Shown here one piece after another: positions 1 through 64,000 of a stretch of 64,000 nt of DNA (position 1 is the stretch's first letter; the number at the start of each line of letters is the position of its first letter). The notes beneath the pieces are model-generated. The model worked only from the letters and a program-made list of their open reading frames with translations, did not search any database and was not told where the DNA came from. The stretch is from an uncultured Desulfobacter sp. (GTDB lineage: Bacteria; Desulfobacterota; Desulfobacteria; Desulfobacterales; Desulfobacteraceae). The position numbers and the translations under genes were made by a program. The stretch lies in contig OY762069.1 of the NCBI GenBank assembly GCA_963665095.1, positions 864,001-928,000 of the forward strand. The letters run 5' to 3'.

Positions 1-366
1 CCCACCTATCCGGTTACCGTGGACATCCTTTCCCAGGATACCCGGCTGAGACCCGGCATGGCAGCAGAAGTCCGGTTCGATCTTGGAAAATCTGAAGAAC
101 AAACCGGGTTGTACGTTCCCAGTGACGGAATGGGGGAAGCCCAGGGTAAGAATTTTGTTTTTGTCATTGACAGGGTACAGGGCAAGGCACAGGACAACAC
201 CGGCACCATACGCAAACAGACCGTTGATATCGGGCCGCTGACCGAAAAAGGCTTTCTGGTGAAAAGCGGGCTTAACGCCGGAGAACTTGTGGCCACCTCC
301 GGCCTTCAGCTGCTCGCAGACAAAATGACGGTCAAACTGCTGGATGATCCGGTGAACCAGTGGTAG
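1..366 (+). CDS. RND efflux periplasmic adaptor (MFP) subunit, C-terminal part (5' end outside window)
   Basis: LRPGMAAEV, VPSD and GLNAGELVATSG motifs typical of MFP C-termini; directly upstream of an AcrB-family gene. Confidence 0.85.
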   Translation, partial: PTYPVTVDILSQDTRLRPGMAAEVRFDLGKSEEQTGLYVPSDGMGEAQGKNFVFVIDRVQGKAQDNTGTIRKQTVDIGPLTEKGFLVKSGLNAGELVATSGLQLLADKMTVKLLDDPVNQW

Positions 367-493
367 CAGACCGGATTTTATCTACCCGGCCGCCTGTCTG
401 TTACCCTGTTTATCCAACGAAATAGTGCCTGAACGAAAATCAAACATTAAATAAAATGAATCAGAGGATAAATCCAAACAGTTTAGGAAACCA

Positions 494-3400
494 ATGAACC
501 TGACAGCCTTTGCCATAAAGAAAAATCGGATTTCACTGAGTCTTTTATTTATTGTGGTCCTCCTTGGCATCGCCCTTTACCAGGACCTGCCCAGGGACAG
601 CATGCCCCCTTATGTGGTCCGGGTGGCCACCATTGTCTCTGTTTTCCCCGGTGCCAACCCGGAACGGGTGGAGCTTCTGGTCAGCAAGAACATTGAAGAG
701 GTGGTGCAGGAGATCCCTGAAGTTAAAACCATTACCTCCCAGTCCAGGACGGGTCTTTCCGTTGTTACCGTTGAACTCAAAGATGAAGTCTCAAAAGAGA
801 TGCTCCAGGATGTCTGGGATGAGCTTCGGCGAAAGCTCGAAGATATGACCACCCTGCCAAGTGGTGTGGCCCCGAATTTAAATGACGATGATGTGGGTGT
901 GGTGTACGGGATTATTCTGGGGCTGATCTCCACTGATTTTTCCTATGCCGAGATGGAAGATGTGGCGGAACGGATCAGGGATGAGCTGATTGCGCTGCCG
1001 GACTCGGCCAAGGTGGAGCTCGGGGGAATCCAGGAGCAGCAGGTGGTGGTGGAGTTTGACACGGCTCGGCTCAGCGAGTACGGCCTCACCGTCCAAAAAC
1101 TTGGCCAGATCATCAAAGAGACTAATATCCTGGACTCAGGGGGCGAGATCAATGTGGGAGAAAAACGGCTGATCCTGGAACCCACAGGCAATTACGACAC
1201 CATCCAGGACCTGAAAAAGACCATCATTCCCGTTGGGGACAAGGGAGAGACGGTCTTTCTCGAGTCCATTACCACCATCCGGAAAACCTATAAAACACCG
1301 CCTACAAGCCTGGTCCGGGTCAATGGGAAACCAGCCATCTCCATTGCCATCTCCTTGAAAGACCAGGCCAATATCATCTCTTTGGGCAAGATGGTGGAGG
1401 AATGCATTGCCGATCTTAACCGCCGCCTGCCCTTAGGGTTTGAGGTGATTCGCCTGGCCTCCCTGGACGGATATGTCCAGGAATCCATTGACAGTTTCAT
1501 CGGCAACCTGTTCCAGAGCATCGGCATTGTCATGGCGGTCATGCTGGTGTTTTTGGGATTTCGCACGGGGCTTGTGGTAGCAGGGCTTATCCCCCTTGTC
1601 ACCATCATGACCCTGATGCTCATGGGTGTGATCCACATGGGGCTCAACCAGGTGACCCTGGCTGCCCTGATCATGGCCCTTGGCATGATGGTGGACAACG
1701 GTATTGTGGTGTCGGAATCCTTTATCGTGAAGATGGAAGCAGGCAAAGACCGGATGGACGCGGCCCTGGAAACCTGCAGGGAGCTGATGGTCCCGCTGCT
1801 CATTTCAACTTTGACCACATCTGCGGCCTTTCTCTCCTTTTTCCTGGCCGAATCCACCATGGGTGACATCATGGGCCCGCTGTTTGTGGTCATCTCCTTT
1901 GCCCTGGTCTCCTCATGGCTCATGAGCCTGACCATCATTCCCCTGATGGCCTACTATTTTGTCAAAGTGAAGAAAAAAGAGGAAGGGGCTTCCAAATTTT
2001 CGCTTTTTGACAGCCTGAATTCCGCATACACCTTTCTGCTGAAATGGGTGATGAAGTTCAAACGGACCTTTGTCTGTCTGATGTTTGCCGCATTTCTCAT
2101 ATCCTTAAAGGGGTTTGGCCTGGTCCCGTTCATCTTCTTTCCGGACAGCGACCGTAACATGATCACCGTGGACATCAATCTGCCGTTGGGTACCCATATC
2201 AACAAAACCGCAGAGCTTGTGAAAACCCTTGAAGCGCACATGGCGGATCTGAAAACCAGCCCTGAAAGGCTGCACGGCATCACGGACTGGTCCTCATATA
2301 TAGGCGAAGGGCCGGAATCCTATGATCTGGGGTATTCAGCGGACGAAGCCAACCCCAGTTATGCCCACATCCTTGTCAACACCAGCAGCGGCGATGACAA
2401 TGCCGCCATCATAGAGGATCTGGACTCATTTTGTTTCAACACCTTTCCCAACGCAGACATCAAGGTCTCCTCCCTGAGCCAGGGCGGGGGCGGCACGCCT
2501 GTGGAAATCCGTATTCTGGGCCGGGATCAGGATGTCCTCTACCGGCTGGCCAGTGAGACAAAAACCCGGCTGACCAGCGTTTCAGGTACCAAAAATGTCA
2601 TGGACGACTGGGGACCCAAGCTTTTGAAATTTGTCATAGATATTGATGTGACCAAGGCCAGGAAAGCCGGTGTCACCAATGAAGACATTGCCGTCAGCCT
2701 TCAGACCGGCCTGTCCGGGTACCAGGCAGGGACCTTCCGGGAGGATCAGGACAGCTTAGCCATTCTCATGCGCAGCAAACAGTTCTCCACCCAGAGCCTC
2801 CAGGATTTGGAAAACATCAACGTCTTTGTCCAGTCCACGGGCAAGGCCGTCCCCTTAAGCCAGGTGGCCCGGATCATTCCCAAGTGGGATTATGCAAAGA
2901 TCATGCACTACGGACTGTCCCGGAGCATTACCATCACCTGTGAACTGCGGGAAGGCGCCACCGCCAGCCAGATCACCAAACAGATGCAGGCCTGGCTCAG
3001 TGATGAATCAAAAAAATGGCCTGCCGGCTATAGTTTTGAATTTGGCGGGGATGCGGAAAATACGCAGGAAAACATGGCCGCCGTCATCCAGTACCTGCCC
3101 TTATCCGGCTGTATTATAGTGTTTCTGCTGATTTTTCAGTTCAACGGAATCCGCAAGACCATGATGGTCCTGTCAACCATTCCTTTAGGGATCATCGGCG
3201 TGGTGATCGGCCTGATCGTGTTTCGCTCCTACTTCGGGTTCATGGCCTTTCTCGGGGTGATCTCCCTGGCCGGAATTGTCATCAACAACGCTATTGTGCT
3301 CATTGACCGCATTGAAATTGAGCAGAATGAATTTAACCGCCCCCCGGCACAGGCCATTGAACAGGCCTGCCGCCAGCGCTTCAGGCCCATCATGCTCACC

Positions 3401-3571
3401 ACCCTGACCACCACGTTAGGGCTGATCCCGCTCTACCTTGGCGGCGGCGTCATGTGGGAACCCATGGCCGTGGCCATCATGATCGGACTGATTTTTGCCA
3501 CAGGCATCACCCTGCTTTTTGTGCCGGCTTTGTACGCCATTTTTTATAAGGTAAAAACCGGTCCTGCATGA
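494..3571 (+). CDS. AcrB/AcrD/AcrF-family RND transporter permease (1025 aa)
   Basis: Length, hydrophobic helix pattern, GMMVDNGIVV and RFRPIMLTTLTT motifs. Confidence 0.95.
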   Translation: MNLTAFAIKKNRISLSLLFIVVLLGIALYQDLPRDSMPPYVVRVATIVSVFPGANPERVELLVSKNIEEVVQEIPEVKTITSQSRTGLSVVTVELKDEVSKEMLQDVWDELRRKLEDMTTLPSGVAPNLNDDDVGVVYGIILGLISTDFSYAEMEDVAERIRDELIALPDSAKVELGGIQEQQVVVEFDTARLSEYGLTVQKLGQIIKETNILDSGGEINVGEKRLILEPTGNYDTIQDLKKTIIPVGDKGETVFLESITTIRKTYKTPPTSLVRVNGKPAISIAISLKDQANIISLGKMVEECIADLNRRLPLGFEVIRLASLDGYVQESIDSFIGNLFQSIGIVMAVMLVFLGFRTGLVVAGLIPLVTIMTLMLMGVIHMGLNQVTLAALIMALGMMVDNGIVVSESFIVKMEAGKDRMDAALETCRELMVPLLISTLTTSAAFLSFFLAESTMGDIMGPLFVVISFALVSSWLMSLTIIPLMAYYFVKVKKKEEGASKFSLFDSLNSAYTFLLKWVMKFKRTFVCLMFAAFLISLKGFGLVPFIFFPDSDRNMITVDINLPLGTHINKTAELVKTLEAHMADLKTSPERLHGITDWSSYIGEGPESYDLGYSADEANPSYAHILVNTSSGDDNAAIIEDLDSFCFNTFPNADIKVSSLSQGGGGTPVEIRILGRDQDVLYRLASETKTRLTSVSGTKNVMDDWGPKLLKFVIDIDVTKARKAGVTNEDIAVSLQTGLSGYQAGTFREDQDSLAILMRSKQFSTQSLQDLENINVFVQSTGKAVPLSQVARIIPKWDYAKIMHYGLSRSITITCELREGATASQITKQMQAWLSDESKKWPAGYSFEFGGDAENTQENMAAVIQYLPLSGCIIVFLLIFQFNGIRKTMMVLSTIPLGIIGVVIGLIVFRSYFGFMAFLGVISLAGIVINNAIVLIDRIEIEQNEFNRPPAQAIEQACRQRFRPIMLTTLTTTLGLIPLYLGGGVMWEPMAVAIMIGLIFATGITLLFVPALYAIFYKVKTGPA

Positions 3572-3856
3572 CCTTTCCCTATACATTTGTCACGAACCAT
3601 CCCCCCTGCCGGGGCAAGGCAAACGGTTATCCGGCATCATAGGTGCAGGAGGTAAAATCGATCTCTTCCCCGCAACTGTCAAACTTATGGGTTTTCTCAA
3701 ATTCGTCCGGAAAAATTTCCTTTTCCGCATTACATTTCGGATAGTTCCATTTAGCAGAAGACAAGGGATGTGATCTGCCTGATGGCCCCTTGACAAGAAA
3801 GAAAGTGCTTTTTATTTTTTTGAGTATCCACGTAACCCTTTTTCATGGGAGGCGCA

Positions 3857-4222
3857 ATGAATTGTGACAGATGCAAAAACAAATTCGATCCGGCAGATAA
3901 AAGGGAGCATTTAGGGCAGGTACTGTGTGAGGATTGCTATATGGAAGTTTTGTCCCCGGTAAAGACTTGCGATCCATGGGCGGTTCACAGTGCTAAAAGC
4001 TTTGAAAAACATACGGGCCATATAAAAGAATTGACCTTTTTACAGACAAAAATATTGGATCTTCTAACAAAGGAAGGGCCTTTAACACCCGAAGACCTGT
4101 TAAATAAATGCAACGACAGGATCACCCTGGATGATCTTAAAAGAGAGTTTGCCTCACTTCGTCATATGGAAAAGGTCACAGCTGCCAAACAAGGCCAGGA
4201 TATTGTCTGGCGCTTATGGTAG
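3857..4222 (+). CDS. Small hypothetical protein with zinc-finger-like N-terminus and putative winged-helix C-terminus
   Basis: CDRC...CEDC...CDPW cysteines; GGGAGG RBS before ATG 3857. Confidence 0.65.
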   Translation: MNCDRCKNKFDPADKREHLGQVLCEDCYMEVLSPVKTCDPWAVHSAKSFEKHTGHIKELTFLQTKILDLLTKEGPLTPEDLLNKCNDRITLDDLKREFASLRHMEKVTAAKQGQDIVWRLW

Positions 4223-4306
4223 CAGGCATTCCCTGGATTTGGGCTTGAAAGAGGGTGATTGGAAGCCATCTCAAAATTAGTCCATTTGGGATGGCCTTAA
4301 ATAAAA

Positions 4307-4801
4307 TCAGGAGATATGAAGGATGGAATCCTGCACGCCAACGGCGTTGGCTTTAACCAGCCAGAAATGTTCCGGCGTGGTTTGCATTTCGGTAAACAGC
4401 GCCGGACTGATCCTGTGTGAATCCTCAACCAGATTATAAAAGGCACTGTCAATCCCGATAACGCCGTCCAGCACATGGGTGACAATGTGAAGCACTTTGG
4501 TCAGGTAGCCCTCTTCCATGGTCAAAAGATCATCAAGTTGAGTGACGCCCTCATCCTTCAAGAGTGCCAGCTGTTTTGCCGCAAAGGCCATATTCCCGGC
4601 AACCCCCTCCTTTAAAAGGGATTCAAAGCCAGGCAGCTGCCCGGAAAGAACGTCATCCTCTGCGATAGTCATCTCCTTATAAGAAACCATCTGGGTTCTG
4701 CTCAGATAAAGTTCGACCTGTTTCACTGCCCTTTGGCTGTCATCTGCCCTGACCAGGAAGCTATGATAAATTTTGTTGCTCTGTTTCAGGGGGGTCATCA
4801 T
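4307..4801 (-). CDS. Hypothetical protein
   Basis: 164-aa ORF with plausible composition and AGGA upstream. Confidence 0.65.
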   Translation of the reverse strand: MMTPLKQSNKIYHSFLVRADDSQRAVKQVELYLSRTQMVSYKEMTIAEDDVLSGQLPGFESLLKEGVAGNMAFAAKQLALLKDEGVTQLDDLLTMEEGYLTKVLHIVTHVLDGVIGIDSAFYNLVEDSHRISPALFTEMQTTPEHFWLVKANAVGVQDSILHIS

Positions 4802-5423
4802 ATTTTTCCTGGAGAAACGGTTTCCCGTATTTTTAAACCGGCTGTCTGATATAAACAGCCCCGGGTCTCAAAGGCGGATCTCCTTACTATCCGGACCCAT
4901 GGCCAAGTCTGTATAAAGGGTATGGTATCAGTCTATAAAATGACTGTAAAGTTATGACTTTCCGGCAGATATTTTTGAAAACCGCGATGAAGCTCCAGTA
5001 TGAAATCAGGCCGCTACATATAACACTCAAAATTAAAATTTTATATAGGATACAGAATCGCATATCTTAAAAAACGATTTGACATGGCTTTTTAAGATAT
5101 GTAAACATAACATGTTTACTAAGCATCATATTGATTGGTTTCAAAAATAGAGGAGAGGTTGGTATGCTTCTGACTTTGCCCGTCAAGGCTCTTTGTTCGG
5201 TGATGATAATGAAACTTGTCCGCCCCAGAAAAATCATCTTCGGAAAATATACTCAGCTTAAATATGATGCTCTGTCTTACATATTAGAAATCTTCTAATA
5301 ATTTAGTTCTAAATAAAGGAATCCAGAGTTGTTTGTTCTTTTTAATAAGAGAACAAAAGGAATTATCAAAGATAAACATTGAGAAATGTTATCATTCAGA
5401 TTTTAATTTAGTCGAGACTAAAA

Positions 5424-6353
5424 ATGAAAAAGCTAATTTTTGTCATATTTTTTTGTTTCCAAATGGCTGTTCTCAATAAGCCGGGTTATGGGGCAGATTA
5501 TAAATATATAACCATAGATGTCCCCGGTGCAGACATGACAATCCCCTGGTGCATTAATAACGCGGGGGTAATTGCAGGGACATATGTTGAAGGGGATACA
5601 ACATCCGGTTTTGTTCTGGAAGAAAAGATCTACTCCCCAATCATCTGCCCCGATGCAACAATCACAAGGGTTAACGGAATTAATATTTCAGTTGAGTTGG
5701 TGGGGACCTGCACCGTTGAACAGGAAAGCCAGCAGTATGAGCATGGCTATCTGTACAGTAATAATCAATTTTTTCTGATTGATTATCCCAATGCACACAC
5801 AACTACTCCAAGAGATATAAACGATGCAGGAACGATTGTGGGTTACTATACGGACTGTCAGGGAGATATTAATGGATTCAAATGTACTGCAGAAGAATAT
5901 ACCCAACTGAACTATCCGGATTCATACCAGACCCAATTGACCGGTGTAAATAACCAGAATCTCATAACCGGATACTACATAGGACCAGGCACAAATGGCA
6001 ACTGTATAGGCTTTTTATATGACGGTGTAGACTTTACTGTTATTGAGTGCCCCAATTCAGAGGAAACCTTGCCGATGGGAATCAACGATTCTGGCGCCGT
6101 TGTCGGTAATTTTAAAGGATTGGACGGCTGGCAGGGCTTTTTATATGAAAATGGAATATTCACAATAATAGAAGAATACGGAGAATCCTTTGAGTTCAAA
6201 CCGGTTGAAGCCATAAGGGATATCAACATCTCAGGAGATATTATTGGTGACTATCAGTCCGCAGATATGATTACCCATGGGCTGCTGCGTCAGCCTATCC
6301 AACATGATAATGGCGGAAGTGGCTGTTTTATTTCCACACTTTTTAACTTTTAG
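5424..6353 (+). CDS. Secreted repeat protein (HAF/DUF3466-like GIND-x-G-x-IVG repeats) with C-terminal GGSGCFISTL tail (CFI-box-CTERM-like)
   Basis: Signal peptide; about six repeats such as INNAGVIAG, INDAGTIVG, INDSGAVVG; terminal Gly-rich CFI motif. Confidence 0.75.
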   Translation: MKKLIFVIFFCFQMAVLNKPGYGADYKYITIDVPGADMTIPWCINNAGVIAGTYVEGDTTSGFVLEEKIYSPIICPDATITRVNGINISVELVGTCTVEQESQQYEHGYLYSNNQFFLIDYPNAHTTTPRDINDAGTIVGYYTDCQGDINGFKCTAEEYTQLNYPDSYQTQLTGVNNQNLITGYYIGPGTNGNCIGFLYDGVDFTVIECPNSEETLPMGINDSGAVVGNFKGLDGWQGFLYENGIFTIIEEYGESFEFKPVEAIRDINISGDIIGDYQSADMITHGLLRQPIQHDNGGSGCFISTLFNF

Positions 6354-6371
6354 GTATCGGAGATTGCCAAA

Positions 6372-7346
6372 ATGCTAAAAAAAATGACTCTCGTTACATT
6401 GATCTTGCTATCGCCCTTTTTCGTTTATTCTACGCCTTATTGTGAACCATTGAATCTTTCTGATTTTGACGGCACGAAAACTAAAATTTCGGGTTTTATG
6501 GGTTTACCAATGCAGATAGATTTTTTTACAAAGGATCTATCTCTATATTTTGAGAGCGAGGAACATTTCTTCACAATGTTTGATATTGATATATCAAAAA
6601 ATAAAGATACCATACTTAGATTGTTAAATTCAAAAGAAGATGGGATGCCCTACCCAATTGTTATTTCAATTCATTGGCTATCTGGGGGATATAAAAATTA
6701 TATAATTGAATTTGATAAAGACAACAGCATCGAAGTTGATATACAAGGAGAACTATCATTAATAGAGGGTGTTTATAATCCTCAAAAACTATATCAAATT
6801 TCAATAATCAGTAGTTCTGAATTTAGCGGAGATTATCTATCTGTTTCTGATGACCCATATCAGGAAAAACTAACGATTTTATCAGTTTCTCAGCCCAGTG
6901 CCCAAGCAATTTCATATCAATGGTGGTATGAATGCTGTCCATCCACAAACAACGCGATAATACAAATAGCCGCTTACCATACCGCATCTGGAGAGACTTC
7001 AGTCGGATATCTAAAGAGTTCAAGAACCGAGTGTGACGATTCCGGCTGTAGAATAGACCAAACTTTATATTACCCAATACAGGGGAGAGTGTTTCATAGA
7101 CCAGCTCCCTATAATGCCTCAATTCATCGACCTGGCTGTCGCACCTATTACAATAGCCAAGGTCCCGTGAGTTGCCTTGAAACTTACATTATTACTAATC
7201 ATGACTATGGTTCAAACCTTCAAGTACATAGATGGCACAATATGTATGATTTAATAAACAATTTATCATCTGGAAATCCTCCAACAGCTGAACAAATTTC
7301 CGGCCCTGGAGCGCCTGATTATTGGACTTTGTATTTTATTCAATAG
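6372..7346 (+). CDS. Secreted hypothetical protein, Cys-containing C-terminal half
   Basis: Signal-peptide-like N-terminus, GGAG RBS, AT-rich 324-aa ORF. Confidence 0.65.
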   Translation: MLKKMTLVTLILLSPFFVYSTPYCEPLNLSDFDGTKTKISGFMGLPMQIDFFTKDLSLYFESEEHFFTMFDIDISKNKDTILRLLNSKEDGMPYPIVISIHWLSGGYKNYIIEFDKDNSIEVDIQGELSLIEGVYNPQKLYQISIISSSEFSGDYLSVSDDPYQEKLTILSVSQPSAQAISYQWWYECCPSTNNAIIQIAAYHTASGETSVGYLKSSRTECDDSGCRIDQTLYYPIQGRVFHRPAPYNASIHRPGCRTYYNSQGPVSCLETYIITNHDYGSNLQVHRWHNMYDLINNLSSGNPPTAEQISGPGAPDYWTLYFIQ

Positions 7347-7694
7347 AATTTAGCGCTGTTATTAGTATTACTAAAGCTTCCTATAAGTTATCAATTACCC
7401 TGCTATGCCACCATGCGCAGTAGGGTCTTGATGAAAATCAGGCCGCAATAATCCGGAGGACGTGCGAAAATGCAAATCCAGATTGCCCGTGTATTTTATG
7501 TCTTCGATCTCACCCCAACCTGGGCCATGTTCTTTTCTTGCGGTGTAGGTGGCACCTGGCTTGAAAACGCAGCTGAACTGAAAAGCAATTCTTCCCGGTG
7601 GATGCCTTGGAATTATAAGTTTCTATCCCAGTGGAATCAACACGTCCAGGTAGCTTTGGCAAACTGATTTTTTTTTAGATAAGAAGATGACTGT

Positions 7695-9014
7695 ATGAAA
7701 AAAGCGGCGATTGTATTTGGTATGAGTTTTTCGATTTTTCTGCTTCTCTCTTTTTTATTTGTTGCTCACTCTAATCGTTCATTAATAGAAACCCTGAGAG
7801 TTTTAGACGAATCAGGCCAGAAACTTTTGTTGTGGGAAAAACTTGACCCGCCGTTAGATAGTACTATTTCCGCTCTTAAAGCCTCCCTTTTGCTGTCTTT
7901 TACTGGCGGTTTGTTTTTAGCCATGGGAATAAGCGTTTTCACCTTTTTTATTAAAAGTGAACTAAATCCAAAGCACTCCCTTCCAAGAAAATGCTTTCAC
8001 TTTCTGCCGTTATGGTTTACCTGCGCTGTGATTTCAGTGGTTATGGTACTATTCATGGCAGATGGTTCTATATTCCAAAGAATCAGGGACTATATTTTAT
8101 TATCAAACTCATTTGGGACAGCAATTTGCGAAACCTACTATCGCTACTCTCCCTTCGCAGCCTGTGCCATTCAATCGCCGCTAAATAAAAGTATCAAAAC
8201 AGTCTGGATTGATCCCCGGGTTCCTAAACGAGTATTTATGGCCAGAACGCTTTCACAGTTTGGTTGGTATTCTGTGCCCCATAGGAAAGAGGTTCATTTT
8301 TTGATCCGGCTTAGCGACCAGGGAAAGCTCCTGTTCCTGGCGGATCATCACCGGGTGATGACCGTTTTGCCCTCTGATTTCATGGCTAATCCTGGGTATT
8401 GGCTTAAAATATATTCAGATAAACAGTGTAATACCCGATGGATAGGATGGCTTTGTTTAGGTGGGCTTTTCATCGGGCTTCCAATAACGGCAATAGGGAT
8501 CGAGTATGGAATCATCTTTTTTATGCTCTCAACAGTGCTGACAAAAACCTTATCCAACGCGATTTCCTGCACCGTTATTCTTTTAACTTCGGCACTCTTG
8601 ATCATCTATCTTTATCCGGCACAATGGGGAAACTTTGATCGTCCTATAGAAAAACTGACCTCTTCCCATTCAAGAGAAAGAATTGAAGCATTACGCGTCA
8701 TTTACCGTAAGGGCATGAATACCAGGCATGTGCCGTCCAATTTTTTAAATCATCTTAATAATTACAGCAGTGCTGAAAAATACTGGATCGCAAAAGTGAT
8801 AGCAAATGGGGAAAAAACAAAAAATATAGACAGGCTGTCACAGTTTCTCAATAACTCGGAAATAGCTGTGGCCTCTGCCGCCATCACCTCGTTGTCCCAA
8901 AACGGGTGCTCCGTCCAAACGGCCTGTATTTTACGACAAGCGGCTAATAACCGCAGCGAATGGTATATTCAACTCAAATTGCTTAATGCAATGAAAAATT
9001 GTCATGGAAAATAA
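7695..9014 (+). CDS. Multi-pass membrane protein with C-terminal HEAT-like repeats
   Basis: Several TM segments; LTSSHSRERIEALR and LNNSEIAVASAAITSL HEAT-like motifs. Confidence 0.65.
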   Translation: MKKAAIVFGMSFSIFLLLSFLFVAHSNRSLIETLRVLDESGQKLLLWEKLDPPLDSTISALKASLLLSFTGGLFLAMGISVFTFFIKSELNPKHSLPRKCFHFLPLWFTCAVISVVMVLFMADGSIFQRIRDYILLSNSFGTAICETYYRYSPFAACAIQSPLNKSIKTVWIDPRVPKRVFMARTLSQFGWYSVPHRKEVHFLIRLSDQGKLLFLADHHRVMTVLPSDFMANPGYWLKIYSDKQCNTRWIGWLCLGGLFIGLPITAIGIEYGIIFFMLSTVLTKTLSNAISCTVILLTSALLIIYLYPAQWGNFDRPIEKLTSSHSRERIEALRVIYRKGMNTRHVPSNFLNHLNNYSSAEKYWIAKVIANGEKTKNIDRLSQFLNNSEIAVASAAITSLSQNGCSVQTACILRQAANNRSEWYIQLKLLNAMKNCHGK

Positions 9015-9642
9015 AAAATACTTTTCAGTTCGTTTTTCATGTATTGTTGTCTGCCTGATGGTAGGGGTTGAAGCCTTAGGAAGCTATTTATTGAAAAACC
9101 GACTTACATCCATTGAAACAGAGGCAATCCTGCGGCTGACACAAATCGGTTTGCTAACCCTACTACTCGGAAAAACACCATCGGGTTTCTCCTTGGCAGG
9201 TCTTGCAAAAAAGAAATGGCCAGAAGGCGTAAGATCTGGTGTTAACTGGGTAACTGGGTTGAGCGGTATAACTGTATTCGTGGGAGGCGTGTTGTTTTTA
9301 ACAGGGAAAAGCCCTTTTTTATTAGTCGGGTTTTCAATAAGCCCTCAACAACCTTTTATTTTTTTTATAACTGCAGCGGTGATTGGCCCCGTCTGTGAAG
9401 AACTGTTTTTTAGAGGGATTTTATACTCATCTTTAAGGCGATATGGGACGATTTTGGCCTTGCTGTTAACGACAACCTTATTTGCGGGTATGCACATGCC
9501 CTGGAATGGATTGCCAATGGTACAGATCATTGGTGGCCTGATTTTCGCCATCTCCTTTGAAGCATCAAAGAGTCTTCTTGCACCTCTTATCATTCACATT
9601 GCAGGCAATTTGGCGATTTTTAGTATTGAGTGGGCTCTATGA
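9004..9642 (+). CDS. CPBP (CAAX/Abi) family intramembrane glutamic protease
   Basis: EELFFRG, FAGMH and HIAGN motifs. Confidence 0.9.
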   Translation: MENKKYFSVRFSCIVVCLMVGVEALGSYLLKNRLTSIETEAILRLTQIGLLTLLLGKTPSGFSLAGLAKKKWPEGVRSGVNWVTGLSGITVFVGGVLFLTGKSPFLLVGFSISPQQPFIFFITAAVIGPVCEELFFRGILYSSLRRYGTILALLLTTTLFAGMHMPWNGLPMVQIIGGLIFAISFEASKSLLAPLIIHIAGNLAIFSIEWAL

Positions 9643-10289
9643 AATAAGACCGCTACGCCCTGGCGGTTGTCATGCCCATCCGTTCCAGTCCGGGCGGGGA
9701 ACCCGACCCCCCGGCTGTCCTCCTTCCACGGCCGGCCCGGAGTGGGCTCCATGCCGCAAGGCCAAGTGATTTAAAAATACTTTCTATTTTTATCAACATG
9801 AGTCCCTGATAGTCAGGATTATGTTCTATTGAATTTCTTTTTCATAAATCAGAGACGAAATTTAATATTATACTCCTGCCTCTGTTTGAAGCGCCCAAGA
9901 AGCGAGCATTTTGTCTATAGATGATGAGCCCATTAGCGAGGAGATCAAAAGCCTTGACTAATTTGAACTTGGAGAGGTCCAACCAGGGAAGACACGAAGC
10001 ATGGCCCAACATTGCTGTTGCAGTGGACGGCTCGCACCTCTCCTCCATGAACACCCCGTTGACGTTGTCTATGACCAGTCGCTGTTGATCAAATTTTCCA
10101 AACCACAATATCTGGTATTTGGCTTTTAATCCAGAAACCGAAAACTAATACCATGATTGCTCTCTATGCATTATTTGCTTGTGCCCTACTTTTTTTTATT
10201 TGGAGTATTTTTAATGTTTGACATTTTGGGGCCTGATTGTCAGATTTCATGCCGATACCCAATTAAATTATATAGCAGGAAAACCTATA

Positions 10290-10922
10290 ATGAATACAAA
10301 CCAATCATTGGTTCAAAATATATCAAACCCGGACAAAACAGTCATTGGTTTTAGTGGAAGTCCCAGGATCAAAGGCAACTCTGATATAATTCTGAACCAT
10401 ATCATATCTGGAGTGGCTCAGGAAAACCTTACTACTGATGCTCTAAATTTAACGAAATTAAAGTTTCAAGGCTGTATTGGCTGCGAGAAATGCCGGAAAG
10501 ATAAAATTTGTACAGGGTTAAATGATGACCTGTCACCAGTGTACAATAAGATTATTTCTTCCAAAGGCATTGTTCTTGTCTCTCCGACGCATAATTATAA
10601 TGTTACCTCCTGGATGAAAGCATTTATAGACCGCCTATACTGCTTTTATAATTTTGGAAATGATCGTCCAAGAAACTGGTCAAGCCAATTGGCAGGCCAA
10701 GAGCGAAAGGCAGTAATTGCCGCTATATGTGAACAGGAATCGATTGGAGACATGGGGTTTACTTTAAAAGCCATGAAAAAGCCGCTTACAGCCCTCGGAT
10801 TCGACGTAATAGGCGAACTCTCTGTTTTTAGAATTTTCGATAAGGCAAAAGTCAAAGATGATAAAGAGGCCATGGAAAAGGCATATCAATTGGGCAGAGA
10901 TTTGGCCTATGCAATAAAATGA
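10290..10922 (+). CDS. Flavodoxin-family / iron-sulfur flavoprotein (NADPH-dependent FMN reductase-like)
   Basis: GSPRIKGNS, CIGCEKCRKDKIC and MKAFIDR motifs. Confidence 0.9.
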   Translation: MNTNQSLVQNISNPDKTVIGFSGSPRIKGNSDIILNHIISGVAQENLTTDALNLTKLKFQGCIGCEKCRKDKICTGLNDDLSPVYNKIISSKGIVLVSPTHNYNVTSWMKAFIDRLYCFYNFGNDRPRNWSSQLAGQERKAVIAAICEQESIGDMGFTLKAMKKPLTALGFDVIGELSVFRIFDKAKVKDDKEAMEKAYQLGRDLAYAIK

Positions 10923-11227
10923 ACCAATTACATACTTGATACTGACTCGAAAATTGGACATCAAGTTAGTTTTTGTTCAGGATTCGCTTTCAATCAAATC
11001 TATAGACTACAACATATGGTATCTGCGTTTGTACCCAAAAATCAAACATTGATACCATTAAGGCTCAGTGTTGCTTATCTCAATAGGTTTGTTCAAAATT
11101 TCTATTTACCTTTGGTTGCTTGACTGATATTGAAAACTTGTCCTGTTTTTTTAAAACGAGCCTAACATTGTAAATTACAACCTTACCAAAATAATTATAG
11201 ATTATATATGTTAGCAATAAAAAACTT

Positions 11228-11746
11228 GTGAATACAATGATCAATATTCGAATAAAAAATGCCGTCGCTGATAATGTTGACGAAATAACAACATTATATC
11301 TCAAATCCGTTCATACTCATTTTAAAGGAACTCTTCCAGATGAAGAATTGGCCATGTGGAAATATCAAAATGAAAGCCTACGTTTTGTGAACCAGATTGC
11401 CGCCAAAGAAATGAGAATTCGTATACTTCAATCTGATAACAATGAGATTATAGGATTTACCCGTTTTGGGGCTGATCCTGATAATCCAGAAAATGGTAAT
11501 TTAGAGTCAATTTTTGTCAAGGATATATATCATAATAGAAAATATGGAACATTATTGTTTAAGGATACACAATCAGAATTACTGGCTATGGGGTACAATT
11601 ATATGATCCTCTGGACTCCAACTAAAGGCACTGCTCATGGTTTTTATAAAAAGCTTGGCGGTATAAAATGCGGACAGAAAATCAATGAAATTTATTTTAA
11701 TCTTACTGCATATTCATGGGTGCTAACGAATAAGGATAGATCGTGA
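11228..11746 (+). CDS. GNAT acetyltransferase (cassette-like)
   Basis: YHNRKYGTLL and FYKKLGG motifs; bounded by GTTAGCA (11210) and TGCTAAC (11721). Confidence 0.8.
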   Translation: MNTMINIRIKNAVADNVDEITTLYLKSVHTHFKGTLPDEELAMWKYQNESLRFVNQIAAKEMRIRILQSDNNEIIGFTRFGADPDNPENGNLESIFVKDIYHNRKYGTLLFKDTQSELLAMGYNYMILWTPTKGTAHGFYKKLGGIKCGQKINEIYFNLTAYSWVLTNKDRS

Positions 11747-11770
11747 TTTGTTAGTGGCCTCGGAGGTTTT

Positions 11771-12292
11771 ATGAATACAGAATTAGCACGAGAACTCGGG
11801 GAGATGGCTGAAAGAGATCAGCAGTTACTTCAAGAGTTATTTGAGACAGGAGAGTTGCCGTCTGAAGAGTATCATCCACAAATGCGGGCTCTACATGAAA
11901 GTAATACGTCTGCACTTAAGGAAATTATAAAAAAGTATGGTTGGCCGGGGATATCCTTGGTAGGAGCAGAAGGCGCGGAGTCTGCTTGGCTAATCGCACA
12001 ACATGCCGTTTCAGATACCAAGTTTATGTCGGATTGCATCGAACTGCTAAAGATTGCCATGGCTGCGGGAGACGTTGAAGGTTGGCAACTTGCGTTCCTT
12101 GAGGATCGTGTGCGGACAATGTCCGGTAAGGATCAAATATATGGAACTCAGTTTAATGTCGATGAAGAAGGCTGGCCAACTCCCTTTCCTATTACTGAGC
12201 CTGAAACGGTCAATGAAAGAAGGAAAGCATTAGGCCTTAATTCTTTAGAAGAGCGGTTGGAGGAAATGCGCGAACGACAACGTCGAACATAA
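11771..12292 (+). CDS. DUF6624-like hypothetical protein (cassette-like)
   Basis: RDQ, IIKKYGWPG, AWLIAQHA, LEDR, QIYGTQ and RRKALGL motifs. Confidence 0.8.
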   Translation: MNTELARELGEMAERDQQLLQELFETGELPSEEYHPQMRALHESNTSALKEIIKKYGWPGISLVGAEGAESAWLIAQHAVSDTKFMSDCIELLKIAMAAGDVEGWQLAFLEDRVRTMSGKDQIYGTQFNVDEEGWPTPFPITEPETVNERRKALGLNSLEERLEEMRERQRRT

Positions 12293-12296
12293 CAAT

Positions 12297-12345
12297 CAGC
12301 AACAAAAGCATTGCAGCAGACAAGCCGCTGAGTGAGTCGTTATGG
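12297..12345 (+). repeat. Short attC site
   Basis: CAGCAAC...CATTGCAGC / GCTGAGTG...GTTATGG imperfect palindrome between two ORFs. Confidence 0.6.
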
Positions 12346-12800
12346 TTTTGAATGAAATGAAAGTAAAACCACCTTTAAATATGCATTCTGGCCCCATCAA
12401 ACTTATTTTTGAAAAAATAGTTTATGTTGAACCGGGAGGAGAGCTTGTTCCTTTTTACCATTTCAAAATCACAAAAGAGGATGGAACTGAAGTTGGTCAC
12501 ATTAATTTCAAGGTTGGAGACACAAATCATATAAGGCAATGCGTTGGACATATCGGCTATGAAATCTTGCCTGAATTTAGAGGCAATCCTTACTCATATT
12601 TTGCATGCAATGCTATCAGGCCTTTAATTAGAACCTTCTATGATAAATTTATTCTGACCTGCGATCCAGAAAATGCCCCATCATTGAAAATAATTGAAAA
12701 ACTGAAGGGAAAGTTTCTTAATGAAATCATGGTCCCCAAGCATGATCCTTCTTATAAAAGTGGATCTAAGCTGAAAAGACGTTACGAATGGGAACCATAA
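12342..12800 (+). CDS. GNAT (RimJ/RimL-like) acetyltransferase cassette
   Basis: GHIGYEILPEFRG and TCDPENAPSLKIIEKL motifs; cassette starts GTTATGGTT and ends with its complement AACCATAAC. Confidence 0.85.
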   Translation: MVLNEMKVKPPLNMHSGPIKLIFEKIVYVEPGGELVPFYHFKITKEDGTEVGHINFKVGDTNHIRQCVGHIGYEILPEFRGNPYSYFACNAIRPLIRTFYDKFILTCDPENAPSLKIIEKLKGKFLNEIMVPKHDPSYKSGSKLKRRYEWEP

Positions 12801-12860
12801 CAACCGGGTGAACTTGAGCGGGCAAAACGACGCGCCCGTCAAGTTACCCGCACGTTAAAA
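12795..12860 (+). repeat. attC site
   Basis: CCATAAC-5nt-GGTGAACTTGA...TCAAGTTACC-5nt-GTTAAAA, with the extrahelical base in L''. Confidence 0.9.
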
Positions 12861-13118
12861 TAGCAAAAAATCAGAACTTTTAAGAAATAGCAGAGCGACG
12901 GATATGTCTAACATAAACGCTGTGATGCTTGTCATTGAAGACGTTGGCTACTTCTGTTATTCCTGCCTGGTTTAAAATCCGGAGCAGTGACACTGAATAC
13001 CATTAAAGCTCGCTTTTATTTTTCTATATTTCTGGTCTTTAAGAGGTGCAAGCAGAAGTCATTTATAGGATAATGGGATTTTTATGATACAATCAAGGAC
13101 CGCGTAAATTGATTTGTT

Positions 13119-13313
13119 TTAGTCTTTATTATTTATTCGTTTTCTAATCTCAGTCCAAATGAAACCGACACCAAGAAGCATCACAAAAAAACCTGCATAC
13201 CATTCTATTCCGGTAAAATCGTGATAGATCCCCCTCACACTATCGTATTGTACAGGCTGGATAATGATCCTAAAACCAAAAACGATGAGAAGTGTACCCA
13301 ACAAAGCTGCCAT
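13119..13313 (-). CDS. Small two-TM membrane protein or gene remnant
   Basis: Two hydrophobic segments; start uncertain. Confidence 0.35.
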   Translation of the reverse strand: MAALLGTLLIVFGFRIIIQPVQYDSVRGIYHDFTGIEWYAGFFVMLLGVGFIWTEIRKRINNKD

Positions 13314-13626
13314 AAAAGAAATACCAGTGATTTTAATAGTTATTCCAACTTAATTGGAGAGTATCCTTATTACCGATTGGATGGCAAGGAAGAACTTGAA
13401 TCCCTGGATTTAAATTTTTACAGGGCGTCACTTTCATCTGTTATTGTAGAGAGGCGCTGAATTTCAAATAGTCCGGTTAGATACCATGATTGAACACTTA
13501 GGTAATACTCATTTTCATCATCGATACCACCTGAATGATTGAGTATTATGACAACATAAACGATAAGTAAAAAAGATTGCAGTCAGTTATGGTACTGACT
13601 GCACCTCCCTTTTTCAAAATAGTTCA

Positions 13627-14031
13627 TTACATTGAAATTACAATTTTATTGTTCCTGTTATCTGGAGAAATCATCATTTTTTTTGTTTTAGAACGGTTGG
13701 GGAATTTAGAGGTTTTCCAATCTACTTTTATCTTAGCCTTGGTATTGACTGGCAGATTGGAGATGGTCACGGTTTCTTGGCATGCCCAGCGACCAGATTT
13801 TTTCATAGATTTCTTACCACGGTCAGTTGACAGCATATAAGTAATTGTATAATCAGCCTTTCCGATACATATAGTCGAAGAGTCACAGGAGATTGTTACA
13901 ATACCAGGCAAGTTAGCCGTTCCTTGATTGATCGAAGTATCCTTTGCAGATGCAGGTGATGTCAACAGAGTAAAAATTGCCGCCAATACAAAACTCAATA
14001 ATGTCCAGACCGAAATTCTGTGTTTCATCAT
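13627..14031 (-). CDS. Small secreted basic protein
   Basis: Signal peptide ending ASA; GAAGGA RBS; 8 nt after the VWA gene stop. Confidence 0.7.
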   Translation of the reverse strand: MMKHRISVWTLLSFVLAAIFTLLTSPASAKDTSINQGTANLPGIVTISCDSSTICIGKADYTITYMLSTDRGKKSMKKSGRWACQETVTISNLPVNTKAKIKVDWKTSKFPNRSKTKKMMISPDNRNNKIVISM

Positions 14032-14039
14032 TCCTTCTT

Positions 14040-16583
14040 TTATTGAAACTGGGCAATAGTAACGTTGATGGCATGAACTTCCTGAACGCATTGATCCAGC
14101 GCCTGTTGTACGGTCTCCACCGGGGCTCTTTTTTTACGCAGTTTGGCAAGTTTTTTAAGGTTGGTATTGGCCTTGTCGATCCGTGGAATAATGTCTGAGC
14201 GGCCCATACTTTTTGCCTGCCGTATATATGTTTTAAGACGGTTTTTTAAAGTGTCTTCATGCCGTATACACTGCAAAGGCCACCCTTTGGCACTCAACTG
14301 CCATTTGGTCTTATCATAGGCGGTTCCCTGGGGTCCCTGCATGCCCATATCCTTGGCAAAGGCCGCCTGCATCTGTTCTGTAGACATGCCTTCATAGGGG
14401 TTGTGGCCCTGTTCCGGGCGTTCGTTTTCAGGTGTGAGACCGCCACCAGTATCCTGGGCCCCAACATTGGAATAATCCACCGTTGACGGCAATGCCCCCA
14501 CCTGTTCCTGGGGCTTTGCGCCGGCATCATCCGCAGTGACAATTTTAGCGCCGTATCCGGCCTGGCTGTCCGCCACTTTCGGCAATGCGGTATACTTGGG
14601 ATTTTCCTGCACCGCTGCCTGGCCGGCATCTGATGTTTCCTGGGTTTCACCCTGTCCAGCCCCGGATGTCTGCGGCAGCTGCATCCCCTGCATCTGGGCC
14701 ATCGCCGCCTGCATCTGGGCCATGGCATCGGTCTTTGCCGCAGCGGCCTGGGCCTGGGCGCCGGCCGCCATCTGGGCTGCCGTGGCCTGCTGATCTACCG
14801 GTGCACCCTGCCGAGAGGCGGTTTCTTCAGCCGTCTGTGCGGCCGCAGCCGTTGTCGAAGATTCTACCTTGGTCGTCGTTGCGGACTGGGTCGAAGGCTT
14901 TGGCCCGCCTTCGGTCTGGGACGGCGGGGAATCAAAATCGCAGATCTTCTTGAGCGTCTTCCCGGCCTTGATTTCCACTTCACCGAATTTGTACTTCACC
15001 ACGGGATCGCCCCAGGAATCTTCCGCAGAGACCTTGTAGGTCCCGGGCATCAGGGTGTAGTCGGCAGAGCGGTCCTCATAGGTGGTTCCCCAGCCGCCGC
15101 CCATGGTTTTCCCGTTCATGTCCTTTACGATGACACTGCCGTGGAACGGCTTGCCGTTCCTGTAGGTCCAGACGGTCAGTTCACCGGTGTCGATGGAAAT
15201 TTTTTTCTCGATCTCCTGCCCTCCTGAAAGGGTGACGGTGCCGCCGTCTTTGCGAACCTCTGATCCCCAGGAATCTTCTGCAATGAGTTGATAGGTTCCC
15301 GGAACCTTGTTGATCGTTGCCGGACCGTCTTCGTATGTGGTTTCCCAGCTTCCATTGCCGTTGGCATCAACGATCTTGACCCTGGCATGGGCGGGCTTCC
15401 CGTTTTTATAGATCCAGACGACGATCTTTCCGGCATCAAAGGATGCCTTCTTCTCGATGGTCTGTCCGGCACTGATCTCAATGGTCCCCAGATCGATTTT
15501 TGCCTCGGTGCCCCATGAGTCCTGGGCCGTGATCTGATATTTGCCGGGCTGAAGTTTATACTCGGCAGGTTTCTCCTCGTATGTGGTTTTAAGGCCGCCG
15601 CCAACGGTTTTCCCATCCATCGTGGTAACCTTTACCGATCCTTTAAACGGTTTTCCGTTTTTCAAATTCCATATCGTCAGGATGCCGCTGCCGAAATTGG
15701 CCGTGATCTCCCGTACTTTCCGGTCGGTAATCTCGACGTTTTCAAATACCAGCCGGGGGCGGCCCTCCTGTTCCCATTCGTCCGTCACCGTTACCGTGTA
15801 AGTCCCGGGCGTAACACTGAGCATCAGGGGCTTTTTTTCTGAAGCGGCCCGGCTGGCAACGACGGTGCCGGAGGAAGGATCACTGACCTTCACATCTGCC
15901 CCGATGGCCTTGCCGTTCAAAAACACGGAAACCTTGAGATTTTTACTCACGGTTTTCTCGATCACCTCGTTCAGGGCATCTTTTAGCTTATCCGCGTCCT
16001 TGGCCGGAAAATATTCACCCCCTCCTGCCTTGGCCATGCATTTGAGCTGTGCCTCTGTTTGCCCACCCACATCAAAACCCACCACATGGAGTACAAATTT
16101 GATTCCAAGTTTTTCCAATTCTGCCACAAAATTACAGGGATCAGGATCACAGGTTTCTTCACCATCCGAGACAAGCAGGATGGTGGTCTCATCTTCCATG
16201 TGCTTGATCGCTTCAGCAGTTTTTCGAATGGATCTGAGCATGGGGGTTTTGCCCTTGGGACTGAGGGCGTTTATTTTTGTCATGAAGGCTTTGGCATCCA
16301 GAGGGCCTATAGGAATCAGGGTTTCCACATCATCACAGTCACCTTTACGACGATGTCCATATGCAACCAAACCTATATTAATATCTTCTGGCAGATCATT
16401 AACAATCAAATCCATAGCTTCTTTGGCAATGGTGATTTTGGCTTTTCCGTCAATCTGGCCCCACATGGAACCGGAAGTATCAAAAATCAGTATCAAATTT
16501 GTTTTGCCGGTCGCCTGGCTGACTGCGGTAATCCCAAATAGAAAAATTAGAATTGCTGTAACTCCGAGAAAAACTCTACGCAT
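14040..16583 (-). CDS. Secreted VWA-domain protein with tandem beta-rich repeats and low-complexity Ala/Gln tail
   Basis: DTSGSM MIDAS, TP and SDGEETC motifs; repeats GILTIWNLKNGKP / GKIVVWIYKNGKP / GELTVWTYRNGKP. Confidence 0.9.
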   Translation of the reverse strand: MRRVFLGVTAILIFLFGITAVSQATGKTNLILIFDTSGSMWGQIDGKAKITIAKEAMDLIVNDLPEDINIGLVAYGHRRKGDCDDVETLIPIGPLDAKAFMTKINALSPKGKTPMLRSIRKTAEAIKHMEDETTILLVSDGEETCDPDPCNFVAELEKLGIKFVLHVVGFDVGGQTEAQLKCMAKAGGGEYFPAKDADKLKDALNEVIEKTVSKNLKVSVFLNGKAIGADVKVSDPSSGTVVASRAASEKKPLMLSVTPGTYTVTVTDEWEQEGRPRLVFENVEITDRKVREITANFGSGILTIWNLKNGKPFKGSVKVTTMDGKTVGGGLKTTYEEKPAEYKLQPGKYQITAQDSWGTEAKIDLGTIEISAGQTIEKKASFDAGKIVVWIYKNGKPAHARVKIVDANGNGSWETTYEDGPATINKVPGTYQLIAEDSWGSEVRKDGGTVTLSGGQEIEKKISIDTGELTVWTYRNGKPFHGSVIVKDMNGKTMGGGWGTTYEDRSADYTLMPGTYKVSAEDSWGDPVVKYKFGEVEIKAGKTLKKICDFDSPPSQTEGGPKPSTQSATTTKVESSTTAAAAQTAEETASRQGAPVDQQATAAQMAAGAQAQAAAAKTDAMAQMQAAMAQMQGMQLPQTSGAGQGETQETSDAGQAAVQENPKYTALPKVADSQAGYGAKIVTADDAGAKPQEQVGALPSTVDYSNVGAQDTGGGLTPENERPEQGHNPYEGMSTEQMQAAFAKDMGMQGPQGTAYDKTKWQLSAKGWPLQCIRHEDTLKNRLKTYIRQAKSMGRSDIIPRIDKANTNLKKLAKLRKKRAPVETVQQALDQCVQEVHAINVTIAQFQ

Positions 16584-17204
16584 CTATCTCTCTCCTTGTA
16601 TTGTGATATTTAAACGAATAAACAGCCTACTATGAAGTACCAACCGTTCAAATATAGGTCATTGTTACAGAACTGTTATTTTTTATAAAAAACATACAAA
16701 ATGCTTACGATATAAACAATACTTTTATCAAGAAAAAACAAAGATGACTCTTTTCCAGAGAATAAAATTAGGAAATTGAAACCCCGGAATATGTCTATTA
16801 TCTGTCGCTCCAATTATTGTTCAATAAGCAGAGGACTTTTTGTGGTATTGAAGCGGTTTTGGGCAACTGATGTCATACTCAGGGAATGGTTTTCCGGCAA
16901 GTCATCCATAAAAAGAGAGTCAGATTATTTATGCCTAATAAAACCCTGCTGGCTGAAGTTCTTTAAGATGGTTTATTTTTAACCGGGTGGGCTTAAAATT
17001 TCAGTACAAAGATCACATGTTGATATGCAGCATCCCTTTGATGCTTTAAAGTCCGAATCCATAGCTGTTTCATGCAGTCCGGCAATTCCTGAAAAGGCCT
17101 TAGGAATCTGTTTATTATGGGAGACAATCCGACTCGTATAAATGGAATTCAGCCTCATATATCCTGTGGAATTATGGTGCGATTTCAGTTAAGGTTATTT
17201 TTCT

Positions 17205-17984
17205 ATGGCAGAGGAAAAATTATACCATTACCTGATTCATATCCAGTATCTGGGCTTCCGGTACCATGGCTGGCAGAAGCAGCCAGGTGTAAAAACCATT
17301 GAAGCCATGATTGAAAAAACGCTCGGCTTTATCCTGGAAAAATTAGAGTTCAGGATGTTGGGCGCCAGCCGGACCGATTCAAAAGTCTCGGCCAATCAGT
17401 CCGCATGCATGCTCTTTGTCCGCAAGGCTTTGGATATGCAAGCGCTGCAGTCAAAATTAAATACAAACCTGCCCAATGATATCCGAGTGACAGGCGTGGA
17501 AGAAAAATCCAGTGCCTTTAACATTATCCGTTCGGCCAAAGTAAAAGAATATCTTTACCTGTTTGCATTTGGATGCAAAAGCCATCCATTCTGTGCGGCC
17601 ATGATGCATACGGTGCCGGAAACTCTTGATATTGAATTGATGAAACAGGGTGCAAGGCTGTTTGAAGGGCAGCATCATTTTGGTTCATACTGCACTAAAC
17701 CGGGTGTAAAAACCTGCCTTGAACGAGACATCCATGTCTGTCGGATTGAAGAAAACAGTGAATTTCAGGCCAGTTTTTTTCCGGAAAAAAGCTGGTTGCT
17801 CAGGATTCAGGCGCCGGGTTTTTTAAGATACCAGGTCCGTTTAATCATGGGCCAGTTGTTTAAACTTGGAAAAAAAGAGATAGACCTGAACCGCATTAAA
17901 CAATCCCTTTCAGAAAGTCAGGCCTTGCCGCTAAAAGAAATTGCACCCGGGTCAGGCCTGATTTTAAATAAAATAATATTTTAG
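17205..17984 (+). CDS. truA: tRNA pseudouridine(38-40) synthase family
   Basis: YLGFRYHGWQKQ, ASRTD and GFLRYQVR motifs. Confidence 0.9.
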   Translation: MAEEKLYHYLIHIQYLGFRYHGWQKQPGVKTIEAMIEKTLGFILEKLEFRMLGASRTDSKVSANQSACMLFVRKALDMQALQSKLNTNLPNDIRVTGVEEKSSAFNIIRSAKVKEYLYLFAFGCKSHPFCAAMMHTVPETLDIELMKQGARLFEGQHHFGSYCTKPGVKTCLERDIHVCRIEENSEFQASFFPEKSWLLRIQAPGFLRYQVRLIMGQLFKLGKKEIDLNRIKQSLSESQALPLKEIAPGSGLILNKIIF

Positions 17985-18070
17985 ACAAAAAAAGATGCCG
18001 GTACACAATGCTGCCGGCAAGGTCGTTGAAAGAAGAATAGACCGGTTCTGGCAGCTTTGGGAGGATCTTT

Positions 18071-18490
18071 TTAAATCTGGTTACCATTCAGGAAAATCTT
18101 TGGGAGTATCGGGCTGTTTTTTTCAAGCATGGCAGAAACCCCGCAATAGGTTTCCATGGACAGGGAGACGGCCCGTTTGATTTTTTTGGCATCTTTTTCA
18201 TTACCGGTAATATGGTAGGACAAGATGATCTCTTTGAATACCGACGGCTGCTGGTCCGTCAGTTCTGTCTCGGCGGTGATTTCCAGATCCTGAATTTCCA
18301 CCCGCATTTTGCCAAGGATCATGGCCACGTCAATGCCGGTGCATCCGATGAGTCCGCTTAAAAGAAGTCCTTTGGGTGAGGGGCCCTTGCCTTCGCCGCC
18401 TGCGCTTTGAGGGGCATCCAGGGTGTAGGTGTAGCTGTCCTGCTTGATTTCAAACGCCAGGTTTCCTTTCTTTTTTCCTGATATTTTCAT
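18071..18490 (-). CDS. OsmC family protein
   Basis: GPSPKGLLLSGLIGCTGID and YCGVSAML motifs. Confidence 0.9.
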   Translation of the reverse strand: MKISGKKKGNLAFEIKQDSYTYTLDAPQSAGGEGKGPSPKGLLLSGLIGCTGIDVAMILGKMRVEIQDLEITAETELTDQQPSVFKEIILSYHITGNEKDAKKIKRAVSLSMETYCGVSAMLEKNSPILPKIFLNGNQI

Positions 18491-18613
18491 GGGGTCTTTT
18501 CTTCCTTGATTTTTGGAGTTCTGGTTCTGCTTATATTCAATCATCACTTGCTGAACAATGGGTAGCTATTTGGGGGTAGCTATTTTGGAGCAGCGATTTT
18601 GGGTTGGCGGCTT

Positions 18614-19405
18614 TCACATAAGTCCTGGAAAACTGCCGCCGTCAATCAGGATGGACTGGCCGGTAATATACCGGGCCTGGTCGCCGGCTAAAAATGCCGC
18701 CATGGCACCGAAATCTCCAGGGTCGCCAATGTTCCTTGTGGGGTTGACATCCATCATCTCCTGAATAATCTGTTCTGCCGGCCGGTTTTCATCTTTTGAA
18801 CGGTGCTCGGCCAGTTGAATGATCCGGTCGGTTTTATGAATACCCGGCAAGATGGCGTTGACTGTAATGCCGTCCGGGGCCAGTTCCGTTGCAATGGTTT
18901 TTAAAAAACCGGTGAGCCCGGTTCTGGCGGTATTGGACAACAAGAGCGTCCCGATGGGCGATTTTACCGAAGTGGATGTAATGGCAATAATTCGTCCCCA
19001 GCCCTTTTTCTGCATGGCCGGTACCACGGCATGAATCAGGCGGACGGCGCTCATCAGATTCAGATTTATAGCGTTTTCATACTGATCCAGCGCAGTGGTG
19101 GCAAAGGTGCCGGGTGCAGGCCCCCCTGCATTGGTCACCAGGATGTCCGGATCTCCAAGGTCCGATTGAACTGATTCAACCAGTTTTGCGATCTGTTCAG
19201 GACGGCTCATATCTGCCGCATACCCCATGACCTCGGCGCAGGTTTGCTCTGCGATCTCAGCTGCAGCCCGGGAGGCCTGGTCCTGATCTCGGGAACAGAT
19301 GGCCACCCTGCATCCTTCGGCAGCAAGCTGTTCTGCACACCCCCGGCCAAGTCCCCGGGTGGATGCGGTTATCAGTGCGATTTTGTTATTAATCTTCAGA
19401 TCCAT
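18614..19405 (-). CDS. SDR family oxidoreductase
   Basis: TASTRGLG, NAGGP, VNAILPG and ITGQSILIDGG motifs. Confidence 0.92.
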   Translation of the reverse strand: MDLKINNKIALITASTRGLGRGCAEQLAAEGCRVAICSRDQDQASRAAAEIAEQTCAEVMGYAADMSRPEQIAKLVESVQSDLGDPDILVTNAGGPAPGTFATTALDQYENAINLNLMSAVRLIHAVVPAMQKKGWGRIIAITSTSVKSPIGTLLLSNTARTGLTGFLKTIATELAPDGITVNAILPGIHKTDRIIQLAEHRSKDENRPAEQIIQEMMDVNPTRNIGDPGDFGAMAAFLAGDQARYITGQSILIDGGSFPGLM

Positions 19406-19556
19406 GGCGTTTCTCCCTTTTGAGGTCAGCTCATAAAAGCGTCACTTTGATTTCAAAGTACGCATGGAATTTGCAAGTTTCAAGTCCGGCAAATTCCATG
19501 CAGTAATTTTTGAGGCGACCGCAGTATCAAAAAGCGGCCGCAGGAAATAAATTGGA

Positions 19557-20144
19557 TTACTTGCCAATAAACTCTATGTTAATCACGATATCCACAGTTT
19601 CTCCAATCAGCAGATTTCCACTTTCCAGTACTGCATTATAAACGATGCCAAAATCCTTTCTGTTGAGAACAGCTGTGACATGAGCGCCCTTTCGGGTATT
19701 TCCCCAGGGGTCTTTTTCATTGTTTACCAGCCCCTCAACGGCCAGGGTGACGGTTTTGCTGACACCGTGCAGATTCAATGTGCCAACCACTTTGTAACGG
19801 CCGTCCCCCTGGGGGATGATCTTATTGGATGTATACGTCATGGTCGGATATTTTTCTGCGTCAAAAAAATCGGGACTTTTTAAATGCGTATCCCGCTGGT
19901 CCACCCCGGTGTTAATGGAGTTCACATCAATGGTGATGTCCACGGATTGGGGATGGCGCCCCTCTTTGTCAAACACAAGCTGGCCTGTCACCTGGTTGAA
20001 ACTGCCGGTCACCCGGCTGATGGCCATGTGCTCAATTGAAAAATCAGCAGATGTATGGGCCGGATCCACGGTCCAGGTCTGTGCAGATACGGATGTTGCC
20101 AGTGTCGCAAGTGCTACGATGGTATATATAAATATGTTTCTCAT
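19557..20144 (-). CDS. YceI family periplasmic protein
   Basis: WTVDPAHT, RDTHLKSPDFFD and DPWGN motifs; signal peptide. Confidence 0.93.
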   Translation of the reverse strand: MRNIFIYTIVALATLATSVSAQTWTVDPAHTSADFSIEHMAISRVTGSFNQVTGQLVFDKEGRHPQSVDITIDVNSINTGVDQRDTHLKSPDFFDAEKYPTMTYTSNKIIPQGDGRYKVVGTLNLHGVSKTVTLAVEGLVNNEKDPWGNTRKGAHVTAVLNRKDFGIVYNAVLESGNLLIGETVDIVINIEFIGK

Positions 20145-20269
20145 GATTTCATATCTCCTTTGTTTGGATAACAGGCAGTCATTAGTAAGTTAGTTTTGCC
20201 TTGTTTTATAATATAGTGTCTGTTATTCTGCATATCAACCCCAGGATATTGCCGACGAGGATTGCAAAA

Positions 20270-20490
20270 ATGCACAACAAAGTGAGTTGGGATGATTATC
20301 GCTATTTTCTGAACGTGGCACGTTTAGGCCCGCTGAAAGCAGCCGGAGAGGCACTGAAGGTCAATCATTCAACTGTTTTGCGCAGGGTTAACGCCCTTGA
20401 AAAAAAACTGTCTGCACGCCTGTTTGAACGATTCAAAACAGGATATGTGTTAACGCAAAGCGGGCAGGATATGTTCAGTCACATTCAGGA
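20270..20490 (+). pseudogene. LysR regulator, N-terminal HTH only (truncated)
   Basis: WDDYRYFLNVAR...NHSTVLRRVNALEKKL...LFER; similarity lost after about 70 aa; divergent from yceI; end approximate. Confidence 0.8.
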
Positions 20491-21192
20491 ATGGCGCCCT
20501 TGCTTCCATCCCTTCATTCGTAATGCCTCACTCTTTTTGCTTTGCACAACCCTTAGGACAATTCACGCTTTTTGAAGTTGCCCATCCAGAGCCTCTGACC
20601 ATCTCTCATTTTTACCCTGAGCTTAAAAACGTACGGAATCTGGGGGGATTGCACCCGCAAGCCCAGAACGGATTTTTCAGAGGCCTCTCCCAGGCCGTGT
20701 ACAAAGGCGATTTATCAGAGGAAGAAACTATTGATTTTGTACAGGATATCATGTCCGGAAAGCCTGGGGCCTTAAAATGCTGGAAATTTGCCCTTAAAGG
20801 TATGAGAGAACAAGTCAAAAGTCGTCAGATCTCCTCCAGAGAGTTCTGACGACTTCATCTGGAAGGGGATTAGAGGAACATCCTACGATTACAGGGCAGG
20901 GCTCCTTGTCAGCGCTGTTGGACACAAAAACGGAAAAAAAGTGAAATTGACACGAAAAACATCTGGATCTGGAAAGAATTCTTTTTTTAACAGCATGGGA
21001 AACGCTACCGGACTTCCCTTTGCTGCCCTGTCCCGAATGATTCTGGATGGTAAATTATCAGATAAGCATAAAACAGGTGTTTTTGCACCCGAAGCCTGGG
21101 TAGATTCCCAAACATTTTATCAGTATATGAATCGCTATGGGGTATCTGAATCCACCCTGATGCTTCCAATAACGGAAGAAACAGTCAATTAA
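20491..21192 (+). pseudogene. C-terminal fragment of a saccharopine dehydrogenase-like oxidoreductase, frameshifted
   Basis: AHPEPLT and TGLPFA...GVFAPE motifs in two frames; N-terminus missing; start approximate. Confidence 0.6.
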
Positions 21193-21217
21193 CCCCTGAT
21201 TTTCAGTCAGGGGTTAA
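21189..21217. terminator. Inverted repeat, putative terminator
   Basis: TTAACCCCTGA-7nt-TCAGGGGTTAA perfect 11-bp stem. Confidence 0.6.
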
Positions 21218-21340
21218 CAGGATGGCCCTGGGATAACATATCTTCAATTATTATTTAACCTGTTAATATCTTGACAGAAATCGTTTTATTGCCCTATAGT
21301 CATCCCTGTTCGTATCGCATCCACCAAAAAAGGAAGTAAA

Positions 21341-21751
21341 ATGAGCGAAGATATACGATGGAAACAACGGTTTTCCAATTTTAACAAGGCATTGACCCAA
21401 CTCCAGAAGTTCATTGACAAAGGAGAGTTGTCCGAGCTTGAGGCACAGGGCCTGGTTAAGGCCTTTGAATATACATACGAACTTGCCTGGAACACCATAA
21501 AAGATTTCCTTGAGTTCAGCGGTCAGTCCGATATCTACGGATCAAGGGATGCCATTCGAAAAGGGTTCCAACTCGGTCTTATTGCAGATGGTGATGGCTG
21601 GATGGATATGCTTAAAAGCAGGAACCAGACCTCTCATACATACAATGAAGAAACAGCCAGACAGATCAACCATGCAGTTGTCACCCGCTATTATGATCTG
21701 TTTATCCTGCTGAAATCCAGATTTGAACAGCTTAGTACAAATGACCGGTAA
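21341..21751 (+). CDS. HEPN-type toxin / nucleotidyltransferase substrate-binding protein (HI0074 family)
   Basis: RWKQRFSNF, FEYTYELAW and RNQTSHTY (RX4HXY) motifs. Confidence 0.9.
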   Translation: MSEDIRWKQRFSNFNKALTQLQKFIDKGELSELEAQGLVKAFEYTYELAWNTIKDFLEFSGQSDIYGSRDAIRKGFQLGLIADGDGWMDMLKSRNQTSHTYNEETARQINHAVVTRYYDLFILLKSRFEQLSTNDR

Positions 21752-22064
21752 CAAGGAAAAAATCAGATTCGGGCTAAGCCTGGAAACTATTGAAAAAATT
21801 AATCGAATCTTTCAGAAGGTTGAGGAAGTAAATGAGGCTGTTCTCTATGGTTCCCGGGCCAAAGGAAATTTTAAGCCCGGTTCTGATATTGATCTGGTGT
21901 TAAAGGGGAAGAACCTGGACCTGCACCTGCTCAACAAAATCAGTCTTGCCCTGGACGACCTTCTGCTGCCTTATACCTTTGATCTCAGTATTTATCATCA
22001 GATCACAAACCCGGACCTGATCGACCATATCATCCGTGCCGGGAAAACCTTTTTTAAAAGATAA
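21741..22064 (+). CDS. Minimal nucleotidyltransferase (MNT) antitoxin
   Basis: LYGSRAKGNFKPGSDIDL motif; overlaps HEPN gene. Confidence 0.9.
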   Translation: MTGNKEKIRFGLSLETIEKINRIFQKVEEVNEAVLYGSRAKGNFKPGSDIDLVLKGKNLDLHLLNKISLALDDLLLPYTFDLSIYHQITNPDLIDHIIRAGKTFFKR

Positions 22065-22386
22065 CTTGTATTATCACAAACAATTCCAACATAGTCGCCC
22101 CTTAAAGGGCAGAGTCGAAAAACGCCTCCCCCACTATCCTTCCCCCCCCCTTTTTTTTGAAAATTATTTTTTGGGCGGCAATGGCAAAAAATCCGGTTAG
22201 GTGACACTGAACCAGAATGAAGGTCAACCTGACTTTTTTATATGAGACTGCCTGGTTTTTTAAACCTCTGTCAGTTGACATGCCCCATTGCATAACATAT
22301 AGTAAAATCCAAAATTTCAAACAGTTATACACCATATCCGATTGTCTTAAACGGTTATTATTTCCAGGATATGCAGCTTTGATAAG

Positions 22387-24828
22387 GTGAAAAAAATGAT
22401 ACCAGAATCAGGGCGAATCCCTTTTTATGTTTTTTTCTTTGTCATGATAGGGCTGTGCTTTTTGCCAGCCCTGGTTTTCCCGGCTGGAGAAGACGCCCGG
22501 ATCGATCTGGGCATTCGCGTGGAAGAATTAAAGACGGCCAGGGACAATATTGCCATGGATATTGGCGTGAGAGCCGAAGTCGTTGCCATGAAAAAAGAAA
22601 AGGGCATGGCATACCACGATAATACCGCTTTAAAAAAAGATCTCTGGTATATGGGCGAACAGGCCAGAGACACGGTGCTTTTAACCACTCAAACCATTGC
22701 CGAAGAAGACAACAGACAGCTTAAAAGCAGCGCCCTGCAGCAGATGCTTGACCGGGTCCACAGTGTGATGAATGAATGAAAAAAAATAGATCAGAATGAA
22801 TTCCTGAACAAAAATTCAAAAAATTTTGCCAGATACAGCGCCGCCATGGCCGAAGTTTTAAAGGAAATCGCCGGTTACATCGACACCTTGCCCCCCCTTG
22901 CCGGCAAGGTTCTAAGCGAGGGTTTAAAAATTTCCGGTGATACCTTTGAACTGATGAATATGGCGTCCGGGGCCGCATGGGAGGCCAAAACCAAGCAGGG
23001 TACCACAGCACTGGACGGCGCAGTCCACCAGGGAGCTGACGCATTCGGCAAATTGCGGCCCACGGACTTTAAGACCTGTTTCAACATCACGGTCCTGGAG
23101 GCGTGGGACCAGGGCAATGCGGTGAGTGATTATTTAATCATCAAGTCGCCGAACGGAGATGAAGCACATATAGACAAGGATCAAGTCCGGGATTATACGC
23201 GGGCCCTGTCCCGCCTGGAGAGCATCAAAGGGGACAAGGTGACCCAGCAGGAGGCCTTTGACCTGGCTGCAGGATGCCTGGAATTACGGCAATTTGAGGC
23301 GGGGGAAGAGCATTTCGCCATTGACCTTGCCACAGTCAGACAGGCCACAGCCAGGGTCAATATAGCGGACCTGGCCGGAAAATTCGGTGAAGAACAGGAG
23401 TTTGATGCCGGCAGGTTTTACCAAAGGTCCAACCTGCTCAGCCAGGCCATGGCCGGCATTAAAACCTATGAAAAAAAGGACGGTTCCTACCGGCAGTTTG
23501 AAGACCTGAATGCCTTTGACCAGATGGCCTTGATCCGGCAACATAACCGGCTCAATGACATGTACCGGCTTTCCGGCCGCGACGGGGAGATTCCCGCCAA
23601 TGTCATGGGTAAACACATGCAGGAGGAACTGGTTTTAAAAAATGCGGATTCAAAGGAATTCAGCACCACGGAAACCATTCTGGTGGATGACATGATGGCC
23701 CGGCTGGATGATCCTGCCACAAGCGAAGCAGACAGGGCCGACATCATGGTCCTGATCCAGGCGGAACTGACCCGTGTGGGAATCGCCACACCCCAGGCGC
23801 TGCAAAAGGCAAACACAACCGTCCAAAAGGCTCAGGTTGCATCTGCGGATGACCCGGCATCAATGGAAGCCACCCCCCAGGCCTGGGCGCCGTTGTCAGA
23901 ACCGCAGACCGCAAACGACGCCGGCGGGTTCGGGGAGATCGGCCAGGAACAGGTCCGGGTGGTGCAGAAGAGGAATAGCGGCAAAAGCGCCCCGGGTGAA
24001 TTCGCCGAAATCAATGATCCGGAGACCCTGCAGGCGATCCGGGATTCAAACGAAGCGCGCAGGAAAAGCAGGGAGGGAGAAATCAGCTTCAGCTACCGCA
24101 ACTGGAATAAAAATTCCATGTGGACTCAGCAAAACAGCAGGAAAAGCCAACAGGACGGACAGGAGATGGTGGACATCCTGTCGGGTATGCTTAAGGGTTT
24201 GACAGAGATCCAAAGGCAAGGTTACGAAAGGCAGCAGCAGGCGGCCAGGGAAAGGGAACTGGCCAGGAACGCTTCCCGCCTCGGCCTGGATAAGAATCCC
24301 TACCAAAAGTATGAAAAGTGGGCACAGGAAGCAAAACGACAAAAAGAGGCCCGTGAAAAGGAAGCCCTGCGCCGTGCCCAGCTGGAGCAGGAAAGAATCC
24401 GGCAGCAGCAGGCCTCAAGTTCACCGCCTGATTCCGGAACCCCGTCCTCAGGCAATATTTACAACAACCCCGCCACAGGACAAACCGGCCGAAGCTATGA
24501 CGAATGTGTTGCTATTTACTGCCCGGTATGCAGCCAGTCCATCTCCCTGTTAGGGGAATCTTTGGACAGCCGGTGCACTGACTGTAAAAAAAACAAAGCC
24601 GGTCTGATTCAAAAATGCGTTTCCGGCTCCGGCAGCGCATCTTTGTCCTTCACCGGTTCAATGTCCCGGAACTATTATGCGGCCCGCAAGTATCAACCAA
24701 GGCTGAACAACTACCTCTATGTCATTGGTAAAAGCCAGAGCGGCAGTGTCAGCGGCTATGACCTGCTTTACGGGCCGGACACCTATTTGGCATGCGAACA
24801 ATGGCTGAAAACCAAAGGGTATTGGTAA
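22387..24828 (+). CDS. Large secreted hypothetical protein interrupted by one in-frame TGA (22777-22779)
   Basis: ORFs 22387-22779 and 22846-24828 are in the same frame with no other stop between; signal peptide only on the first part. Confidence 0.6.
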
Positions 24829-24855
24829 ACTGCTTTTAAGTCAAAGGATAGGGAA

Positions 24856-25389
24856 TTGAAAATAAAGAGGATAACAACGGCACTGGGATATATCTGTTTT
24901 ATGGCACTTTTTTTGCTGATCTATCTGGGGTGTTCTGCCTCCCCGGCATATTTAGCTCGAAAAAATCCCCAGCATCTGACCCATTTCCCGCCCCAAAAGG
25001 CCATGGCCATTGACGGGATCTGGAAAGACCCCTACGGATACAGAGTCATATTTGACTGCGGCCGGGGCTATCTGACCGGCAATAAAGTCATGGAAGGCGG
25101 AATGGTGTTTAAAGATGTGGTCCGGGTGGCACCGGGCAAATACCGGGCCAAATACGGGGAATGCTGGACCAGCCCTGTACCCTTTCCGTGGTGGCCAAAG
25201 ACAAACTAGTGGTGAGGTGGGGAAAAAATAAGGGGGGAACAACTCATTACCATAACACCCGGTCAAAAATCCCTTCGTACGGTCCGCCTGACTGCAGGCA
25301 AAAAACCAGGGGTGTATGAAATCCAGGCCACGGTCCGCCACAAAGGCAAAACCTCGGCCGAATCCGTGCTGTTTGAGTTATCTTTGTAA
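24856..25389 (+). CDS. Putative lipoprotein, apparent 1-nt frameshift near 25156-25159
   Basis: LGC lipobox; adding one G to the G4 run gives an open frame to TAA 25387-25389. Confidence 0.5.
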
Positions 25390-25569
25390 CCGGTAATGGT
25401 CCTGAAAAAGGCTTGTCTTAAATCCCGGGAAAGAAGCCCCCGGACCCTGGTATAAAAATAGATTTTTTCAACCCGGTCTGATAATAGAGCATTCAGGAAA
25501 GCAAACGTAATTTTCTTATCCCTGCCGGAAAAAATAAGCACCAGGGATACAATAACCCAAAAGGAATAG

Positions 25570-26724
25570 ATGATGGCACACCCGGTTTATCTTGATTATA
25601 ACGGCACCACCCCCCATGCACCTGAAGTAATTGAGGCCATGCGGCCGTTTATTGAAACTGAATTTGGCAATCCCTCCAGCACGCACTGGTACGGAATTCA
25701 GCCGAAAAAGGCCGTAGAGGCAGCCCGGGGTCAGGTGGCAGGTCTTTTAAACTGCCGGCCGGATGAGGTCTTTTTCACTTCAGGTGGCACCGAGTCCAAC
25801 AACCATGCCCTCAAAGGCATGGCACACACCTTAAAGGACAAGGGCCGGCACATCATCACCACAACCATCGAGCACCCGGCCATTCTGGAGGTCTGCCGCC
25901 ACCTTGAAACTTTAGGATTTGAGACCACCTGTGTGGATGTGGACGAAACCGGCAAAGTGGGCGTTGATGATATCAGAAGGGCCATCCGAAAAAATACCAT
26001 CCTGATTTCAGTGATGCACGCCAACAATGAGGTCGGCACGATTCAGCCCATTCCTGAGATTTCAGCCCTGGCCCGGGAGCATGGCATTGTCATGCACACG
26101 GATGCGGCCCAGAGCATGGGCAAAATTCCCACCGATGTGCAGGCCTTAGGCGTTGACCTGCTCAGTATTGCCGGCCACAAGCTTTATGCGCCAAAGGGCA
26201 TCGGGGCATTGTTTGTAAAAGACGGCATTCTTCCTGAAAAATTCTGCCACGGCGCCGGCCAGGAAAAAGGATGGCGGGCCGGAACGGAAAATGTCCCCTG
26301 GATGGTGGGCTTAGGCCGGGCCTGTGAGCTGGCGGCCCAAAACCTGGACCACACCGGGAATCATCTTAAGGCCATGCGCGATCTTTTGCACATGGGGCTG
26401 ACAGGCCAGTTAGATGATATCCGGCTCAACGGCCACCCGGACGACCGGCTGCCCAACACCCTGAGCCTTGCATTCAAAGGGCTTGAAGCCAACCGTATCC
26501 TGGAGGAGATCGGCCTTGACGTGGCTGCCTCGGCCGGCGCGGCCTGTCATTCGGACACAGTGACCCTGTCCCATGTGCTTGAAGCCATGAAGATCCCCGT
26601 CGAGTGGGCCAAAGGCACGGTCCGGTTCTCCACGGGAAGAATGACCACCCCTGAAGAGATAGACCGGGCAGTTAAGGCGACTGTCCAGGCAGTCACCCAA
26701 CTGCGCCCGGCCATAGGGGTTTAG
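25570..26724 (+). CDS. Cysteine desulfurase family (class V aminotransferase; IscS/NifS/selenocysteine lyase-like)
   Basis: YLDYNGTTP, GNPSS, TSGGTESN, GHKLYAPKG and AGAACHS motifs. Confidence 0.93.
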   Translation: MMAHPVYLDYNGTTPHAPEVIEAMRPFIETEFGNPSSTHWYGIQPKKAVEAARGQVAGLLNCRPDEVFFTSGGTESNNHALKGMAHTLKDKGRHIITTTIEHPAILEVCRHLETLGFETTCVDVDETGKVGVDDIRRAIRKNTILISVMHANNEVGTIQPIPEISALAREHGIVMHTDAAQSMGKIPTDVQALGVDLLSIAGHKLYAPKGIGALFVKDGILPEKFCHGAGQEKGWRAGTENVPWMVGLGRACELAAQNLDHTGNHLKAMRDLLHMGLTGQLDDIRLNGHPDDRLPNTLSLAFKGLEANRILEEIGLDVAASAGAACHSDTVTLSHVLEAMKIPVEWAKGTVRFSTGRMTTPEEIDRAVKATVQAVTQLRPAIGV

Positions 26725-26755
26725 GCTCGTCCGGCCTTCTTTTTATTAAAACCGG

Positions 26756-27817
26756 TTATTCCTCGTATACCTGGGGTTCTACCAGGGCATCCAGCTCCTC
26801 CTGGGAAAAAGGCTCGGCATAAACCGCCAGTTGAATCAGGGGGGGCTGTGACGGCGTGAATTCCACCCATTTTCCGTTTTTCTTTTCCAGAAACGGCCAT
26901 TTGAGGAGGTCCGGTACCAAAGGAATCACACCGTTATAAAATTCCAGGCTGCCATCCTTAAACACGGCCGGCTTGAACTCCTTGCCTGCTGAAAGCAGGG
27001 TGGCGGCCTTTGTTCCATGACACTCTTCACACTTTCTGGCCTCTTTTGTGATGGAATGGGTGTAGTAAGGCACATAGCAGATAAACGGTTCATTGTTTTT
27101 TCCCACCAGGGTCTGGAGGGTGCCGGAGGTGATTTTTCCGTTGTACTTCACCAGGAGCAGAAAGTCTTTTACCTTGGTGGTAAAACTTTTGGGTTTGCTC
27201 TTGGTTCTGGCCAGTTCCCCAAAATGGCAGTTATAACAGGCCATGGTGTTCTGGACATGGCAGGCGTTACATTCGAGCTCATCCATGTGGATGTCATGGG
27301 AGGGGGAGTCTGGAATGGCGGTAAATTCAACAGAGGTCTGAGTGTGACAGTTCGTACAGGATGCCGTCATGGCGCCGGGTGCCCGCATGCTTTTGTGCTG
27401 TGTGCCGTTGCCGTGGATCTCCTGATGACTGTGGCAGTCAATACAGGTTAAAAAACTGTTCCGGTGAACATCCCCGCACTGGTTAAGGGTGTCCAGGGAG
27501 ATGGTGGCTTTTTCCCTGGAATGGCACCTCAGGCAGGTCGTGGTGCTGCTCGCCTTTTTGGTGGAATAAAAAGCGCCTTCTTTGGTTTGTTTAAGGTGGC
27601 AGGTCTGGCACCCCGCAACATGGCAGCCTTTACAGCTGAGCTGGTCGTAGGGCACTCCGGTGATCTTCATGAATCCGTCTTTGGCCTCATACCAGTACCG
27701 CATCCCTTCGCCGGTATGGTGAAGGCTGACGGAAAAGCTGTCAGGCGGCTCCTCTCCATTAAGGGGCATGCCTGACATAACAATCATGAAACCCAAAAGC
27801 CAAAAAACTCGCCGCAT
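26756..27817 (-). CDS. Periplasmic multiheme cytochrome c (8 CxxCH motifs)
   Basis: CKGCH, CQTCH, CLRCH, CIDCH, CTNCH, CNACH, CYNCH, CEECH; AGGAGG RBS; signal peptide. Confidence 0.9.
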   Translation of the reverse strand: MRRVFWLLGFMIVMSGMPLNGEEPPDSFSVSLHHTGEGMRYWYEAKDGFMKITGVPYDQLSCKGCHVAGCQTCHLKQTKEGAFYSTKKASSTTTCLRCHSREKATISLDTLNQCGDVHRNSFLTCIDCHSHQEIHGNGTQHKSMRAPGAMTASCTNCHTQTSVEFTAIPDSPSHDIHMDELECNACHVQNTMACYNCHFGELARTKSKPKSFTTKVKDFLLLVKYNGKITSGTLQTLVGKNNEPFICYVPYYTHSITKEARKCEECHGTKAATLLSAGKEFKPAVFKDGSLEFYNGVIPLVPDLLKWPFLEKKNGKWVEFTPSQPPLIQLAVYAEPFSQEELDALVEPQVYEE

Positions 27818-28088
27818 TTCTAGCCTCCTTTCAATGAAAAAAGTAAATAAGGTCATCTGTCTGATTGACCTCAAAAAAATAATGAAAAAAGAGGAATCCG
27901 TTTTCCGGTGGTTTTAACAGCACAGAAAAATAAAGTTAGCGGTTTCGGAAAGTGTTAGATAATCATAGAATTCAATATGAATTTGAACTATAACGTGTTC
28001 AGGTAATATATCAAATAGGATAGGAAGAGGTCTTTTGTCAAGGGTTAAATACATACCGTAAATATTGATTGGAAAGGTTAAATCCGAA

Positions 28089-28715
28089 ATGAAAGAAGCT
28101 GCCAGATTAACTATTGAACAGGCGCTGAAAGAGACATCCCCCGGCAACATTATGCTGAATATACATTGCCGCCCACTGGTTGTGCGACGCCTTGACCGGG
28201 ATGACAACAGGCTGGAATTGGTAGGCCGCGGGCATAATGGATATTACTTGTGTAATGGCAGCATCGCAGCTAAAGGGTTTAGAAAAAAAGTGCCCTATAT
28301 CGACTGCAAAGAATCCTTTCCATATGAAAACGGTTTAAAGGATTTCACCAACGCGTGCAAGGTATTGGCCTGTGCTGAAAAAACACTTGCTGAGCTTCAA
28401 AAAAAGAGTGAAACCGCATATTGGGAAAAACAAAAAAAAGCCAATGAAGCAGCCAGAATCAAAATCGAAAAATTAAAGGAACAGGGAAAGTTTTGCAAAG
28501 AGTGTGAGGGGCGAGGTTCGCTGATCGACTATATTTATGACGACCGAAGCCATGACCGCCATCTTTCCTCCATCACCTGTTTCAAATGCCGGGGAACAGG
28601 CGTATCCGAACCGGTATACGCCGAAAATATAGATAAAACAGCCTATACAATACACCATGTTGTTTTTGATAAAAACGGAGCCATAATTCAGACAATTTTC
28701 CAGGATGAATCCTGA
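28089..28715 (+). CDS. Hypothetical protein with DnaJ-type CxxCxGxG zinc finger
   Basis: CKECEGRG and CFKCRGTG motifs. Confidence 0.6.
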   Translation: MKEAARLTIEQALKETSPGNIMLNIHCRPLVVRRLDRDDNRLELVGRGHNGYYLCNGSIAAKGFRKKVPYIDCKESFPYENGLKDFTNACKVLACAEKTLAELQKKSETAYWEKQKKANEAARIKIEKLKEQGKFCKECEGRGSLIDYIYDDRSHDRHLSSITCFKCRGTGVSEPVYAENIDKTAYTIHHVVFDKNGAIIQTIFQDES

Positions 28716-28859
28716 CCTGAAAAAATCCCACTAAGGCACAGCACCAGACAAAGGGAACCCCGGGCAGCATAGCCGGGAACTTGAAAATGTTGTGGAAAGA
28801 CCTCTGATCATGAACCAGGACCATTGCCCAGCCTTGTGGAAAAATGCCGGGATGAAAAA

Positions 28860-28884
28860 AAGGGGGGATGACGTTCCCCCCTTT
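28860..28884 (-). terminator. Intrinsic terminator after the methyltransferase operon
   Basis: AAGGGGGGA...TCCCCCCTT stem with T-run on the minus strand, just after stop 28893. Confidence 0.75.
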
Positions 28885-28892
28885 AAGAGATA

Positions 28893-29693
28893 TCAGCTTT
28901 CAATGGCGCCTGCACGGACCCCTTTGAGGTATCCCATGCAGAACTGATCATGTCCCAACAGCATATCTGCGGTGCGGATGGTGGCCATGATCTTTTTATC
29001 CAGGGGATCGATAATAGCGGAATCCATACCTGCGTCCATCATCAGAGTCACAAAGGTGCGGTTGATGATGTGGCGCTGGGGCAGTCCGTATGAGATGTTG
29101 GAAAGCCCGCCTGTGATATGGACGTCGGGGAACGCCGCTTTAATGGCTCTGACGGCGTCCAGTACCATATTTCCCTTGTTGGTGTCTGTGGAGATGGGCT
29201 GGACAAGGGGATCCACATAGATACTGGCTGTGGGAATATTGATTTTGTTGAGCTCTTCAACCAGCGTTTTTGCCCGTGCCACGATGTCTGTGCTGGAGTT
29301 GGGCATGCCGGCATCATCCATGCAAAGGGCAATTACCCGGCACTCTTTGCCGGACAGAAACGGCATCATGGCGTCAAAGCGCTCCTTTTCAAGCGAGATG
29401 GAGTTCACCATGGGCGTTTTTTCCACCATGGAGAATGCCATTTCAAGGATGGCCGGGTCCGGGCTGTCCAGGGCCAGGGGCACGCTGCACACCGGCTGAA
29501 TGGTGTCCAGAAGCCAGCGCATATCCTCCTGCTCGTGGCCGATGCGGGCACCGGCATTGACATCAATTAGATCAGCCCCTGCTTCCAGCTGTTTTTTCAC
29601 ATCTTCAATAATATAGTCGGCGTTGCGTTCCGCCACTGCCGCCTGGACCAGTTTCCTGGAGGTATTTATCCTTTCTCCAATGACTTCGAACAT
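28893..29693 (-). CDS. Methylcorrinoid:tetrahydrofolate methyltransferase (AcsE/MeTr, pterin-binding)
   Basis: IGERIN, IDVNAG, DSPD, NSISLE and GLSNISYGLP motifs; AAGGAG RBS before ATG 29693. Confidence 0.92.
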   Translation of the reverse strand: MFEVIGERINTSRKLVQAAVAERNADYIIEDVKKQLEAGADLIDVNAGARIGHEQEDMRWLLDTIQPVCSVPLALDSPDPAILEMAFSMVEKTPMVNSISLEKERFDAMMPFLSGKECRVIALCMDDAGMPNSSTDIVARAKTLVEELNKINIPTASIYVDPLVQPISTDTNKGNMVLDAVRAIKAAFPDVHITGGLSNISYGLPQRHIINRTFVTLMMDAGMDSAIIDPLDKKIMATIRTADMLLGHDQFCMGYLKGVRAGAIES

Positions 29694-29718
29694 ATCAACT
29701 CCTTTAACAGGCTGAATC

Positions 29719-29836
29719 GTGTTTGAACGCGACGGCTGGCGACCTGTCGCACTGCAAGAGACTGGGACCTGAGGCCCCTTTGCGGGGCTTTCCCCTCTTG
29801 CGCGCCGTCCAAACACAAATTTTTGTTCAGGCCCTA
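29719..29836. repeat. Structured intergenic repeat (MITE/REP-like)
   Basis: GTGTTTGAACG / CGTCCAAACAC inverted repeat with nested stems; minus-strand end TAGGGCCTGAACAAAAAT. Confidence 0.55.
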
Positions 29837-29841
29837 TCTAT

Positions 29842-30473
29842 CTAATTGATGAAAGATTTTGCAAGTTTGGAGGCAGATCCCGCATCCGGGGCAAAACCGT
29901 CCGCACCAATTTCATCGGCAAAGGCCTGGGTTACAGGGGCACCGCCCACCATGATTTTAACCTGCTCCCGTAGCCCGGCCTCAACAATGGCGTCCACAGT
30001 CTGTTTCATGGCCGGCATGGTGGTGGTCAAAAGCGCGGACAGGCAGACAATCTGTGCGTTATTTTTTTTGATATTGGCCACAAAATCTTCCGGCGCAATA
30101 TCAACTCCGAGGTTATGAACCTCCAGTCCTGCACTCTCCATCATCATGGCCACCAGGTTTTTCCGATGTCATGCAGGTCGCCTTTTACAGTACCGATGAT
30201 TACAGACCCCCCAGCAGCGCCGTCACCATCGCCAAGCAGGGGTTTAAGAATTGTTAGACATTCGCCCATGGCCTTGGCAGCCATAAGCACTTCAGGAATA
30301 AACATGTCACCGGCTTCCATTTTTTCGCCCACAACATCCATACCGGCAATCAGCCCGTTGTTGAGGATGTCCTTGGCTGGAATGTTCTCAGCCAGGGCGG
30401 AATTTACCAGATCCGTGAGCTTTGCAACATCACAGGAGACCAGTGCATCGGTCATTGAGTTTAAATCAGTCAT
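29842..30473 (-). CDS. Cobalamin-binding corrinoid protein (MttC/MtgC-like), 1-nt frameshift at 30158-30162
   Basis: MFIPEVLMAA cap domain, GDLHDIGK[N]LV DxHxxG motif, SALLTTT and VGGAP; A5 where GGA-AAA-AAC needs A6. Confidence 0.9.
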
Positions 30474-30555
30474 TTTCCCTCCATTATATTTATTTACTGG
30501 TTTATTCTACTTTATTGCCAACCGTCCTCAAACCTCAATTGTCGGGTATGGGTCG

Positions 30556-30570
30556 GGTAGGGCGCCTACC
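30556..30570. promoter_or_regulatory. Palindromic putative operator upstream of the corrinoid gene
   Basis: GGTAGG-GCG-CCTACC about 85 nt before the start codon. Confidence 0.4.
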
Positions 30571-30672
30571 TGTTTTTCCCAAGCCCTGTCCGTCAATCCT
30601 CCATAATTAAAATATTTTAAAAAAAACAAAACGTTAGTTATTAAGATTCCGACCAGTCACCCAATTCCAACG

Positions 30673-32232
30673 TTACCTTGCCGGCACTATTCCCTGATTC
30701 CACTCATCACTGCTGATGGAGAGCAGGCAGGTCCTTAAATTGACCTTCTTTTTCTGGATACCCAGTTTGGCCCGGATATTTTTCCGGTGCACCTCAATTG
30801 TCTTGTCCGACAGGTTCATCAGATCAGAGATCTCTTTGGTGGATTTGCCTGCTTTGATGTAACTTGCCACCTGAATCTCCGTCTGGGTCAGATTCATGTA
30901 TTTATGGGACAGATTCCGGGCAAAAGGAGAGATAATATCTCTGATATTGGTCTCCAGAATATCAAGGTATGTTTTCTGAAGCTTGTCCAGTCCGCTGGTT
31001 TTCAGCCGGTCCAGGTACGGGTGTATGAGTTCCCGCAGGTTGTGCATCACCTTTTCTTCAAGATCACTTTTATCGTCATGGCGTATTTTCAAAAGTACCC
31101 GTAACGCCGTATTCATCTGTTCCAGGCTGTCTGATTTTTCCTCCAGGTCTTTTTCCCTATCCTTTAAGGCCTGGTTGGTCAGCTTGAGCCGGGTAATATC
31201 ATGGAAAAAAGAGAAATAAAAAATCTCTTCACCCATTCTTGCATAGTTGGTGCTGACCTCCAGAAACACGTACTCCCCATTTTTCTGGTGTGCCTCTAAT
31301 TCCAGCCTGTCATGGTGACTTTCATACACCCGGTTTAAATGCGCCTTCATGGTCTCGGAAGGGAAAATATCTTCCATTTTAAAGATATTTTTGCCCACCA
31401 GCTCTTCAATGCCCAATCCGAATATCCGGGAGACTGCCGGGTTGGCCTCCAGGATAACACCGTCTTTATTAATTCGGCAGAACCCTTCAATGGCCGTATC
31501 AAGGATCAGCTGGTTTCGGGCATTCTGCTGCTTGAGTTCGCCTTCAAGCAGCTTGTACTCCTTGCCTTCAATGGCAAGAGAGATAAAATCGGTGATGGAT
31601 GCCACAAAGCCCTGTTCTTCATGGGTCCACTTGCGTGGCGCGCCCACATGGTCGCAGCAGATATTGCCGATCATCTTCCCCCGGAGCCGGATGGGAGCGT
31701 CCATGGCGGCACCAACACCAAATTCAGTATAGTAGTGGGGGGACCACTCCTTTGTCCTCGGGTCTTTATGGGCGTCAGCAGCGGCAATGATCCGTCCCTC
31801 TTCCAGGGCATGGAAATAGGTGGGGTAATTTTGGGCGATCATCTGGTTAAACGGCTCAAGCTTGTCAATGGAGGCCACATACTCCTCGTAGGAATCCAGT
31901 TGAGCCAGGTACGGATCAATATAAAGCTTATCCGCATCCAGAATATACCATCCAAAGCTCCCCATTTTTAAATGATCCGGCCGGTAGAGCCAGATACTGA
32001 CAAGCTGAACCTCTAAGGAGCGCCCTGCTGTCATAAGGATTTCATCCAGCGCTTCCCTCAGCGTCCCTTTATGAAAGGCCCGGGATTTTGCCAGATCCAC
32101 CAGTGCCTGGTTCATTTTACGGTGCTTACTCATACCCTGTTCCTGGGCGGCAACATATTTACCTTCCAGGGGCTGTCCCTTTTCATGCGGCTCCTGGTCA
32201 CTCAATTTTCGGTCTATGGGTTTAGAGGCCAT
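30673..32232 (-). CDS. GAF-PAS-LuxR(HTH) transcriptional regulator
   Basis: GAF (AAMDAPIRLRG...RKWT), PAS, and LTQTEIQVA...KTIEVHRKNIRAKLG HTH. Confidence 0.9.
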   Translation of the reverse strand: MASKPIDRKLSDQEPHEKGQPLEGKYVAAQEQGMSKHRKMNQALVDLAKSRAFHKGTLREALDEILMTAGRSLEVQLVSIWLYRPDHLKMGSFGWYILDADKLYIDPYLAQLDSYEEYVASIDKLEPFNQMIAQNYPTYFHALEEGRIIAAADAHKDPRTKEWSPHYYTEFGVGAAMDAPIRLRGKMIGNICCDHVGAPRKWTHEEQGFVASITDFISLAIEGKEYKLLEGELKQQNARNQLILDTAIEGFCRINKDGVILEANPAVSRIFGLGIEELVGKNIFKMEDIFPSETMKAHLNRVYESHHDRLELEAHQKNGEYVFLEVSTNYARMGEEIFYFSFFHDITRLKLTNQALKDREKDLEEKSDSLEQMNTALRVLLKIRHDDKSDLEEKVMHNLRELIHPYLDRLKTSGLDKLQKTYLDILETNIRDIISPFARNLSHKYMNLTQTEIQVASYIKAGKSTKEISDLMNLSDKTIEVHRKNIRAKLGIQKKKVNLRTCLLSISSDEWNQGIVPAR

Positions 32233-32256
32233 GAGATCACTCCTGATAAATATATG

Positions 32257-33117
32257 TCAGATATTGAGCCGGATGCCGTCCTGGTAGGCAATGCTCCTGG
32301 ACCACCTGCCAATGGCGTCATCATTATTGGCTGCCATCATCAGCCGTTCAATACCAAATCCCATGCCTGCCCAGCACTCGGTAATGCCCCATGCCGGATC
32401 CAGGGGGTGGGGGCCAATGGCACCGGAGGCAAGCTCGGTGTCGCTGGGCAGGTGGACTAAATCCAGGGTAGCCCCATAGACATCAGATGCCTCGGTTTCA
32501 AACTGAACATCAGCGATCCCGGCTGCATCGGCCACACGGCCTGCCAGGTCCTTAAGCCTTTCCATTAATTTTTCAGGTGCCGGGTCAGGGGTTTCAGAAC
32601 CCATTTCCACCAGGTTGAGCATGGTAAATTCGTTGTTGTGCCGGGCCCCGTCAGATTCCTTTCTGAAGCAGGATCCCATCTCAAAAAAGCGGATGGGTCT
32701 TTGGGGGAGCCTTCCAAAATCAAGCATAAGACTGTACAGATTCGTGGCAAGCATGGGACGCAAACACTGCCGGTCATTGATCCAGAAGACCTGTTTGAAC
32801 AACGGATGATCTACGGTAATGGTCATTTTTGCCAGGGCCGTTCTGGTAATAATGGTAGGGGTGTAAACCCTGGCAAAGCCCTCTTTCATGAGCAGATCAC
32901 AAATCTTTTCTTTCATCACCTCAATCTGAGGTCGCAGGCTCTGGGTCAGAAAATGGGACAACTGTCCCCGGGCCTGTTTCACCATCTCTTTTTCAAGTTT
33001 CTGAAACGCCTGGTTTCTTTCTGCTGATGTGTGAAATGCAAGCGTCAAGGCATCGGAAGAGGCTTTCAGCTCTTTGAGACGGGCCGCCTGGGTCTGTGTC
33101 CATGCAAAAGTTGTCAA
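32257..33117 (-). CDS. pylSc: Pyrrolysyl-tRNA synthetase, catalytic C-terminal subunit
   Basis: CLRPMLATNLY, FRKES, EFTMLNLVE, ELASG and GFGIERL motifs; TTG start with GGGAGG RBS. Confidence 0.96.
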   Translation of the reverse strand: MTTFAWTQTQAARLKELKASSDALTLAFHTSAERNQAFQKLEKEMVKQARGQLSHFLTQSLRPQIEVMKEKICDLLMKEGFARVYTPTIITRTALAKMTITVDHPLFKQVFWINDRQCLRPMLATNLYSLMLDFGRLPQRPIRFFEMGSCFRKESDGARHNNEFTMLNLVEMGSETPDPAPEKLMERLKDLAGRVADAAGIADVQFETEASDVYGATLDLVHLPSDTELASGAIGPHPLDPAWGITECWAGMGFGIERLMMAANNDDAIGRWSRSIAYQDGIRLNI

Positions 33118-33137
33118 AAAAAGTCCCTCCCTTAAAC

Positions 33138-33971
33138 TTACGCTAATAGATTTACAGCCATGGCTGCCACCCCAAGTTCAAGCTTATCATGAACCAGGCG
33201 CGCCTTGATCCTGTCAAGCCAGCTGTCTGAAATTCCCAGAGGCACGCCCGGTGCGGCCACCCTCATCTGTTCCCCAATCAGATGGTCGGGGATGGTATGG
33301 GCGACAGGGGTTGCCTCCAAAACCAGGTTGACCTCGGTCAATGCCGTTGTCACATCTGTTGAAACCCGGATGTCCCGGTTTCCCCATGGGGTCTGAAGCC
33401 TGTTCTGCAACGCATTGGATATGTCCGGTTTGATGTCGTACAAAATAAGATCTGCCCCGAGGGACAAAAGCTTTTCAGCTGCGGATTCCCCCACAGGTCC
33501 GCACCCCATGACAAGCACAGCTTTATGTGCAAGCGTGCCGGCCATCAACTCCAGGGCCGAAGCATAGACCTGACCCGTCAGTATGGTATTGTCTGACACA
33601 ACCTTACTGCCCAGATTGATTCCCACAAACCGGTCATCATCTGCCATCATCACAGCGTCTGCCCCGCTTTCATACGCTCCGGCAAGACCTGAAACATCTG
33701 AATTTTCTGCTATGGATGCCGCAAACCCTAAATGGGACAAAATGGCACATACTGTTTCTGAAAACCGGGATATCTCCCCAAGGCCTGAGGTAACCGGTAC
33801 CACCTGAATGGTAAACCTTCGGGCCTGCTCATGCACCAGATTTTCATTCCTTTCCAGACAGTGGCAGGCAATCCCCAACAGGCTTTTACCGGTTGTCTCA
33901 ATCAACTGCCGGTCACAGGCCGCAAGGGCGTGTTCAATTGGCGTGATGTCTTTAGTTGTCAAACGGGTCAA
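33138..33971 (-). CDS. pylD: 3-methylornithyl-N6-lysine dehydrogenase (pyrrolysine synthase)
   Basis: VPVTSGLG, SDVSG, MADDDRF, GCGPVG, APGVP and DKLELGVAAM motifs. Confidence 0.95.
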   Translation of the reverse strand: MTRLTTKDITPIEHALAACDRQLIETTGKSLLGIACHCLERNENLVHEQARRFTIQVVPVTSGLGEISRFSETVCAILSHLGFAASIAENSDVSGLAGAYESGADAVMMADDDRFVGINLGSKVVSDNTILTGQVYASALELMAGTLAHKAVLVMGCGPVGESAAEKLLSLGADLILYDIKPDISNALQNRLQTPWGNRDIRVSTDVTTALTEVNLVLEATPVAHTIPDHLIGEQMRVAAPGVPLGISDSWLDRIKARLVHDKLELGVAAMAVNLLA

Positions 33972-35161
33972 ATGACAGTTGCCTCCTGGTTGGTTTTGAC
34001 AGCGATACTCTTTTTAATTAAACTGGCGGTCACTGCTTTTTTCTTTTCAATATCTTCAAAACTGCTGCCGGTATAAATCATGGTGGCCACCCATACCTCT
34101 TTGCCGGCAGAAAAACTGGTAATGGCCTCATCCGCGCCCAGGAATCCTTTGATCAACTTCAACGGCCCACGTTTACCCATGCACCCTTCACCCAGGATCT
34201 CCAACTGGTCCCCATCGACCCTTATATGTTCAACCACGGCGTGCCTGGCTTTATCTTTCCGGTTATAGACAGGAACGTTTCTGCCGGTAAAAAGAGAACC
34301 TAACGCCGCAACCATATTAAATCCTGAGGCGTGATATACCGCCATGGGGGTCTGGCTTGGAAACCGGGCGTCAATTTCAAGCAGTCTGAGTTCATCCTCA
34401 TGCAGAATCACCTCCAGATCCATGATCCCTCGCAACTGTATCTCTTCAGCAATGGTAACAGCCATCTGCTCAAAGCGCCGGATCAATTTTTCGGACAGTT
34501 TTGACGGTGCCAGCACCCGGCAGCAGTCCCACTCCCGGTCCATATCAAGATCTGTGACCTGGAGGGGAAGATAGTGGTTGGGCAACCCTATAATTTCAAT
34601 GGAGAAACTTGGGCCTGTAAGATACTCCTGGATAATCAGGTTCTCCGGCAGGTTCTCAGATAGATTCTCTGTATGGAGATCGGTTGAGAAAAAAGCATCC
34701 AAGGCAGGCCTGGATTCAAACACCCGGACGCCTTTGGACCCGCTGGCATTGTCCGGTTTGGATATCACAGGGAATTCACAGTCTGGCCAGTAACGGGGTG
34801 CCGGAAGCTTTAAAGTCTTGAACAACCGGTCTGATGCGCGTTTTGAACAGCTTAGGGAAAAGGCGGAAAGATCAAAGGCCAGGGGAATATCCATCTGCCT
34901 GGCCCATTCCCTGATATTGTTAAGGGCTGACAGGTCTTCCAGTGCCGGCAGAATCAAATCAATCGGGGGCAGGTTTTTTGGCATTTCAGGGCCGAAGTCA
35001 CTGTTAAACAGGCTGAAATCATATTGCACAAAGGCATCGCACAGACCCAATGCAGGCGGGTCAGGATCTTTATCCATTACAAGGGTATTCCATCCTGCTT
35101 TCCGGGCAAGGTAGGCAACTTCCACCCCCTGGAGCCTGCCGCCCACAATGGCCACTAACAT
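33968..35161 (-). CDS. pylC: 3-methylornithine--L-lysine ligase (ATP-grasp)
   Basis: VGGRLQGVE, SGSKGV, GIMDLE and LEIDARFPSQTP motifs. Confidence 0.96.
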   Translation of the reverse strand: MLVAIVGGRLQGVEVAYLARKAGWNTLVMDKDPDPPALGLCDAFVQYDFSLFNSDFGPEMPKNLPPIDLILPALEDLSALNNIREWARQMDIPLAFDLSAFSLSCSKRASDRLFKTLKLPAPRYWPDCEFPVISKPDNASGSKGVRVFESRPALDAFFSTDLHTENLSENLPENLIIQEYLTGPSFSIEIIGLPNHYLPLQVTDLDMDREWDCCRVLAPSKLSEKLIRRFEQMAVTIAEEIQLRGIMDLEVILHEDELRLLEIDARFPSQTPMAVYHASGFNMVAALGSLFTGRNVPVYNRKDKARHAVVEHIRVDGDQLEILGEGCMGKRGPLKLIKGFLGADEAITSFSAGKEVWVATMIYTGSSFEDIEKKKAVTASLIKKSIAVKTNQEATVI

Positions 35162-36267
35162 GTCGTCTCCTCCCTGTCAAAGAGGTGTTTCTTGACCGTT
35201 GCCAGACGTTTCTCCACCCAGGTCTGGTAATCAAGAGGTGTTGCCGCCGTCAGTCCGCAGGCGTCAATGGCCGGCAGAATTTTTTCCAGGGACCGTCTGG
35301 ACAGATCAATGTCCAGACAGGGGTTTGCAACGCCGGAAAGCCCCTTCTCAGGCGGAACAATGGAGGTGACCACATTGGCCCCGGCTTTGAGTCGTGATTT
35401 AAGGCCGTCAAGGCCTCTGATATCCAGGGACGCCGGGATCAGCACATCCCCAAGCACCAGACGCATCACTGCAATAGTGACCAGCTCCCGGAGGTCACCG
35501 CCAAAGGGCTTGCCCCACATGGGGGTCTCCTCCTGGGGCACAAAGGTCATGGCCCGGGCCTGGTCCACCCCGAATGCCTTCATCCAGAGAATGGAGTCTG
35601 CAATATCTGCGACACGCTCCCCCACATGGAGCAAAATGCCTTCTTCCACCAGCATGCCGTTTTTTCTGGCATGGTGCTTGGCTTCAAGACGCTGGTAAAA
35701 ATCCTGGTTCACCCTGAGGTTACGGAAAAGGGATTTTGAGTGGGTCTCCTGGTAACAGGCGTACCAGGTGGCCCCTTTGCAGCCAAGCTGTGCCAGCACC
35801 TTTTCGGGCAGAAGACCCGGCGAGGCCATCACGGGAAGACCGGTTTGATGCCGGATCTGCTCCACAAGATTGATGAGGGGAGTAAATCCTGAAGCCCCAT
35901 TGTTGAACAACGCCGGATCCTCTCCCATGGTCAGATCAATGAGATGCACCCCGCTTTGGGCCATCTCAACGGCTGTTTCAATGATGCTTTCGGCACTTTT
36001 GCGATACCTGACAAGGCGTAAGTTCTCTTTACGGAAGCTGCAGAACCGGCAGTTGTTCCGGCAATGGGTGGAAAAGTAGATAAACCCGTATAAAAAAATC
36101 TGATTTTCAAAGTATCGGGCTCTGACAAAGCGGGCAGCCTCGAACAGGGCTTCAATCTGGGCGGGATCTTCAAGGCACAGCAGGTCCTCAATCTCTTCTT
36201 TTACCGGTGTGCCGCCGTTTTTCAGGCGGATGAGAAGGTCAGACAACCGCTGGTCTGTGAGTTTCAT
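35155..36267 (-). CDS. pylB: Methylornithine synthase (radical SAM)
   Basis: YGFIYFSTHCRNNCRFC, HLIDLTMGED, ACYQET, IPASLD and GANVVTSI motifs. Confidence 0.96.
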   Translation of the reverse strand: MKLTDQRLSDLLIRLKNGGTPVKEEIEDLLCLEDPAQIEALFEAARFVRARYFENQIFLYGFIYFSTHCRNNCRFCSFRKENLRLVRYRKSAESIIETAVEMAQSGVHLIDLTMGEDPALFNNGASGFTPLINLVEQIRHQTGLPVMASPGLLPEKVLAQLGCKGATWYACYQETHSKSLFRNLRVNQDFYQRLEAKHHARKNGMLVEEGILLHVGERVADIADSILWMKAFGVDQARAMTFVPQEETPMWGKPFGGDLRELVTIAVMRLVLGDVLIPASLDIRGLDGLKSRLKAGANVVTSIVPPEKGLSGVANPCLDIDLSRRSLEKILPAIDACGLTAATPLDYQTWVEKRLATVKKHLFDREETTC

Positions 36268-36638
36268 GGGGTGTTCTTTTCCAGCATGCTGCCCTGGTGG
36301 CGTTTAAACAGGGTAGATGCGTATTTTTCAAGTTTCCACTCCGGCACGCCGCAGTTGGGGCAGACCGAGACAAACCACTTGTTTCTCAACCACCGTCCGG
36401 CCCGGCTGTTCATGGAGTTTTTGGCAATGAACACTTTACCGCAATGGGTGGTGATCCGGGCGGTCTGGGTAGCACCGCTGGTGCTGCTGGCAGGCCCGAG
36501 GATTTCAATGGACCGGATGCCGTGGAGCTGGCCTGTGCGGGAGGGCCACAGCTTGATCTTTTCAATCAGGTTGAACAGGCGCACCCGTTTTCGGATATAG
36601 CGTTTTTTTCCCGGTTTTTTGGGTTTCGGGTCTGTCAT
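36264..36638 (-). CDS. pylSn: Pyrrolysyl-tRNA synthetase, N-terminal tRNA-binding subunit
   Basis: KIKLWPSRTGQLHGI, TTHCG, NSRAGRWLRNK and CPNC..PEWKL motifs. Confidence 0.95.
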   Translation of the reverse strand: MTDPKPKKPGKKRYIRKRVRLFNLIEKIKLWPSRTGQLHGIRSIEILGPASSTSGATQTARITTHCGKVFIAKNSMNSRAGRWLRNKWFVSVCPNCGVPEWKLEKYASTLFKRHQGSMLEKNTP

Positions 36639-36658
36639 GGTTTTGTTTCTGGGTTTTA

Positions 36659-36711
36659 GGCAGATGCTAAAAGGCTGCCTGGTTTACCAGGATGGCTTTT
36701 TAGCATCTGCC
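36659..36711. other. Long hairpin between pylT and pylSn
   Basis: GGCAGATGCTAAAA / TTTTAGCATCTGCC 14-bp perfect stem with inner CCTGG/CCAGG stem. Confidence 0.75.
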
Positions 36712-36716
36712 GGTTG

Positions 36717-36790
36717 TGGCGGAGAGCCCGGGAGTCGCACCCGGCTGCATGGATTTAGAGTCCATGTGATCCCAATCCGATCCACCCTCC
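36717..36790 (-). tRNA. pylT: tRNA-Pyl (anticodon CUA)
   Basis: GGAGGGTGGATCGGATTGGGATCACATGGACTCTAAATCCATGCAGCCGGGTGCGACTCCCGGGCTCTCCGCCA: 6-bp anticodon stem, CUA, short variable loop, no TpsiC, G discriminator, encoded CCA. Confidence 0.97.
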
Positions 36791-36796
36791 ATATTC

Positions 36797-36938
36797 TGTT
36801 TGGACGGGAATTTGTCCAGATGCAAGGCGCAAGCAAGGTTGAAACTGCAAGCGTACTAAAGTACGTGAGGCCCGATTATATGATTTGGCAACTTTGTGCA
36901 GCAACGCCGCAGGTGGGTGAATTCCCGTTCAAGCACTA
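36797..36938. repeat. MITE/REP-like element with 16-bp imperfect terminal inverted repeats
   Basis: TGTTTGGACGGGAATT / AATTCCCGTTCAAGCA; internal GTAC-TAAA-GTAC hairpin; abuts the TAG stop of the upstream gene. Confidence 0.65.
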
Positions 36939-39407
36939 TGCTTTGATTTTGCTGTTTGTTGGATCGTACATAGGCTTCAGGGAGACCTCTGCCGGATACA
37001 CCTTGTCGGCTATGGTGATTTCCCATTTCCCTTCGTCAATGTACGCCTGGGTTACAGGCTGTCCGTCACCGGTTTCAATCATGAACAGGCCAACAGCTCC
37101 GCCCAATGTCCAGCAGTAAGACCCGGTCCTGACGTATCCGGCTTTTTCACCGTTCCTGGTAATAATCTCAGCATGGAACAGCAGCGGATCCGGATCCAGC
37201 ACCTTGATCTGTGCCATACGCCGGGTCAACGGACCTTCAGCCTTTTTCTTCTCGCAGGCTTCCTTGCCGATGAAACCACCGGATTTGTTCATCTTGACGC
37301 AGAACCCCAAACCCACTTCAAAGGGATCATCGGTGTTGTCAATGTCATGGCCGTAGTCGCGGTAGCCTTTTTCCAGACGCAGACTGCCTAAAGCTTTCAA
37401 ACCGGCATGGGTCATGCCGAACTCTTTGCCCTTCTCCACAAGGATGTCGTAGATGTGAAGGGTGTGCTCCACAGGGATGTAAAGCTCGTATCCCAGCTCG
37501 CCCAGGTAGGTGATCCGCACACAGTAGGCCTTGCCGTAGCCGATGTTGATCTCTTCCACATGGCGGAAGGGAAAAGCCTCGTTGCTCATGTCCGCATCAG
37601 TGACCGCCTGCATCAGTTCCCGGGATTTGGGCCCCTGGATATTGATCTGGGAGTAGGCACCTGTCATGTCAGTGACAAAACAGTGGGCATCCGCTGGAAT
37701 ATGGCGTTTCAGCCAGGTCAGGGAGTGGCGCAGCATGGTGTCGGTGACCACTACCAAAAATTTCTCCTCCTCCAGTTTGGCAACAGTGAGGTCGGCTTCC
37801 ATCTTGCCCCGCTCATTGAGCCATGGGGTATAGGTGATCTGTCCCACAGGTCCGTTCACCTCGTTGGTGGACAGGTAGTCCAGGACTTTTCCGGCATCAC
37901 GCCCCTGGACCAGGAATTTGCACATAAAGGACATGTCCATGAGAATGACATTCTCACGGGCGGCTTTATGCTCTGCTTCCCAGTAGGCAAACCAGTCATC
38001 TTTATACCAGGAATGCGCTTTGATAACCGCCTCTTTACCCTCGGGCGCAAACCAGTCCGCACCTTCCCAGCCGCTGACCTCTTTGAAGTAGGCACCGGCA
38101 TTTTTCAGGCGGTCATAGATGGCAGAAGTCTTGGCACCCCTGGCCGTTTCCATGGGCTGGTAGGGATAGTGGCACTTGTACACCTTGCCCAAAGACTCAA
38201 CGGTTCTGTTCTTTCTGTACTCAATGTTGTTCTGGTAGGTGTGCAGACGGTCCATGTTGAAGCCTGTGATATCCACGCCGGGATCGCCGTCCAGGATCCA
38301 GTGGGCCATCATGCGGCCAAGGCCCGGTCCCATGATGATGCCGATGGAGTTCAGACCTGCGCACACAAAGTAGTTTTTCAGCTCCGGTGCCTCCCCAATA
38401 ATGGGGGAGAGGTCGGCGGTGAAACTTTCGGGGCCGCAGAAGAACTTCTTGATTCCCAGCTCCTTGGTCAGGGGTACACGGTCCATGGCGGTTTCAAGGA
38501 AGGGGCCCATGCGGTCCCAGTCCGGTTCGATCTCGCCGAATGAGAAGTCCTCAGGCACTTTTTTCAGCTTCCAGGGCGCGCATACCGGTTCAAACAGACC
38601 GATCATAAGCCCGCCCACCTCCTCACGGTAGTAACCGTAACGGGAGGGGTCTTCGAGAACCGGCATGTTCTTGGGCAGGTTGTCGATCTCTTCGGTGATC
38701 AGGTAGTAGTGCTCGGTGGACTGGTTGGGGATGTTGACACCGGCGGCATTTCCGAGCTGCCGTGCCCACATGCCGGCACAGTTCACAACGATTTCAGCCT
38801 GGATATCGCCCTTGTCGGTTTTAACCCCCACCACCTTGCCGTCTTTTTTAATGATGCCGGTGCAAGGGGTCTTTTCAATGATGTTCACGCCCTGCATTCT
38901 GGCGCCCTTGGCCAGGGCCATGGTGCCGTCAACCGGGTTGACCCGGCCGTCTTCCTTTACATAGAAGCCTGCTTCAAGGTCGCTGACTTCGGCTAAGGGG
39001 AAGAGGTCTTTTATCTCTTTGGGGGAGATTTCATGGACATCCACACCACAGTAGCGGTTGAATGTGGCAACACGGCGGAACTCTTCAAGACGATCCCGGT
39101 TGGAGGCGGCCTCAATGAAGCCGATGGGGGCGAACCCGCTGGAAAGACCTGTTTCAGCTTCCAGGCCGGCATAAAGATTGCGGCCGTACTTTCTCATGTC
39201 GGTCACGGTTTCAGACAGGGACCCAAAGGTGACCATGAGGCCTGCTGCGTGCCAGGTGGTGCCGGAGGTGAGTTCATCACGCTCCAGCAGGACCACGTCT
39301 TTGCAGCCCATATGCCCCAGGTGGTAGGCGATGGAGGTACCGATGATACCACCGCCGATGATCACCACCCTGGCATGTGAGGGCATAGTATTAGTAGTAT
39401 TTCCCAT
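36936..39407 (-). CDS. GcvT-family FAD/THF-dependent dimethylglycine/sarcosine dehydrogenase-like protein
   Basis: GGGIIG, LTSGTTWHAAGL, EHYYLIT, CGPESFT, RITYLGELGYEL and SLRLEKGYRDYG motifs; 823 aa. Confidence 0.92.
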   Translation of the reverse strand: MGNTTNTMPSHARVVIIGGGIIGTSIAYHLGHMGCKDVVLLERDELTSGTTWHAAGLMVTFGSLSETVTDMRKYGRNLYAGLEAETGLSSGFAPIGFIEAASNRDRLEEFRRVATFNRYCGVDVHEISPKEIKDLFPLAEVSDLEAGFYVKEDGRVNPVDGTMALAKGARMQGVNIIEKTPCTGIIKKDGKVVGVKTDKGDIQAEIVVNCAGMWARQLGNAAGVNIPNQSTEHYYLITEEIDNLPKNMPVLEDPSRYGYYREEVGGLMIGLFEPVCAPWKLKKVPEDFSFGEIEPDWDRMGPFLETAMDRVPLTKELGIKKFFCGPESFTADLSPIIGEAPELKNYFVCAGLNSIGIIMGPGLGRMMAHWILDGDPGVDITGFNMDRLHTYQNNIEYRKNRTVESLGKVYKCHYPYQPMETARGAKTSAIYDRLKNAGAYFKEVSGWEGADWFAPEGKEAVIKAHSWYKDDWFAYWEAEHKAARENVILMDMSFMCKFLVQGRDAGKVLDYLSTNEVNGPVGQITYTPWLNERGKMEADLTVAKLEEEKFLVVVTDTMLRHSLTWLKRHIPADAHCFVTDMTGAYSQINIQGPKSRELMQAVTDADMSNEAFPFRHVEEINIGYGKAYCVRITYLGELGYELYIPVEHTLHIYDILVEKGKEFGMTHAGLKALGSLRLEKGYRDYGHDIDNTDDPFEVGLGFCVKMNKSGGFIGKEACEKKKAEGPLTRRMAQIKVLDPDPLLFHAEIITRNGEKAGYVRTGSYCWTLGGAVGLFMIETGDGQPVTQAYIDEGKWEITIADKVYPAEVSLKPMYDPTNSKIKA

Positions 39408-39424
39408 TTATAATCCTTTAATAA

Positions 39425-40894
39425 CTATTCAATTCCCAACTCTTTTTCTGCTTCCACCACTATGGATCTGATCTTCTGAAGCACCTCTTCAGGCAACGGA
39501 TCAGGCGTATGGTTTTCTAAAATGAACTGCACCTTTTGCAACGCTCTTTCATATGCGTTGGTGGCGCCTCTCTTCTCCCAGGAAGCCCTCATTCTTCTGT
39601 CAATAAGTTCAGGGGCTGACTGGCTTCTCATATGGCTGTATGTGTGCTTGTGCATGAGAAAATCTCCGCCAGGTCCCACCTCCTTGATGGGGTCTAATGC
39701 AAGAGTCTCATCATTCACGGGAATTCCCATGACGGTATGTTTGATCATACGCGCAAACTCACAATCAAGAACCAGCTGACCAAAATCAAAGGTGATGCCG
39801 CTTTCAAGCATCCCCGGACCGTAAATCATATTGGCACCTGCCAATGCGGGTATCAGTCCGGTAAGAGTCTTTTCATGGCCAGTCTGGACATCGGATATTT
39901 TTGAATCGCCCTAGCCACCGGCAACATAGCTCGGCAGTGCATAGTACCGGGCCAGCCGGGCAACCGCCCCGCTGATCACAGCACACTCAGGGGTTCCAAC
40001 GCTTGCAGATGCAAGTTTAAGGTCCATGGCAGTGGTTGAACTGCCGTAGATCACCGGCGTTCCCTTACGGGTCAGCTGGGCCAGGGTAATGCCGGAAAGT
40101 ACTTCGGCATTGTGGTTCACAAGGGTCCCTGCCAGGGTAACCGGGGCAGTGCCGCCGGACATGGCCATGGACAGAATATTGCACACCACATTGTTCTTTG
40201 CAGACTCCATGATGATTTCGCAGCAGTCTGAAATCAGGGTCAAAGGGCTTACCGGGCAGGTGGTAAAGGAGACAAGGGGACGTTCCTTGAACTTCTTGAT
40301 CCCGCCGGCAATGGCATGGCCCATCTCAAGAATCTTGTTGAGGAACTTTCCATTCACCGGACCAAAGGCGCAGTGCTTGGTGGTGTTGGTCAGGTAGGCC
40401 TCGGCATTGTGCAGGGCAACGGCACCCTGATCCACGTCATGGGCACCCATGGCCTTTTCACAGAAATCGATCTCCGGCAGATAGTCGATGACCCTGGCGG
40501 AGTCCACCAGGTCTTTTTTGGTGGGTTCCCGGGGTTCGCCGGTGTAGGGGTCGTTGACCATGACCCCTTCGCTGAAGTTGGTAAAATGGACCCGGGTATT
40601 TTCCAGCACAATATCGTGCTTGGGGTCCCGCCCATACAAAATAACTTTGGGTGGTGCCGAACGGATGGCATCCTCCACCACATAGGGGGGAATCTTCACC
40701 CTCCTGGTGTCGTGGTCGACAATGGCCCCACCCTGTTCAAAGCACTCCCGGGCGGCCTGGTCTTCCACAAACACCCCGGTTTCGCTTAAGACTTCCAGGG
40801 TACCGTAGTGGATATCCTGAAGCTCGTCATCCGTGAGGATGTTGAGACTCAGGCCGGAACCAATCTGTCTGCCCGCATGCAGGTTTCGTTTCAT
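39425..40894 (-). CDS. mttB: Pyrrolysine-containing trimethylamine:corrinoid methyltransferase (489 aa, Pyl at codon 328)
   Basis: Two track ORFs join in frame through TAG 39911-39913, giving PSYVAGG-O-GDSKISDVQTGHEKT...GANMIYGPGMLE; AAGGA RBS 8 nt before ATG 40894. Confidence 0.96.
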
Positions 40895-40992
40895 GTGCAT
40901 TGTCCTTGTCTGTTGACGGTCAGATAATCGTCCCTGATTGAGGGAAAACACTGACCAGTTAAGCTTTGGCGGATTTTCCGCGATAATTCAGG

Positions 40993-41043
40993 TTGACTTT
41001 AGGATTTTTTCCAATTATTGTCAACCAGAAATTGTCGAACAAT
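40993..41043. promoter_or_regulatory. Overlapping divergent sigma70-like promoters and putative GntR operator
   Basis: Plus strand TTGACT-17-TATTGT; minus strand TTGACA-17-TAAAGT; palindrome ATTGT-CGA-ACAAT at 41031-41043. Confidence 0.6.
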
Positions 41044-41178
41044 CTGGCACAGGGAGAAATCAATTACACCGGATCTAACCAGACCGAAAAAAACTTCAAG
41101 CCCTGGGAGAACAGATCATAAGCCGGCTGGAACGCCCCCCGTTCCAAGGCAGCTGTACCAGGGCAGAATGGAGATAAA

Positions 41179-41847
41179 ATGATAGTGACCCAGGAAGACC
41201 AGGCATACACTAAAATTAAAGTAGCCATCAGCAAAGGCTATATAAAAAAAGGAAGCAAACTCAAGGAGATCCCCTTGTCCAAGAGCCTTGACATGAGCAG
41301 GGCCACGGTCAAGGGTGCCATCAAACGGCTGGTATTTGAAGGATTGGCCGAGCATGTCCCTAACAAAGGGGTGAGTGTGGTCACGCCCACATTAGAGGAG
41401 ATCAACCAGACATTCCAGGTCAGGGCCCAGCTGGAGCAGATGGCAGTCACCCTGGCCCAGCCCAACCTTTTGCCCGAGGATTACCAGCGCCTGAAGGATC
41501 TGGTCCGCCAGGAGGCGGCACTGTTAAAAACCGGAGAGCTGGAAGGCTACTACGAGATCAATGACGCCTTTCATCTGCACATCGTTGAAAAATCCGGTAA
41601 CCAGGTCCTGGTGCAGTATGTAAGGGATCTGCTCCAGAGGACAAACATCTACCTGGTGCTGTTTGATCCCTTTTATCAGATAGTGGATATGAGCACCCAC
41701 TCTCCGGTTGAACACACGGAAATCCTTAAATTTATGGAAAACGGGGATACGGATGCCGCCGGCAAGGCCATGAAGCAGCACCTTGCCAGCACCGTCAGTG
41801 ACATAGATATGGATCTGCTCTATCCCAAAGATTATTTATCAGTATAA
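41179..41847 (+). CDS. GntR (FadR/FCD) family regulator
   Basis: wHTH (MSRATVKGAIKRLVFEGL), NDAFHLHIVEKSGN, EH and HL FCD motifs. Confidence 0.93.
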   Translation: MIVTQEDQAYTKIKVAISKGYIKKGSKLKEIPLSKSLDMSRATVKGAIKRLVFEGLAEHVPNKGVSVVTPTLEEINQTFQVRAQLEQMAVTLAQPNLLPEDYQRLKDLVRQEAALLKTGELEGYYEINDAFHLHIVEKSGNQVLVQYVRDLLQRTNIYLVLFDPFYQIVDMSTHSPVEHTEILKFMENGDTDAAGKAMKQHLASTVSDIDMDLLYPKDYLSV

Positions 41848-41916
41848 GAAGGCCTTTCTTAACAGAAAGAAATCTGAAAAGCACATGAGCAACAAAATAA
41901 AGAGGAGTAAGTTACC

Positions 41917-43341
41917 ATGTTGGATATCCAACCGAAAATTCAGGTCATGACGCCGGACCAGATCCGGAAGGTGCACCAGGATGCCCTGAAAGTGCTCATC
42001 CGGACCGGGGTTCTTGTGGATGATCCCAAAGCCCGCCAGGTGTTTGAAAAAGCAGTGGGCCCCATAGGGGAGGACCACCGGGTTCGGATTCCCGAGGATC
42101 TGGTTCAATGGGCCATTGATGCGGCACCGTCTAAAATCAGCATCTATGATCGTTTTGGAGAACCCTGCTTTGATCTGGACGGCACTGGCAATGCAGACAC
42201 GGTTTTCGGCATCGGTGTCACCAACCTGCAGTACCAGGATCCCGCCACAGGAACCATTGCGCCTTTTACCCGGGCCAACATGGCAAGCACCGCAGGCCTC
42301 TGCAACAGCCTTGACGGGTTTGACTTTCTCTCCACTCCGGGCATTATTCAGGACATGCCGGCCATGGAGGCGGACCAATACGGCGTGCTGGAGATGATGG
42401 CCAACACCAAGAAACCAATTGTGATGCTGATCTCGGACTGGGAAGGGTTCATCCCGGCCCTGGCGCTTGCAGAACATTTAAGTCCCAATCTTTGCGAGCG
42501 ACCCTGGCTGATTCCCTATCTCAATCCAATTACGCCGTTGACTTTGAACACAGAGACGGCCATGAAGATGGAGGCGGCCATTGAACGGGGGCTTCCCATT
42601 ATCTTTTCCAACTACGGCATGTCCGGTGCCACCTGTCCCATCACCCCTGCCGGAACCCTGGTGCTTTTAACTGCTGAACTGCTCATGGGCCTTGTTTACA
42701 GCCAGCTGCTCAAGGAGGGCGCCCCCATTATCCTTGGCAGCCTGCCCGCTGCCTTTGACATGCGCCAGGCCGGCAGTTTTTACTCCCCGCACACCCTGCT
42801 GCTCAACCTGGCCTGTGCAGAAATGATGGCCCACTACGGCGTTCCCCACTGCGGCACTTCAGGCAGCAGCAATGGCTGGGGCGCGGATCTTCTGTCCGCC
42901 ACCACCCTTTGCACCAACCACATCACCAGCTGCCTGGGCAAGGTGGGCATGGTTCCCTTTGTGGGCGGCTGTTTTGACTCCATTGTCTTCTCCCCGGAGA
43001 TGGTGGTCTATGCCGATGATTTTATCTGCCAGTCCGAAACCTTTGCCCACGGCTTCTCTATAGATGATGAGATGGTGGGTCTGGACGACATTGATATGCT
43101 GGGGCCCAAGGGCAACTATCTGATGGCAGCGCTTACGGGGAAATTTTTTAAATCCTCCCAGTTCCCCACCAAAATCTGGCCCTTTCTCTCCATTGATAAA
43201 TGGAAAAAAAGAGAAGAACCAAGCGCGGCCCGGGTATTAAAGGAGAAAACCTGCCACCTGCTTGAGAATCTGACATTACCGGAGGATCACGAGGCGCTGC
43301 TGACCAAAGGAGAGTCCTTTTTAAAGAATAGAAAACATTGA
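41917..43341 (+). CDS. Non-pyrrolysine MttB-superfamily methyltransferase (quaternary amine or other methyl donor)
   Basis: MttB-like N-terminus, NPITPL, GATCPITPAGTL and KEGAPIILG motifs; no internal TAG; PHCGTSG-S-SNG at the approximate Pyl position. Confidence 0.9.
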   Translation: MLDIQPKIQVMTPDQIRKVHQDALKVLIRTGVLVDDPKARQVFEKAVGPIGEDHRVRIPEDLVQWAIDAAPSKISIYDRFGEPCFDLDGTGNADTVFGIGVTNLQYQDPATGTIAPFTRANMASTAGLCNSLDGFDFLSTPGIIQDMPAMEADQYGVLEMMANTKKPIVMLISDWEGFIPALALAEHLSPNLCERPWLIPYLNPITPLTLNTETAMKMEAAIERGLPIIFSNYGMSGATCPITPAGTLVLLTAELLMGLVYSQLLKEGAPIILGSLPAAFDMRQAGSFYSPHTLLLNLACAEMMAHYGVPHCGTSGSSNGWGADLLSATTLCTNHITSCLGKVGMVPFVGGCFDSIVFSPEMVVYADDFICQSETFAHGFSIDDEMVGLDDIDMLGPKGNYLMAALTGKFFKSSQFPTKIWPFLSIDKWKKREEPSAARVLKEKTCHLLENLTLPEDHEALLTKGESFLKNRKH

Positions 43342-46139
43342 AAAAAAAGATATACATCATTGCCTGCGCCGTCCTGGCCGTGGACATCCGCCGTATGGCG
43401 GACGAGCTGGGTCTTGACTGTGAGACGAGATTTCTGGAGGCCGGCCTGCACAACAATCCCAAATTGTTGCAGACCCGCCTCCAGGCCGCCATTGATGAAA
43501 TTTCAGCAAAAAATGACGGGGATCGGATCATTGTGGGGTACGGGGTCTGCGGTAAGGGCACCATCGGGGTCAGGGCACACGGGACCCCTTTGGTCATCCC
43601 CAAGGTGCATGACTGTATCTCCTTATTCCTGGGCGGCGACCGTGCCTATAAAGAGCAGTTCTGGAAAAATCCGGGCACCTATTATCTTTCTTCCGGCTGG
43701 TGTGATGAAAATTTTGAACCCATGTCCGAGAGAAGGCAGCGGGCCTGGTTTGGATCTGAAGAGTTCCGGTTTGATGACCTTGTCAAGACCCATGGGGAAA
43801 AAACAGCTGTCACCACATTTGAATTTCTGAACACCTGGCAGAAAAACTACAAACGGGTGGTCTTTATTGAAACCGGGGCTAAAAAGTCCGGAAGGTATGA
43901 AGCCTATGCAAAGGAGATGGCCCGGGAATACAACTGGGAATATGAAAAAATCCAGGGAGATCCGGGCCTGATACGAAAATTGCTGGCTGCGGACAAATCC
44001 ACCCGGGAGATTTTGCTGGTGCCCCCGGAACATGTCATTGAATTTGACGCCATTACCTCCACCTTGTCTGCCCATCCTGTCTGGGCGGACCAGGCTGTTT
44101 CCAAAGAATCTGAAAGCCTGGTTGTTGAATTATCCGGGGAGGCATCGGAACAGGCCCCAATGATCCGCTACGGCCTTGGCATTGATGCCGGCGGCACTTA
44201 CACCGATGCTGTTATTTACGATTTAAAGGAAAAAACAACCATCACCAAAGCCAAGGCGCTGACCACCCGGTGGGATTTTACCGTGGGCATTGATAACGCC
44301 CTGAAGCATCTGGATCAGGCGCATCTTGGCGCAGTGGAGCTGGTGGCGCTGTCCACCACCCTGGCCACCAATGCCATAGTGGAAAACGAAGGCCAGAAAA
44401 CCGGCATGATTCTTATGCCGCCCATGGGCCAGGCAGACAATATCGATTATGCCCCAAAGGCAGTGATCAAAGGCGCGCTGGATATCTCCGGCAGGGAAAA
44501 GGAATCCATTGATCCGGACCAGGTCCGGCGTATTGCGGATAAAATGGTTAAGACACAGGACGTTACAGCCTTTGCCGTGTCCGGATATGGCGGGGCCATT
44601 AACCCGGCCCATGAGCTGGCGGTCAAGGAGATCATCCAGGCCCACACCGGGTGCTTTGTCTCCTGCGGCCATGAGCTCTCCGATACCTTGAACTTCAAGA
44701 CCCGGGCGGTCACCGCCATGTTCAATGCCAGGATTATTCCCCGGCTTAAAAGCCTTTTGACGGATCTTGAAAACGTCATGAAAGATTTTAGCATCAAAGC
44801 CCCCGTGGTTGTGGTCAAGGGGGACGGCACACTGATGAGCAGCCACCTGGCCAAACAGCGGCCCGTGGAGACGGTGCTGTCCGGGCCGGCCGCTTCCGTG
44901 GCCGGGGCCAGACACCTGACAGGACTTGCCGATGCCCTGGTGGTGGACATGGGCGGCACCACAACCGATACCGCGGCCCTTTGCGACGGCCAGGTGAGCC
45001 TGAATGAAAAAGGCTCCACTGTGGGGGGACGGCGCACCCATGTCAAGGCTTTGGAGATCCGCACCGAAGGGTTGGGGGGAGACAGCATCATTGCTTTCCA
45101 GGCAGGTATGTTTACCCTTGGTCCCAGACGGGTGGCCCCGGTTTCCTGGATCGCCCATACCCAGCCCACAATCGAAAAAGCCCTGGGTTATTTAGGCAGC
45201 AACCTGAACCGGTTTTCGACATCCACCCGGAAAATGCAGATTGTGGCATTGACCGGCTCCCGAAAAAGGCTTTCCTTTACGCCCATGGAGGAGAAAATCC
45301 TTGGGCTGCTTCAGGAACGGCCCCTGAGCCTTGATGAACTGGTCATTAAAACCGGTGTGTATACAGATAAAACCCTGCCCCTGGACCGGCTGGAGGAAAA
45401 CTTTCTCATCCAGCGCTGCGGCCTTACGCCGACAGATTTGCTTCACATAACCGGTCAGTTTGTTAAATGGGATACCCCGGCAGCCCGAAAGATGGCCCAA
45501 TTTTTTGCCGATCTGTGCGGAAAAGAGACAACCGGGCTGATCAGCGACCTGCTTGATATGTGCACCCGAAGGCTTGCCACAGAGTTGTTGAAACGGCAGC
45601 TGGATGATCAGGTTAATCCTGAGAGCTTAGACACCTGCCCGGTATGCAGAATAATGATGGACAACCTTTTAGAGGAAAAGTCTAAGGATTTTAAGGTATC
45701 CGTCACCCTGAACCGACCGGTCATCGGCATTGGCGCCCCTATAAAATTCTTTCTTCCCCGGGCAGTCCGGTATCTGGGCACCCAGGCGGTTCTGCCGGAA
45801 AACGCCGACGTGGCCAATGCCATCGGCACCATTACCTCCAATGTGAGTATTAAAAAACAGCTCAGGATCATTCCCGGAACCATGGGGGGATTCACCGTGG
45901 AGGGCGTTGCAAACAGTCCCGGTTTTGTAGATTTTCAGGGTGCCGACCTTTTTGCCCGGGAAGCGCTTGCCCGGATCATCCGGGAACGGGCCCGCGAAGC
46001 CGGCTCTTCGGCCACCAGAGTGGATATTCAGGTCCAAGACCAGCTTTCCCATACCACGTCCGGGGGCGTCCTGTTCCTGGGTCGGATCCTTAAGGGCTCT
46101 TTGACAGGCCGGCCTGATCTTGTGATCAATGGGGAATGA
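43338..46139 (+). CDS. DUF1638 + hydantoinase A/oxoprolinase (actin-like ATPase) fusion protein
   Basis: AGLHNNP, GYGVCG, HDCISLFLGG and GTYYLSSGW (DUF1638); GIDAGGTYTD, STTLATNA, SGPAAS, DMGGTTTD and GLGGDS (HyuA). Confidence 0.88.
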   Translation: MKKKIYIIACAVLAVDIRRMADELGLDCETRFLEAGLHNNPKLLQTRLQAAIDEISAKNDGDRIIVGYGVCGKGTIGVRAHGTPLVIPKVHDCISLFLGGDRAYKEQFWKNPGTYYLSSGWCDENFEPMSERRQRAWFGSEEFRFDDLVKTHGEKTAVTTFEFLNTWQKNYKRVVFIETGAKKSGRYEAYAKEMAREYNWEYEKIQGDPGLIRKLLAADKSTREILLVPPEHVIEFDAITSTLSAHPVWADQAVSKESESLVVELSGEASEQAPMIRYGLGIDAGGTYTDAVIYDLKEKTTITKAKALTTRWDFTVGIDNALKHLDQAHLGAVELVALSTTLATNAIVENEGQKTGMILMPPMGQADNIDYAPKAVIKGALDISGREKESIDPDQVRRIADKMVKTQDVTAFAVSGYGGAINPAHELAVKEIIQAHTGCFVSCGHELSDTLNFKTRAVTAMFNARIIPRLKSLLTDLENVMKDFSIKAPVVVVKGDGTLMSSHLAKQRPVETVLSGPAASVAGARHLTGLADALVVDMGGTTTDTAALCDGQVSLNEKGSTVGGRRTHVKALEIRTEGLGGDSIIAFQAGMFTLGPRRVAPVSWIAHTQPTIEKALGYLGSNLNRFSTSTRKMQIVALTGSRKRLSFTPMEEKILGLLQERPLSLDELVIKTGVYTDKTLPLDRLEENFLIQRCGLTPTDLLHITGQFVKWDTPAARKMAQFFADLCGKETTGLISDLLDMCTRRLATELLKRQLDDQVNPESLDTCPVCRIMMDNLLEEKSKDFKVSVTLNRPVIGIGAPIKFFLPRAVRYLGTQAVLPENADVANAIGTITSNVSIKKQLRIIPGTMGGFTVEGVANSPGFVDFQGADLFAREALARIIRERAREAGSSATRVDIQVQDQLSHTTSGGVLFLGRILKGSLTGRPDLVINGE

Positions 46140-46165
46140 GACGGTTCATCAGGATCTTTTTGAGA

Positions 46166-47560
46166 TTACAACCCGTCCAGAGGGCTTTTCACGCCTTTTC
46201 CACCGCGATTGAGGACATGAGTATAAATCATGGTTGTGGAAACATCTGCATGACCGAGCAGTTCCTGAACCGTGCGGATATCATAACCGCCTTCCAGAAG
46301 ATGTGTGGCAAAGCTGTGACGAAGGGCATGACAGTTCACTCGTTTGGCAATATTGGCCGCAGAAGCCGCCTTTTTTACCGCTTTTTGGAGACCGTTTTCG
46401 TGGATATGGTGGCGGCGGGTCTTTCCACTTTTGGGGTCAACCGAGAGCCGGCCGCTGGGGAAAACATACTGCCACGCCCACTCCTTCGGGGCATTGGGGG
46501 ATTTCCTTTCAAGCGCATAGGGAAGGGATACCCCGCCACAACCTTCTTCCAGGTCTTTCTCATGAACCTCGCGTACCTGCTCAAGATGCACCTGAAGCTC
46601 GCCGGCAAGCCGTTCCGGCAAAGGAACCACACGATCCTTTTTCCCTTTTCCGTCCCTGATAATAATCTGATGGTATTCAAAATCAAGATCCTGGACCCTG
46701 AGCCGGACACAGTCCATCAGCCGCATACCCGTGCCATAAAGCAGGGAGGCCATCAGCTTCTGCCGGCCCTCCATGTGGTCGAGCAGTCTTGCCACCTCAT
46801 TCCTGGTCAACACTACGGGCACCCGCCTGGGCCGTTTGGCACGTACAAAATCCCCGATATCGCCCAAAGGCTGTTTTAAAACCTTGTCATAAAAGAAGAC
46901 CAGGGCATTCAACGCCTGATTCTGAGTACTTACCGCAACATTTCTCTGAACAGCCAGGTGCTGGAGGAAACTGACAACCTCTGCACTGCCAAGCCCGGCC
47001 GGTGCCCGGTTGCCGCAAAACAGGATAAATCGCGCCACCCATGATTCATAAGACTGCTCAGTTCGTATGGAGTATCCTTTTGTCCGCAACTTCACCAGCA
47101 ACTGTTCCAGGATATCTGAATGGTGCTTCCTTACATCAGCAAGCTTTGAGTGTTTTATATTTGCCAGGTGATCAATGGTTTCCTTGGCCGAAGCAGTCAC
47201 GGCAACCGTGGGGTGGGTTTCTGTCAAAGAAACAGCTGAATCCATCCAGAATTTCCAGTCCACCTCCGGCAGCCAGGCCACACCCAGCATGGCAAACAAA
47301 TTCTGTATAGCATCGACCATCTGCCGGAACTGCCAGTCCTCGAGCCCCTTTGTTCTCCCCTGCTGTTCCAGGTAGGAAGCCACCTCTTCCGGTCCGTGTT
47401 CAGCCAGGCGAAGGTCAGGATATGCCTTGATATACTGCTCGGCCCGGATCACATACCACCTGGAGACATTACTTTTAATACCAATATGTTCCAGACGGTT
47501 TATGTAATTATCCCAAAACCGTTTTATCCCATTTTCCTGTGTTGATTTTCGCTGATTCAT
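46166..47560 (-). CDS. intI: Integron integrase, long form (464 aa)
   Basis: Tyrosine recombinase R-K-H-xxR-H-Y ([20 protein letters not shown]) plus the IntI-specific insertion [24 protein letters not shown]. Confidence 0.96.
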
Positions 47561-47634
47561 GTGGTAGGTACCCCTTATATGTTTCAGGGCAATTTTTATT
47601 GTGTAAAATAATACACAAAGTTTTCTTTAATTTC

Positions 47635-47692
47635 AATAGGCAGAATCCGCCTATCACCATATCGGCCCATTCTGTCTATTTCACTGTTAGCT
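47635..47692 (+). other. Putative attI site
   Basis: GTTAGCT at 47686 is complementary to first cassette R'' AGCTAAC; upstream inverted repeat AATAGGCAGAAT / ATTCTGTCTATT. Confidence 0.7.
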
Positions 47693-47708
47693 AATTCAGA
47701 GAGTAAGT

Positions 47709-48533
47709 ATGCCCATAATTATCAGGACAGCTTTCAATAATCAGGAATGGAGTGGTCACTGCCAACACGCAGACCGGGACAGGAGGCTGTTTCAATGCAA
47801 AAACGATGTTGTCAAAACAGGATATAAAATCAACAAAAAAGGGGTATGCCAAGCTACTTGTTGGGAATCTACATTATGCACGGAATATTGGTGGCAAAGT
47901 GCTGTAGGCGAGTTCAGCGAAAGAGCAGAAGGAAAAGCATATTTTGTTTATAGAGATATCGACAGCACATTAGTATTATGGGGTCGTTCAATAATCACAG
48001 AAAGAGACGGTAGCTATCTTTACTTCAAAAAGTTCACGCCACTGAACGAGAAAAAAGCAATTAAAGGCATTAGCTATAAGGAACTTGAAAGTATTGGTGT
48101 GCCAGGCTGGGGAGCAGGAACATTTAGGTACATTAGTGAGGAAACAGCAGATTTGCTAGACACAATCATTAAAGAAGGGAGCTACTATTTTGATGACCCA
48201 GCAGAACCTTTTTCTGATATCGAAGGCAGAAGAAATTTTAGAAAGCATTTGAAACTAGAAAGGTCGTCGCGCTTAGTTAAAGAGTTCAAAGCATCGCTAT
48301 CTAATTACAAGTGTGAAGTATGCGGATTCGATTTCGGTGAAAAATATGGGCAGCTTGGTTATGGTTTTATCGAGGCTCATCACAACAAACCACTTGCATC
48401 ATTAGAAAATCAAACAATAACGACTATTAACGATTTGTCAGCGTTGTGTTCAAACTGCCATAGAATGCTGCACCGAAGTAATCCGCCAATTAGCATCAAA
48501 GAGTTGGCGAAGTTAATGAAAGAACATAGCTAA
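47709..48533 (+). CDS. Cassette 1: HNH endonuclease (restriction-like)
   Basis: EG...H...ERS, CEVCGFDF, FIEAHH and LCSNCHRMLH motifs. Confidence 0.88.
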   Translation: MPIIIRTAFNNQEWSGHCQHADRDRRLFQCKNDVVKTGYKINKKGVCQATCWESTLCTEYWWQSAVGEFSERAEGKAYFVYRDIDSTLVLWGRSIITERDGSYLYFKKFTPLNEKKAIKGISYKELESIGVPGWGAGTFRYISEETADLLDTIIKEGSYYFDDPAEPFSDIEGRRNFRKHLKLERSSRLVKEFKASLSNYKCEVCGFDFGEKYGQLGYGFIEAHHNKPLASLENQTITTINDLSALCSNCHRMLHRSNPPISIKELAKLMKEHS

Positions 48534-48584
48534 CACGGCATTGCACCGGACTCGCGGAGCTCGCCGGTGAATTTAACGTTAGCT
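48528..48584 (+). repeat. attC (57 bp)
   Basis: AGCTAAC...ATTGCACCGG / CCGGTGAAT...GTTAGCT. Confidence 0.92.
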
Positions 48585-48607
48585 CACAAAAAACAAAAGG
48601 AGAAGAA

Positions 48608-48970
48608 ATGAAAAAAGAAATTCAAATTGTTGTTAAAATAGATGTAAAAACTATTATTACCTCAATTTCAATATTAATGCTTGTTGTTGCTAGTTTATTG
48701 ATATTTAGAGAAGATATTGCTCATGCAAGAGAAGTGTATAAACGAAGCAATAATCCTATGGATTACCTGACAATAACTATGCAGAAAGATCAACAAAGTT
48801 TAACTGTAGTAAAACAAAACTTTGAACGTGAAGGAGGTCAATTGACACTTGAGCATCCTTTTGATGAAAGAAAAAATGTTCACCTTGATCTTTATGTGGA
48901 TGGAAACAAGAATACATTTTTTCGTATCCATTCTCGTAATGGGGTTATCTTTAAAAAGTTAATAGACTAA
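48608..48970 (+). CDS. Cassette 2: hypothetical membrane-anchored protein
   Basis: AAGGAG RBS; N-terminal TM segment; lies between attC sites. Confidence 0.75.
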   Translation: MKKEIQIVVKIDVKTIITSISILMLVVASLLIFREDIAHAREVYKRSNNPMDYLTITMQKDQQSLTVVKQNFEREGGQLTLEHPFDERKNVHLDLYVDGNKNTFFRIHSRNGVIFKKLID

Positions 48971-49045
48971 AAAGTTTTCCGGGGACATGATACTATTTTT
49001 GGCCAAGTGTTTTGGAAATAACGGCTTGAAAGTTAAAGATATTTT

Positions 49046-49177
49046 AGCTAACCAAACGCTTAACTTGACCGGGGGGGACTGAGCCGCTTTGAAATGATGT
49101 ATCTTCGATCAAAGATTTTGGTTTATTGAAAGCTTTTATCTGTTTGCCCCCCCCGGCAAGTTAGCTCCCCGATATAT
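49046..49177 (+). repeat. attC (long) whose R' box reads GATATAT
   Basis: AGCTAAC-5nt-GCTTAACTTGACCGGGGGGG...CCCCCCCGGCAAGTTAGC-5nt-GATATAT. Confidence 0.85.
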
Positions 49178-49342
49178 GGCTCAAGATTAACATGTCCTGC
49201 GATGAATCCCATTAGTATTGTTAAATCTGATGAGATTCGATTGGATTCAAGCATAGTGCAAGTGTGCAAGTATGCGTAACTTTGAAAATCATTATGGCTG
49301 ATAAGAAAATAGATCCATTGATCTTAAAAAACTGAGAGCTTT

Positions 49343-52369
<3,027 letters not shown>

Positions 52370-52380
52370 AGGCGGGAAAA

Positions 52381-54462
52381 ATGGCTGAAAATAAAGACCA
52401 GGCTAACAAGTTTGAGACGCTTCGTCAACAAGCCGAAGCGCTTATCAGAAATCAAACCGGTGTCATTCCAGAGACTCCTCCTGATATCCTCGACTTGATT
52501 CACGAACTCAGAATTCACCAGGCTGAACTCGAAATCCAGAATGAAGAGCTTCAGCGGGCACAACAGGAGATCTCTGACCTGCACAAGGAATACGAGAATT
52601 TATACGAGTTTGCACCGTGCGGTTACCTGACCCTCAATCATAAGGGCATCATCACCCACCTCAATCTGACAGGAAACCGCCTGCTTGATACACAACGAAA
52701 TCATGTGTCCAGAGTTGGGTTTTCACAATTCATTGATTTGGGGTGGAATGACGCCTACTTCTCTGCGCGTTCAAAGAGCGCCGAGACGGGCCGAAAGCAA
52801 AGCATCGAACTACCGATAAAAAGAAAAAATGACCCGCCTTTATGGGTTCAGGCCGAAATCCAGGCAGACCGCAACGAGGCGGATGAGGTTCTTCAATGGC
52901 GGATTGTGCTGTTGGACATCAGTGAAAAAAAGCAAGCGGTGGCAGCCCTTGAAAAAAGTGAAGCCAGATATCGCAAAATGATGGAGTCCATTTCCGACCC
53001 GCTGTATGTCTGCTCTCCAGATCAACGGGTTGAGTTCATAAATCCGGCAATGATTGAACGATTGGGAAGGGATGCCACCGGTGAAATTTGTTACCAGGCT
53101 ATTCACGACCTTGAGGAAACCTGCAATTGGTGCCCCTTTGATAAAGTCAGAAATGGAGAAACCATTGAAGAGAACATCGTCAGTCCTTTGGATAATCGAA
53201 ATTATCGCGCGACCCACATGCCGATTCTCAATGACGACCAGTCGGTTTCAAAGCTGACAATTTATAGAGACATCACGGATTTTCTAATGGCTCTGGAAGA
53301 GAAAGAAAAAGCCCAGGACAGATTGCAGCAGGCTCAGAAAATGGAATCCATCGGCAACCTGGCTGGCGGCGTTGCGCATGATTTCAACAATATATTATCC
53401 TCTGTCATCGGGTTTGCGGAACTTGCGCTCGACGATGTTGAACCCGGCAGCGCTTTAGAGGACAATTTGCATGAAATATACACAGCCGGGATAAGAGCCA
53501 AAGATATCGTCATGCAAATATTGACATTTGCCCGAAAAACCGACGAAAAGGTAAAGCCTGTCAGTATCGATAAAATTGCTAAAGACTCTCTCAGCTTGCT
53601 TCGGTCGTCCATACCCACTGATATTGAAATTGTTCAAAACATCAACACTGACGCATTGGTAGTTGGTAACCCATCCCTCTTACAGCAGGTGCTGTTAAAT
53701 CTTTCAAAGAACGCTGCGGACGCAATGGAAGATGATGGCGGCCGATTAGGAATAACTGTATCCGACGTTGCATTCGATGGAAAGGCTGCATCTGATCACG
53801 ACCTGTTAGGACCTGGTGACTATGTTCAAATAACCGTATCAGACACTGGGGTCGGCATCCCGCAGGATTCAATCCAATCTGTTTTTGAGCCGTACTATAC
53901 TACCAAAGGGTTAGGAAAAGGCACGGGCCTGGGGCTTGCTACCGTACACGGAACAGTAAAGAAATACGGTGGGGCGATTCATGTTGAAAGCCGATTAGGT
54001 GAAGGAACGAGTTTTACGGTTCTGTTGCCGGCCACCAAAAAGCGTGAGGCTACTAAACCGTATTTGCCTGAAGCACTGCCGAAAGGCAATGAAAGGATAC
54101 TGTTTGTGGATGACGAGTTGCCCATTGTGAAAATGTGCAGCCTGCTTCTTGAGCGTTTAGGTTATTCGGTGACAGCAAGAACCAGCAGCATAGAAGCGTT
54201 AGAACTGTTCCAAACGAAACCTGATGATTTCGATCTGGTCATAACTGATATGACGATGCCTGATCTGACCGGAGATAAACTGGCAGTTGAGTTGATGAAG
54301 ATTCGGCGGGATATTCCGGTGATTCTATGCACCGGCTACAGTAAAAAAATATCCGATGACACCGCCTCAGAAATAGGCATCAAGGCGTTCGCCTATAAAC
54401 CCATGGCTACGGCAGATTTAGCGAAAGCCATTCGGAAAGTGCTGGATGAAGCTAAAGGATAA
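52381..54462 (+). CDS. Cassette 3 gene 2: PAS hybrid sensor histidine kinase with receiver domain
   Basis: AHDFNN H-box, NAADAM, DTGVG, KGTGLGL; receiver VDD, DMTMP and KP. Confidence 0.94.
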   Translation: MAENKDQANKFETLRQQAEALIRNQTGVIPETPPDILDLIHELRIHQAELEIQNEELQRAQQEISDLHKEYENLYEFAPCGYLTLNHKGIITHLNLTGNRLLDTQRNHVSRVGFSQFIDLGWNDAYFSARSKSAETGRKQSIELPIKRKNDPPLWVQAEIQADRNEADEVLQWRIVLLDISEKKQAVAALEKSEARYRKMMESISDPLYVCSPDQRVEFINPAMIERLGRDATGEICYQAIHDLEETCNWCPFDKVRNGETIEENIVSPLDNRNYRATHMPILNDDQSVSKLTIYRDITDFLMALEEKEKAQDRLQQAQKMESIGNLAGGVAHDFNNILSSVIGFAELALDDVEPGSALEDNLHEIYTAGIRAKDIVMQILTFARKTDEKVKPVSIDKIAKDSLSLLRSSIPTDIEIVQNINTDALVVGNPSLLQQVLLNLSKNAADAMEDDGGRLGITVSDVAFDGKAASDHDLLGPGDYVQITVSDTGVGIPQDSIQSVFEPYYTTKGLGKGTGLGLATVHGTVKKYGGAIHVESRLGEGTSFTVLLPATKKREATKPYLPEALPKGNERILFVDDELPIVKMCSLLLERLGYSVTARTSSIEALELFQTKPDDFDLVITDMTMPDLTGDKLAVELMKIRRDIPVILCTGYSKKISDDTASEIGIKAFAYKPMATADLAKAIRKVLDEAKG

Positions 54463-54560
54463 AGTTGCACATAATTATCTTATTCTTGAGCTTTAAAGTC
54501 ATTAATTTTATCAACAATACCTGATGAATTGTGAAAGACTTAAAGCGATTACTATAAAAT

Positions 54561-54643
54561 GCCATATATCCAATCGGTCAACCGGACAACCAACCTTTCC
54601 GCTTCGCTACAAGGTTGGTTGCCGGTTACCTCAATCGTTGGCT
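54561..54643 (+). repeat. attC with non-canonical R'' (ATATATC)
   Basis: GCCATATATC-5nt-GGTCAACCGGACAACCAACCTT...AAGGTTGGTTGCCGGTTACC-GTTGGCT. Confidence 0.85.
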
Positions 54644-54660
54644 TTACAAAAAGGAACTCA

Positions 54661-56019
54661 ATGAAAATTTCAACATTCAATGATGATTTAATAGGTTTAA
54701 GAAAATTTGCAAATCAACTTGAACGATTTATTAAAATTGAACATCAATATGTTGATGGAGGTCTGGTAATTGGCTTAAGCTCAAAATTTGGTTCCGGAAA
54801 AAGTACATTCTTTCAAATGTGGAAGGCCGCGCTACAAGATAATCAAGACGAAAATAAACCTTTAGTAATTTTTCTTAATGCTTGGGAAAGCGACTATTAT
54901 GGTGATCCATTGTTTGCAATTATTTCGTCCCTTGTCGACGGTTTAATAAATGAAGGGGATTCTAATTCAGCCAATAAAATCATAGATGCAGTAAAAGATG
55001 TAAGCTGGTTTTCCACAGCAATTGGTGGACAAATAGTCAAAAAGATAACCGGGATAGATCCAGTTGCCGCAGGAGATCTCGCGGAGAAAAAGAAGAAAGG
55101 ACGAGACAGCAAAGACAATTTATTTTCTGATTCATTTTCGATATACGAAGGCCGAAAAAAAGCAATGCATTCATTAAAAAAGGCCATAGAAGATTTCGTT
55201 GAAAAAAACACCCTTCAAATATTATTTTTAGTTGATGAATTAGATCGCTGTAGACCTGATTATGCTATATCGTACTTGGAAACGATTAAACATATTTTTG
55301 ACATTAAAGGTGCCGTTTTTTTATTGGCTGCAGACCGAAGACATCTTGAAAATTCTGCCAAAACTGCGTTCGGACCTGATCTTGATTTCGATGAGTATTA
55401 TCGTAAGTTTATTCACAGAGAAGTCTCTCTTCCACAAATTTCTGATTCAAGTTACAAGTCTATAGCCTCAAAGTACGTTAGATATTATCTTGAGGGAAAC
55501 GGAGCCAGGAAATGCATTATGGCACTTGATAGTAGCCGTATAGACAACATAGTTGAGCTTGTTGGAAGTTTTAAGCTAACTCCGAGACAGATCCAAGAAA
55601 TATTCAGAATGCTCGGGCATATATTTGATACAACCGAAGATCATGAAGGCCGTTTGCTTTGGTGTGTTGCAGTTGGTTCGATATTGATGTCAGTTTTAAA
55701 ACTTGCTGATTCAAAAATTTATAACTTGTTAGGGAGCCAGCAATTAGCCCCCCAAAAGGCGTTAGATTATTTCAAAGTTCAATTGAAAGATTCATACGCT
55801 GATTGGTGGTTTGAGCTTTGCCTTACTGGAGGAGGATTAAAGTTTAACGAAAACGAAACCCTTGAAACGATAATGAAACAAGTTGGCTTAATGAATGAAG
55901 AAAATGCAGTGGCTGCATCTGGGCATTTGGGGCAATGGTATAGCGGCTGGGGGCATCGATCATCCAATAGATTTAAACAAATTTATCAAAAAATTGAACA
56001 TATAGAGCAATGGAATTAG
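54661..56019 (+). CDS. Cassette 4: KAP family P-loop NTPase
   Basis: SKFGSGKST Walker A, NAWESDY, LVDELDRCRP Walker B; AAGGA RBS before ATG 54661. Confidence 0.9.
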   Translation: MKISTFNDDLIGLRKFANQLERFIKIEHQYVDGGLVIGLSSKFGSGKSTFFQMWKAALQDNQDENKPLVIFLNAWESDYYGDPLFAIISSLVDGLINEGDSNSANKIIDAVKDVSWFSTAIGGQIVKKITGIDPVAAGDLAEKKKKGRDSKDNLFSDSFSIYEGRKKAMHSLKKAIEDFVEKNTLQILFLVDELDRCRPDYAISYLETIKHIFDIKGAVFLLAADRRHLENSAKTAFGPDLDFDEYYRKFIHREVSLPQISDSSYKSIASKYVRYYLEGNGARKCIMALDSSRIDNIVELVGSFKLTPRQIQEIFRMLGHIFDTTEDHEGRLLWCVAVGSILMSVLKLADSKIYNLLGSQQLAPQKALDYFKVQLKDSYADWWFELCLTGGGLKFNENETLETIMKQVGLMNEENAVAASGHLGQWYSGWGHRSSNRFKQIYQKIEHIEQWN

Positions 56020-56025
56020 AAGCCA

Positions 56026-56050
56026 ATTAGGATAGGACTCCCCATCATCT
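56026..56050 (-). pseudogene. 3'-terminal remnant (domain VI) of a group IIC intron in the cassette-4 attC R''
   Basis: ATTAGGATAGGACTCCCCATCA versus intact intron end ATCGGGATAGGACTCCCCATCA; follows AGCCA. Confidence 0.75.
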
Positions 56051-56202
56051 GATTCGGGGTCGGGCCAAGCTAATAAGCTGAAATTTAAATGAATAGTCTT
56101 TAAAAACGCCCTCAAAACTGTCTTAAATGAATGTTTTTGGGGGCAAAATTGACATTTTAAGAGGATTAAAACCCGCTCGAGTCCTACCAAAAATTAATAA
56201 TC

Positions 56203-56331
56203 GCCGAACAAGCCAATGAACCCGACCGGGCTTACTGCGCGGCTTTTCGAAGGTGTCTGGTTAATGAAAATTTAAACTTTTACCTGGGCTTCTGCGGTTT
56301 AAAAGCCCGGCGGGTTATCTATACGTTATGT
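56203..56331 (+). repeat. attC (long family)
   Basis: GCCGAAC...ATGAACCCGACCGGGCTT / AAGCCCGGCGGGTTAT...GTTATGT; shares internal sequence with the attC at 61066-61190. Confidence 0.85.
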
Positions 56332-56345
56332 GCAAAAATCACAAA

Positions 56346-56747
56346 ATGGAAATATTCAAAAAAATAGTAAGAGCTTTTTCAATTTTTATTTTGATAACAT
56401 CTATTTCAGTTTTGTTTGATAATAAGATATGGGAATATAATATTTTGTTTTTCTCAAATCTGATTAATTCAAAATATATTTTATTAGCTTTAACGAGTTC
56501 CTCAATTATAATATCGTTGGTTTTTCGTTTATATCATGGAATGATTATGTCAACTCACTTGAAGGACTCAGAAGATGCTCATAAGATTTCATTTTTTGGA
56601 ATGACCAATGTGGCTCACTACCCTAGTATATTGAATTCTATAGGGCTAAAAGCACGAAGAGAAATGATCTATTGGAATACAACAATTGTCATTTTATTGT
56701 TTAGTGCAGCGTTCATCATTGGAAAAGTGTTGGCAGAAATCACATAA
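56346..56747 (+). CDS. Cassette 5: hypothetical three-TM membrane protein
   Basis: AT-rich ORF; cassette begins GTTATGTG and ends CACATAAC. Confidence 0.7.
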   Translation: MEIFKKIVRAFSIFILITSISVLFDNKIWEYNILFFSNLINSKYILLALTSSSIIISLVFRLYHGMIMSTHLKDSEDAHKISFFGMTNVAHYPSILNSIGLKARREMIYWNTTIVILLFSAAFIIGKVLAEIT

Positions 56748-57049
56748 CCAATAAGGATTGATGCGACCTGACAAGGTCGCTTTCAATCCATTGTTCAAGA
56801 AGCCCGGGTTTCATATGGGTAAAGATTGATTGTGGTGCAGGCGGGGTAGGCAAGCACAGGGTGGAAATTGATAAAAAGTGCTTGCCGGTATGCTTTAACT
56901 TTTCAATTTTGAATAATTTTGACGTCGTTCTTTGAAAAACAGGACAGGTTCAGGGTTCGTTTTTCGGCCGCAGGACGTACTCGTCCCTGACGGTTCAGAA
57001 AACCGTTAAAAAACATGTATCCTAAAACCCGTTCCCTTTACGTTGAAGC

Positions 57050-58150
57050 CTATCCGAACCCAAAATCAGGCAACGGTAAGGGGCGGATATAGTAGATGTG
57101 ACATCTGAGCTTGAGGCCCGCCCCGCATTCCGGGCAAATTGGCTTTGGCGAAGATTTGGGTGTTTCTATAGGCCGCTGTTCTTTGAACCCCAGGGTTGAC
57201 TGGATAAGTGAACGGATTCGTTCAAGCGGGATGGAAGATCCCGGTCCCATGAAGCCATAATATCGGATTTTCATAAATCCTGTGGGCAGGACATGCTGAA
57301 GGAACCTGCGCATAAATTCCATTGTATCAAGGGTCATTTTCCGCAGGCGCCGGCTGCCGGGCTTTTTATAATGGAACATCACCTTCTGCTGATCGTAATG
57401 GATAATCCGGTAGTCGGAAATCGCCACTTTGAACACATAGGGGGCCAGGTATTTGATACTGTGGTGACTGGAAACGGCCTGGGAATTTACGTTGAACGGC
57501 TTTGACCAGACGTCCGGAGCAATACTTTGAAGTATTCCGGCCGTATTCAGCTGGGTTTTAAGCTTTGCTCTGAACACCTTGGACATGGCTTTGACCGGAG
57601 CGAAGAAGGCCGGACGGCAGGGATGCCATTTGCCGTCGGTCCGGGAATATGCTCCGCCGGGAACAACATAATGGATGTGCGGATGATACTGCATGGTCCG
57701 TCCCCAGGTGTGAAGGACTCCAAAAAAGCCGGGCAGATCACCGCCGATGAATTTGCTGTCCCTGGCAAAGGCTTTAAGTGTCTGTGAGGATGCCGCAAAC
57801 AGTGCCGCATAGGCCTCCTTCTGGTTGCTTCGAAACAGAGCGCGCAATTGTTCCGGGATGGTAAATGTTATCAGAAAATGAGGGCCCGGCAGTTGTCGTT
57901 CCAGCTGCCGGTCACGCCACTGGCGGGTTTTATGGTACTGGCATATGGGGCAGTGACGGTTTCCACAGGAACGAAAACCGAAATGTATCCGGCCGCAGCC
58001 GGTACAATCATAGACCACCAGGCCGCAGGCAGACGTCCGGCAGGAAATGATTGCCTTCAAGGCTTTTATGTGATTTTTTGGAATGCGGGTTTTATACCGA
58101 TGGAGGTATTCCCGGGCTGACCGGGCAAAAATGTTTTGAATGGCTCCCAT
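57050..58150 (-). CDS. IS91-family transposase with zinc-binding domain
   Basis: CRT..CG, SCGNRHCPICQ, HTWG, HPHIH, YLAPY and FLQHVLP.GF.KIRYYG motifs. Confidence 0.93.
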   Translation of the reverse strand: MGAIQNIFARSAREYLHRYKTRIPKNHIKALKAIISCRTSACGLVVYDCTGCGRIHFGFRSCGNRHCPICQYHKTRQWRDRQLERQLPGPHFLITFTIPEQLRALFRSNQKEAYAALFAASSQTLKAFARDSKFIGGDLPGFFGVLHTWGRTMQYHPHIHYVVPGGAYSRTDGKWHPCRPAFFAPVKAMSKVFRAKLKTQLNTAGILQSIAPDVWSKPFNVNSQAVSSHHSIKYLAPYVFKVAISDYRIIHYDQQKVMFHYKKPGSRRLRKMTLDTMEFMRRFLQHVLPTGFMKIRYYGFMGPGSSIPLERIRSLIQSTLGFKEQRPIETPKSSPKPICPECGAGLKLRCHIYYIRPLPLPDFGFG

Positions 58151-58152
58151 GG

Positions 58153-59022
58153 CTACACCTCCTTCATCAGATCATTGATAAGTCCGCAGGCGTGTTCATG
58201 CCCCTGGGTGGTCAGATGCAGGTAAACCATGGTGGTGGTCAGACTGCTGTGGCCCAGATACTGCTGGATGCGCCGGATGTTGACACCTGCTTCGAGCAGA
58301 TGGGTGGCGTAGCTGTGGCGAAGGGTGTGGATGGTGACCCGTTTTGTGATGGGCAAAGAGGTCAGTGTCTGTCTCAGGGCTCCCCTGACGGAATTGCTCC
58401 TCATGGGTTCTTCTGCTGTTGAGGCTTCTTTGCCGTTGCGTCCAAGTTTTGGAAAGATCAGTTTGGGGTTGCGATGGGTGGCCCAGTATTCACGCAGAAT
58501 AAAAAGTGTCTTTTCAGGCAGCGGCACGTATCGGTCCTTTGCGCCTTTGCCCCGATGGACATGGATGAACATGCGCTGGCTGTCAATGTCCCTGACCTGG
58601 AGGCTCAATCCCTCATTGAGCCTGAGACCGCAGGAGTAGACAGTGGTCAGGTAGGCTTTGTTCCAGGGTGTCCGGACAGCAGTAAGAATGGACTTAACCT
58701 CGTTAATACTGAGTACGGATGGTAACCGCTGTTCCCGTTTGGCATTAATCAGGGCAAGCGTATGCCAGTCCCGCTGCAGCACATTGATGAAGAAGAACTT
58801 TATGCCGCTGTAGCAGATACGCATGGTGGCGGCAGACCATTGATCAACGTTTTTGCGATGGAGAAAATAATCCTGCAGTTCCCGCTCGGTGATTTCATCA
58901 GGGGTTTTGCCGAAGAAATCGACCAGCATACGGATAGCGCGGGTGTAGTTCTTTTGAGTGGAAGTGCTCATCCCGGCAAGTTGCAGGGCCCTCATTGATT
59001 GTTGATAATAATCGCTCATCAT
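58153..59022 (-). CDS. Tyrosine recombinase/integrase (IS91-associated)
   Basis: [26 protein letters not shown] and LGH...TMVY motifs; lacks the IntI insertion; AAGGAG RBS. Confidence 0.93.
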
Positions 59023-59154
59023 ACCGTCTCCTTTCATGTGAAGGGTTAATTGGATTGGCGTCCAGATACGATACGATGAAAATGACGGGCAATGCAACTT
59101 GCCGATTTTATTAATTAGAGTAGTTGTTTGGCTGCCGCGTAGCGGCTTACTTGA

Positions 59155-61065
59155 ATCGGGATAGGACTCCCCATCACTGAGGAGCCCTCCCACACCACCC
59201 GGCATACGGATCACGTACCAAGGCGGTTCGGCTGATTTCGGAAATCAGTTCCCGGGCAGATATAATCCTTTTTTGACAAAATACATTTCAGGCATGGCAA
59301 TGGCCACCCACTTGATTTTGCTCATGTGCCAGTACTTTTTACGGGCGTTACCGCAAAGCATGGCGTCCCCATGCGAAATACCAAGTTTTTCCAGGTTACG
59401 AACCCTGGTTCCAGGGTTTTTCCATTGTTTCCAGACAAGACTTCTCAGCCGTCGCAGTATCCAGACCTTGAGTTCTTTCAGAAAATAGAGGGTTTCCGTG
59501 AGCCGGAAATAACCCCACCATCCACGAATGTACTGGTTCAAGTCCTGAATCACCTGCCACAGGCTTTTGCCCCGTTTACGGCTGGTTAATTCCCGGACCT
59601 TGTCCTTGAACCGTTTCATGCTCTTGGCGTGAATCCGGATCTTGGACTGCCCACACATTTGAAAATATGTGAATCCTAAGAATTTGCTCAGCCAGGGTCT
59701 GCTGACAGCACTTTTCTCCTGGTTTACTTTGAGCTTGAGTTTCACCGTCAGAAACCGGGTGATACTCTCCATAACCCTTTCGGCAGCCTTGCGGCTTTTG
59801 CAGAAAATCATAAAATCATCGGCATACCGAACATACCGGTGGCCTCGTTTCTCCAACTCTTTATCCAGTTCATCCAGGACAATATTGGACAGCAGCGGAG
59901 AAAGAGGACCTCCCTGGGGAGTCCCTTCTTCTGTAGGCACCGTGACGCCCGAGACCAGCACACCAGACCTCAGATATTGTCGTATTACCTTCAATACGCG
60001 CTTATCTTTTATTCTTCTGGCGAGTCTGCTCATCAGGCGGTCGTGCGAAACTCGGTCAAAAAATTTCGACAGGTCCATATCAACGACATAGGTATAACCT
60101 TCAACCATGTACCTTTTACCCTGCATTACCGCATCGTGTGCGGATCTGCCGGGCCTGAACCCATAACTGTGTTCAGAGAAAAAGGGGTCCCAGATCTGTT
60201 CCAGGACCTGGGATATGGCCTGTTGAATAAACCGGTCAAGCACCGTGGGTATTCCAAGTAAACGGATTCCGCCGTCTGGTTTGGGGATTTCCTTCCTTTT
60301 AACCGGTAGCGGTTTGTGCCTGCCGTTAAGCAGGTCTTGTTTGATTTCATGCCAGTGCTTTGCAAGGTAGCTGCCAAGCTGGCTGGTTTTCATACCATCC
60401 ACCCCAGGGGCACCCTTGTTTGCACAGACATGTTTCCATGCCAGGATAATGTTGTTGCGTTCAAGGATCATCTCCATTAACCGGGCATTGTTTCCCAGAC
60501 GTTCGGCAATTTGTGACGCTGGAAACAGTTCCATCTGCTGTGGCGATCTGTTCACAAGTACACATCTCCTATTTGTCGTTATCATTTACCCGGACCATTC
60601 GGCCCGGGCACCGTTCAGGCCTTCACCGGGGTGAGTCCTCCCTGGTTTGCAGGGCTCGTTTCCTCCGCCTACTATGCCTTCTGCTGACTTCTCCCATGCG
60701 GTCAGAGTCGGTTACCCGCCCCTCAGCCGTTACGGCACATGGGAGATCTCCCGGGGTAAACACGTGTCTTTCAGTACGTGAATGCCGGATTTACGGACAT
60801 ACCCTGTAATGGATAGAGGACTTCACCTTGTTGTGCAGGCTCGTCCCGGTATGTGCGCCTTATATCCGATTCCTGTACGTCATCCCGTACTTTTGCGGTA
60901 CCTTGCCTCAGCAAGGCGGCTTCCTTCCGAAGCACCGTCACCGGTACCCCGTTGCACTACCACTACACCCTTCGCCTCCATCCGGCTGGGCCTAAGACTT
61001 GCCAAACGCATTGAAATCGTTTACGTTTGACTCACTTTTAAGAACACGTGCCGTGCCCGGCACAC
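59155..61065 (-). mobile_element. Group II intron, bacterial class C (attC-targeting), 1911 bp
   Basis: 5' GTGTGCCGGGCACGG; domain V GAACCGCC...GGTGGTG with CGC triad; 3' end CCTATCCCGAT; removal restores CTTGAAC. Confidence 0.92.
59245..60585 (-). CDS. ltrA: Group II intron reverse transcriptase/maturase lacking an endonuclease domain (start uncertain)
   Basis: GAPGVDG, RLLGIPTVLDR, GTPQGGPLSPLL, RYADD and GWWGYF motifs. Confidence 0.96.
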   Translation of the reverse strand: MITTNRRCVLVNRSPQQMELFPASQIAERLGNNARLMEMILERNNIILAWKHVCANKGAPGVDGMKTSQLGSYLAKHWHEIKQDLLNGRHKPLPVKRKEIPKPDGGIRLLGIPTVLDRFIQQAISQVLEQIWDPFFSEHSYGFRPGRSAHDAVMQGKRYMVEGYTYVVDMDLSKFFDRVSHDRLMSRLARRIKDKRVLKVIRQYLRSGVLVSGVTVPTEEGTPQGGPLSPLLSNIVLDELDKELEKRGHRYVRYADDFMIFCKSRKAAERVMESITRFLTVKLKLKVNQEKSAVSRPWLSKFLGFTYFQMCGQSKIRIHAKSMKRFKDKVRELTSRKRGKSLWQVIQDLNQYIRGWWGYFRLTETLYFLKELKVWILRRLRSLVWKQWKNPGTRVRNLEKLGISHGDAMLCGNARKKYWHMSKIKWVAIAMPEMYFVKKGLYLPGN

Positions 61066-61190
61066 ACAAAACGCTGGAGCGGGACCAGGCTTACTGCGCG
61101 GCCTTTCGGGAGTTCCTGGTTCAGGAAAATTTAAACTTTTGTCGGAGTTTTTGGGGTTTAAAAGCCTGGCCCCTCAGCTCCCCGTTGTGG
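61066..61190 (+). repeat. attC (long family), R'' split by the intron
   Basis: AC-AAAAC-GCTGGAGCGGGACCAGGCTT...AAGCCTGGCCCCTCAGC-TCCCC-GTTGTGG. Confidence 0.88.
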
Positions 61191-61258
61191 GTTAAAAACC
61201 AACGTGATACAGAAAAAGACATATTGAAAATCATGTCACCCGGTGCTATATTGTTGTT

Positions 61259-61627
61259 ATGCGAAAATTAATGACAAAGCACTTTGCGAAATGGGCTTCA
61301 AAGCAAAAAATACTGATCGATGACTTGGAAACAGCATTGGAAGAAGTCGGTAGTGGAAATTACGAAGCAAATTTGGGCGGACACATTTACAAAAAAAGAA
61401 TTCGGTTCCCTGGTCAAGGCAAAAGCGGTAGTGGAAGAACGATTGTTTGCTATAAAAAAGGGAGCAGAATTATTTTCATCCATGGATTCTCAAAAAATGA
61501 AAAATCAAACCTTTCACCCAAAGAGCTATTTGTCTTCAAGGAACTTGCTAAAATTTTACTTTCATTTTCTGAAAGGGAAATTGATATAGCAGTCCAAAAT
61601 GGTGATTTAAAAGAGGTGGCAACATGA
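61259..61627 (+). CDS. Cassette 6: RelE/ParE-family toxin (start may be 61271)
   Basis: ANLGGHIYKKRI, GKSGSGRTI and FSKNEKSNL motifs; toxin-first pair. Confidence 0.88.
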   Translation: MRKLMTKHFAKWASKQKILIDDLETALEEVGSGNYEANLGGHIYKKRIRFPGQGKSGSGRTIVCYKKGSRIIFIHGFSKNEKSNLSPKELFVFKELAKILLSFSEREIDIAVQNGDLKEVAT

Positions 61628-61929
61628 GAAAATCAATTTCAGATTCAATTACCGAAACCGTAAGGGACTTAAATAAAAGTGGGCTTGTGGATGACATTAC
61701 TTTAAGAAATATTGAAAAATTATGTCTTCCAGAAGTTAAAGACTATTCCCCCAAAAACATAACCGAAATCCGAAAAAGATTTAATTTAAGCCAAGCTGCG
61801 TTAGCAAGCGTTTTCAATATTAGTACCTCTACTGTACAGAAGTGGGAACAGGGGAATAAAAAACCTACAGGAGCCTCAAGGAAATTGTTGGATATCATGG
61901 AAAGAAAAGGCTTAGAGGCTTTAATATAA
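61624..61929 (+). CDS. Cassette 6: XRE/HTH antitoxin
   Basis: IRKRFNLSQAALA...TVQKWEQGNKKPTG motif; ATGA overlap with the toxin. Confidence 0.9.
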   Translation: MRKSISDSITETVRDLNKSGLVDDITLRNIEKLCLPEVKDYSPKNITEIRKRFNLSQAALASVFNISTSTVQKWEQGNKKPTGASRKLLDIMERKGLEALI

Positions 61930-62245
61930 CTCGCACAACAAAATAAGGATTAGTAACCGTGCTGAGGCACGAAGCTCGGTACTAATCCTTTGGTTCAAGA
62001 AGCCGCGGGTGTATAGGGGGAAAGGTTACCGGTTTTCTGGATGGGTTAATGATCAGGTCTGATGAAAACTTAAAAAACGGCCTTTCTTTTGATGTGAAAA
62101 CCAGAAGTCCGGCCGATTTTCAGTTGTTAAAACCCGGTTCAAAACCTTAGGTATCTGCAATATTGCGCACGAATAGCGCAACATGCCTGGTGATAGATCA
62201 GGCTGTTTGTAAAAAAGGCCCAAACCGGGTCAAAAAAATGTGCAG

Positions 62246-63331
62246 TTACCGGGGTTTGCCCCGGGATTCAGGTTTTACAAAGAAAATGAATTTCAAATCA
62301 TGTCCGCAATGGCTGCATTTAATGCCGGGGATTGCAGGCTCCCGGATTTCAGTAAAAAGCGCAATAATGTCATGGATGAATGAGATCAGTTCACGGATTT
62401 TTTCAATGGGTAATGCACTGTTGGGATTAAGAAATCCATAATGCCGGATTTTCATAAATCCCTTGGGAAGAACATGTTGCAAGAACCTTCTGATAAATTC
62501 CATGGCATCCAGAGCCATGGTTTTCCATTTTTTCTTTTCACGATCCTTGTACGAAAATTTAATGACACCATTTTCAATGCTTTTGATGCGGTTATTGGAG
62601 ATGGCCACCCGGAAAACATATCTTGAAAGATATCGCAGGCAATTTTGTCCCTGCCCCACTGATTGGCTGTCAATCACCCACTGCTGTTTCCAGACGGCCG
62701 GATCAATTTTGTTGAGCAGTCCGGCTTTTTTCATCGCATTCTTGAATTTGGCTTTGAAAATAATCTCCAAGGGTTTTGTGTGAACAAATAAATCCTGCCT
62801 GGAAGCAAGCCATAGGTTTTTACCGGATAAAGCACCACCGGGGATGATCAGATGTAAATGGGGGTGATACTGGAGCATGCCGCCCCATGTGTGGAGACCG
62901 GCCAGGTATCCAATTTGGTCCGATCCGACAAACCGCTTGTCTTGTGCTAATTTTTTCAATGCTTTATTGGTGCATGAAAACAGGGCGCTGTAGGTTTGTC
63001 TTTGATGTGATCTTACAACGTCCCGAAGACCTTGCGGCAGTGTGATCGTTAACAAAAAATAGTGAGTCGGCAGCAATTTTTTCATTTGCTGAACAAGCCA
63101 TTGATCTGCTTTACTCTGTTGACAGTTGGGGCAATGGCGGTTGTCGCAGCAGCAGTGGATCAGATGCAGATTTTTGCAGTCGCTGCATTCATACACCATT
63201 GTACCAAAGGAGCCGCTTCGGCACTGAATGATATCCCGGATGGTTTTTTTATGGGCCTTGGGCATTCGATCCCCATAAAGTGCCATATATTGGGCGCCAT
63301 ACATCTGAAAGATTTTTTGAATGGCGCTCAT
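62246..63331 (-). CDS. IS91-family transposase
   Basis: NRHCPNCQ, HTWG, HPHLH, YLSRY and FLQHVLPKGFMKIRHYG motifs. Confidence 0.93.
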   Translation of the reverse strand: MSAIQKIFQMYGAQYMALYGDRMPKAHKKTIRDIIQCRSGSFGTMVYECSDCKNLHLIHCCCDNRHCPNCQQSKADQWLVQQMKKLLPTHYFLLTITLPQGLRDVVRSHQRQTYSALFSCTNKALKKLAQDKRFVGSDQIGYLAGLHTWGGMLQYHPHLHLIIPGGALSGKNLWLASRQDLFVHTKPLEIIFKAKFKNAMKKAGLLNKIDPAVWKQQWVIDSQSVGQGQNCLRYLSRYVFRVAISNNRIKSIENGVIKFSYKDREKKKWKTMALDAMEFIRRFLQHVLPKGFMKIRHYGFLNPNSALPIEKIRELISFIHDIIALFTEIREPAIPGIKCSHCGHDLKFIFFVKPESRGKPR

Positions 63332-64000
63332 GACAACACCCCCTGCATGACTTTGGAAACCCTGTCATTGGAATCAACCCGGGCCTGTGTGGTCACATGC
63401 AGATAAATCATGGTACTTTTAAGGGTTTTATGACCCAATATTTTTTGAACATGCCGTATGGGGATATTGGCTTCGAGCAGATGAGTTGCATAGGCATGGC
63501 GGAATACATGAGGGTGGACATGTTTTTTAAACTTCATGCGTTTTAAAGTGGATCGTAAAACGCCTTGAACACCACTTTGGCTCACATGATTTTCGGCATA
63601 TTGGGCATCTTTACCGCCATTGCGGCCCAGGGCAGGGAAAATCCATTTAGAATTGCGATGGGTTTTATAGTAGTCTCGCAAAGCCGACAGGGTTATTGGG
63701 GGTAAGGGGACGGTCCTGTCCCGGAAACCCTTTCCTCCGTGAATATGCACAAGTCCCCTGTCAGAAAGGATATCCTTGACCTGAAGCGTTGTTGCTTCCC
63801 TCAAACGCAGGCCCATGGAATATAAGGTCAAATAAAATGTATAACTTTGTACGGTGGGAAGGGCATATATAATTTTCCTGACTTCCTCCAGGCTCAGAAT
63901 AGTTGGTAAGGTCTCCTCGCGCTTCCATTGGATTTCGTTGAAAAGGTTCCAGGATCTGACCAGGGTTCTGCTGAAAAAATGTTGGATGCCGGAATAACTG
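63328..64000 (-). CDS. Tyrosine recombinase (5' end outside window)
   Basis: YSMGLR, GKGFRDR, HVFRHAYATHLLE and LGH...TMIY motifs; frame open to window end. Confidence 0.92.
   Translation of the reverse strand, partial: SYSGIQHFFSRTLVRSWNLFNEIQWKREETLPTILSLEEVRKIIYALPTVQSYTFYLTLYSMGLRLREATTLQVKDILSDRGLVHIHGGKGFRDRTVPLPPITLSALRDYYKTHRNSKWIFPALGRNGGKDAQYAENHVSQSGVQGVLRSTLKRMKFKKHVHPHVFRHAYATHLLEANIPIRHVQKILGHKTLKSTMIYLHVTTQARVDSNDRVSKVMQGVLS

Follow-up and report, generated by a model that had tools for sequence, protein, structure and literature searches.

Antisense insertion of IS91-family elements carrying a tyrosine recombinase at the R'' boxes of integron attC sites

Two insertion elements in the cassette array of an integron from an uncultured Desulfobacter sp. 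begin immediately after the R'' box of a cassette and are antisense to the array, raising the question of how IS91-family elements that encode both a transposase and a tyrosine recombinase come to lie within attC sites and which enzyme places them there. The locus was analyzed in a stretch of 64,000 nucleotides (termed the window; contig OY762069.1, positions 864,001 to 928,000), to which coordinates refer unless genome positions are given. A first-pass annotation of this window had proposed a mobile element that parasitizes attC sites, rebuilds both flanking sites and could move by rolling circle, by its own recombinase or as an integron cassette.

Results

The array is headed by the gene for the integron integrase, IntI (46166..47560, minus strand), with the cassettes on the plus strand. 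Cassette 5 (56325..56748, plus strand), containing a 139-aa ORF, has a core GTTATGT (56325-56331) that is the exact complement of its R'' box ACATAAC (56742-56748), indicating that this R'' is genuine; element 1 is inserted at its AAC. Cassette 6 (61184..61939, plus strand), encoding a RelE/HTH toxin-antitoxin pair, ends in the R'' box GCACAAC (61933-61939), the insertion point of element 2. Both elements are ∼2.4 kb, lie antisense to the array with their genes on the minus strand and share a hairpin end, an arrangement already described in the first-pass annotation and here read directly with the coordinates checked. Element 1 encodes a 366-aa IS91-family Y2-HUH transposase (57050..58150, minus strand) with intact HUH and YxxxY motifs and a tyrosine recombinase of ∼289 aa (58153..59022, minus strand; start inferred from the RBS) with an intact R-K-H-R-H-Y set and no IntI I2 insertion. 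Element 2 encodes a 361-aa IS91-family Y2-HUH transposase (62246..63331, minus strand) and the 3' part of a tyrosine recombinase (63328..64000, minus strand), the gene start and terIS lying past the window end; its terminus is 332 bp outside the window (genome 928332), where CTTG|AAC and an attC are again present. Profile matches in both elements were to Y2_Tnp (PF04986), Zn_Tnp_IS91 (PF14319), Phage_integrase and SAM_4. The two transposases are 41% identical, and the four residues of the transposase catalytic set (HUH, YxxxY) were invariant in 78/78 sequences.

Both elements have a left end of the form AATAAGGATT-stem-AATCC-N3/4-GTTCAAGAAGCC. In element 1 this end (56746..56804, plus strand) consists of AAC, a GGATT...AATCC hairpin and a GTTCAAGAAGCC box (56793-56804) complementary to the far end; in element 2 (61937..62004, plus strand) there is likewise a hairpin and a complementary box (61993-62004). 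The hairpins beat 200/200 shuffles on either strand (z of −6.1/−5.3 and −3.9/−3.5). Together with the host R'', the element 1 end makes up a composite attC-like site, the R-L spacers of which, on the plus strand, are 8/5 nt in element 1 and 9/6 nt in element 2 (7/5 nt in G066), rather than the canonical 5/6 nt, in agreement with the non-canonical spacing reported earlier. The far end of element 1 (59132..59154, plus strand) comprises a GCCGC-GTA-GCGGC hairpin, TTA and a CTTG tetramer, followed by the first A of a rebuilt R''. The left hairpin corresponds to oriIS and the far end, a hairpin with CTTG, to terIS: polarity and layout equaled those of canonical IS91 in 4/4 control copies, with ori downstream of tnp and holding a GGA..TCC palindrome, and with a ter hairpin followed by 3 nt and a tetramer, the likeness of oriIS being judged by eye. 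Terminal inverted repeats are absent, the 12-nt inverted match being internal, behind the ori hairpin. The attC-like left hairpin is not the attC of a cassette but an oriIS that has been remodelled.

The ter tetramers observed were CTTG, GTTC, GTCC and CCTG, and the first ori bases were AAC, as opposed to ATC in canonical oriIS. AAC followed terIS at 168/180 junctions; some of the 12/180 right-side exceptions were caused by introns, and there were two clear non-AAC variants on the left side. An Rfam search returned no model for the element ends. A phylum-wide scan with the exact end pattern matched 9/301 genomes, a low yield due to differences in the ends between clades.

The R'' rebuilt by element 1 is split (CTTGA|AC) by a group IIC-attC-type intron (59155..61065, minus strand; RT/maturase at 59245-60585). 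Introns of this type are described as inserting antisense in R'' at a TTGT/T site (PMC7923331), and the split coincides with that site, indicating that the intron entered an R'' which element 1 had already rebuilt. The other two copies of element 1 are without the intron. Beyond it lies the displaced body of the host attC (61066..61190, plus strand), which ends in the R' box GTTGTGG and belongs to a related family of 11 sites in the genome; the full site (61060-61195) has a modest fold (z of −1.4/−1.9), yet passed the box rule. Introns at left junctions in genome G072 were considered as a sign that ori is read as an attC but are no evidence of it, as N|AAC is used everywhere by that intron, which may have arrived before or after the element.

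Five element copies were present in the genome, including three with 100%-identical element 1 transposases. The expectation that the copies would be flanked by R'' boxes held for four of the five, which lie in attC; the fifth is within a gene, breaking a 439-codon frame, so that only a bias can be claimed. Among all right flanks, 67/167 passed a strict attC rule versus 16/600 for the null. Full-attC rules passed 34 to 40% of right flanks, the same rules detecting 75 to 88% of known attCs, and enrichment over random AAC sites was ∼6- to 15-fold. Genome-wide attC mapping with stricter rules missed most sites and was excluded from these counts. Elements in attC were inserted in the top strand in 67 cases and in the bottom strand in 2, and all six copies in the G072 array were antisense. 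Many of the 100 to 110 failing right flanks (of 167) were AAC with L''-like half-sites, as with several copies in G082 and G047, and only 2/15 members of the GTTC/GTCC clade passed. The L''-box signature, T+8/A+11, was found in 110/167 targets versus 304/3000 controls and, among the attC-rule failures, in 60/110 versus 64/1000. Left flanks carried an IS91 tetramer in 5/69 junctions, three of these being duplications of the element's own end; the others resembled R'', indicating an insertion rule different from that of IS91. Insertion in attC is exact and oriented, with targeting that is a bias and not exclusive.

A single AAC is present in empty sites and one at both junctions once an element is inserted. 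Exact empty sites were available for one element copy. They were also available for a relative that occupies the single R'' of an aadA1 attC, in a class 1 integron carried by a 160-kb IncC plasmid of E. coli; the family was found in this location once in 72,556 plasmids. Together with the enrichment, these empty sites bear out the proposed homing to attC R'' with reconstruction of both flanking sites. Deletion of element 1 was predicted to restore the attC of cassette 5; it does so as a fold, and no native element-free cassette-5 allele was detected in 161 family genomes, nor an empty allele for the cassette before the second copy of element 2 or for the solo-hairpin cassette described below. 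The anticipated empty cassette-6 alleles do exist (G012, G095 and G115) but with an attC different from that now behind element 2 (83/122 aligned positions identical). The two copies of element 2 differ at 9/2399 positions and their attCs at 8/118, so that the idea that this element carries its attC along was rejected. In G072, one cassette and element pair precedes two different attCs, which homologous recombination between repeated introns or elements fits as well as a site-specific event does.

The ter tetramer was Watson-Crick complementary to the box behind oriIS in 74/81 elements, with compensatory changes across three tetramer types and a further compensatory pair, CCTG/CAGG. As a result of this pairing, a ter-ori junction folds into a long stem: computed junctions had energies of −24.5 and −22.8 kcal/mol, with 0/200 shuffles as good, versus −15.8 and −13.5 kcal/mol for the same ends in the integrated form. 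No ter-complementary box was seen by eye in recombinase-free IS91. The AAC core covaries with the first three box bases, being AAC/GTT here and GTC/GAC in three alphaproteobacterial loci; these relatives have the same gene pair, and no attC was present with their GTC core in the 3/3 loci read. In contigs of four runs (genome 919901-934000), a form of data that drops rare forms, none of the 15 joints listed, of 30, linked ter to ori.

Tandem duplications including the first element bases were detected at 7/106 ori ends, five of the seven terminating in GTTC, GTCC or CTGG. Three start exactly at |AAC without slide, pointing to nicking by the transposase at this position. At four loci, an ori hairpin-GTTC|AAC was fused to sequence from outside the element, and neither enzyme was matched within 2 to 6 kb. 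Wherever a footprint fixes the cut site, it implicates the transposase and never the recombinase. The duplications and the IS91 anatomy of the ends support copy-out by rolling circle, in line with the movement suggested earlier.

Two solo ori hairpins occupy attC slots and end at the G|TT of the next cassette. One (G000, 2928303) is identical to the end of element 1, with the start of the next cassette confirmed in G002 and G076; the other (G125) is preceded by a cassette whose core/inverse core is perfect and followed by the next gene. Their exact ends at G|TT indicate that an IntI-type crossover at the ori site has occurred. The first-pass annotation took hairpins on cassettes lacking the element as a sign of ordinary attCs; the two found here probably represent element scars. 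Movement as an IntI cassette was also suggested there. The left composite site has served as an attC at G|TT on two or more occasions; no element body turned up behind an ordinary attC, so that such movement of the element itself is hypothetical.

The recombinase catalytic set, R-K-H-R-H/W-Y, was kept in 62 to 66 of 66 sequences (K in 52/66), and the closest solved structures were XerA/XerC-like and IntI4. An insertion of ∼33 residues separates the catalytic K from HxxR in the array IntI and is missing from the element recombinases, in which this distance is 66 to 75 residues versus 107 in IntI. Tyrosine recombinases upstream in IS91-family members are described as grouping with IntI without its insertion, which is said to be necessary for specific DNA recognition (bioRxiv 10.1101/542381). 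The same genome also contains a Y2 element that lacks a recombinase. Its site is of canonical geometry, and in 2 of the 3 starts listed it begins in sense at G|TT after half of an attC, which is the IntI pattern. Mapping of the crossover through non-AAC variants was dropped, as variants occur on both sides and the right-side variants L092 and L197, compared by eye with their R', were uncompensated. The crossover is masked by the 3-nt AAC core: CTTGAAC|C results whether the transposase joins at |AAC or the recombinase crosses over at AA|C, and the junction comparison proposed earlier cannot tell the two apart.

Discussion

We give about an even chance to a two-enzyme cycle in which the transposase copies out a single-strand circle that the element's recombinase inserts into attC top strands. 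The Y2 transposase probably nicks the antisense strand at oriIS (N|AAC) and drives rolling-circle copying of the element up to the terIS tetramer (CTTG|), leaving a single-strand circle with the junction CTTG|AAC. The covariation suggests that this junction would form a long stem whose core is AAC/GTT. The IntI-like recombinase might then cross the folded junction with the host R'' AAC on the attC top strand, or alternatively with AAC and an L''-like half-site; crossover on the top strand would land the element antisense to the array. After insertion, terIS provides the host attC with a new R'', and the host R'' and ori hairpin constitute a second attC-like site, which can recombine at G|TT and remain as the attC of a cassette. 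Supporting this cycle are the IS91-like ends, |AAC duplications, ter/box pairing, junction folds, intact recombinase, L'' signature and top-strand bias, with the sense G|TT pattern of the recombinase-free element as a contrast. Against it stand the AAC core that hides the crossover, the recombinase's lack of the IntI insertion, the assignment of all cut-site footprints to the transposase, the reported non-recombinogenicity of attC top strands for IntI (PMC11023631), the GTC core without attC in alphaproteobacterial relatives and the absence of a circle joint among the 15 listed of 30 from contigs, in which rare forms drop out. The wider reading, that an IntI relative without the hairpin-reading insertion pastes HUH-made single-strand circles into attC top strands and that oriIS is a working attC which remains afterwards as an additional site for cassettes, with attCs created and swapped as a result, including in clinical class 1 integrons, is offered tentatively, at somewhat less than an even chance.

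The transposase may instead perform both steps, with the box behind oriIS as a DNA guide pairing with ter plus AAC, which would fix the point of termination, and with the target AAC, which would select the site; nicking would occur at N|AAC where attC exposes single-stranded DNA, and the recombinase would aid targeting or resolve dimers or co-integrates. This is a plausible explanation, less likely than the two-enzyme cycle. Each fixed breakpoint is a tetramer|AAC join, hairpin-GTTC|AAC is fused to sequence from outside the element at four loci, oriIS begins with AAC in place of the canonical ATC, the core covaries with the first three box bases, and IS91 TnpA is reported to integrate single-strand circles unaided (PMC13181058). 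What the targets have in common, however, is an L''-box signature spaced as in a recombinase half-site, and not a 5' tetramer (5/69) or the sequence of ori. Nor does this explanation account for the retention of a catalytically intact recombinase by every full-length member aligned, or for the difference in orientation from the element without a recombinase.

Two further explanations were weighed. Insertion at any AAC-N7-T-N2-A, with attC copies prevailing because R''/L'' fits and insertions there are harmless, would agree with the 100 to 110 of 167 right flanks failing the attC rules, the 2/15 passes of the GTTC/GTCC clade, the broken 439-codon frame and the half-site copies in G082 and G047; it is very improbable given the enrichment, the clustering of copies in arrays, the hit on the single R'' of an aadA1 attC on a 160-kb plasmid and the abundance of so short a motif elsewhere. 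Insertion or movement of the element as a gene cassette by the host IntI appears very improbable. In its own orientation the element does read like a cassette, with complementary core/inverse core and a folded site with AAC/GTT, and the solo hairpins of G000 and G125 end exactly at G|TT. Sense insertion at R' or attI would be expected, as opposed to 67 top- versus 2 bottom-strand insertions; none of 167 right junctions checked adjoined an intI start, the spacers are non-canonical and no element body lay behind an ordinary attC, 37/39 boxes retaining the hairpin and the other two resembling chance matches.

Under the two-enzyme cycle, the recombinase gene present in many IS91-family elements would have a concrete, testable role, and the attC strand unused by IntI may here be seen to recombine. 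After IIC-attC introns and IS1111 elements, the elements are a third kind of attC parasite. The solo ori hairpins that occupy attC slots provide a visible route for the origin of new attCs, an open question in integron biology, and the aadA1-attC relative indicates that the family reaches clinical integrons, if once in 72,556 plasmids.

A bottom-strand single-strand circle is reported as the functional intermediate of IS91 (PMC13181058). The elements resemble the IS91 family (IS91, IS801, IS1294 and IS1294b) in their Y2-HUH transposase with a zinc domain, in having oriIS downstream and terIS upstream of tnp and in the ter palindrome by a CTTG/GTTC/GTCC-type tetramer. They differ in targeting AAC with 3' attC features rather than a 5' tetramer (5/69), and in having AAC at each junction, where IS91 leaves no duplicated bases. 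Behind oriIS they also possess a box complementary to ter, and a recombinase gene stands where IS91 has orf121. ISSod25, ISWz1 and others are IS91-family members with an upstream tyrosine recombinase. ISShvi3 is described as another (PMC9229058). Compared by description only, such members have the same gene pair as the elements here; the literature searched yielded no account of exact R'' targeting, of orientation, of pairing between the ends or of scars for them. IIC-attC introns move by retrohoming and IS1111 elements by a DEDD recombinase. Both are attC parasites, IS1111 elements being reported to invade attC (PMC9229058) and the introns to insert antisense in R'' (PMC7923331), one base from the site used here; they interrupt attC, whereas insertion of the elements leaves attC with a replacement R'' and another attC-like hairpin. 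As with integron gene cassettes, the circle junction, computed here, folds to a stem with an AAC/GTT core, but the elements have non-canonical spacers, insert antisense at R'' rather than in sense at the G|TT of R' or attI and encode their own enzymes. The target of CTX-type phages is dif and that of the elements attC; in both cases single-stranded DNA from an HUH enzyme is the proposed substrate for recombination. Such phages are described as integrating folded single-stranded DNA with a tyrosine recombinase (PMC9345347).

Elements 1 and 2 and their integron setting

All features that the first-pass annotation had described for elements 1 and 2, IS91-family units encoding a Y2-HUH transposase and an IntI-like tyrosine recombinase, were present in the sequence. 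In the single 6.9-Mb contig of the source genome (G000), element 1 (2,408 nt from AAC to CTTG) was found in three identical copies and element 2 in two copies differing at 9 of 2,399 positions; at one of these a single nucleotide is deleted from the recombinase gene. All five copies had AAC at the start. Four lay antisense in an attC R'', with CTTG|AAC and the attC body coming next, and the fifth broke a 439-codon frame within a second array, the joined site having AAC once.

The window spans G000 864001-928000, and its plus-strand cassette array was headed by an intI gene (46166-47560, minus strand). Two attC sites enclosed a stretch unusually large for a cassette (49343-54462; about 5.4 kb) that carried a CheB/CheR-PAS fusion together with a PAS histidine kinase-response regulator. 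A KAP NTPase cassette had at its end a small relic of the 3' end of a group II intron (56022-56070), and PYLIS_3 (Rfam; pyrrolysine insertion sequence, mttB) was matched at 39814-39913 on the minus strand with 78 bits. Elsewhere in G000, a second, interrupted intI (3348309-3354689) headed a minus-strand array with one copy apiece of element 1, element 2 and a third Y2 family, and sense-strand group II introns began right after attC R' at ~928460 and 2927570. The array of another genome, G072 (2355001-2450000; loci L224-L228), contained ~15 copies of a single IIC-type intron, some in tandem, inserted at N|AAC, one base off the usual site.

Transposase motifs were invariant in 78 of 78 sequences, and the named transposase relatives came from Desulfobacterales and other environmental MAGs. 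ISSod25 and ISWz1 are recombinase-carrying IS91-family members. Recombinase catalytic residues were kept in 62 to 66 of 66 sequences (K in 52); the element recombinases were without the IntI insertion, an absence stated for such recombinases in 10.1101/542381. In the GTTC/GTCC clade (L209-L218 in G082, G047 and related loci), the recombinase matched two frames near an A run in 10 of 10 copies, suggesting a programmed frameshift. The third Y2 family, which is recombinase-free, had four copies in G000 (113862-115654, 133809-135421, ~932200-933696 and 3330470-3332151), with an attC-like end of canonical geometry and the build of a sense-orientation cassette; two of the three starts shown lay at G|TT in sense orientation.

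Insertion at AAC and enrichment for attC

Right junctions were collected from family genomes, 12 genome loci and 120 metagenome loci, the last picked with a ter pattern whose final bases were CTTG and of which AAC was not part. AAC came after terIS (the far end, a hairpin plus tetramer) in 168 of the 180 distinct junctions. Rules for attC were run on 167 of these junctions, the other 13 being dropped for having less than 100 nt of flank. A strict top-strand rule was passed by 67 of 167 right flanks versus 16 of 600 random AAC sites, and a second rule by 57 of 167 versus 55 of 1,000 in the null (CTTG clade, 55 of 152; GTTC/GTCC clade, 2 of 15), ratios that overstate significance because related copies are not independent. 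Under the strict rule, top exceeded bottom strand in 67 cases versus 2. Of 16 attCs without an element that were picked by hand, and of which some had originally been found by similar rules, the two rules detected 12 and 14, so full attCs make up roughly 40 to 55% of targets. The L''-box signature T+8/A+11 was kept in 60 of 110 rule-failing targets versus 64 of 1,000.

At left junctions, AAC was present in 69 of 76 cases and was preceded by R-Y-M-Y, with an IS91 tetramer in 5 of the 69. The other seven comprised five probable script mis-anchorings and two real variants (CAC and ATC). All six copies in the G072 array were antisense, and attC followed five. AAC-core ends of the same type also occurred in Gammaproteobacteria and Bacteroidota, and three alphaproteobacterial relatives had a GTC core and no attC. 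On a Vibrio plasmid (L286, NZ_OP958859.1), a relative with AAC-core ends lay directly upstream of an arr gene.

The proposed attC targeting stood as an enrichment but not for all copies, 110 of 167 flanks failing the second rule and one copy lying in the 439-codon frame. Pure motif targeting combined with survival bias seems very unlikely. No description of attC R'' targeting by such elements was found in searches of the open full-text literature; PMC9229058 reports one ISShvi3 adjoining an attC.

Empty sites and footprints

In G012, the cassette ahead of the copy at 3892875 was found two times with no element, and its attC matched exactly as far as G|TT. An E. coli plasmid (NZ_LT985243.1) carried a 2,336-nt relative with a GTTC ter, a recombinase and an IS91 transposase between aadA1 and qacEdelta1, at GTCTAAC of the aadA1 attC; 250 of 250 right-flank and 265 of 267 left-flank positions equaled those of the empty allele on NC_004998.1. 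This relative was the sole full-length match among the plasmid records scored, at most 5,000, and was not found in 5,426 E. coli genomes. Of the empty alleles anticipated for the two window insertions, those of cassette 6 (element 2) were recovered in G012 (100%), G095 and G115, but none was found among family genomes for cassette 5 (element 1). The empty cassette 6 alleles carried an attC different from that behind element 2, indicating that rearrangement came after insertion.

Tandem duplications were detected at 7 of 106 ori ends. Three started exactly at |AAC with no slide possible (ends GTCC, AGGA and CTGG), three ended in GTTC with a 2-nt slide and one was ambiguous. Abortive rolling-circle rounds after a nick at N|AAC would be the simplest cause, though slippage could account for the sliding duplications.

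One of 88 ori hairpins was solo, without an element body: an exact copy of that of element 1 at G000 2928303, behind a cassette R'' and joined at G|TT to a toxin-antitoxin cassette whose start comes after ordinary attCs in G002 and G076. In G076 (L291), the R'' of this cassette itself carries an element end of the GTTC clade. A family-wide hairpin pattern gave about 140 matches, 40 of which, selected by eye, were retrieved; 31 were ori-like, and 25 of these ran on into the box, a terIS-complementary stretch behind the hairpin. Of the six box-less matches, one lay between two cassettes, terminated at G|TT and made a second solo site; another four had GTTC|AAC and non-element DNA, and one was ambiguous. 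An L''-like box was seen by eye in two of the four GTTC|AAC loci and a clean full attC by folding in none, and no recombinase or transposase matches were found near the six hairpins. Element-free hairpins, which the first-pass annotation would have taken as a mark of ordinary attCs, existed in two cases, one an exact copy of element 1's, both ending at G|TT; they are better read as scars.

Proposed routes of copying and integration

The boundaries, orientation, empty sites, end pairing and scars of the elements were directly observed. Copying out of the element by the transposase is inferred with good support, and there is about an even chance that its integration, into the top strand of attC at AA|C, is the work of the recombinase. 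Integration by the transposase, using a DNA guide, is somewhat less likely. The ter tetramer was Watson-Crick complementary to the box in 74 of 81 elements (CTTG/CAAG, 57; GTTC/GAAC, 12; GTCC/GGAC, 5) and not in 7. The computed fold of circle junctions was a single long stem with an AAC/GTT core. Insertion by the host IntI is very unlikely. Solo hairpins were joined at G|TT, but a search for the reciprocal IntI product, with the body of an element placed after a normal attC, found none. Rather than inserting the element, host IntI would work afterwards on the composite site (host R'' plus ori hairpin).

Comparison with IS91

In four canonical IS91 copies, oriIS was tetramer|ATCGATAGGAATTTAAATCC, and terIS was a hairpin, 3 nt and CTCG followed by variable host bases, in agreement with the description in PMC13181058. 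As polarity and end layout are common to IS91 and elements 1 and 2, the left hairpin corresponds to oriIS and the far end to terIS, while the box behind the ori hairpin is new relative to IS91. Short gene-less copies (264 to 503 nt), which made up 6 of 53 lengths, retained both ends. Elements 1 and 2 are real, IS91-like in copying, unlike canonical IS91 in target choice, and not gene cassettes.
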